Below, one piece after another: positions 1 to 64,000 of a DNA stretch of 64,000 nucleotides (its first letter is position 1; each line of letters begins with the position of its first letter). The DNA comes from Dendrobates tinctorius (Eukaryota): assembly GCF_039654945.1 (NCBI RefSeq), contig NW_027361924.1, positions 10,664,001 through 10,728,000 of the forward strand, read 5' to 3'. Position numbers and translations under genes: made by a program. The notes below the pieces were generated by a model, which worked only from the letters and a program-made list of their open reading frames with translations, searched no databases and was not told the DNA's origin.

Positions 1-778
1 TAAGCTCAGCTCCGCTACGTGCAGGCTCTGTAAGCTCTGATCCGTTCCGCGCAGGGTTTGTAAGCTCGGCTCCGCTCTGCGCAGGCTCTGTAAGCTCTGC
101 TCCGCGCAGGCTCCGTAAGCTCTGATCCACTCCTCGCAGGCTCTGTAAGCTCCGCGCAGGCTCTGTAAGCTCTGATCCACTCCGCAAAGGCTCTATAAGT
201 TCTGATCCACTCCTCGCAGGCTCTGTAAGCTCTGCGCAGGCTCTGTAAGCTCTGCTCCGCGCAGGCTCCGTAAGCTCTGATCCACTCCTCGCAGGCTCTG
301 TAAGCTCCGCGCAGGCTCTGTAAGTTCTGATCCACTCCTCGCAGGCTCTGTAAACTCCGCGCAAGCTCTGTAAGCTCTGCTCCGCGCAGGCTCCGTAAGC
401 TCTGATCCACTCCTCGCAGGCTCTGTAAGCTCCGCGCAGGCTCTGTAAGCTCTGCTCCGCGCAGGCTCCGTAAGCTCTGATCCACTCCTCGCAGGCTCTG
501 TAAGCTCCGCACAGGCTCTGTAAGCTTTGATCCACTCCGCAAAGGCTCTGCAAGCTCTGCGCAGGCCCTGTAATCTCGGCTCCGCTCTACGCAGGCTCTG
601 TAAGCTCTGCACAGGCTCCGTAAGCTTTGATCCACTCCGCAAAGGCTCTGCAAGCTCTGCGCAGGCCCTGTAATCTCGGCTCCGCTCTACGCAGGCTCTG
701 TAAGCTCTGCGCAGGCCCTGTAATCTCGGCTCCGCTCTACGCAGGCTCTGTAAGCTCTGCACAGGCTCTGTAAGCTCG
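1..778. repeat. ~30-bp minisatellite (taagctcggctccgctctacgcaggctctg and variants), left part
   Basis: Tandem units are directly visible; the same family resumes at 7461. Confidence 0.95.
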
Positions 779-978
779 TGTAGCAATATGTTATATGTTG
801 ATGTGGCCTCTAGGGGTCTCACTACTTTGATGTGTGTAATATAGAGTGTAAGAACTTGTTGGTCAGTTGTTGTTAGCAGACATCTTGTAATGGAGGAATG
901 TATCACAAGTCTCATGTAATAAAAAGCCTGGAGATATCCAAGGAGTGCGATCCTTGACCGGAAATGCATAACAGAACA
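779..978 (+). repeat. Putative 5' LTR of the Gypsy element
   Basis: Begins TG, ends CA, contains AATAAA, and is followed immediately by TGG-initiated PBS-like sequence; no second LTR in the window. Confidence 0.55.
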
Positions 979-1097
979 TGGTGGCATCTGGGCACAGAAC
1001 CTGCAAATCCTCAGAGCTTGTGTGAGGCTGGGACTGTACAGAGGATCACAGAGAATCACAGCACCTGTAAGTACAGACTCCCTGACATTACTGCAAC

Positions 1098-1188
1098 ATG
1101 GAGACTGGTCTGAAGCCCCCTCAGGGACTGGATGTGACTTCATGTAATTTGTCCCAGACTTGGAGACAATGGAAGGAAGAGTTTACAT
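1098..1188 (+). pseudogene. gag: Gypsy gag N-terminus, interrupted by an insertion
   Basis: METGLKPPQGLDVTSCNLSQTWRQWKEEF; joins FTLYVDL at 4580 once the insert is removed. Confidence 0.75.
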
Positions 1189-1373
1189 CATACCTCCCAA
1201 CTTTTGAAGAAGGGAAAGAGGGACAAGGGCTGCGGCGCGCCGCGGCAAATTTTAGGCCACGCCCCAACCACACCCATTTCACAACTAGCCACACCCATGT
1301 CCATGCCCAAAACACACCCATTTAGCACTGCTGATCACACTGACTGGTACTGAGGGCACACTGACTGGTACTG

Positions 1374-1880
1374 AGGAAAAGAAAGAACAGAGAGAGAAAA
1401 AAGAAAACGGAGAGAGAGAGGAAAGAAATAAAGAACAGAGAGAAAGAAAGAGGGGAATGAAAGAAAGAACAGAGAGAGAGATGGGAAAGAAAGATGGTAC
1501 AGAAAGAACAGAGAGAGAGAAAGAAAAAGAGAACAGAGAGAGAGAAAGAACAGAGATAAAGAAAGAACAGAAAGAGAAAGATAGGAAAGAACAGAGAGAA
1601 AGGAAGAACAGAGAGTGAAAGATTAGAGAGAAAAAGAAAGGGGAAAGAAAGAACAGAGAAAGAACATAGCAAAAGAAAGAACAGAGAGAGAGATAAAGGA
1701 AGAGGGGAAAGAAAGAACAGAGAAAAATAAAGAGAGGAAAGATTAAAGAGAAAAAGAAGGAGGAGAAAGAAAGAACAAAGCGAGAGAAAGGAAGAGGGGA
1801 AAGAAAGAGCAGAGAGAAAGAAAGATACAGATGAAAGAAAGATTAGAGAGAAAGAAAGAAACAGAGTGAGAAAGAAAGAT
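1374..1880. repeat. GA-rich low-complexity tract
   Basis: Degenerate (gaaagaacagagagag)-like units. Confidence 0.9.
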
Positions 1881-2252
1881 TCTATAAAGATACTATAGCA
1901 GCCCGGCTCCCATTGTAATGCCCCCCTGAGCCTCCCGGTGCAGGACATATCACGATCCGCTCACATGGCCGGCATCCCTGAGTCCAAGGTGATCCTGCTG
2001 TCCACACTATCGGAGGAGGACATGGTGATGGATCTGAAGCATTCCCTGAAGTGCCTCCATGGTCCCGTCACAATCTCCTCCCGAAATTACCTCATTTCCG
2101 GTCAGTTTCTAGCACATCGCTTCCGGTGAAATGTCCCGTTTGAATTTTAAAGTTCTCTTTGGGGCTCCGCCGTGTACTCCTGTGTCCGCTGGAAAAGTAA
2201 GCTCCCGGCCGGGGCAGACTATCAAAATCAGGACTGTCCCGCTGGATCCGGG

Positions 2253-4170
2253 ACACCTCATACACACACGGTTCCGCTGCATACACCTCGCACACACACG
2301 GCTCCACTCAGTTAACCTCATACACACGCGGCTCTGCTCCGTACACCTCGTACAGACGTGGCTCTGCTCCGTACACCCCGTACACATATGGCTCTGCTCC
2401 GTACACCTTGTACACACGCGGCTCTGCTCCGTACACCTCGTACAGACGTGGCTCTGCTCCGTACACCTCATACTCGTGCGACTCTGCTCCGTACACCCCG
2501 TACACGTGCAACTCTGATCCGTACACCTCATACACATGTGGCTCTGCTCCTCACACCTCATAAATGTGCAAACCTTCTATAGCATACACGTGCAACTCTG
2601 CTCTGTACACCTCGTACATGTGCGGCTCTGCTCCGCACACCTCATACATGTGCAAACCCCGTACACATGTGGTTCTGCTCCGTCCACCTCGTACACGTGC
2701 AACTCTGCTCCATACACCTCGTACATGTGCAACTCTGCTCTGTACACCTCGTACACGTGCGACTATGCTCCGTACACCTCGTACACACGGCTCCGCTCAG
2801 TACACCTCGTACACGTGCGACTCTGCTCCATACACCTTGTACACACACGGTTCTGCTCCGTACACCTCGTACACGTGCGACTCTGCTCCGTACACCTCGT
2901 ACACGTGCGACTCTGCTCCGTACACCTCGTACACGTGCGACTCTGCTCCGTACACCTCGTACACGTGCGACTCCGCTCCGTACACCTCGTACACGTGCGG
3001 CTCCGCTCCGTACACCTCGTACACGTGCGACTCTGCTCCGTACACCTCGCACACGTGCGACTCTGCTCCGTACACCTCGCACACGTGCGACTCTGCTCCG
3101 TACACCTCGCACATGTGCGACTCTGCTCCGTACACCTCGCACACGTGCGACTCTGCTCCGTACACCTCGCACACGTGCGACTCTGCTCCGTACACCTCGT
3201 ACACGTGCGGCTCTGCTCCGTACACCTCGTACACGTGCGGCTCTGCTCCGTACACCTCGTACACGTGCGACTCTGCTCCGTACACCTCGCACACGTGCGA
3301 CTCTGCTCCGTACACCTCGTACACGTGCGACTCTGCTCCGTACACCTCTGCTCCGTACACCTCGTACACGTGCGGCTCTGCTCCGTACACCTCGTACACG
3401 TGCGACTCTGCTCCGTACACCTCGTACACGTGCGGCTCTGCTCCGTACACCTCGTACACGTGCGACTCTGCTCCGTACACCTCGTACACACATGGCTCCT
3501 CTCTGTACACCTCGTACACACACGGCTCCTCTCCGTACACCTCGTACACGTGCGACTCTGCTCCGTACACCTCGTACACACATGGCTCCTCTCCGTACAC
3601 CTCGTACACACACGGCTCCTCTCCGTACACCTCGTACACGTGCGGCTCTGCTCCGTACACCTCGTACACGTGCGGCTCTGCTCCGTACACCTCGTACACG
3701 TGCGACTCTGCTCCGTACACCTCGTACACGTGCGACTCTGCTCCGTACACCTCTGCTCCGTACACCTCGTACACGTGCGGCTCTGCTCCGTACACCTCGT
3801 ACACGTGCGACTCTGCTCCGTACACCTCGTACACGTGTGGCTCTGCTCCGTACACCTCGTACACGTGCGACTCTGCTCCGTACACCTCGTACACACATGG
3901 CTCCTCTCCGTACACCTCGTACACACGCGGCTCCTCTCCGTACACCTCGTACACACGCGGCTCCGCTCCGTACACCTCGTACACACGTGGTTCCGCTCCG
4001 TACACGTGCGACTCTGCTCCGTACACCTCGTACACGTGCGGCTCCGCTCCGTATACCTCGTACACATGGCTCTGCTCCGTACACCTCGTACACACACGAC
4101 TCTGCTCCGTACACCTCGTACACATGCGACTCTGCTCCGTACACCTCGTACACGCGCAGCTCTGCTACAT
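2253..4170. repeat. 30-bp CpG-rich minisatellite (ctctgctccgtacacctcgtacacgtgcga)
   Basis: Tandem units are directly visible. Confidence 0.95.
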
Positions 4171-4272
4171 CCACCCTGTAAACCCCTCCTGACCCCACAC
4201 ATAAACTTCATCTCATCCAGCACCATGACAACCAGCACAGCAGAGTCCTGCAGGCACTCAGGGGTCAGGGCT

Positions 4273-4403
4273 GTGCGCACAGGACCTGTGATGAGGTCAC
4301 GGGAGGGGAGGAGTCAGGGGTCACATGATCAGGGGGACGCCCCTGATCATGTGACCCCCTGACTCCTCCCCTCCTGTGACCTCATCACAGGTCCTGTGCG
4401 CAC
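4273..4403. repeat. Near-perfect inverted repeat / hairpin (MITE-like)
   Basis: gtgcgcacaggacctgtgatgaggtcac...atcagggg mirrored by cccctgatcat...gtgacctcatcacaggtcctgtgcgcac; arms of about 60 bp. Confidence 0.85.
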
Positions 4404-4579
4404 TGAAGAACCCAGCGATCGGCGCTTGGATTCATCACTGTGGGGCTGCAGTGGCCGGTGGGTCTGTCTGGGGGGGAGCGGCTCAGTGAAATGCGGGAAA
4501 AATAAGCTACCGCCCAGGACAGCGGGACATGCAATCAAAACCGGGACTGTCCCGCCAAATCCGGGACACGGGAGCTTTG

Positions 4580-5840
4580 TTTACACTGTATGTGGATCTC
4601 ACAGTGGCCCCCACTGATGACAAACGAAAAGTGAAGCTGTTTTATTACCTTATTGGGGAAAATGGCAGAGAATTAGCCCACACCTTACTCCCACACACAG
4701 ACAGCCTCCTTCTAGCAGTTATTGTGCAGGCATTTGATAAACACTGTGACCCAAAGAAGAACGAGACAGTGGAAAGATACAACTTTTTCACAAGACAACA
4801 GGAGGATGGTGAAAATGTGGACAGATATCTGACAGAGCTGAGGAGGCTGGCAGCAACAACATGTGGCTTTGGAGAGATCAGGGACAGTCTAATCAAAGAC
4901 AGAATGGTGTGTGGCATAAGAGACAGTCATCTCAGAGAAAGATTACTGAGAGAGGAAGACATGACTTTAGAGAAATGCATGCAAATCTGCAGGGCTGCTG
5001 AACTGACAAAACACAGCCTAAAGATGATGGCAGGCACCAGTGATAATGATGATGATAAGGTACATGCAATATCTATGAAAGGAAAGACAAGACCAAGCTC
5101 CCCTATAAGCACTGTCCACTGCAAGTATTGTGGGAAAAGACATGAGAGAGGCAAAACCAAGTGTTCAGCATATGGGGAAACCTGCAGATCATGTGGCAAG
5201 AAGAATCATTTCTCAGCTGTCTGCAGGCAAGGAACAGGCAAACAGTACAGACAGCTCCACACTGTGACACCAGGCACTGAGAGTACAGAGGGCATTACAT
5301 GGCTACAACTGCAGCCTGCAGCAGAGAAAGTCAGTGTAGTCAGGCAGTCAGTAGGCAAGGATGCCAAGCAGCTTTATGCAACATTCTGGTTGGATGAGAA
5401 GCCCATTAGATTGTGGAGCAAGCTGCAATGTAATGCCATCTGCTCTGCGGAACAAACAGGTTTCTATGGAGCCAACTGACAAGGTCCTGGTGATGTACAA
5501 CAAAAGTGTTCTGAGACCGATGGGGACATGTAAGCTCAGGATACAGAACCCATGTAACAGAGAGTTATAGAGTTGAATGTACCGTGTTGCGTGGTGGTAA
5601 CCATGTGCCATTATTGGGAGTAAAAGCTGTTCAGGCAATGGACTTAATAAAAGTACAGTCTCAGAATATTATGTCTGACGTTTCCCAGGGTATAACAAAT
5701 CCCAAAGTAAACGCAGAGCACAGCAGAAAATAAAAACGAAGTATGCTGATTTATGTGAAGGTGATGGGTGCTTTGAAGGTAAATATAGGCTAGAAATTGA
5801 CAACACCGTGCAGCCTACCAGATTACCTACAAGGAGAGGT
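4580..5840 (+). pseudogene. Gypsy gag C-terminus (zinc knuckles), aspartic protease and start of RT, frameshifted
   Basis: CKYCGKRH...C and CRSCGKKNHFSAVC; LDCGASCNVMP in another frame; stops and frameshifts present. Confidence 0.85.
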
Positions 5841-5944
5841 AATCAATGCATATTCTTACCTTGCCCGATGGTTTCTGCACTATGACCAACCTGCTGATCC
5901 AATCTGTGCTCTTCTGGACTGGTGCTATCAGGCCTCTTCTCTGT

Positions 5945-6335
5945 AAAGGCCCCGTCACACTAAGCGACTTACCAGCGATCCCGACACCGATATCAAGGTG
6001 TCAGGATCGCTAGTAAGTCGCTATGTGATCGCTGGTGAGCTGTCACACAGACAGCTTCACCAGCGATCAGTACAGCGAGGCCGAGCGCCCAGCATCGCTG
6101 GCCATCCCTGTAAAAAATAGAATCAAAATAAAAAATATAGTTATTCTCACCTTCCGACGTCCCGAGCAGCCATCCTGCCTCTCTCCACGCTCCGGTCCCA
6201 GTGATCCTTTGCACGAATGACCGCGAGACTTTGTTATCCCTCGAGACCGTGACATCTCGCGGTCATTCTCACAAAGGATCACTGGGACCGGAGCGTGGAG
6301 AGAGGCCGGAAGACTGCGCGGGACATCGGAAGGGA
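5945..6335. mobile_element. Partial MITE with internal palindrome inserted in Gypsy pol
   Basis: Left end (taa)AGGCCCCGTCACAC; inverted arms at ~6150-6230 and ~6254-6333. Confidence 0.6.
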
Positions 6336-6594
6336 ATTAAACAGTTAAAACTTCTCATGTCGTACTAAATTGAACTTTGTCAAGCAGCGCACATTAAGTC
6401 CGAGAAAATACTTTATCCATAAGGATTCACATTGGCGGTCACGGAGTGGACCTTCGGGCGTGCAGCAGGCTGACAGTTGGTTCTTATGCCCTTTTCTCTC
6501 CTGGAATAGGTGAGTGGATTTTCTATATTTAATTTGAATCACCACCCGGATAAGACCCTATTGCGCTCTCTTTTTTCCTTTAGCCCCCCTTCTG

Positions 6595-7460
6595 TATATG
6601 GAGTGAAGACAATAGCAGATGATATACTAATAGTGGGAGAAGGTGAAGATATGGAATCTGCAATCAAGGATCACGATCAGAAGATGATACAATTTTTGGA
6701 CAGATTAATATTATTATTATTATACATTTACATAGCGCCATTTATTCCATGGCGCTTTACATATGAAAAGGGGAAATATAGACAAGTATAATAAACATGT
6801 GTAAGACAAGGGACACACAAGTACAGGAGGAGAGGGGACCCTGCCCGCGAGGGCTCACAGTCTACAGGGATGGGTGAGGATACAGTAGGAGAGGGTAGAG
6901 CAGGTCGTGCGGTGGTTCAGTAGACTGAGGATCATTGTAGGTTGTAGGCTTGTCGGAACAGGTGGATCTTCAGGTTCTTCTTGAAGGTTTCCGTTGTTGG
7001 TGAGAGTCTGATGTGTTGCGGCAGAGAGTTCCAGAGTATGGGGGAAGCACGGGAGAAGTCTTGTATGCGGTTGTGGGAAGAAGAGATAAGGGGGGAGTAG
7101 AAAAAGAGATCTTGGGATGATCGAAGGTTGCGTGTGGGTAGGTACCTGGAGACCATGTCACAGATGTATGGAGGAGACAGGTTGTGCAGAGCAAGACAGA
7201 GATGCAGAGCAAAACACATAAAGCTGAACTTGGACAAATTCAAACTGACAATGACAGAAGTGGCCGATATTGGACATCGTCTGACTTCAAACGGTGTAAA
7301 AGTGGATTCTGAAAAGGTGAGAGCAATACAAGAGTTGCCTACCCCTACTGCTGTTTATGGAGTACAACGATTTTTGGGCATGGTAAATTATCCCTCCAAA
7401 TTTTGCAGTCATCTGTCAGACATGTGTGAGCCACTGAGACAGCTAACCCACAAAGATGGG
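6595..7460 (+). pseudogene. Gypsy RT fragments, split by an L2 fragment
   Basis: GVKTIADDILIVG..HDQKMIQFLDR (6600-6704) continues as CRAKHIKLNLDKF..IGHRLTSNGVKVDSEKVRAI..VQRFLGMVNY (7200-7460). Confidence 0.85.
6705..7192 (-). mobile_element. 5'-truncated L2 (CR1 group) LINE 3' end
   Basis: Minus-strand ORF end ALHNLSPPYI..SHNRIQDFSRASPILWNSLP..FKKNLKIHLFRQAY is homologous to the L2 C-terminus at 14150-14400; (TAA)n tail at 6705-6722. Confidence 0.85.
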
Positions 7461-7990
7461 TAAGCTCGGCTCCGCTCTACGCAGGCTGTGTAAGCTCGGC
7501 TCCGCTCTACGCAGGCTCTGTAAGCTCGGCTCCGCTCTACGCAGGCTCTGTAAGCTCGGCTCCGCTCTACGCAGGCTGTGTAAGCTCGGCTCCGCTCTAC
7601 GCAGGCTCTGTAAGCTCGGCTCCGCTCTACGCAGGCTCTGTAAGCTCGGCTCCACTCCACGCTGGCTCTGTAAGCTCGGCTCCGCTCTACACAGGCTCTG
7701 TAAGCTCGGCTCCGCTCTATGCAGGCTCTGTAAGCTCGGCTCCGCTCTATGCAGGCTCTGTAAGCTCGGCTCCGCTCTACGCAGGCTCTGTAAGCTCGGC
7801 TCCACTCCACGCTGGCTCTGTAAGCTCGGCTCCGCTCTACACAGGCTCTGTAAGCTCGGCTCCGCTCTATGCAGGCTCTGTAAGCTCGGCTCCGCTCTAT
7901 GCAGGCTCTGTAAGCTTGGCTCCGCTCCGCGCAGGCTCTGTAAGCTCGGCTCCGCTCTACGCAGGCTCTGTAAGCTCCGCTGCATGCAGG
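7461..7990. repeat. 30-bp minisatellite, right part of the array at 1-778
   Basis: Same unit taagctcggctccgctctacgcaggctctg. Confidence 0.95.
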
Positions 7991-8777
7991 CTCTGGCTCT
8001 CTCCTTCCCTGAGTATTGGAAGAAAATAAGATTACAACACAAGCGCTCAGCCATGTCTCCTCCTCACTGTCTGCAGCAGGAGCCTCCCCCCTCTGCACTT
8101 TCAACAATAGAAGAAAGCCCCGCCCCTATAGCCAAACCACAACAAGGAAAGGGAGCTCCTATAATGTGAGGGATGACATTTCCCAGAATGCAAGCAAACA
8201 TAGAACGATAAAGGAATACTGAGAGATTGCAGCTCTGAAGCCTACAGAATTATGATTGCAGCTCTGAAGCTTGTAGAAAGAAATGGAGATCCACTAGAAT
8301 CAGAGGAGATCTGTGCTCATTACTTGTTATTGGAGTAAGAACCTGATGTGGTGTGGGGACTTCCCTGTGTCCCTCATAATACAGCTAGATATGGAGAGCC
8401 CCTTTAAATCAGTGGCCTCATAAGACTTGTCCTCTATGTGACTGTTCACACGGCTCAGGAAATCTGGCGTAATGTCAGAAATGCTGAATCACTGTAAGGA
8501 AACCGAAACTGCTCGGAATAAAGCAAGTGATGGCGAGACGCTCTGCATCTGCCACAGACCGGAAGATGAGGAGGAGCGCCCCGTCTTCTGCGCTGTATAG
8601 CTAATAATTCTAGAAACACCGAAAACCAGAGATTTATCACAGAATTCATCACTGTTTCTTTAACGTTTCCCTGTCACATCAGTATGGAGACAACAAATAG
8701 GACATCATTGTACGAATATGATGAAGGAACACGCCATCAAAGGGGTTGTTTGCCAGTTGACAGTTTATTTGTTCAGA

Positions 8778-10578
8778 ACTGATCCTGAGTTACATCCTGT
8801 ATTATACCCCAGAGCTGCACTCACTATTCTGCTGGTGCAGTCACTGTGTACATACATTACATTACTGATCCTGAGTTACATCCTGTATTATACCCCAGAG
8901 CTGCACTCACTATTCTGCTGGTGCAGTCACTGTGTACATACATTACATTACTGATCCTGAGTTACATCCTGTATTATACCCCAGAGCTGCACTCACTATT
9001 CTGCTGGTGCAGTCACTGTGTACATACATTACATTACTGATCCTGAGTTACATCCTGTATTACACCCCAGAGCTGCACTCACTATTCTGCTGGTGCAGTC
9101 ACTGTGTACATACATTACATTACTGATCCTGAGTTACCTCCTGTATTATACCCCAGAGCTGCACTCACTATTCTGCTGGTGCAGTCACTGTGTACATACA
9201 TTACATTACTGATCCTGAGTTACCTCCTGTATTATACTCCAGAGCTGCACTCACTGTTCTGCTGGTGCAGTCACTGTGTACATACATTACATTACTGATC
9301 CTGAGTTACCTCCTGTATTATTCTCCAGAGCTGCACTCACTATTCTGCTGGTGCAGTCACTGTGTACATACATTACATTACTGATCCTGAGTTACATCCT
9401 GTATTATACTCCTGAGCTGCACTCACTATTCTGCTGGTGCAGTCACTGTGTACTTACATTACATTACTGATCCTGAGTTACATACTGTATTATACTCCAG
9501 AGCTGCACTCACTGTTCTGCTGGTGCAGTCACTGTGTACATACATTACATTACTGATCCTGAGTTACATCCTGTATTATACTCCTGAGCTGCACTCACTA
9601 TTCTGCTGGTGCAGTCACTGTGTACTTACATTACATTACTGATCCTTAGTTACATCCTGTATTATACTCTAGAGCTGCACTCACTATTCTGCTGGTGCAG
9701 TCACTGTGTACATACATTACATTACTGATCCTGAGTTACATTCTGTATTATACTCCAGAGCTGCACTCACTATTCTGCTGGTGCAGTCACTGTGTACATA
9801 CATTACATTACTGATCCGGAGTTACCTCCTGTATTATACTCCAGAGCTGCACTCACTATTCTGCTGCTGCAGTCACTGTGTACATACATTACATTACTGA
9901 TCCTGAGGTACATCCTGTATTATACTCCAGAGCTGCGCTCACTATTCTGCTGGTGCAGTCACTGTGTACATACATTACATTACTGATTCTGAGTTACATC
10001 CTGTATTATACCCCAGAGCTGCACTCACTATTCTGCTTTTGCAGTCACTGTGTAAATACATTACATTACTGATCCTGAGTTACCACCTGTATTATACCCC
10101 AGAGCTGCACTCACTATTCTGCTGGTGCAGTCACTGTGTACATACATTACATTACTGATCCTGAGTTACCTCCTGTATTATACTCCAGAGCTGCATTCAC
10201 TATTCTGCTGGTGCAGTCATTGTGTACATACATTACATTACTGATCCTGAGTTACCTCCTGTATTATACTCCAGAGCTGCACTCACTATTCTGCTGGTGC
10301 AGTCATTGTGTACATACATTACATTACTGATCCCGAGTTACATCCTGTATTATACTCCAGAGCTGCACTCACTATTCTGCTGCTGCAGTCACTGTGTACA
10401 TACATTACATTACTGATCCTGAGTTACATCCTGTATTATACCCCAGAGCTGCACTCACTATTCTGCTGCTGCAGTCACTGTGTACATACATTACATTACT
10501 GATCCTGAGTTACATCCTGTATTATACCCCAGAGCTCCACTCACTATTCTGCTGGTGCAGTCACTGTGTACATACATT
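8778..10578. repeat. 86-bp satellite, left part
   Basis: actgatcctgagttacatcctgtattatactccagagctgcactcactattctgctggtgcagtcactgtgtacatacattacatt units; the 86-nt period is visible in the ORF track. Confidence 0.97.
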
Positions 10579-13500
10579 GGGGTACAGCACGCAAGCATCC
10601 CATAAGCAAAGCATCACAGAAGATAAGCATCCAGCAAAACGGCAGTTATACGTGGCATGGAATTAACATTCATCTTCTCTCTTCACACAGGTAATCAACT
10701 GAGCCACCCTGCATGTATTTACTCCATTCACTGCCAGCAAGCAGCCTGAATGATACCACTTCCCACCTCTGCTGCCTCTATTCTCTGCTGTAACATATCC
10801 AAATGGTACAACTCCATACTTCTGCTGCTTTACCATTTTGCTGCATATTTAAATGTGCTTGCTAAAGCTTTGGTATAATTCATTTGTTGCACTGTATGTA
10901 ATACTTACTGCTTTAGATCTGTGACTGGGGCCTTTCTAGATCTTATCAGGTGGAAGGTGCTATAGCATTTTGCCACATCTTGGTCTAGTGCCTTTGATCA
11001 TCTAACCATCCCCTGGTGTGCTGGCCCCAGCTGCCAAATTATACCCAACCAGCTCCCACAATCCCTCTCTCCTGACCCTGTAGTGTGGCCTATATATGTA
11101 GTAGTTGCTAAGGGGAAGCACGCAGTGTGGGGTACAGCACGCAAGCATCCCATAAGCAAAGCATCACAGAAGATAAGCATCCAGCAAAACGGCAGTTATA
11201 CATGGCAGTTAGTCAGGTAACCCACAATTTGCCTTCCCCTTTAACCATGTGCTTTATTTTTATCCTCCTGTGTTCCCTTGCCATCCACATTCATCACCCT
11301 ATCCCCCCTCCATCACGACTCATACACATCAGCCCCTCTATACTTCCTTTTCCCATGTACAGCTCCCACACACTCCTCACCTTCCTGAGAAACCTCAGCC
11401 CATCTTGCCCAAACACATCGCAGAAAAAAACTACTTACAATTCCAACAACTATTTACTCTTTATCTTCCTACTCCTACTGATTTCAGGGGACATCTCCCC
11501 CAACCCTGGTCCACCATCCCCCAACCTCAACCCCTACCCTACCTCATATCGAAACCACAATAATCTGATTAACATTACTTGCACTCCCTCATCTCAATCT
11601 TTTAATTGTGCCCTCTGGAATCCACGGTCTGCTTGTAACAAGCTTCCTTTCCTACACAACTACTTTCTGAACAACTCTCTTAATCTGTTGGCCCTCACTG
11701 AAACCTGGATTCAGGATTCTGACACTGTCTCTCCTGCTGCCATTTCCTACGGTGGCTTACAATTCTCTCACTCCCCGAGACCCACAAACAGACCTGGTGG
11801 TGGAGTTGGCATACTCCTGTCCCCAAAATGCACTTTCCACGTCATCCCCCCAGTCCCATCACTCTTATTCCCTTCTTTTAAGGTCCACACCATCAGGCTC
11901 TTCCGTCCCCTCTCCCTCAGGGTAGCGGTCATATACCGGCCCCCAGGCTCACCCACCTAATTCGCTGACCACTTCTCAGCCTGGCTGCCATACTTCATGT
12001 CCTCAGAACTACCAACCCTCATCCTGGGAGACTTCAACATCCCCATTAACAGCCCTAATTCTACATCTGCATCCCAGCTTCTATCACTAACCACCTCTCT
12101 AGGCCTCTCACAGCTTTCAACCTCTGAGACACATAAGGACGGTAACACCCTTGATCTGGTCTTCTGCCGGCTCTGTTCAATCTCCCACCTAAATAATTCA
12201 CCGCTTCCACTCTCTGACCACAACATTCTCTCCTTCACGCTCACAAATCCTCACCCACCCCAGCACACTCCTACCTATCACACATTCAGAAATCTGCAAG
12301 CCATTAACCCTCAGACACTTTCAGATTCCCTACACTCATCTCTGTCCCCAATCTCCTCTCTTTCCTGTCCTAATCTGGCTGTTCATCACTACAATGACAC
12401 TCTTAGAAGCACCCTTGACCAAGTAGCTCCCCTCACCCTCAGAACCTCCAAACACAGAGTAAAACAGCCCTGGCTCACATCGCAAACTCAACTTCTCCAG
12501 CGATGCTCCAGGAGTGCTGAACGCCTATGGAGAAAAACCCGCAAACCAGAAGACTTCATCCACTTCAAATTTATGTTAAGAACCTATAACGCTGCCCTTC
12601 ACCTTGCCAAACAGACCTTCTTCACCACCCTGATCTCCTCATTAGCCAACAACCCCAAGAAACTTTTTGACACTTTTCACTCCCTCCTCAGGCCAAAAGC
12701 ACAAGCCCCTATCACAGACATTTGTGCTGATGACCTGGCCTCCCACTTTACAGAAAAAATAGATAATATCCGTCAAGAAATCTGCTCCCAACCACCAAGT
12801 GCTGTGACTCCCATCCCTTCCTACATCTCCCCTGGCTCACTCTCCACATTTGATCCCATCACAGAAGAAGAAGTCTCCAGACTCCTCTCTTCTTCTCGTC
12901 CGACTACATGCACTACCGACCCCATTCCCTCACATCTCCAGTCTCCAGTCGTCACAACCCACCTAACTACAATCTTTAATCTCTCCCTCTCCTCGGGCAT
13001 TTTCCCATCCTCCTTCAAACACGCCATCGTTACTCCATTACTAAAGAAACCTGCTCTCGACCCATCCTGCACAAACAACTACAGACCAGTCTCCAATCTC
13101 CCCTTCATCTCTAAACTTTTGGAACGCCTAGTTTACTCCTGCCTTACCCGTTACCTCTCCATTCACTCCCTTCTAGACCCTTCACAGTCCGGCTTCCGCC
13201 CCCTACATTCAACTGAAACTGCACTCATCAAAGTGACCAATGACCTTCTGACAGCAAAACGTAACGGTGACCACTCTCTGCTCATTCTTCTTGACCTATC
13301 TGCAGCTTTCGACACTGTTGTCCACCATCTCCTACTCTCTAGGCTCCAGTCACTAGGCATTAAGGACACTGCACTCTCCTGGTTCTCTTCCTATCTCTCT
13401 GACCGCTCCTTCAGTGTTTTGTTCTCTGGCTCCACGTCATCTCCTCTTCCTCTCACTGTTGGGGTACCTCAGGGCTCAGTCCTTGGCCCCCTTCTTTTCT

Positions 13501-14713
13501 CTCTCTACACGGCCCCAATTGGACAGACCATCAGCAGATTTGGCTTTCAGTACCATCTTTATGCTGATGACACACAACTATACACGTCTTCCCCCGACCT
13601 TACCCCCGCTGTACTACAGAACGCCACTGTCTGTCCGCAGTCTCCAATATCATGTCCGCTCTCTATCTGAAACTCAACCTCTCCAAAACTGAACTTCTTC
13701 TGCTCCCGCCATCTACTAACCTCCCTAAACCTGACATTTCCCTCTCCGTGGGTGGTACCACAATAACACCCCGGCAGCAGGCGTGCTGTCTGGGTGTTAT
13801 GTTTGACACCAATCTCTCCTTTACATCCCATATACAATCCCTTGCCCGCTCCTGCCGCTTACACCTAAAGAACATCTCTAGAATCCGCCCTTTTCTCACT
13901 GTGGAAACAACAAAAACCCTCACTGTAGCATTGATCCACTCTCACCTGGATTACTGCAACGCTCTATTAATTGGCCTCCCCGTCACTCGACTATCCCCTC
14001 TCCAGTCCATACTCAATGCAGCAGCCAGGATCGTCCATCTGGGTAATCGGTACTTGGATGCGTCCGCTCTTCGCCAGTCCTTACATTGGCTGCCCATTCA
14101 TTATAGGATCCAATTCAAAGTACTTGTTCTCACCCACAAAGCTCTCCACAGTGCGGCACCCCCCTACATCTCTTCTCTCATTTCTGTCTATCGGCCTAGC
14201 CGATCGCTGCGCTCTGCAAACGACTTTCGACTAACCTCTGCCCTAATCCGTACCTCCCACTCCCGACTCCAAGACTTCTCCCGTGCTGCTCCTATCCTCT
14301 GGAATGCTCTACCCCAAGAAATCAGGACTATCCACAATTTGCATAGTTTTAGGCGCTCCCTCAAAACACACCTGTTCAGAGCGGCCTATCACATTCACTA
14401 ATCAAAGTCATTCTCTGTGTAAGTGTGCGTGTGTAGCCCATTCACTATCTCCATCCATCCTTCACTCCCGCAAGATGGCTGGACCTTCATTGTAAATACA
14501 CCATTGTAAATACACACCTGTACTCTGTATCTCCCTCACCTCATTGTAGATTGTACGCTCTCACGAGCAGGGTCGTCTTATTTCGTCTTATTTTGCTTTA
14601 ATTATTGTATTGTTAGCGTTGTTACTTATGACTTGTGTTTTGAAACTGTTAAACTGTAAAGCGCTGCGGAATATGTTGGCGCTATATAAATAAAGATTAT
14701 TATTATTATTATT
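10579..14713 (+). mobile_element. L2-clade non-LTR retrotransposon, near full-length APE-RT, inactivated
   Basis: APE motifs (ALWNPRS, LTETW, GGGVG, IYRPP, LGDFN, TLDL, LSDH); RT motifs ([25 protein letters not shown]); AATAAA plus (ATT)n tail; (t)acatt duplicated at both flanks. Confidence 0.93.
11202..14401 (+). pseudogene. L2 ORF2 (2A-like - APE endonuclease - reverse transcriptase)
   Basis: In-frame TAA at 11958-11960 and a frameshift near 13630 split one ORF into track ORFs 11127-11960, 11997-13670 and 13652-14401. Confidence 0.9.
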
Positions 14714-16669
14714 ACATTACATTACTGATCCTGAGTTACATCCTGTATTATACTCTAGAGCTGCACTCACTATTCTGCTGGTGCAGTCACTGTGTACATA
14801 CATTACATTACTGATCCTGAGTTACATCCTGTATTATACTCCAGAGCTGCACTCACTATTCTGCTGGTGCAGTCACTGTGTACATACATTACATTACTGA
14901 TCCTGAGTTACATCCTGTATTATACCCCAGAGCTGCACTCACTATTCTGCTGGTGCAGTCACTGTGTACATTACATTACTGATCCTGAGTTACATCCTGT
15001 ATTATACTCCAGAGCTGCACTCACTATTCTGCTGGTGCAGTCACTGTGTACATACAGTACATTACTGATCCTGAGTTACATCCTGTATTATACTCCAGAG
15101 CTGCACTCACTATTCTGCTGGTGCAGTCACTGTGTACATACAGTACATTACTGATCCTGAGTTACCTCCTGTATTATACTCCAGAGCTGCACTCACTATT
15201 CTGCTGGTGCAGTCACTGTGTACATACATTACATTACTGATCCTGAGTTACCTCCTGTATTATACTCCAGAGCTGCACTCAATATTCTGCTGGTGCAGTC
15301 ACTGTGTACATACATTACATTACTGATCCTGAGTTACATCCTGTATTATACTCCAGAGCTGCACTCACTATTCTGCTGGTGCAGTCACTGTGTACATACA
15401 GTACATTACTGATCCTGAGTTACCTCCTGTATTATACCCCAGGCTGCACTCACTATTCTGCTGGTGCAGTCACTGTGTACATACATTACATTACTGATCC
15501 TGAGTTACATTCTGTATTATACTCCAGAGCTGCACTCACTATTCTGCTGGTGCAGTCACTGTGTACATACATTACATTACTGATCCGGAGTTACCTCCTG
15601 TATTATACTCCAGAGCTGCACTCACTATTCTGCTGCTGCAGTCACTGTGTACATACATTACATTACTGATCCTGAGTTACATCCTGTATTATACCCCAGA
15701 GCTGCACTCACTATTCTGCTGGTGCTGTCACTGTGTACATACATTACATTACTGATCCTGAGTTACATCCTGTATTATACTCCAGAGCTGCACTCACTAT
15801 TCTGCTGGTGCAGTCACTGTGTACATACATTACATTACTGATCCTGAGTTACATCCTGTATTATACTCCAGAGCTGCACTCACTGTTTTGCTGGTGCAGT
15901 CACTGTGTACATACATTACATTACTGATCCTGAGTTACATCCTGTATTATACCCCAGAGCTGCACTCACTATTCTGCTGGTGCAGTCACTGTGTACATAC
16001 ATTACATTACTGATCCTGAGTTACCTCCTGTATTATACCCCAGAGCTGCACTCACTATTCTGCTGGTGCAGTCACTGTGTACATACATTACATTACTGAT
16101 CCTGAGTTACATCCTGTATTATACTCCAGAGCTGCACTCACTGTTTTGCTGGTGCAGTCACTGTGTACATACATTACATTACTGATCCTGAGTTACATCC
16201 TGTATTATACCCCAGAGCTGCACTCACTATTCTGCTGGTGCAGTCACTGTGTACATACATTACATTACTGATCCTGAGTTACCTCCTGTATTATACTCTA
16301 GAGCTGCACTCACTATTCTGCTGGTGCAGTCACTGTGTACATACATTACATTACTGATCCTGAGTTACATCCTGTATTATACTCCAGAGCTGCACTCACT
16401 ATTCTGCTGGTGCAGTCACTGTGTACATACATTACATTACTGATCCTGAGTTACATACTGTATTATACTCCAGAGCTGCTCTCACTATTCTGCTGGTGCA
16501 GTCACTGTGTACATACATTACATTACTGATCCTGAGTTACATCCTGTATTATACCCCAGAGCTGCACTCACTATTCTGCTGGTGCAGTCACTGTGTACAT
16601 ACAGTACATTACTGATCCTGAGTTACCTCCTGTATTATACTCCAGAGCTGCACTCACTATTCTGCTGGT
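14714..16669. repeat. 86-bp satellite, right part
   Basis: Same unit resumes in register after the L2 tail. Confidence 0.97.
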
Positions 16670-17440
16670 TGTTAGCCGCCATGCTTGCCTTGGATCCCTA
16701 CTAACACCTTTGCCGTGCTCCTATAATACAGAGGGCTCGTTCCCATTTTCCTTTATCAGACGACCATATTGCATTTGGGGTGAAGTTGAAACTTCTCATA
16801 ATCCAAATTAATAAGTTAAACTTTGTAAAGACTGTGAAAAGCAGGGAATGCTGGGAAATTTCAGCTCCGGGGTATAATACTGGATAGTAAGAGATTTAGA
16901 ATCAGTAATTCTGCAGAGTTAATGTTGGGTCCTGATACAGGAACGTTTCCCTCACAGATGGCAGTCAGCCCTATAGATGAGTGATGCCCCTGTGGCCCCG
17001 GCCCTTCCCCCGCTCCCGTCCCTACATGACTTGCACTTTATGTGACTCTATACATTGAGTTTTGCTGTGTCATGTCGGTGATTTCTGCTGCGTCATTGTA
17101 TAGGAACAGAACAAACTGCTGAAAGGCCCGCGCCCGCGGCGTCATGGCGGAGGTGCTGGCTCCTCTATGTCCTTAATTTTGCTGACTAAGAGCTCAAAAT
17201 ATAAATGTAATAAGTAAAATGACAATAAAATATAATCTAAAATCATATAATAAAAATGTCATATAATGCGATGCTATAAATAATATAATAGTGCGGACAT
17301 CGTGTGATAACGCTGTACAGGTATATAATACAAGATAATGTGAAGACTGGAAAATAATCTAAAAATATAGAAATGCAGTAATAGTAATCATGTAATAAAG
17401 GCGAAGGGCGAGAACAGAGTGCAGCGGGCTGTGAGCCACA

Positions 17441-20400
17441 GCTATTCAGGGGGCACAGTGTGGGGCATATGCTATTCAGGGGGCACAGTGTGGGGCATAT
17501 TCTATTCAGGGGGCACAGTGTGGGACATATGCTATTCAGGGGGCACAGTGTAGGGAATATGCTATTCAGGGGGCACAGTGTGGGACATATGCTATTCAGG
17601 GGGCACAGTGTGGGGCATATTCTATTCAGGGGGCACAGTGTGGGGCATATTCTATTCAGGGGGCACAGTGTGGGGCATATTCTATTCAGGGGGCACAGTG
17701 TGGGGTATATTCTATTCAGGGGGCACAGTGTGGGGTATGTTCTATTCAGGGGGCACAGTGTGGGGCATATTCTATTCAGGGGGCACAGTGTGGGGTATAT
17801 TCTATTCAGGGGGCACAGTGTGGGGTATGTTCTATTCAGGGGGCACAGTGTGGGGCATATTCTATTCAGGGGGCACAGTGTGGGGCATATTCTATTCAGG
17901 GGCACAGTGTGGGGCATATTCTATTCAGGGGGCACAGTGTGGGACATATGCTATTCAGGGGGCACAGTGTGGGGTATATTCTATTCAGGGGGCACAGTGT
18001 GGGGTATATTCTATTCAGGGGGCACAGTGTGGGGCATATTCTATTCAGGGGGCACAGTGTGGGCATATTCTATTCAGGGGGCACAGTGTAGGGCATATTC
18101 TATTCAGGGGCACAGTGTGGGACATATTCTATTCAGGGGCACAGTGTGGGGCATATTCTATTCAGGGGGCACAGTGTGGGGCATATTCTATTCAGGGGGC
18201 ACAGTGTGGGGCATATTCTATTCAGGGGGCACAGTGTGGGGTATATTCTATTCAGGGGGCACAGTGTGGGGTATGTTCTATTCAGGGGCACAGTGTGGGG
18301 CATATTCTATTCAGGGGGCACAGTGTGGGGCATATTCTATTCAGGGGGCACAGTGTGGGGTATATTCTATTCAGGGGGCACAGTGTGGGGCATATTCTAT
18401 TCAGGGGGCACAGTGTGGGGCATATTCTATTCAGGGGGCACAGTGTGGGGCATATTCTATTCAGGGGGCACAGTGTAGGGCATATTCTATTCAGGGGGCA
18501 CAGTGTGGGGCATATTCTATTCAGGGGGCACAGTGTGGGCATATTCTATTCAGGGGGCACAGTGTAGGGCATATTCTATTCAGGGGGCACAGTGTGGGGC
18601 ATATTCTATTCAGGGGCACAGTGTGGGGCATATTCTATTCAGGGGGCACAGTGTGGGGCATATTCTATTCAGGGGGCACAGTGTGGGGCATATTCTATTC
18701 AGGGGGCACAGTGTGGGGTATATTCTATTCAGGGGGCACAGTGTGGGGCATATTCTATTCAGGGGGCACAGTGTGGGGCATTTTCTATTCAGGGGGCACA
18801 GTGCGGGGCATATTCTATTCAGGGGGCACAGTGTGGGGTATATTCTATTCAGGGGGCACAGTGTGGGGTATGTTCTATTCAGGGGCACAGTGTGGGGCAT
18901 ATTCTATTCAGGGGGCACAGTGTGGGGCATATTCTATTCAGGGGGCACAGTGTGGGGTATATTCTATTCAGGGGGCACAGTGTGGGGCATATTCTATTCA
19001 GGGGGCACAGTGTGGGGCATATTCTATTCAGGGGGCACAGTGTGGGGCATATTCTATTCAGGGGGCACAGTGTAGGGCATATTCTATTCAGGGGGCACAG
19101 TGTGGGGCATATTCTATTCAGGGGGCACAGTGTGGGCATATTCTATTCAGGGGGCACAGTGTAGGGCATATTCTATTCAGGGGGCACAGTGTGGGGCATA
19201 TTCTATTCAGGGGCACAGTGTGGGGCATATTCTATTCAGGGGGCACAGTGTGGGGCATATTCTATTCAGGGGGCACAGTGTGGGGCATATTCTATTCAGG
19301 GGGCACAGTGTGGGGTATATTCTATTCAGGGGGCACAGTGTGGGGTATGTTCTATTCAGGGGCACAGTGTGGGGCATATTCTATTCAGGGGGCACAGTGT
19401 GGGGCATATTCTATTCAGGGGGCACAGTGTGGGGTATATTCTATTCAGGGGGCACAGTGTGGGGCATATTCTATTCAGGGGGCACAGTGTGGGGCATATT
19501 CTATTCAGGGGGCACAGTGTGGGGCATATTCTATTCAGGGGCACAGTGTGGGGTATATTCTATTTAGGGGGCACAGTGTGGGGTATATTCTATTCAGGGG
19601 CACAGCGTGGGACATATGCTATTCAGGGGGCACAGTGTGGGGTATATTCTATTTAGGGGGCACAGTGTGGGGTATATACTATTCAGGGGGCACAGTGTGG
19701 GACATATGCTATTCAGGGGGCACAGTGTGGGGTATATTCTATTTAGGGGGCACAGTGTGGGGTATATGCTATTCAGGGGCACAGTGTGGGCATATTGTAT
19801 TCAGGGGGCACAGTGTGGGGCATATTCCTTTCAGGGGCACAGTGTGGGGCATATTCTATTCAGGGGGCACAGTATGGGCATATTCTATTCAGGGTTCACA
19901 GTCTGGGCATATTCTATTCAGGGGCACAGTGTGGGGTATATTCTATTCAGGGGGCACAGTGTGGGGCATATTCTATTCAGGGGGCACAGTGTGGGCATAT
20001 TCTATTCAGGGGGCACAGTGTAGGGCATATTCTATTCAGGGGCACAGTGTGGGACATATTCTATTCAGGGGGCATAGTGTGGGGTATATTCTATTCAGGG
20101 GCACATGTGGGTTATATTCTATTCAGGGGCACAGTGTGGGGCATATTCTATTCAGAGGGCACAGTGTGGGGTATATTCTATTCAGGGGCACAGTGTGGGC
20201 ATATTCTATTCAGGGGGCACAGTGTGGGGCATATTCTATTTAGGGGGCACAGTGTGGGGAATATTCTATTTAGGGGGCACAGTGTGGGGCATATTCTATT
20301 CAGGGGCACAGTGTGGGCATATTCCATTCAGGGGGCACAGTATGGGCATATTCTATTCAGGGGGCACAGTATGGGCATATTCTATTCAGGGTTCACAGTC

Positions 20401-23400
20401 TGGGCATATTCTATTCAGGGGCACAGTGTGGGGTATACTCTATTCAGGGGGCACAGTGTGGGGCATATTGTATTCAGGGGCACAGTGTGGGGTATATTCT
20501 ATTTAGGGGGCACAGTGTGGGGTATATTCTATTCAGGGGCACAGTGTGGGACATATGCTATTCAGGGGGCACAGTGTGGGGTATATTCTATTTAGGGGAA
20601 CAGTGTGAGGTATATGCTATTCAGGGGCACAGTGTGGGCATATTGTATTCAGGGGGCACAGTGTGGGGCATATTCCTTTAAGGGGCACAGTGTGGGCATA
20701 TTCCATTCAGGGGGAACAGTATGGGCATATTCTATTCAGGGGGCACAGTGTGGGGCATATTCTATTCAGGGGCACAGTGTGGGCATATTCCATTCAGGGG
20801 GCACAGTATGGGCATATTCTATTCAGGGGGCACAGTATGGGCATATTCTATTCAGGGTTCACAGTCTGGGCATATTCTATTCAGGGGCACAGTGTGGGGT
20901 ATATTCTATTCAGGGGGCACAGTGTGGGGCATATTCTATTCAGGGGGCACAGTATGGACATATTCTATTCAGGGGTCACAGTGGGCATATTCTATTCAGG
21001 GGGCACAGTGTGGGGCATATTCTATTCAGGGGCACAGTGTGGGCATATTCCATTCAGGGGGCACAGTATGGGCATATTCTATTCAGGGGGCATAGCATGG
21101 GCATATTCTATTCAGGGGTCACAGTATGGGCATATTCTATTCAGGGGGCACAGTGTGGGGCATATTCTATTCAGGGGCACAGTGTGGGCATATTCCATTC
21201 AGGGGGCACAGTGTGGGGCATATTCTATTCAGGGGGCATAGTGTGGGGTATATTCTATTCAGGGGGCACAGTGTGGGGCATATTCTATTCAGGGGGCACA
21301 GTGTGGGCATATTCTATTCAGGGGCACAGTGTAGGGCATATTCTATTCAGGGGCACAGTGTGAGGCATATTCTATTCAGGGGGCATAGTGTGGGGTATAT
21401 TCTATTCAGGGGCACATGTGGGTTATATTCTATTCAGGGGCACAGTGTGGGGCATATTCTATTCAGGGGGCACAGTGTGGGGTATATTCTATTCAGGGGG
21501 CACAGTGTGGGGCATATTCTATTCAGGGGGCACAGTATGGGCATATTCTATTCAGGGGTCACAGTGGGCATATTCTATTCAGGGGGCACAGTGTGGGGCA
21601 TATTCTATTCAGGGGCACAGTATGGGCATATTCTATTCAGGGGGCATAGCATGGGCATATTCTATTCAGGGGTCACAGTATGGGCATATTCTATTCAGGG
21701 GGCACAGGGTGGGGCATATTCTATTCAGGGGAACAGTGTGGGCATATTCCATTCAGGGGGCACAGTGTGGGGCATATTCTATTCAGGGGGAATAGTGTGG
21801 GGTATATTCTATTCAGGGGGCACAGTGTGGGGCATATTCTTTTCAGGGGGCACAGTGTGGGCATATTCTATTCAGGGGGCACAGTGTAGGGCATATTCTA
21901 TTCAGGGGCACAGTGTGGGGCATATTCTATTCAGGGGGCATAGTGTGGGGTATATTCTATTCAGGGGCACATGTGGGTTATATTCTATTCAGGGGCACAG
22001 TGTAGGGCATATTCTATTCAGGGGGCACAGTGTGGGGTATATTCTATTCAGGGGAACAGTGTGGGCATATTCCATTCAGGGGGCACAGTGTGGGGCATAT
22101 TCTATTCAGGGGGAATAGTGTGGGGTATATTCTATTCAGGGGGCACAGTGTGGGGCAAATTCTTTTCAGGGGGCACAGTGTGGGCATATTCTATTCAGGG
22201 GGCACAGTGTAGGGCATATTCTATTCAGGGGCACAGTGTGGGGCATATTCTATTCAGGGGGCATAGTGTGGGGTATATTCTATTCAGGGGCACATGTGGG
22301 TTATATTCTATTCAGGGGGCACAGTGTGGGGCATATTCTATTCAGGGGGCACAGTGTGGGGCATATTCTATTTAGGGGGCACAGTGTGGGGCATATTCTA
22401 TTCAGGGGCGCAGTGTGGGGTATACTCTATTCAGGTGGCACAGTGTGGGGTATATTCTATTCAGGGGGCACAGTGTGGGGCATATTCTATTCAGGGGCGC
22501 AGTGTGGGGTATACTCTATTCAGGGGGCACAGTGTGGGGCATATTGTATTCAGGGGCACAGTGTGGGGTATATTCTATTTAGGGGGCACAGTGTGGGGTA
22601 TATTCTATTCAGGGGCACAGTGTGGGACATATGCTATTCAGGGGGCACAGTGTGGGGTATATTCTATTTAGGGGGCACAGTGTGGGGTATATGCTATTCA
22701 GGGGCACAGTGTGGGCATATTGTATTCAGGGGGCACAGTGTGGGGCATATTCAATTCAGGGGGCACAGTATGGGCATATTCTATTCAGGGTTCACAGTCT
22801 GGGCATATTCTATTCAGGGGCACAGTGTGGGGTATATTCTATTCAAGGGGCACAGTGTCGGGCATATTCTATTCAGGGGGCACAGTATGGGCATATTCTA
22901 TTCAGGGGTCACAGTGGGCATATTCTATTCAGGGGGCACAGTGTGGGGCATATTCTATTCAGGGGCACAGTGTGGGCATATTCCATTCAGGGGGCACAGT
23001 ATGGGCATATTCTATTCAGGGGGCATAGCATGGGCATATTCTATTCAGGGGTCACAGTATGGGCATATTCTATTCAGGGGGCACAGTGTGGGGCATATTG
23101 TATTCAGGGGCACAGTGTGGGCATATTCCATTCAGGGGGCACAGTGTGGGGCATATTCTATTCAGGGGGCATAGTGTGGGGTATATTGTATTCAGGGGGC
23201 ACAGTGTGGGGCATATTCATTTCAGGGGGCACAGTGTGGGCATATTCTATTCAGGGGGCACAGTGTAGGGCATATTCTATTCAGGGGCACAGTGTGGGGC
23301 ATATTCTATTCAGGGGGCATAGTGTGGGGTATATTCTATTCAGGGGCACATGTGGGTTATATTATATTCAGGGGCACAGTGTGGGGCATATTCTATTCAG

Positions 23401-24717
23401 GGGGCACAGTGTGGGGTATATTCTATTCAGGGGGCACAGTGTGGGGCATATTCTATTCAGGGGGCACAGTATGGGCATATTCTATTCAGGGGTCACAGTG
23501 GGCATATTCTATTCAGGGGGCACAGTGTGGGGCATATTCTATTCAGGGGCACAGTATGGGCATATTCTATTCAGGGGGCATAGCATGGGCATATTCTATT
23601 CAAGGGTCACAGTATGGGCATATTCTATTCAGGGGGCACAGTGTGGGGCATATTCTTTTCAGGGGGCACAGTGTGGGCATATTCTATTCAGGGGGCACAG
23701 TGTAGGGCATATTCTATTCAGGGGCACAGTGTGGGGCATATTCTATTCAGGGGGCATAGTGTGGGGTATATTCTATTCAGGGGCACATGTGGGTTATATT
23801 CTATTCAGGGGCACAGTGTGGGGTATATTCTATTCAGGGGCACAGTGTGGGCATATTCTATTCAGGGGGCACAGTGTGGGGCATATTCTATTTAGGGGGC
23901 ACAGTGTGGGGCATATTCTATTCAGGGGCGCAGTGTGGGGTATACTCTATTCAGGGGGCACAGTGTGGGGTATATTCTATTCAGGGGGCACAGTGTGGGG
24001 CATATTGTATTCAGGGGCACAGTGTGGGGTATATTCTATTTAGGGGGCACAGTGTGGGGTATATTCTATTCAGGGGCACAGTGTGGGACATATGCTATTC
24101 AGGGGGCACAGTGTGGGGTATATTCTATTTAGGGGGCACAGTGTGGGGTATATGCTATTCAGGGGCACAGTGTGGGACATATGCTATTCAGGGGGCACAG
24201 TGTGGGGTATATTCTATTTAGGGGGCACAGTGTGGGGTATATGCTATTCAGGGGCACAGTGTGGGACATATGCTATTCAGGGGCACAGTGTGGGCATATT
24301 GTATTCAGGGGGCACAGTGTGGGGTATATTCCATTCAGGGGCACAGTGTGGGGCATATTCTATTCAGGGGGTACAGTATGGGCATATTCTATTCAGGGGT
24401 CACAGTGTGGGGCATATTCTATTCAGGGGCACAGTGTGGGGTATATTCTATTCAGGGGGCACAGTGTGGGGCATATTCTATTCAGGGGCACAGTGTGGGG
24501 CATATTCTATTCAGGGGCACAGTATGGACATATTCTATTCAGGGGCACAGTGTGGGGTATATTCTATTCAGGGGGCACAGTGTGGGGCATATTCTATTCA
24601 GGGGCACAGTATGGGCATATTCTATTCAGGGGCACAGTGTGGGGTATATTCTATTCAGGGGGCACAGTGTGGGGTATATTCTATTCAGGGGGCACAGTGT
24701 GGGGCATATTCTATTCA
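17441..24717. repeat. 28-30-bp G-rich minisatellite (ctattcagggggcacagtgtggggcatatt), upstream of NMRAL1 exon 1a
   Basis: About 7.3 kb of tandem units with higher-order variant blocks. Confidence 0.97.
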
Positions 24718-25084
24718 TCGACTGCTACATGTCAGAGTTATCGCAGTATGTGAATGTGCTGGAAAAGAAGGAGCTGAAATCATCTGGGCGCTTGTCCGGA
24801 TGACTCTTGGCCGGGAGAAGCCGTCATGAAGGTCTGGTTAAGGTGGAGAAGAAAAGGGAAGAGAATGACAGCAGGGAAGGCGTCATCCATAAGGTCACAG
24901 AATGGCGCTGACTGCGTCTGGTCAGTCCTGGGGTCTCTGCACGGTCTCCTGAGGGATGATATTCTTATAGAGACTTATCAGGGAACACATCTTGTGAGGG
25001 CCCAAGCGCGTATTACTAGGTCCCCCAGCCCTCACATCACCGGTCCATGCTGACACATTTCTCTGGGCATCTCCTGACTTCACC

Positions 25085-25316
25085 TGTGCCCAATGTTCTA
25101 GGAACGAGTCCAACTTTTGGGAGTTCGTCTTTATTCTCCAGGTGGCCATTGGCTCTGCTTAACCGGCGCGCCCAAAATCTTATCCAAACACAGCCGATCC
25201 CTTCTTCCCATACAACCTGCCCCTTGGATACTGTGCTGAGTCACTGGGGCTGGCTGCAGTATAAGGAGCAGCTCCCTGTACACACTGATCCTGACTGCGA
25301 AGCTGCACGGATCCTC
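25085..25316 (+). promoter_or_regulatory. Putative promoter of NMRAL1-A, copy 1 (copy 2 at ~28890-29122)
   Basis: CCAAT at 25090, ATTGG at 25148, GC-rich ccggcgcgcc, and TATAAG at 25260, 57 nt upstream of the ATG. Confidence 0.5.
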
Positions 25317-25356
25317 ATGGCTGCCAGGAAGGTTATCACAGTGTTCGGGGCCACAG
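25317..25356 (+). CDS. NMRAL1: NMRAL1-A first coding exon, copy a (MAARKVITVFGAT-G)
   Basis: 40-nt exon carrying the Rossmann GxxG start; ends G|GTGAGT in phase 1, matching the phase of the acceptor at 33819. Confidence 0.85.
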
Positions 25357-25589
25357 GTGAGTGCAGGTTATGTGGCTGCGGGGTCCGCGATCCCTCGTGG
25401 GCCTCTGGGCCTATAAAGGAACCCCAGGCCAAAAAATAAGGACCTGTGCAGATGGTGCGCCGTGCTGCACAATTTACAGGGGGTGCAGAAGATGCAGTTG
25501 CACCTGGGCTCTGGTATCACAGGACAGCAGAACTATCACTGACATGGGGTCCGGATAAACGTTTACCCCGAGCAGCGCGTCGGGGTGTG

Positions 25590-25712
25590 GACATTAGTAA
25601 GGAGGCGCACTAGGTCCAGCGACATTAGTAAGGAGGCGCACTAGGTCCAGCGACATTAGTAAGGAGGCGCACTAGGTCCAGCGACATTAGTAAGGAGGCG
25701 CACTAGGTCCAG
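25590..25712. repeat. 4 x 31-bp tandem repeat (also at ~29396-29519)
   Basis: gacattagtaaggaggcgcactaggtccagc units. Confidence 0.9.
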
Positions 25713-25864
25713 AGGGGTCCTGAATGCTTTATAGCAACCTCTACCTCACTTATAGGGAGCTGCATTTTTAAGGGTTAATGCTACAGGAAACTAGATGTAG
25801 GGAAAGTTTACACTGGAAATTCTTAGTGAGATTTCTGGATATAAACACATGAATATGCAGCCGC

Positions 25865-26370
25865 GATCAGTGATCCATCTTATATCCCGCAGGGTGATCA
25901 GTGATCATCTTATATATCACGCAGGGTGATCAGTGATCATCTTATATCACGCAGGGTGATCAGTGATCATCTTATATCCCGCAGGGTGATCAGTGATCAT
26001 CTTATATACCGCAGGGTGATCAGTGATCATCTTATATCCAGCAGGGCGATCAGTGATCATCTTATATCCCGCAGGGTGATCAGTGATCATCGTATATCCT
26101 GCAGGGCGATCAGTGACCATCTTATATCCCGCAGGGTGATCAGTGACCATCTTATATATCCCGCAGGGTGATCAGTGATCATCTTATATCCCGCAGGGCG
26201 ATCAGTGATCATCTTATATCCCGCAGGGTGATCAGTGATCATCTTATATCCCGGAGGGTGATCAGTGATCATCTTATATATCCCGCAGGTTGATCAGTGA
26301 TCATCTTATATCCCGCAGGGTGATCAGTGATCATCTTATATCCCGCAGGGTGATCAGTGATCATCTTATA
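25865..26370. repeat. 30-bp minisatellite (gatcagtgatcatcttatatcccgcagggt), short copy
   Basis: Tandem units with TGATCA palindromes. Confidence 0.95.
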
Positions 26371-28523
26371 TTCTATTCAGGGGGACAGTGTGGGGCATAT
26401 TCTATTCAGGGGACACAGTGTGGGGCATATTCTATTCAGGGGGCACAGTGTGGGGTATATTCTATTCATGGGGCACAGTGTGGGGCATATTCTATTCAGG
26501 GGGCACAGTGTGGGGTATATTCTATTCAGGGGGCACAGTGTGGGGTATATTCTATTCAGGGGGCACAGTGTGGGGTATATTCTATTCATGGGGCACAGTG
26601 TGGGGTATATTCTATTCATCGGGCACAGTGTGGGGCATATTCTATTCAGGGGGCACAGTGTGGGGCATATTCTATTCAGGGGGCACAGTGTGGGGCATAT
26701 TCTATTCAGGGGGCACAGTGTGGGGTATATTCTATTCAGGGGGTACAGTGTGGGGCATATTCTATTCAGGGGGCACAGTGTGGGGTATATTCTATTCAGG
26801 GGGCACAGTGTGGGGTATATTCTATTCAGGGGGCACAGTGTGGGGCATATTCTATTCAGGGGGCACAGTGTGGGCTATATTCTATTCAGGGGGCACAGTG
26901 TGGGGTATATTCTATTCAGGGGGCACAGTGTGGGATATATTCTATTCATGGGGCACAGTGTGGGCATATTCTATTCAGGGGCACAGTGTGGGGCATATTC
27001 TATTCAGGGGGCACAGTGTGGGGCATATTCTATTCAGGGGGCACAGTGTGGGGCATATTCTATTCAGGGGGCACAGTGTGGGCTATATTCTATTCAGGGG
27101 GCACAGTGTGGGGTATATTCTATTCAGGGGGCACAGTGTGGGATATATTCTATTCATGGGGCACACTGTGGGGTATATTCTATTCATGGGGCACAGTGTG
27201 GGGCATATTCTATTCAGGGGGCACAGTGTGGGGCATATTCTATTCAGGGGGCACAGTGTGGGGCATATTCTATTCAGGGGGCACAGTGTGGGCATATTCT
27301 ATTCAGGGGCACAGTGTGGGGTATATTCTATTCAGGGGCACAGTGTGGGGTATGTTCTATTCAGGGGTACAGTGTGGGTTTTTTTTCTATCCAGGGGGCA
27401 CAGTGTGGCGCATATTCTATTCAGGTGGCACAGTGTGGGGTATATTCTATTTAGAGGGAACAGTGTGGGGTATATTCTATTTAGGGGGCACAGTGTGGGG
27501 TATATTCTATTCAGGGGGCACAGAGTGGGGTATATTCTATTTAGAGGTAACAGTGTGGGGTATATTCTATTTAGGGGGCACAGTGTGGGGTATATTCTAT
27601 TCAGGGGGCACAGTGTGGGGTATATTCTATTCAGGGGGCACAGCGTGGGGTATATTCTATTTAGGGGGCACAGTGTGGGGCATATTCTATTCAGGGGGCA
27701 CAGTGTGGGCATATTCTATTCAGGGGCACAGTGTGGGGTATATTCTATTCAGGGGGCACAGTGTGGGGTATATTCTATTCAGGGGGCACAGTGTGGGGCA
27801 TATTCTATTCAGGGAGCACAGTGTGGGGTATATTCTATTTAGGGGGCACAGTGTGGGGTATGTTCTATTCAGGGGGCACAGTGTGGGCATATTCTATTCA
27901 GGGGCACAGTGTGGGGTATATTCTATTCAGGGGGCACAGTGTGGGGTATATTCTATTCAGGGGGCACAGTGTGGGGTATATTCTATTCAGGGGGCACAGT
28001 GTGGGGTATATTCTATTCAGGGGGCACAGTGTGGGGTATGTTCTATTCAGGGGGCACAGTGTGGGGCATATTCTATTTAGGGGGCAAAGTGTGGGGCATA
28101 TTCTATTCAGGGGGCACAGTGTGGGGTATATTCTATTTAGGGGGCACAGTGTGGGGTATGTTCTATTCAGGGGGCACAGTGTGGGGTATATTCTATTCAG
28201 GGGCACAGTGTGGGGCATATTCTATTCAGGGGCACAGTGTGGGGTATATTCTATTCAGGGGGCACAGTGTGGGGTATATTCTATTCAGGGGGCACAGTGT
28301 GGGGTTTATTCTAATCAGGGGGCACAGTGTGGGATATATTCTATTCATGGGGCACAGTGTGGGCATATTCTATTTAGGGGGCACAGTGTGGGGCATATTC
28401 TATTCAGGGGGCACAGTGTGGGGCATATTCTATTCAGGGGCACAGTGTGGGGTATACTATTCAGGGGGCACAGTGTGGGGCATATTCTATTCAGGGGGCA
28501 CAGTGTGCTGCATATTCTATTCA
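26371..28523. repeat. 30-bp G-rich minisatellite, second array
   Basis: Same unit as 17441-24717. Confidence 0.97.
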
Positions 28524-29122
28524 TCGACTGCTACCTGTCAGAGTTATTGCAGTATGTGAATGTGCTGGAAAAGAAGGAGCTGAAATCATCTGGGCGCTTG
28601 TCCGGATGACTCTTGGCCGGGAGAAGCCGTCATGAAGGTCTGGTTAAGGTGGAGAAGAAAAGGGAAGAGAATGACAGCAGGGAAGGCGTCATCCATAAGG
28701 TCACAGAATGGAGCTGACTGCGTCTGGTCAGTCCTGGGGTCTCTGCACGGTCTCCTGAGGGATGATATTCTTATAGAGACTTATCAGGGAACACATCTTG
28801 TGAGGGCCCCAGCGCGTATTACAAGGGCCCCCAGCCCTCACATCACCGGTCCATGCTGACACATTTCTCTGGGCATCTCCTGACTTCACCTGTGCCCAAT
28901 GTTCTAGGAACGAGTCCAACTTTTGGGAGTTCGTCTTTATTCTCCAGGTGGCCATTGGCTCTGCTTAACCGGCGCGCCCAAAATCTTATCCAAACACAGC
29001 CGATCCCTTCTTCCCATACAACCTGCCCCTTGGATACTGTGCTGAGTCACTGGGGCTGGCTGCAGTATAAGGAGCAGCTCCCTGTACACACTGATCCTGA
29101 CTGCGAAGCTGCACGGATCCTC

Positions 29123-35204
<6,082 letters not shown>

Positions 35205-35604
35205 ATGGGGGAAGATAAGAATTTGGGAGTTTTGGGGTTGTTTTGCAATTAAAACGTTATCAAAAAATCCCTGTGCATTCTTTATTGTTTCCTCCGGCTA
35301 AAGTCACACAATCTGCTGATCCTCATGCAAGGAGGGTCGGCCCTGGACATCTGACCAGTATGTGCTGGGCACGGCAATGGCTGCATGGCATGTGGGGCTC
35401 ACCTGAAGCACTGATGCCCAGCACACAGGAGATTATATGTCCCCCCGCCAGGCAGCACAAGACCCCGATATCAAGGAGAACGGCCAGCAGTCTAATGTGT
35501 ACGGAGGTCTCCAGATGATTTCGGAGGAGATAAGAATCCGGCCAGGTAAATTTCCTGCTGATCCTTTCCTTTTGTTCTCCCTGGAGATAAGCATCTGCTA
35601 CAGG

Positions 35605-36800
35605 AGTCTGGAGATGAACAGAGGAGGCTGCAGGGGAACAAAAGGTTCTAGAGGGGAACAGAGGGGTCTGGAGGGGATGTAGGAATCGCCTGAAGGGGAA
35701 CAAAGGGGTCTGGGGGGGAATAGAAGGGTCTGGAGGGGAACAGAAGGGTCTGGAGGGGAACAGAGGGGTCTGGAGGGGATGTAGAAATCATCTGAAGGGG
35801 AACAGAGGGGTCTGTAGGGGAAACAGAGGGGTCTGGAGGGAAACAGAGGGGTCTGGAGGGGATGTAGGAATCGCCTGAAGGGGAACAAAGGGGGTCTGGA
35901 GGGGATGTAGGAATCGCCTGAAGGGGAACAGAGGGGTCTGGGGGGGAATAGAAGGGTCTGGAGGGGATGTAGAAATCGTCTGAAGGGGAACAGAGGGGTC
36001 TGGAGGGGATGTAGGAATCGCCTGAAGGGAAACAGAGGGGTCTGGGGGGGAACAGAAGGGTCTGGAGGGGAACAAAAGGGTCTGGAGGGGAACAGAAGGG
36101 TCTGGAGGGGAACAGAGGGGTCTGGAGGGGATGTAAAAATCATCTGAAGGGGAACAGAGGGGTCTGTAGGGGAAACAGTGGGGTCTGTAGGGAAACAGAG
36201 GGGTCTGGAGGGGATGTAGGAATCGTATGGAGGGGAAAGGAGGAGTCTGGAGCGGATGGAGGAATAGTCTAGAGGGGATGTAGGATTTGTCTGAAGGAAA
36301 ACAAAGAAGTCTGGAGGGGATACAGGCATCATCTAGAAGGCAACAGGGGTCTGTGGGGTCTTGGAGGGGACAAAGGACTCTGGATGGCAACAGAGGTAGT
36401 CTGGAGGTGCTGTAGGAATCATCTGGAAGGGACAGAGGAGTCTGGAGGGGACAGAGGAGTTTGTGGGATCTTGAATGGGACAAAGGACTTTAGAGGAAAT
36501 GGAATATATCCTGGAAAGGAACAGAGGAGTCTGCAAAGGACATCAGATTCTTTTGGAGAAGAACGGAGTCTGAAGGGGACAGAGGTGTCTTCTGGAGAAG
36601 ATCGAGAGGACAGAGTGGTATGGAAAGAAAAGCAGTCTGGAGAGGACAGATTAATATGGGGAGGACAGAGAAGTTTTGGAAAGGAGTATGAGGGGTCCCA
36701 GGGGTCTCAAGAGGACAAATTAATTTGGAGAGTATAGTGAAGTCCTGGGGGACAGGAGTTAAGAGGGTACAAAAGCTTCAAGAGGGGATAGAGGAGTTTT
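35605..36800. repeat. Degenerate purine-rich minisatellite between the two NMRAL1 3' ends
   Basis: aggggtctggaggggaacag / ggggatgtaggaatc units. Confidence 0.85.
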
Positions 36801-37646
36801 GGCAGTGACTATTAGATAGAAAACACTGGAACACTTGGTCGATTTGCACGTTCTTATTTATGGAGGAGATGGCTCAGTCTTTTCGGGTGGGTCCAGATTT
36901 GGGGGCATTTTTCCGACAAACAATTTTAAGTGCTGACAGACTCTATAATTATGTGTCACCCTAAAATGCAAAACCATACTTGCCAACTTAAAGGACGGAA
37001 TTAATGTTTCTCAATTTCAGAGGTTTCATGGTTAAGCCCCTTTTCCAGGAAACACCTCCTCTGTGCCAATAACATGCCTCCTCCACAACCCATCACCCAT
37101 GTCCTGAAGGTAAACGTTGGAGATCCTCAACATCATGGTAGAAAACTAACTGGAGCTCAGTTTTCCAGAGAAGTTCAGCAGCGCTTGAGGCATTTGCCAT
37201 CTCTACCTGGAGATGGGGAGGTTTAGTTATCGGCTCCAGGCAGCGCTCCGCTCCCTTCCTTTATAGCAGCCGCCCTTTGCTGTACTCCACGTTGGGTTTC
37301 ACAAGTTGCCCGGCAAACCCCAATGATGGGATTACCCAAGGCCTTTTAATGCTGACATAGACATTCATGTGTCGGGAGTATTTAGTAAGCTTTGGGTTTA
37401 GTTATCCCTCACCATTTTTCCTGCCAGCCTACACAACCAGTCAGTGGTAACTCCGAGGACTTAGCCCAAGGACCCAAAGGAAGTCCACATCCTAGGAAAG
37501 AGTTGGGAGACCTCCTCACGCATCAGTGCAGCAGGATATGTAAAAAGACGTAAATTTGGCTGACATGTTTCTAATGTGTACAAGGCCCTAACAAAAAACA
37601 GTAAACCCAGCAGGTTATGAAGACTTTATTGTAGGGGACAGTGACA

Positions 37647-45593
<7,947 letters not shown>

Positions 45594-45983
45594 GGTTTAG
45601 CGGGTCGGTACAGATGGGTCGATATGAAGCCTTCTCCTCCACTGTCTTCTCTCTTATACTCGATCGCTGTGAGTCAGAGGACAAACAATGCCCAGGTGCA
45701 GACAGAACCCAGGGGCGCAGCTCATTTTTGTAAGCGGTCCAGCCAACCAGATCCACGACTCTTAAGTCTCCAGTATTTACTGAGGAGCCCAGAGATGGCC
45801 GCGAACAATCCCTCCACCCCGAAACTGAGCTGCACGACCCGACCTCAGATTGTCCTTAGTTCACCCGCACAACCAGCTCTCCTAATACAACAGGGCCGAC
45901 AACAGCCGAAATCTCAGGTACACAAGTGGTCACAGTCTCTGACCAACACTGGTGGGGACCAAACACCCAACACTCCCCGACTA

Positions 45984-48900
45984 TGTATCTAATCCTCTCC
46001 TGTGTGATACTGACTGCTGAGCCGTGTATCTAATCCTATCCTGTGTGATACTGACTGTTGAGCCATGCATCTAATCCTATCCTGTGTGATACTGTCTGCT
46101 GAGCCGTGTATCTAATCCTTTCCTGTGTGATACTGACTGTTGAGCCGTGTATCTAATCCTATCCTGTGTGATACTGACTGCTGAGCGGTGTATCTAATCC
46201 TATCCTGTATGATACTGACTGCTGAGCCGTGTATCTAATCCTCTCCTGTGTGATACTGACTGCAGAGCCGTGTATCTAATCCTCTCCTGTGTGATACTGA
46301 CTGTTGAGCCGTGTATCTAATCCTATCCTGTGTGATACTGACTGCTGAGCCGTGTATCTAATCCTATCCTGTGTGATACTGACTGTTGAGCCGTGCATCT
46401 AATCCTATCCTGTGTGATACTGTCTGCTGAGCCGTGTATCTAATCCTTTCCTGTGTGATACTGACTGTTGAGCCGTGTATCTAATCCTATCCTGTGTGAT
46501 ACTGACTGCTGAGCGGTGTATCTAATCCTATCCTGTATGATACTGACTGCTGAGCCGTGTATCTAATCCTCTCCTGTGTGATACTGACTGCAGAGCCGTG
46601 TATCTAATCCTCTCCTGTGTGATACTGACTGCTGAGCCGTGTATCTAATCCTATCCTGTGAGATACTGACTGCTGAGCCGTGTATCTAATCCTCTCCTGT
46701 GTGATACTGACTGCTGAGCCGTGTATCTAATCCTCTCCTGTGTGATACTGACTGCTGAGCCGTGTATCTAATCCTATCCTGTGTGATACTGACTGCTGAG
46801 CCGTGTATCTAATCCCCTCCTGTGTGATACTGACTGCTGAGCTGTGTATCTAATCTTGTCCTGTGTGATACTGTCTGCTGAGCCGTGTATCTAATCCTCT
46901 CCTGTGTGATACTGACTGCTGAGCCGTGTATCTAATCCTATCCTGTGTGATACTGACTGCTGAGCCGTGTATCTATACCTCTCCTGTGTGATACTGACTG
47001 CTGAGCCGTGTATCTAATCCTCTCCTGTGTGATACTAACTGCTAAGCCGTGTATCTAATCCTATCCTGTGTGATACTGACTGCTGAGCCGTGTATCTAAT
47101 CCTCTCCTGTGTGATACTGACTGCTGAGCCGTGTATCTAATCCTCTCCTGTGTGATACTGACTGCTGAGCCGTGTATCTAATCTTATCCTGTGTGATACT
47201 GACTGCTGAGCCGTGTATCTAATCCTCTCCTGTGTGATACTGACTGCTGAGCCGTGTATGAAATCCTATCCTGTGTGATACTGACTGCTGAGCCGTGTAT
47301 CTAATCCTATCCTGTGTGATACTGACTGCTGAGCCGTGTATCTAATCTTATCCTGTGTGATACTGACTGCTGAGCCGTGTATCCAATCCTATCCTGTGTG
47401 ATACTGACTGATGAGCTGTTTATCTAATCCTATCCTGTGTGATACTGACTGCTGAGCCGTGTATCTAATCCTCTCCTGTGTGATACTGACTGCTGAGCCG
47501 TGTATCTAATCCTATCCTGTGTGATACTGTCTGCTGAGCCGTGTATCTAATCTTCTGTGTGATACTGTCTGCTGAGCCGTGTATCTAATCCTATCCTGTG
47601 TGATACTGACTGCTGAGCCGTGTATCTAATCCTTTCCTGTGTGATACTGGCTGCTGAGCCGTGTATCTAATCCTATCCTGTGTGATACTGTCTGCTGAGC
47701 TGTGTATCTAATCCTATCCTGTGTGACACTGACTGCTGAGCTGTGCATCTAATCCTATCCTTTGTGATACTGTCTGCTGAGCCGTGTATCTAATCCTCTC
47801 CTGTGTGATACTGTCTGCTGAGCCGTGTATCTAATCCTATCCTGTGTGATACTGACTGCTGAGCCGTGTATCTAATCCTCTGCTGTGTGATACTGACTGC
47901 TCAGCCGTGTATCTAATCCTATTCTGTGTGATACTGACTGCTGAGCCGTGTATCTAATCCTCTCCTGTGTGATACTGACTGCTGAACCGTGTATCTAATC
48001 CTCTCCTGTGTGATACTGACTGCTGAACCGTGTATCTAATCCTCTCCTGTGTGATACTGACTGCTAAGCCGTGTATCTAATCCTCTCCTGTGTGACACTG
48101 ACTGCTGAGCCGTGTATCTCATCCTCTCCTGTGTGATACTGACTGCTGAGCCGTGTATCTAATCATATCCTGTGTGATACTGACTGCAGAGCCGTGTATC
48201 TAATCCTCTGCTGTGTGATACTGACTGCTGATCCGTGTATCTAATCCTATCCTGTGTGATACTGACTGCTGATCTGTGTATCTAATCCTATCCTGTGTGA
48301 TACTGACTGCTGAGCCGTGTATCTAATCCTATCCTGTGTGATACTGACTGCTGAGCTGTGCATTTAATCCTATCCTGTGTGATACTGTCTGCTGAGCCGT
48401 GTATCTAATCCTCTCCTATGTGATACTGTCTGCTGAGCCGTGTATCTAATCCTATCCTGTGATACTGACTGCTGAGCCGTGTATCTAATCCTATCCTGTG
48501 TGATACTGACTGCTGAGCAGTGTATCTAATCCTATCCTGTGTGATACTGACTGCTGAGCCGTGTATCTAATCCTATCCTGTGTGATACTGACTGTTGAGC
48601 CGTGTATCTAATCCTATCCTGTGTGATACTGTCTGCTGAGCCATGTATCTAATCCTCTCCTGTGTAACACTGACTGCCGAGCCGTGTATCTAATCCTATC
48701 CTGTGTGATACTGACTGCTGAGCCGTGTATCTAATCCTCTCCTGTGTGATAGTGACTCCTGAGCCGTGTATCTAATCCTCCCCTGTGTGATACTGACTGC
48801 TGAGCCGTGTATCTAATCCTCTCCTGTGTGATACTGACTGCTGAGCCGTGTATCTCATCCCCTCCTGTGTGATACTGTCTGCTGAGCCGTGTATCTAATC

Positions 48901-50377
48901 CTCTCCTTTGTGATACTGACTGCTGAGCCGTGTATCTAATCCTCTCCTGTGTGATACTGACTGCTGAGCCGTGTATCTAATCCCCTCCTGTGTGATACTG
49001 TCTGCTGAGCCGTGCATCTAATCCTCTCCTGTGTGATACTGACTGCTGAGCCATGTATCTAATCCTATCCTGTGTGATACTGACTGCTGAGCCGTGTATC
49101 TAATCCTCTCCTGTGTGATACTGACTGCTGAGCCGTGTATCTAATCCTCTCCTGTGTGATACTGACTGCTGAGCCGTGTATCTAATCCCCTCCTGTGTGA
49201 TACTGACTGCTGAGCCGTGTATCTAATCCCCTCCTGTGTGATACTGACTGCTGAGCCGTGTATCTAATCCTATCCTGTGTGATACTGACTGCTGAGCCGT
49301 GTATCTAATCCTATCCTGTGTGATACTGACTGCTGAGCTGTGTATCTAATCCTATCCTGTGTGATACTGACTGCTGAGCCGTGTATCTAATCCTATCCTG
49401 TGTGATACTGACTGCTGAGCCGTGTATCTAATCCTCTCCTGTGTGATACTGACTGCTGAGCCGTGTATCTAATCCTCTCCTGTGTGATACTGACTGCTGA
49501 GCCGTGTATCTAATCCCCTCCTGTGTGATACTGACTGCTGAGCCGTGTATCTAATCCTCTCCTGTGTGATACTGACTGCTGAGCCGTGTATCTAATCCTA
49601 TCCTGTGTGATACTGACTGCTGAGCCGTGTATCTAATCCCCTCCTGTGTGATACTGTCTGCTGAGCCGTGTATCTAATCCTCTCCTTTGTGATACTGACT
49701 GCTGAGCCGTGTGTCTAATCCTCTCCTGTGTGATACTGACTGCTGAGCCGTGTATCTAATCCTATCCTGTGTGATACTGTCTGCTGAGCCGTGTATCTAA
49801 TCCTATCCTGTGTGATACTGTCTGCTGAGCCGTGTATCTAATCCTCTCCTGTGTGATACTGACTGCTGAGCCGTGTATCTAATCCTCTCCTGTGTGATAC
49901 TGACTGCTGAGCCGTGTATCTAATCCCCTCCTGTGTGATACTGACTGCTGAGCCGTGTATCTAATCCCCTCCTGTGTGATACTGACTGCTGAGCCGTGTA
50001 TCTAATCCTATCCTGTGTGATACTGACTGCTGAGCCGTGTATCTAATCCTATCCTGTGTGATACTGACTGCTGAGCTGTGTATCTAATCCTATCCTGTGT
50101 GATACTGACTGCTGAGCCGTGTATCTAATCCTATCCTGTGTGATACTGACTGCTGAGCCGTGTATCTAATCCTATCCTGTGTGATACTGACTGCTGAGCC
50201 GTGTATCTAATCCTATCCTGTGTGATACTGACTGCTGAGCTGTGTATCTAATCCTATCCTGTGTGATACTGACTGCTGAGCCGTGTATCTAATCCTATCC
50301 TGTGTGATACTGACTGCTGAGCCGTGTATCTAATCCTATCCTGTGTGATACTGACTGCTGAGCCGTGTATCTAATCC
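45984..50377. repeat. 41-bp satellite, left part
   Basis: gagccgtgtatctaatcctatcctgtgtgatactgactgct units. Confidence 0.97.
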
Positions 50378-50836
50378 TGGGCGGGTGCATCAGACAGTGG
50401 CTCCGCCCACTTCCTCCCACAATCGTCCTCCCACTCACACACCCACCCCTTCACTTTTGCTGGGACCTGGGCGTTATAGCCGGCCTGTAGCTCCACCCAT
50501 TTCAGCCCAGCGTCACCGCATAGGCCCGCCCATCTCCAGTCCCACCCCTAATCCTTTGTTTAGGGACAGGCATCTGAGCCCCTAGATCCACCCAAGCAGC
50601 GTCCCATCTCTACTTCCTCCATGTCTGCAGCAATGGCAAGTCCTGTAGAGCAGCCTCTACAGAGGAGGCCGCCAGCCATCTCAGGTACACCCGGTCTGCA
50701 ACATCATCCCTGCGGGCGCAGCTCTGCCGCCAGTGCGGGATGACGTGGGATGCAGAAGAAACAATGCTGCGGCCGAGCGCACTGTCCGGACCAACCCGAC
50801 CGTTCAGCGCGCTCTGCTCCAACAACAAGGTGAAAC

Positions 50837-53136
50837 ATGTATAGCAAGCACAACACACTATACACCGCCGACCCTCCAATGAGACAATCCTGCTCTGCAC
50901 ACCCCACATCATTGGCGGACATAACGCCATCCTCCCTGCTAAACGCCACACAGACAGCAATCGCCCAGAGCCCTCTGAATATTCCTCTTCAACTGGTACC
51001 AGAAACTACCCTTAGGCAAACACCAAGTCAGCATATAAGCTCTAACCTTGGTAGTCGAAATTCCATACACCACAGGTCTTTATCCCCCTCCTCAGGGGAT
51101 TCCCATCACCATTCTCGCTGTCTCTCTGTCTATCGCTGTTCCCGTTTCAGTCAAAAGCGAAGCTCCAATAGAAGCCGTCACAGATCGCGGTCATCCAGGT
51201 GGCGGTCACCTTCTACTTCTGAACAGTCCGACGCACCCGAGAGTTGTCGCAGCAGGCGGTCGGGGGCATCCAGAAGACGGCGTACGAGATCTCCATCCCA
51301 GTCAGCCAGACGGAGGGCCTCCTCAACACCAATTGGGACCTCCGGTCAGATCGTGGTCGGAACCAGTGCGCAGCTATCATCGACAGCATATCCACCACGG
51401 GCAGACAGCAGCCATCAGCTGCCACATGCTCCACCATCATATCCACCACGGGCAGACAGCAGTCATCAGCTGCCACATGCTCCACCATCATATCCACCAC
51501 GGGCAGACAGCAGTCATCAGCTGCCACATGCTCCACCGTCATATCCACCACGGGCAGACAGCAGTCATCGGCTGCCACATGCTCCACCATCATACCCACC
51601 ACGGGCAGACAGCAGTCATCAGCTGCCACATGCTCCACCGTCATATCCACCACGGGCAGACAGCAGTCATCAGCTGCCACATGCTCCACCGTCATATCCA
51701 CCACGGGCAGACAGCAGTCATCAGCTGCCACATGCTCCACCGTCATATCCACCACGGGCAGACAGCAGTCATCAGCTGCCACATGCTCCACCGTCATATC
51801 CACCACGGGCAGACAGCAGTCATCGGCTGCCACATGCTCCACCATCATATCCACCACGGGCAGACAGCAGTCATCGGCTGCCACATGCTCCACCATCATA
51901 TCCACCACGGGCAGACAGCAGTCATCAGCTGCCACATGCTCCACCGTCATATCCACCACGGGCAGACAGCAGTCATCGGCTGCCACATGCTCCACCATCA
52001 TATCCACCACGGGCAGACAGCAGTCATCGGCTGCCACATGCTCCACCGTCATACCCACCACGGGCAGACAGCAGTCATCGGCTGCCACATGCTCCACCAT
52101 TGCCCACAAGCCGGGAAGAGCTATCACTTCAACCCATTTCAGGTTCCGTTTCTGATATGGAAGTCCAGCAACATCCAACGGGTCTTGGAGCGCAGAGTCA
52201 TCAAAGGTCACCAGTCATGGGCAGGACATCACCACCACCGGAGTCGGGGTACCTCCATCTCCTGGAGACTCTCGATCAGCGAGGAACAGCGGTGAGTTTG
52301 GCGTAATCAACGCATCTAATAATACACATGACGCTGTGGAAAACAGCCTGGTATCTGCTATCAGGGCGTTAGTTGACCACTTACACCAGCCGGGAGGTCA
52401 AACCATTACTAGGAATATACCTCAATTAGCTAGTTTACACAAAGATGCTTTTTTCTGTGGAATTAGTCCGCTAGGTACACACATAGACCAAGATACAAAA
52501 GAAAAAATTTGGAATAATGATTACGTTGACATACGGTCACTGTTATCAGCAGACCAGCAGTCAGTAGATAAGGAAAGGAGGACTGGCGAATGGTCATACG
52601 ATAGAAATAGAGGTAAAATAGCGCATACCATGAACAACTGGCTGCAGGCCTTCGCAGTCCTAGGATGTATCATGGGTCAAAAACACCCAGAACGCTGCTC
52701 TGAGTTATTCATATACCAGGATTTGATATATAACTCCTATAAGTCTCATGGCGGTGTTGCTTGGAGGCGCTATGACGAGGAGTTCCGCAGGAGGCTGGCC
52801 CTGCAACCAGATCTAGGATGGGGAGTAAAAGCCACAGATGTCTGGCTACGACTATTGCTTACACAAAAACACCCCCCCTTTTCATCATCGGCCACTAGTT
52901 TGTCAGCAGCCGCAGGCCAGAACTTAGTGGTCGTACGGAGACCAGGGGCCTGCTTGTTATACAATGAAGGAAACTGTCGCTTTCAGGCGGCATGCAGATA
53001 TAGACATCATTGTGCAACCTGCGGTGGCGGACACCCTGCATCAAGGTGTACACGCTTCGCAAACGCAAATTCTACGAGGCAAAACCCCGGTGAGCGTAGC
53101 CGCCATGGGCCCCTGGCTAAGCCTTTACCCCAATAA
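50837..53136 (+). CDS. Gag-like ORF1, split into two frames in this copy
   Basis: RS-rich and repeat-containing N-part (50837-52306). The C-part is open from 52156 to 53136 and has WLQAF..WRRYDEEFR and CLLYNEGNC..C..H-C..CGGGH..C zinc fingers. Confidence 0.65.
51388..52099 (+). repeat. 51-bp tandem repeat (~14 copies) inside gag
   Basis: atatccaccacgggcagacagcagtcatcagctgccacatgctccaccgtc units. Confidence 0.95.
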
Positions 53137-54670
53137 AGAAGCTGCTCAGCAATTATCTGACGGTTTTAGGTCCGGTTTTTTCATCCCCTTTAAATTTAAC
53201 CAAGCACCAACATCAGCTAAGAATCTAAAATCAGCTCGGGAGTTCCCGGAGGTCTTACAGCAAAATATCATAAAAGAGGTCGAACTCGGCAGGATGGCGG
53301 GCCCATTTCAATCATTACCATTTAAAAATTTCAGGATTTCGCCCTTAGGTATTGTGCCCAAAAAAGAACCTGGTAAATATCGGCTAATTCACCATCTATC
53401 TTACCCTAAAGGCGATTCGGTCAACGACGCAATTCCCCCCGAAGACTCGTCGGTAACTTACGCGTCGTTCGACAGAGCAATTGAGCTTGTGCGAGCAGCG
53501 GGGCCCGGTGCCCTGTTGGCAAAGACCGATATAGAGTCAGCTTTCCGTCTATTACCCGTGCACCCCAAATGCTTTCATTTGTTGGGTTGTAAGGTGGACC
53601 AGCTTTTTTATTTCGACATATGCCTGCCCATGGGCTGCTCCATTTCCTGTCACTATTTCGAACTTTTCAGCACCTTCTTAGACTGGGTAATACGTCACGA
53701 AACAGGCAGCAATTCCACAATCCACTACCTCGATGATTTTTTGTTTGTGGGTCCAAAGGAATCTAAACTCTGTTCTTTTCTGCTTCAAAAGTTTAAATTT
53801 ATTTCTAGGCTTTTCGGTGTCCCACTATCGCCGGAGAAAACGCTCGGTCCGTGTACTGTTCTCCCTTTCCTTGGTATTGAAATAGACACAAACGAAATGA
53901 TTTTTCGTTTACCAGCGGATAAAATCGAAAAAACACTCCAAATGGTTAAAAGTTTCCTCGTGGTAAAGAAAGTCACCCTCCAGCAGATGCAGTCCTTACT
54001 AGGTTTACTCAACTTTGCTTGCCGGGTAATGCCGGTTGGCAGGGCTTTCTCACGCAGGTTATCACTAGCTACAAAGGGCATCGCCCAGCCGGGCCACCGA
54101 ATCAGAATTAATCGCTCAATGAGAGCGGATTTGTCCGTGTGGAATGCATTCTTGGAAAACTACAATGGGCATACATGTGTCATGTCTCAGGAAAGGCTAA
54201 ACAGCGCCCTAGGTCTACTGGTGGGCGCGGATCTCACAAATGGTTTTGTTGCAATCTACTGCAACCAATGGTGCAAAAGCAGATGGCCGGACATATGGAC
54301 CTCTGCCAACTGGGGCTGCAACCCCGTCTTGTGGGAGATGTTTGCTATAGTTACATCTGTCGAACTATGGGGTGACAAACTAAAAAATGTAAATCTCAGA
54401 TTTCTAATCAAAAATCCGGGAACCGCCAAATGCTTGAACAGTATGTCTTCCTCATCACCACCGATTCTTGCGCTGTCGCGCCGCCTTGCACTATTATGCC
54501 TTAGACACAACATCTGGTGCCGAGCCAGAGTGACGCCTACTGTGGATGATAAAATGGTTAACTCTCTGTTGTCTTCCGATTGGCAGGCCTTCAAAGTCTT
54601 CCTTCCCAGCGCAGAACCAACGGGCCTACTGTGTCCTCCCTCCCTCTGGGACACAGTGGCCAATCACTGA
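52964..54670 (+). CDS. DIRS-type reverse transcriptase + degenerate RNase H
   Basis: SPLGIVPKK..YRLIHHLS, KTDIESAFR, LPMG, YLDDF, FLGIEID, QSLLGLLNF; intact 568-aa ORF. Confidence 0.93.
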   Translation: MKETVAFRRHADIDIIVQPAVADTLHQGVHASQTQILRGKTPVSVAAMGPWLSLYPNKEAAQQLSDGFRSGFFIPFKFNQAPTSAKNLKSAREFPEVLQQNIIKEVELGRMAGPFQSLPFKNFRISPLGIVPKKEPGKYRLIHHLSYPKGDSVNDAIPPEDSSVTYASFDRAIELVRAAGPGALLAKTDIESAFRLLPVHPKCFHLLGCKVDQLFYFDICLPMGCSISCHYFELFSTFLDWVIRHETGSNSTIHYLDDFLFVGPKESKLCSFLLQKFKFISRLFGVPLSPEKTLGPCTVLPFLGIEIDTNEMIFRLPADKIEKTLQMVKSFLVVKKVTLQQMQSLLGLLNFACRVMPVGRAFSRRLSLATKGIAQPGHRIRINRSMRADLSVWNAFLENYNGHTCVMSQERLNSALGLLVGADLTNGFVAIYCNQWCKSRWPDIWTSANWGCNPVLWEMFAIVTSVELWGDKLKNVNLRFLIKNPGTAKCLNSMSSSSPPILALSRRLALLCLRHNIWCRARVTPTVDDKMVNSLLSSDWQAFKVFLPSAEPTGLLCPPSLWDTVANH

Positions 54671-55548
54671 TGCCCTTGATTCGAGCCTCAGTGACACCGG
54701 CTACCTTGGAGGTCTATGGTAAGGCATGGGAAGAGTGGTGCTCGCTAGTAAAAGGGAGGCCAGTTGATACGTGTGTTCGGGCGAGATGCGACGTGGTGGT
54801 AGAACTCCTGAATCTGCTCAAGAGTAGAGGTGCGTCGGGCACATTAGCGCAGCGTAATTTAACGGGAGTAGCCTTTTTCTTTCAGCTAATGGGATGGGCC
54901 GACGTAACTAAATATTTCTTCATAAAGCAAGCCGTTAAAGGCTGGAGAAGGCTCCAACCCAGTCAGGAATGTCGTCGCCCCGTTTCTTTAAGTCTGTTGC
55001 ACGATATTATAACAAAATCTGAAACGGTGTGCAAGTCTCAATACGAATCTGCCCTAATATCTACAGCGTTTGCAATCGCATTCTTCGGGGCGCTGAGGAT
55101 TAGTGAACTGGTGCCGCATTCTAAAACAGCACTAATAGGCGGGTTAATTAATGAGGATCTCGTAATATGCAGCGACGCTCTGCGCATTAGAGTGCGGAAA
55201 TCCAAATGCGATCCCACCGGTAGAGGGTCGTGGGTCCTGGTCAAGGCTCTAGAAGGCCCCATATGCCCTGTTAAAATAGTAAGACACTACGCGGTTATAA
55301 GACACGAAAGTCGTTTTTTCCTCTCACACACCGACGGGTCCCCACTTACTAAATATCAATTTCACACAATTTTTAAAAAATGTCTACAAGCTGTCGGTGT
55401 AGACCCCAAAGAATACGGAACGCATTCTTTTAGAATCGGAGCAGCCACTGAAGCAGCTAGGGCCGGTGCAGCTGAAGCTGAAGTACAGAGATTGGGTCGT
55501 TGGAAATCCGCATGCTTTGCGAGATACATAAGACCAGACCTGCTATAA
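54670..55548 (+). CDS. Tyrosine recombinase
   Basis: FFGALRISE (R), RKSK (K), HSFRIGAA (HxxR), GRW, RYIR (Y); the ATG overlaps the pol stop (TGATG). Confidence 0.93.
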   Translation: MPLIRASVTPATLEVYGKAWEEWCSLVKGRPVDTCVRARCDVVVELLNLLKSRGASGTLAQRNLTGVAFFFQLMGWADVTKYFFIKQAVKGWRRLQPSQECRRPVSLSLLHDIITKSETVCKSQYESALISTAFAIAFFGALRISELVPHSKTALIGGLINEDLVICSDALRIRVRKSKCDPTGRGSWVLVKALEGPICPVKIVRHYAVIRHESRFFLSHTDGSPLTKYQFHTIFKKCLQAVGVDPKEYGTHSFRIGAATEAARAGAAEAEVQRLGRWKSACFARYIRPDLL

Positions 55549-55567
55549 CACATCTTGTTTCTTACAG

Positions 55568-56163
55568 GAGATTATAAGCCCGCTGTTTGGGTGTTGGGAC
55601 ATTCTTTTATTTATTGGGCGTGCAAAAGAGCCGAGATACGCCCCGGTGGAAAGAATTTTTACTTCCCACAACTAGAGGTCAACTGGAGAGACATCCGAGG
55701 GCTCCAGTGGGAGCAGATCTTCCCGGAGTTGGTTAAAATTTCTAAATCGGCTAAAGGGCGGCTGATATTGGTATTACATGCTGGTGGTAATGATTTGTGC
55801 AAGACAACAGGAGCGGAGCTCTTCACGACAATGAAAACCGACATAAAGCGGGCTGTTTGTCTTATACCAGATATGGTGGTGGTGTGGTCTGATATAATAT
55901 CACGAACAGTCTGGCACGGAGCTAAAGACCCTAAAGCCATTGACAAGTCAAGGAGAAAGATAAACTCGAAAATGGCAAAGTTTGTCAAAGAGAACTTCGG
56001 CATCGTGGTTCACCACCACAATCTGGAAGAAAACATCTCACCCCTCCTGAGACCGGACGGCGTTCATCTAACAGATATCGGGCTAGATATGTTCTTATTA
56101 AACTTGCAGGACGGGGTTGAACAGGCCTTAATGATGTTGTGTGGGGGTCGGAGTCCTGTGTAG
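55568..56163 (+). CDS. SGNH/GDSL hydrolase (esterase) domain, probably a spliced exon
   Basis: Block I VLGHS, block II IRG, block III HAGGNDL, block V DGVHL; no ATG ahead of the catalytic Ser; acceptor tcttgtttcttacAG at 55567. Confidence 0.85.
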
Positions 56164-56411
56164 GTCATACACATGATCCTCCGTGGCGGTAGTGTAGAGG
56201 GGGGCAAGGTTCGTAACCTCTCATCAGCCGACGTGCCCAGCGGTCGCGGGCCTACAGCTGTGAGTCCGTTGCGAATTGTACTTGCCTCACTCTGCTTATT
56301 AATAAACTGTGACCGACCTGTTCAACCCATCCATGCTTGTCGGTGTTTTGTTATTACGGGATTGGTGGGAGGCGGGAAGGCACTGCTTACGACACACAGG
56401 TCTCTGCAGTC

Positions 56412-59400
56412 TGATACTGACTGTTGAGCCGTGTATCTAATCCTATCCTGTGTGATACTGACTGCTGAGCCGTGTATCTAATCCTATCCTGTGTGATACT
56501 GACTGCTGAGCCGTGTATCTAATCCTCTCCTGTGTGGTACTGACTGCTGAGCCGTGTATCTAATCCTCTCCTGTGTGATACTGACTGCTGAGCCGTGTAT
56601 CTAATCCTATCCTGTGTGATACTGACTGCTGAGCCGTGTATCTAATCCTCTCCTGTGTGGTACTGACTGCTGAGCCGTGTATCTAATCCTCTCCTGTGTG
56701 ATACTGACTGCTGAGCCGTGTATCTAATCCTCTCCTGTGTGATACTGACTGCTGAGCCGTGTATTTAATCCTCTCCTGTGTGGTACTGACTGCTGAGCCG
56801 TGTATCTAATCCTATCCTGTGTGATACTGACTGCTGAGCCGTGTATCTAATCCTCTCCTGTGTGATACTGACTGCTGAGCCGTGTATCTAATCCTCTCTT
56901 GTGTGATACTCTCTGCTGAGCCGTGTATCTAATCCTCTCCTGTGTGATACTGACTGCTGAGCCGTGTATCTAATCCTCTCCTGTGTGATACTGACTGCTG
57001 AGCCGTGTATCTAATCCTCTTCTGTGTGATACTGACTGCTGAGCCGTGTATCTAATCCTTTCCTGTGTGATACTGACTGCGGAGCCGTGTATCTAATCCT
57101 CTCCTGTGTGATACTGACTGCTGAGCCGTGTATCTAATCCTCTCCTGTGTGATACTGACTGCTGAGCCGTGTATCTAATCCTATCCTGTGTGATACTGAC
57201 TGCTGAGCCGTGTATCTAATCCTCTCCTGTGTGGTACTGACTGCTGAGCCGTGTATCTAATCCTCTCCTGTGTGATACTGACTGCTGAGCGTGTATCTAA
57301 TCCTCTCCTGTGTGATACTGACTGCTGAGCCGTGTATCTAATCCTCTCCTGTGTGATACTGACTGCTGAGCCGTGTATCTAATCCTCTCCTGTGTGGTAC
57401 TGACTGCTGAGCCGTGTATCTAATCCTATCCTGTGTGATACTGACTGCTGAGCCGTGTATCTAATCCTCTCCTGTGTGATACTGACTGCTGAGCCGTGTA
57501 TCTAATCCTCTCTTGTGTGATACTCTCTGCTGAGCCGTGTATCTAATCCTCTCCTGTGTGATACTGACTGCTGAGCCGTGTATCTAATCCTCTCCTGTGT
57601 GATACTGACTGCTGAGCCGTGTATCTAATCCTCTTCTGTGTGATACTGACTGCTGAGCCGTGTATCTAATCCTTTCCTGTGTGATACTGACTGTGGAGCC
57701 GTGTATCTAATCCTCTCCTGTGTGATACTGACTGCTGAGCCGTGTATCTAATCCTCTCCTGTGTGATACTGACTGCTGAGCCGTGTATTTAATCCTCTCC
57801 TGTGTGGTACTGACTGCTGAGCCATGTATCTAATCCTATCCTGTGTGATACTGACTGCTGAGCCGTGTATCTAATCCTCTCTTGTGTGATACTCTCTGCT
57901 GAGCCGTGTATCTAATCCTCTCCTGTGTGATACTGACTGCTGAGCCGTGTATCTAATCCTCTTCTGTGTGATACTGACTGCTGAACCGTGTATCTAATAC
58001 TTTCCTGTGTGATACTGACTGCGGAGCCGTGTATCTAATCCTCTCCTGTGTGATACTGACTGCTGAGCCGTGTATCTAATCCTCTCCTGTGTGATACTGA
58101 CTGCTGAGCCGTGTATCTAATCCTATCCTGTGTGATACTGACTGCTGAGCCGTGTATCTAATCCTCTCCTGTGTGGTACTGACTGCTGAGCCGTGTATCT
58201 AATCCTCTCCTGTGTGATACTGACTGCTGAGCGTGTATCTAATCCTCTCCTGTGTGATACTGACTGCTGAGCCATGTATCTAATCCTCTCCTGTGTGGTA
58301 CTGACTGCTGAGCCGTGTATCTAATCCTATCCTGTGTGATACTGACTGCTGAGCCGTGTATCTAATCCTCTCCTGTGTGATACTGACTGCTGAGCCGTGT
58401 ATCTAATCCTCTCTTGTGTGATACTCTCTGCTGAGCCGTGTATCTAATCCTCTCCTGTGTGATACTGACTGCTGAGCCGTGTATCTAATCCTCTCCTGTG
58501 TGATACTGACTGCTGAGCCGTGTATCTAATCCTCTTCTGTGTGATACTGACTGCTGAGCCGTGTATCTAATCCTTTCCTGTGTGATACTGACTGTGGAGC
58601 CGTGTATCTAATCCTCTCCTGTGTGATACTGACTGCTGAGCCGTGTATCTAATCCTCTCCTGTGTGATACTGACTGCTGAGCCGTGTATCTAATCCTATC
58701 CTGTGTGATACTGACTGCTGAGCCGTGTATCTAATCCTCTCCTGTGTGGTACTGACTGCTGAGCCGTGTATCTAATCCTCTCCTGTGTGATACTGACTGC
58801 TGAGCCGTGTATCTAATCCTCTCCTGTGTGATACTGACTGCTGAGCCGTGTATCTAATCCTCTCCTGTGTGATACTGACTGCTGAGCCGTGTATCTAATC
58901 CTCTTCTGTGTGATACTGACTGCTGAGCCGTGTATCTAATCCTTTCCTGTGTGATACTGACTGCGGAGCCGTGTATCTAATCCTATCCTGTGTGATACTG
59001 ACTGCTGAGCCGTGTATCTAATCCTCTCCTGTGTGATACTGACTGCTGAGCCGTGTATCTAATCCTCTTCTGTGTGATACTGACTGCTGAGCCGTGTATC
59101 TAATCCTTTCCTGTGTGATACTGACTGCGGAGCCGTGTATCTAATCCTCTCCTGTGTGATACTGACTGCTGAGCCGTGTATCTAATCCTCTTCTGTGTGA
59201 TACTGACTGCTGAGCCGTGTATCTAATCCTCTCCTGTGTGATACTGACTGCTGAGCCGTGTATCTAATCCTATCCTGTGTGATACTGACTGCTGAGCCGT
59301 GTATCTAATCCTCTCCTGTGTGGTACTGACTGCTGAGCCGTGTATCTAATCCTCTCCTGTGTGGTACTGACTGCTGAGCCGTGTATCTAATCCTATCCTG

Positions 59401-60425
59401 TGTGATACTGACTGCTGAGCCGTGTATCTAATCCTCTCCTGTGTGATACTGACTGCTGAGCCGTGTATCTAATCCTCTCTTGTGTGATACTCTCTGCTGA
59501 GCCGTGTATCTAATCCTCTCCTGTGTGATACTGACTGCTGAGCCGTGTATCTAATCCTCTCCTGTGTGATACTGACTGCTGAGCCGTGTATCTAATCCTC
59601 TCCTGTGTGATACTGACTGCTGAGCCGTGTATCTAATCCTCTTCTGTGTGATACTGACTGCTGAGCCGTGTATCTAATCCTTTCCTGTGTGATACTGACT
59701 GCGGAGCCGTGTATCTAATCCTCTCCTGTGTGATACTGACTGCTGAGCCGTGTATCTAATCCTCTCCTGTGTGATACTGACTGCTGAGCCGTGTATCTAA
59801 TCCTATCCTGTGTGATACTGACTGCTGAGCCGTGTATCTAATCCTCTCCTGTGTGGTACTGACTGCTGAGCCGTGTATCTGATCCTCTCCTGTGTGATAC
59901 TGACTGCTGAGCCGTGTATCTAATCCTCTCCTGTGTGATACTGACTGCTGAGCCGTGTATCTAATCCTATCCTGTGTGATACTGACTGCTGAGCCGTGTA
60001 TCTAATCCTCTCCTGTGTGATACTGACTGCTGAGCCGTGTATCTAATCCTCTCCTGTGTGGTACTGACTGCTGAGCCGTGTATCTAATCCTCTCCTGTGT
60101 GATACTGACTGCTGAGCCGTGTATCTAATCCTATCCTGTGTGATACTGACTGCTGAGCCGTGTATCTAATCCTCTCCTGTGTGATACTGACTGCTGAGCC
60201 GTGTATCTAATCCTCTCCTGTGTGATACTGACTGCTGAGCCGTGTATCTAATCCTATCCTGTGTGATACTGACTGCTGAGCCGTGTATCTAATCCTCTCC
60301 TGTGTGATACTGACTGCTGAGCCGTGTATCTAATCCTCTCCTGTGTGATACTGACTGCTGAGCCGTGTATCTAATCCTCTCCTGTGTGATACTGACTGCT
60401 GAGCCGTGTATCTAATCCTCTCCTG
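56412..60425. repeat. 41-bp satellite, right part
   Basis: Same unit as 45984-50377. Confidence 0.97.
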
Positions 60426-60760
60426 TGTGATACTGACTGCTGAGCTATGGCGCACTCTCCTGTCTCCTCTCCGGTCATTTGTCATGTTGTTGTGCCCTCC
60501 TGTTAATAAAGCTTTGTGAATCTTGCCTCTTTCCTGCCGCTGGAGCAGTGCAGCTTCGTCTCGTGACTGCAGTCTCGCGCTGCCGGTTGTTATGGGGACG
60601 AGCACTTCCTGTTTTCTCCCTCTTGGGGATTAGTAGGTCAGAGGTCAGCGGGGAGAGCGGAGCAGAAGAGGGAGACGCCGAGGACCGGTCAGTGACAGCA
60701 GCTAGGGCGTGTGACCACAAGGGGGCAGGTGACCTGAGTCTCCCAGCCTGCTGGGCTTTG
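60426..60760. promoter_or_regulatory. Small CpG-rich island; possible promoter or non-coding first exon
   Basis: Unique GC-rich sequence between satellites; ETS-like CACTTCCTG near 60604; donor-like CCG|GTCAGT near 60688. Confidence 0.35.
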
Positions 60761-60858
60761 TAGTTCTCCAGAGTGTTCAGGCTGTTATTAACACACATTA
60801 GTGTCATTTTATTTCACTCAGCAAATTATTTACATCCTACACAAGTGTACACAAATAA

Positions 60859-63800
60859 TACTGCCACATGGTGCTGAGACAGTAGTACAGAACCTAAATA
60901 CTGCCACATAGTGCGGAGACAGTAATACAGAGCCTAAATACTGTCACATAGTGCTGAGACAGTAGTACAGAGCCTAAATACTGCATATAGTGCTGAGACA
61001 GTAGTACAGAGCCTAAATACTGCCACATGGTGCTGAGACAGTAGTACAGAGCCTAAATACTGCCACATGGTGCTGAGACAGTAGTACAGAGCCTAAATAC
61101 TGCCACATGGTGCTGAGACAGTAGTACAGAGCCTAAATACTGCCACATGGTGCTGAGACAGTAGTACAGAGCCTAAATACTGCCACATGGTGCTGAGACA
61201 GTAGTACAGAGCCTAAATACTGCCATATGGTGCTGAGACAGTAGTACAGAGCCTAAATACTGCCACATGGTGCTGAGACAGTAGTACAGAGCCTAAATAC
61301 TGCCACATGGTGCTGAGACAGTAGTACAGAGCCTAAATACTGCCACATGGTGCTGAGACAGTAGTACAGAGCCTAAATACTGCCACATGGTGCTGAGACA
61401 GTAGTACAGAGCCTAAATACTGCCACATGGTGCTGAGACAGTAGTACAGAGCCTAAATACTGCCACATGGTGCTGAGACAGTAGTACAGAGCCTAAATAC
61501 TGCCACATGGTGCTGAGACAGTAGTACAGAGCCTAAATACTGCCACATAGTGCTGAGACAGTAGTACAGAGCCTAAATACTGCCACATGGTGCTGAGACA
61601 GTAGTACAGAGCCTAAATACTGCCACATGGTGCTGAGACAGTAGTACAGAGCCTAAATACTGCCACGTGGTGCTGAGACAGTAGTACAGAGCCTAAATAC
61701 TGCTACGTGGTGCTGAGACAGTAATACAGAGCCTAAATACTGCCACATGGTGCTGAGACAGTAATACAAAGCCTAAATACTGCCACATGGTGCTGAGACA
61801 GTAGTACAGAGCCTAAATACTGCTACGTGGTGCTGAGACAGTAGTACAGAGCCTAAATACTGCCACATGGTGCTGAGACAGTAGTACAGAGCCTAAATAC
61901 TGCCACATGGTGCTGAGACAGTAGTACAGAGCCTAAATACTGCCACATGGTGCTGAGACAGTAGTACAGAGCCTAAATACTGCCACATGGTGCTGAGACA
62001 GTAGTACAGAGCCTAAATACTGCCACGTGGTGCTGAGACAGTAGTACAGAGCCTAAATACTGCTACGTGGTGCTGAGACAGTAATACAGAGCCTAAATAC
62101 TGCCACATGGTGCTGAGACAGTAATACAAAGCCTAAATACTGCCACATGGTGCTGAGACAGTAGTACAGAGCCTAAATACTGCTACGTGGTGCTGAGACA
62201 GTAGTACAGAGCCTAAATACTGCCACATGGTGCTGAGACAGTAGTACAGAACCTAAAAACTGCCACATGGTGCTGAGACAGTAATACAGAGCCTAAATAC
62301 TGCCGCATGGTGCTGAGACAGTAGTACAGAGCCTAAATACTGCCACATGGTGCTGAGACAGTAGTACAGAGCCTAAATACTGCCATATGGTGCTGAGACA
62401 ATAGTACAGAGCCTAAATACTGCCACATGGTGCTGAGACAATAGTACAGAGCCTAAATACTGCCATATGGTGCTGAGACAATAGTACAGAGCCTAAATAC
62501 TGCCACATGGTGCTGAGACAGTAGTACAGAGCCTAAATACTGCCGCATTGTTCTGAGACAGTAGTACAGAGCCTAAATACTGCCATATGGTGCTGAGACA
62601 GTAGTACAGAGCCTAAATACTGCCACATGGTGCTGAGACAATAGAACAGAGCCTAAATACTGCCATATGGTGCTGAGACAATAGTACAGAGCCTATATAC
62701 TGCCACATGGTGCTGAGACAGTAGTACAGAGCCTAAATACTGCCGCATTGTGCTGAGACAGTAGTACAGAGCCTAAATACTGCCACATGGTGCTGAGACA
62801 GTATTACAGAGCCTAAATACTGCCACATGGTGCTGAGACAGTAGTACAGAGCCTAAATACTGCCACATTGTGCTGAGACAGTAGTACAGAGCCTAAATAC
62901 TGCCATATGGTGCTGAGACAATAGTACAGAGCCTAAATACTGCTACATGGTGCTGAGACAGTAGTACAGAGCCTAAATACTGCCATATGGTGCTGAGACA
63001 ATATTACAGAGTCTAAATACTACCACATGGTGCTGAGACAATAGTACAGAGCCTAAATACTGCCATATGGTGCTGAAACAATAGTACAGAGCCTAAATAC
63101 TGCCACATGGTGCTGAGACAATAGTACAGAGCCTAAATACTGCCATATGGTGCTGAGACAATAGTACAGAGCCTAAATACTGCCACATGGTGCTGAGACA
63201 GTAGTACAGAGCCTAAATACTGCCATATGGTGCTGAGACAATAGTACAGAGCCTAAATACTGCCACATGGTGCTGAGACCTTAGTACAGAGCCTAAATAC
63301 TGCCATATGGTGCTGAGACAATAGTACAGAGCCTAAATACTGCCACATGTTGCTGAGACAGTAGTACAGAGCCTAAATACTGTCACATAGTGCTGAGACA
63401 GTAGTACAGAGCCTAAATACTGCATATAGTGCTGAGACAGTAGTACAGAGCCTAAATACTGCCACATAGTGCTGAGACAGTAGTACAAGCCTAAATACTG
63501 CCACATGGTGCTGAGACAGTAGTACAGAGCCTAAATACTGCCACATGGTGCTGAGACAGTAGTACAGAGACTAAATACTGTCACATAGTGCTGAGACAGT
63601 AGTACAGAGCCTAAATACTGCATATAGGGCTGAGACAGTAGTACAGAGCCTAAATACTGCCACATAGTGCTGAGACAGTAGTACAAGCCTAAATACTGCC
63701 ACATAGTGCTGAGACAATAGTACAGAGCCTAAATACTGCCACATGGTGCTGAGACAGTAGTACAGAGCCTAAATACTGTCACATAGTGCTGAGACAGTAG

Positions 63801-64000
63801 TACAGAGCCTAAATACTGCATATAGTGCTGAGACAGTAGTACAGAGCCTAAATACTGCCACATAGTGCTGAGACAGTAGTACAGAGCCTAAATACTGCCA
63901 CATAGTGCTGAGACAATAGTACAGAGCCTAAATACTGCCACATAGTGCTAAGACAGTAGTACAGAGCCTAAATACTGCCACATAGTGCTGAGACAATAGT
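60859..64000. repeat. 40-bp satellite
   Basis: tactgccacatggtgctgagacagtagtacagagcctaaa units running to the window end. Confidence 0.97.

Follow-up and report, generated by a model that had tools for sequence, protein, structure and literature searches.

Probable alternative splicing of the recombinase and SGNH esterase genes in a frog Ngaro retrotransposon family

The window analysed here, 64,000 nucleotides of Dendrobates tinctorius DNA, contains a retrotransposon copy whose last gene poses a problem of expression. An SGNH hydrolase frame follows the stop codon of the tyrosine recombinase (YR), and its first in-frame ATG (55831) lies 3' of the codon for the catalytic serine (55603), as an earlier note on this sequence had observed. 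How, then, is the hydrolase reached? The note proposed the removal of a single 3.3-kb intron starting within gag, in the manner of env expression. The reading preferred here, to which we assign a probability of about 85%, is that alternative splicing supplies the 3' gene products of the family, as Gag(N)-recombinase, Gag(N)-44 aa-SGNH and Gag(N)-SGNH proteins.

The element and its coding regions

Nucleotides 50379–56410 (forward strand) belong to a young frog Ngaro retrotransposon (order DIRS), present here as a truncated copy; the assignment rests on ORF content, split direct repeats and the position of the hydrolase ORF. Frames for gag, reverse transcriptase/RNase H (RT/RH) and YR are present; a Pfam search of the element returned RVT_1 and Phage_integrase above cut-off and no protease, DDE integrase or other enzyme domain. 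The RT ORF gave no methyltransferase match and the SGNH ORF lies downstream of YR, as is expected of an amphibian Ngaro. About 1 kb is missing from the 5' end, including the A1 repeat and the gag start, so a full Gag fusion is beyond this copy's own means, and a single B repeat is kept. Full siblings carry, in order, an A1 repeat (~248 nt), B1 (226 nt), an A2 repeat, a spacer and B2; of the 16 extended siblings, 9 have both pairs of these split direct repeats (A1 ... B1 A2 B2) listed. Inverted terminal repeats and satellite targeting were rejected, since the repeats of full siblings are of the split direct kind and their flanks for the most part unrelated. The features are as follows (a slash marks a splice junction).

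50379..56410 (+) Ngaro retrotransposon copy, 5'-truncated, edges approximate, compared with full siblings
50379..52291 (+) N-terminal part of gag, the common first coding exon; low-complexity, with a Ser/Arg block and a 51-nt tandem array
51345..52142 (+) optional intron removing the 51-nt array; weak donor CCG/GTCAGA, acceptor TTTCAG/GT; from P0020 mapped on L031 and the window
52289..52297 (+) D1, phase-1 donor G/GTGAGT in gag; used in P0020, P0204, P0350-P0354
52292..53136 (+) C-terminal domain of gag, bearing CCCH/CCHC-type fingers; part of the intron in every spliced form
52876..52884 (+) CCC-TTT-(Y) motif, conserved in the gag frame where the overlap with RT begins; a candidate for +1 frameshifting, as a lead only
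52928..54670 (+) RT/RNase H frame (RVT_1); its stop TGA overlaps the YR ATG (TGATG)
54559..54586 (+) A1 acceptor inside RT: branch-like TAAC, pyrimidine tract, CAG; used in P0020, P0204, P0350-P0354, P0002
54587..54718 (+) cassette exon, 132 nt, phase 1-1, in the YR frame and holding the YR ATG (54670); from cluster comparison
54587..55548 (+) tyrosine recombinase frame (Phage_integrase), from the A1 acceptor to the stop
54716..54724 (+) D2, phase-1 donor G/GTAAGG at the YR start
55543..55567 (+) A2 acceptor: CAG after a pyrimidine tract, with a branch-like TAAC that overlaps the YR stop
55568..56163 (+) SGNH hydrolase exon, from alignment, predicted structure and fold matches
56186..56410 (+) B repeat with AATAAA at 56301-56306, from repeat comparison

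In this copy the gag frame is interrupted twice, by a stop codon (52153-55) and by a frameshift close to 52186. This caveat of the earlier note is resolved by the siblings, 6 of the 16 extended ones (L031-L034, L035, L037) having gag as a single frame of 969-1153 codons that runs through D1 to the normal gag end. The C-terminal fingers gave a weak Pfam match (zf-CCCH_2, E 0.025). A profile of the Gag N-terminus matched only 12 proteins, at a low cut-off, so it is on weak alignments that distant N-termini are identified as Gag. A single public model, P0020 of a sibling copy, uses the optional intron over the 51-nt array.

The SGNH exon possesses the catalytic motifs GHS (serine 55603), GGND (asparagine 55789) and DGVH (aspartate 56056, histidine 56065). 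Blocks I, II, III and V are present across 22 sequences, with S12 nearly invariant and G44, N74, D163 and H166 invariant. The predicted structure (pLDDT 94) shows a flavodoxin-like fold matching GDSL/SGNH structures at TM 0.6-0.7 and E 1e-7. The Pfam scores, 18.2 bits for Lipase_GDSL_2 and 17.4 for Lipase_GDSL, lie below the gathering values of 32.9 and 23.6, and a sequence search of the PDB gave an E-value of only 0.076.

Splice sites and their conservation

D1 (AGCG/GTGAGT, 52291/52292) interrupts the frame open from 52156 to 53136 in phase 1, and A2 (CTTACAG/GA, 55567/55568) enters the SGNH frame, open from 55549 to 56163, in the same phase; the branch-like CTATAAC at 55543-55549 contains the TAA that terminates YR, and the D1-A2 intron would measure 3276 nt. 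Everything the earlier note stated of the sequence itself, including coordinates and phases, was confirmed. Its account of the sites was right for D1 and A2 and missed a second acceptor (A1, 54586/7), a second donor (D2, 54718/9) and the 132-nt exon between them. In 500 shuffles of 52110-56170 a mean of 0.87 acceptor-like and 1.05 donor-like sites arose, against 1 and 2 observed. On one copy alone the sites are not above chance, and the case for them is comparative.

The alignment comprised 48 sequences in 23 clusters at 88% identity; these clusters are related to one another, so the conservation counts are not independent. The A2 acceptor has YAG in phase 1 to SGNH in 48/48 aligned sequences and 114 intact matches in the genome, its phase being held despite downstream indels (L088, L091, L096) or a changed relation of the YR and SGNH frames. 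Of 29 close siblings 28 have D1 intact, and most families keep it, though the surrounding gag is poorly conserved; in 25/29 sequences the strongest donor of the neighbourhood is a G/GTRAGT lying 138-164 nt 5' of the gag core, and in 4/29 (L038, L084, L087, L116) D1 was lost or not found. The sibling alignment that the earlier note had called for thus favours its donor and acceptor, which are conserved and in phase as in an env-type spliced mRNA.

The two internal sites lie in coding sequence and were judged against comparable codons. At the A1 acceptor CAG is used by 18/18 clusters with Gln there, versus 129/226 at 13 other Gln columns, some of which reach 13/14; TAAC or TGAC stands at -28 in 14/15 intact clusters, while the RT residues vary. 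D2 has GGT in 16/17 and AAG in 16/18 clusters, versus 33% and 34% elsewhere, two further Gly columns matching it in GGT richness (17/20, 19/19). The cassette measures 132 nt in 15 of the 23 cluster representatives, the other 8, in which the region is missing or decayed, being left out of the cassette counts. In 15/15 intact clusters the YR frame is open from the A1 acceptor onwards and closes 10-28 nt upstream of it. A further donor-like site, at 53090, was rejected: only some families keep it, and no mapped model splices there. No conserved phase-1 acceptor leading from D1 into the RT frame was found in 24 sequences, and no clear D1-RT fusion among the 20 of 96 long RT proteins that were mapped.

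Gene models and competing readings

Support at the RNA level is indirect. All three joins occur in public gene models, which are predictions that may follow the same sequence signals, with short reads mapping to many copies. P0020 (XP_073413114.1) matches L031 over 525/525 residues with the D1-A1 join; P0204, P0352 and P0354 match L035, L034 and L031 over 287/287 with D1-A1 plus D2-A2; and P0349 matches the window copy, and no other compared locus, over 214/214 with D2-A2. The Bufo locus LOC122944427 (X1/X2/X3) is modelled with Gag-YR, Gag-cassette-SGNH and Gag-SGNH isoforms, as is one Engystomops locus (XP_072005002-4), the forms with and without the cassette differing in both by exactly 44 residues.

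On the preferred reading, D1 joined to the A1 acceptor would yield Gag(N)-recombinase; the same join plus D2-A2, Gag(N)-44 aa-SGNH; skipping of the cassette from D1 to the A2 acceptor, Gag(N)-SGNH; and unspliced RNA would serve as genome and source of full Gag. The grounds in hand are the sites, their phases and conservation, the matching public gene models and an SGNH fold with intact catalytic motifs. The spliced RNAs are presumably made and translated, the shared Gag N-terminus may recruit recombinase and esterase to the particle, and the putative esterase may act on lipids. That one gag donor serves the recombinase as well as the esterase appears to be a larger point than the esterase alone.

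The single D1-A2 splice of the earlier note is possible but doubtful as the source of the family's main esterase mRNA. Its phases match, and gene models of the direct form (P0005, P0007, P0012, P0013, P0015, P0017, P0019) come from five other frog genera only: Bufo, Engystomops, Phyllobates, Ranitomeya and Eleutherodactylus. In the window family, however, none of the seven public SGNH models takes it: all seven use D2-A2 and six D1-A1 as well; the cassette is carried by 11 of 19 long frog SGNH models. Splicing from gag D1 into SGNH is nonetheless supported by matching phases, conserved sites and the sibling models that use D1. The Gag(N)-esterase fusion of the note likewise agrees with six of the seven models, but is not the sole possible esterase form, since the YR ATG (54670) reads into SGNH after the D2-A2 splice (P0349); the note's point that no ATG precedes the serine stands for the SGNH frame itself and not for this spliced form.

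That same ATG leads to an improbable alternative, in which YR arises by stop-start reinitiation at TRATG on unspliced RNA, a 214-aa esterase is initiated there once D2 has been joined to the A2 acceptor, and the Gag fusions are minor. TRATG joins RT and YR, with the ATG overlapping the RT stop, in 15/15 intact clusters, so YR may also arise without splicing, and SGNH models of 214-215 aa exist (P0349, P0356, P0074). Left unexplained are the 27 codons between the A1 acceptor and the ATG, open in the YR frame in 15/15 clusters, the conservation of the A1 acceptor and D1, and an Engystomops cassette without Met (P0089, P0100).

Cryptic sites, with gene models that are predictor artefacts or host read-through noise and an SGNH not specifically expressed, we regard as very unlikely. 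Chance-level sites in a single copy would fit, as would a host gene model spliced into the A1 and A2 acceptors of a decayed copy (P0002 on L085). Contigs are weak evidence either way: of the 18 sequencing runs listed, none on record as RNA, 4 contig runs were compared with 52110-56400, and none of D1-A1, D1-A2 (the 52291-55568 joint predicted by the earlier note) or D2-A2 was among the listed joints, and one contig is unspliced across D1 and most of RT. Against cryptic sites stand the non-coding A2 acceptor, invariant across families only 50-70% identical in protein, an SGNH frame kept with its catalytic motifs, and three isoforms that recur in separate genera. Deletion copies do not explain the models, the exact junction patterns of the three joins giving 0 matches each in genome DNA versus 114 for the unspliced acceptor control. 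Programmed -1 frameshifting into YR with incidental splice sites, proposed by Poulter and Butler (2015) as quoted in section 17 of PMC13003380, fits the -1 overlap of YR with RT but is hardly credible here, for the overlap lacks an X XXY YYZ heptamer in 15/15 clusters and starts at the branch point and tract of the A1 acceptor, and frameshifting gives nothing for an SGNH placed after the YR stop without its own ATG.

Splicing of the 3' genes may also be part of a wider plan, which we put forward tentatively and hold to be more probably wrong than right. All proteins of animal Ngaro elements would share a single Gag N-terminus. Unspliced RNA would supply full Gag, +1 frameshifting at the conserved CCC-UUU-Y would supply Gag-RT, and alternative splicing would supply the recombinase and the esterase as Gag(N) fusions, the leader being a particle-assembly tag that takes active esterase to membranes. 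The plan would extend outside the frogs: lizard and sea star models (P0058, P0060, P0062, P0065) also have long N-terminal extensions on YR without RT.

Comparison with known systems

In the env mRNAs of retroviruses and Drosophila gypsy, and in the spliced pol mRNA of foamy viruses, a 3' gene is reached by splicing. As there, the replication genes would be spliced out of the genomic RNA; in contrast, the donor of the window family lies deep in gag, so that hundreds of Gag residues would be fused, two 3' genes share it, and a cassette exon is present. SGNH would be expressed in the way that env is, yet neither product, recombinase or putative esterase, is a membrane envelope protein, the esterase having a predicted soluble alpha/beta SGNH fold. 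The strong acceptors of the element can also capture host transcripts.

Ty1/Copia elements (cf. PMC5580714, PMC3735527) also set protein output by splicing, there of an mRNA that makes Gag; the window family would instead make integrating and accessory enzymes. In ZfL2-1-type LINEs the ORF1p esterase (PMC3905857; PDB 4c1b) similarly places an SGNH fold on an ORF1/Gag-like N-terminus, in a fusion encoded by one ORF; that of the window family would be made by splicing. Among the fold matches, 4c1b (E 2.9e-06, TM 0.45) is surpassed by GDSL esterases of bacteria and yeast (TM ~0.7), so a common origin with the ZfL2-1 esterase is not shown. The plan parallels these LINE fusions, would explain many 'uncharacterized' or misnamed frog gene models, and defines the Gag-fused recombinase and esterase forms needed for biochemistry.

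For the Ngaro recombinase, encoded by one of the overlapping ORFs of a DIRS-order element, the four-site plan would replace the frameshift proposal quoted from Poulter and Butler, the same -1 RT/YR overlap being explained by an acceptor and a cassette exon. The nearest relatives described, the amphibian Ngaro-like DIRS-53_XT and DIRS-54_XT (PMC9210276), resemble the window element in ORF order (gag, RT/RH, YR, SGNH), A1..B1 A2 B2 repeats and young copies; that account gives the hydrolase 'no proven function' and its main text is without the string 'splic', whereas four conserved splice sites and three predicted spliced products were identified here.

The Ngaro element and its copies

The window element contains RT and tyrosine recombinase (YR) domains above the Pfam cut-off and a weak GDSL match; its last ORF lies below that cut-off despite a predicted SGNH hydrolase fold with all four catalytic blocks. 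The split direct repeats A1 ... B1 A2 B2 (named independently of splice acceptors A1 and A2) were seen in extended siblings, both pairs being recorded in 9/16, and are given as the Ngaro hallmark in PMC9210276. The 6.36 Gb genome holds many copies at 97–99% identity and 114 exact matches to the A2 acceptor pattern. Several similar SGNH matches are clustered at about 20–200 kb spacing on two genome contigs (G000:C6:530567-944984 and G000:C227:491176-646808), which suggests local or segmental amplification.

A 41-bp satellite surrounds the window copy, which is missing some 1 kb of its 5' end together with the A2-B2 repeat block and carries one stop and one frameshift in gag, a gene unbroken through donor D1 in several siblings. 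At the right junction the satellite resembles the element end; the flanks are unrelated in most siblings. The gag tandem array encodes a 17-residue repeat, varies in copy number between siblings and is open in several frames.

Features of the window (element on the + strand)
45861-50378 and from 56411: 41-bp satellite
about 50379-56410: 5'-truncated Ngaro copy
51398-52100: 51-nt tandem array in gag
52291|52292: D1, gag donor
52876-52884: CCC-TTT motif in the gag frame
54587-54718: cassette exon, from acceptor A1 within the RT end to donor D2 within the YR start
54668-54672: RT stop overlapping the YR ATG
55567|55568: A2, acceptor before SGNH

Conservation of four splice sites

The earlier note had proposed a single, env-like D1-A2 splice yielding a Gag(N)-esterase fusion, and its observations were confirmed: D1 reads AGCG|GTGAGT, phase 1 in gag; A2 reads CTTACAG|GA, phase 1 in SGNH, and is preceded by CTATAAC at 55543, the TAA of which is the YR stop; and the SGNH frame has no ATG ahead of the GHS serine. 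In shuffled sequence a comparable donor and a comparable acceptor each turn up about once per 4 kb, and on a single copy the two sites are not beyond chance. The window copy was aligned with 47 others; the 48 sequences fall into 23 clusters when grouped at 88% identity, and their SGNH proteins share as little as 50%. The A2 YAG is present in 48/48, always in phase 1 to SGNH, including copies in which the exon begins with three codons fewer or YR ends in a different frame relative to SGNH; as A2 is non-coding, protein constraint does not explain its conservation. Among the 29 sequences covering D1, G|GTRAGT is the best local donor in 25, being lost or not found in copies L038, L084, L087 and L116. 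It lies 138–164 nt upstream of the gag core, in phase 1 in all but four or five copies, the exceptions having local frameshifts; one family has GTAAGT with an altered amino acid.

Overlooked by the earlier note were the A1/D2 pair and its cassette. Public long SGNH proteins occur in two forms, 44 residues apart, and this piece maps to the cassette exon, which is 132 nt in 15/23 cluster representatives, the other eight lacking the region or being decayed. CAG encodes the Gln at A1 in 18/18 clusters, compared with 57% where Gln stands in other columns; the D2 codons are GGT for Gly in 16/17 and AAG for Lys in 16/18 (33% and 34% elsewhere). These counts are support and not probabilities because some control columns are equally biased and clusters share ancestry. 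A branch-like motif occurs at -28 from A1 in 14/15 clusters, though the RT residues change. In 15/15 clusters the reading frame of YR stays open downstream of A1, and it closes 10–28 nt upstream of that site. The RT stop overlaps the YR ATG as TGATG or TAATG (TRATG) in 15/15 intact clusters; termination-reinitiation between RT and YR is therefore possible and might supply short forms of YR or of the esterase as well.

Gene models and RNA

In the window element's family, predicted protein P0020 (XP_073413114.1) equals sibling L031 over 525/525 residues, comprising gag exons, the D1-A1 join and the whole recombinase. Seven SGNH models forming one cluster use D2-A2 in 7/7 and D1-A1 also in 6/7; the direct D1-A2 join occurs in 0/7. 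P0349 (XP_073414754.1) equals the window copy over 214/214 residues, from the YR ATG at 54670 through D2-A2, with no other exact match among the genomic places retrieved up to that comparison. These models are predictions, and any reads behind them may derive from other copies; alternative isoforms in that annotation pipeline normally require transcript evidence. None of the three joined forms exists as exact DNA in the genome. Among the rows listed from four contig runs, none recorded as RNA, no D1-A1, D1-A2 or D2-A2 joint was present, and one contig was unspliced across D1; contigs drop rare forms.

Single loci in Bufo (LOC122944427 X1, X2 and X3) and Engystomops (XP_072005002-004) each give Gag-YR, Gag-cassette-SGNH and Gag-SGNH. 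Alignments of foreign N-termini (P0007, P0009, P0022, P0030, P0033, P0034 and P0037) with local families end at the D1 position, at low identity. The gag C-terminal domain is present in 0 of 19 long SGNH proteins and the cassette in 11; 38 of 53 long YR proteins carry an extension of at least 100 residues free of RT, SGNH and gag C-domain. Models from lizards (P0058, P0060, P0062) and a sea star (P0065) join YR to long low-complexity N-termini without RT, and suggest that the same splice may occur outside amphibians.

One model, P0020, skips the gag array as an intron (51345-52142); shorter gag isoforms are modelled in Engystomops and Ranitomeya too. Exon capture is modelled at a decayed Ngaro copy (L085:5507-7008), whose A1 and A2 acceptors are joined to a host TRIM-like gene model (nuclear factor 7-like, XP_073403569/570) that terminates within the SGNH domain of that copy. 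The very long P0205, P0213, P0229 and P0232, with several SGNH repeats each, are probably gene predictions chained over many copies.

Proposed expression plan and known systems

We favour, with a probability of about 0.85, a plan in which unspliced RNA would serve as genome and Gag message, D1-A1 splicing would give a Gag(N)-recombinase, and D1-A1 plus D2-A2, or D1-A2, would give a Gag(N)-esterase. The interpretation of the earlier note is partly supported: a spliced esterase from the gag donor remains likely, but the family models use D2-A2 in place of the direct join, and A1/D2 extend the scheme. The shared Gag N-terminus, which opens with a short conserved segment, might recruit the recombinase and the esterase alike to the particle. 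Spliced transcripts would end at the AATAAA in the B1 repeat and would therefore not be copied.

No conserved phase-1 acceptor for RT was found in 24 sequences. In 13/13 copies picked for coverage the RT frame has at least 82 stop-free codons ahead of the first conserved Met. This stretch starts near the CCC-TTT motif, followed by a pyrimidine in 12/13, and homologous gag-frame sites lie in L034, L040, L092-L095, L098, L099, L101, L104, L111, L112 and L116. From the sequence, a +1 frameshift from Gag into RT at this motif is a candidate lead.

For YR, a -1 frameshift was proposed by Poulter and Butler 2015, as quoted in PMC13003380; no slippery heptamer for it was found in 15/15 clusters. The element type and hydrolase ORF were already known. 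The D1/A1/D2/A2 plan is unreported in the consulted portions of the literature on Ngaro or DIRS splicing (including PMC9210276, PMC7192593, PMC6681497, PMC9341512 and PMC3783388), an earlier mention being possible; supplements of PMC9210276 list Ngaro transcripts. By analogy with the LINE ORF1p esterase (PMC3905857), the Ngaro esterase may bind lipids.
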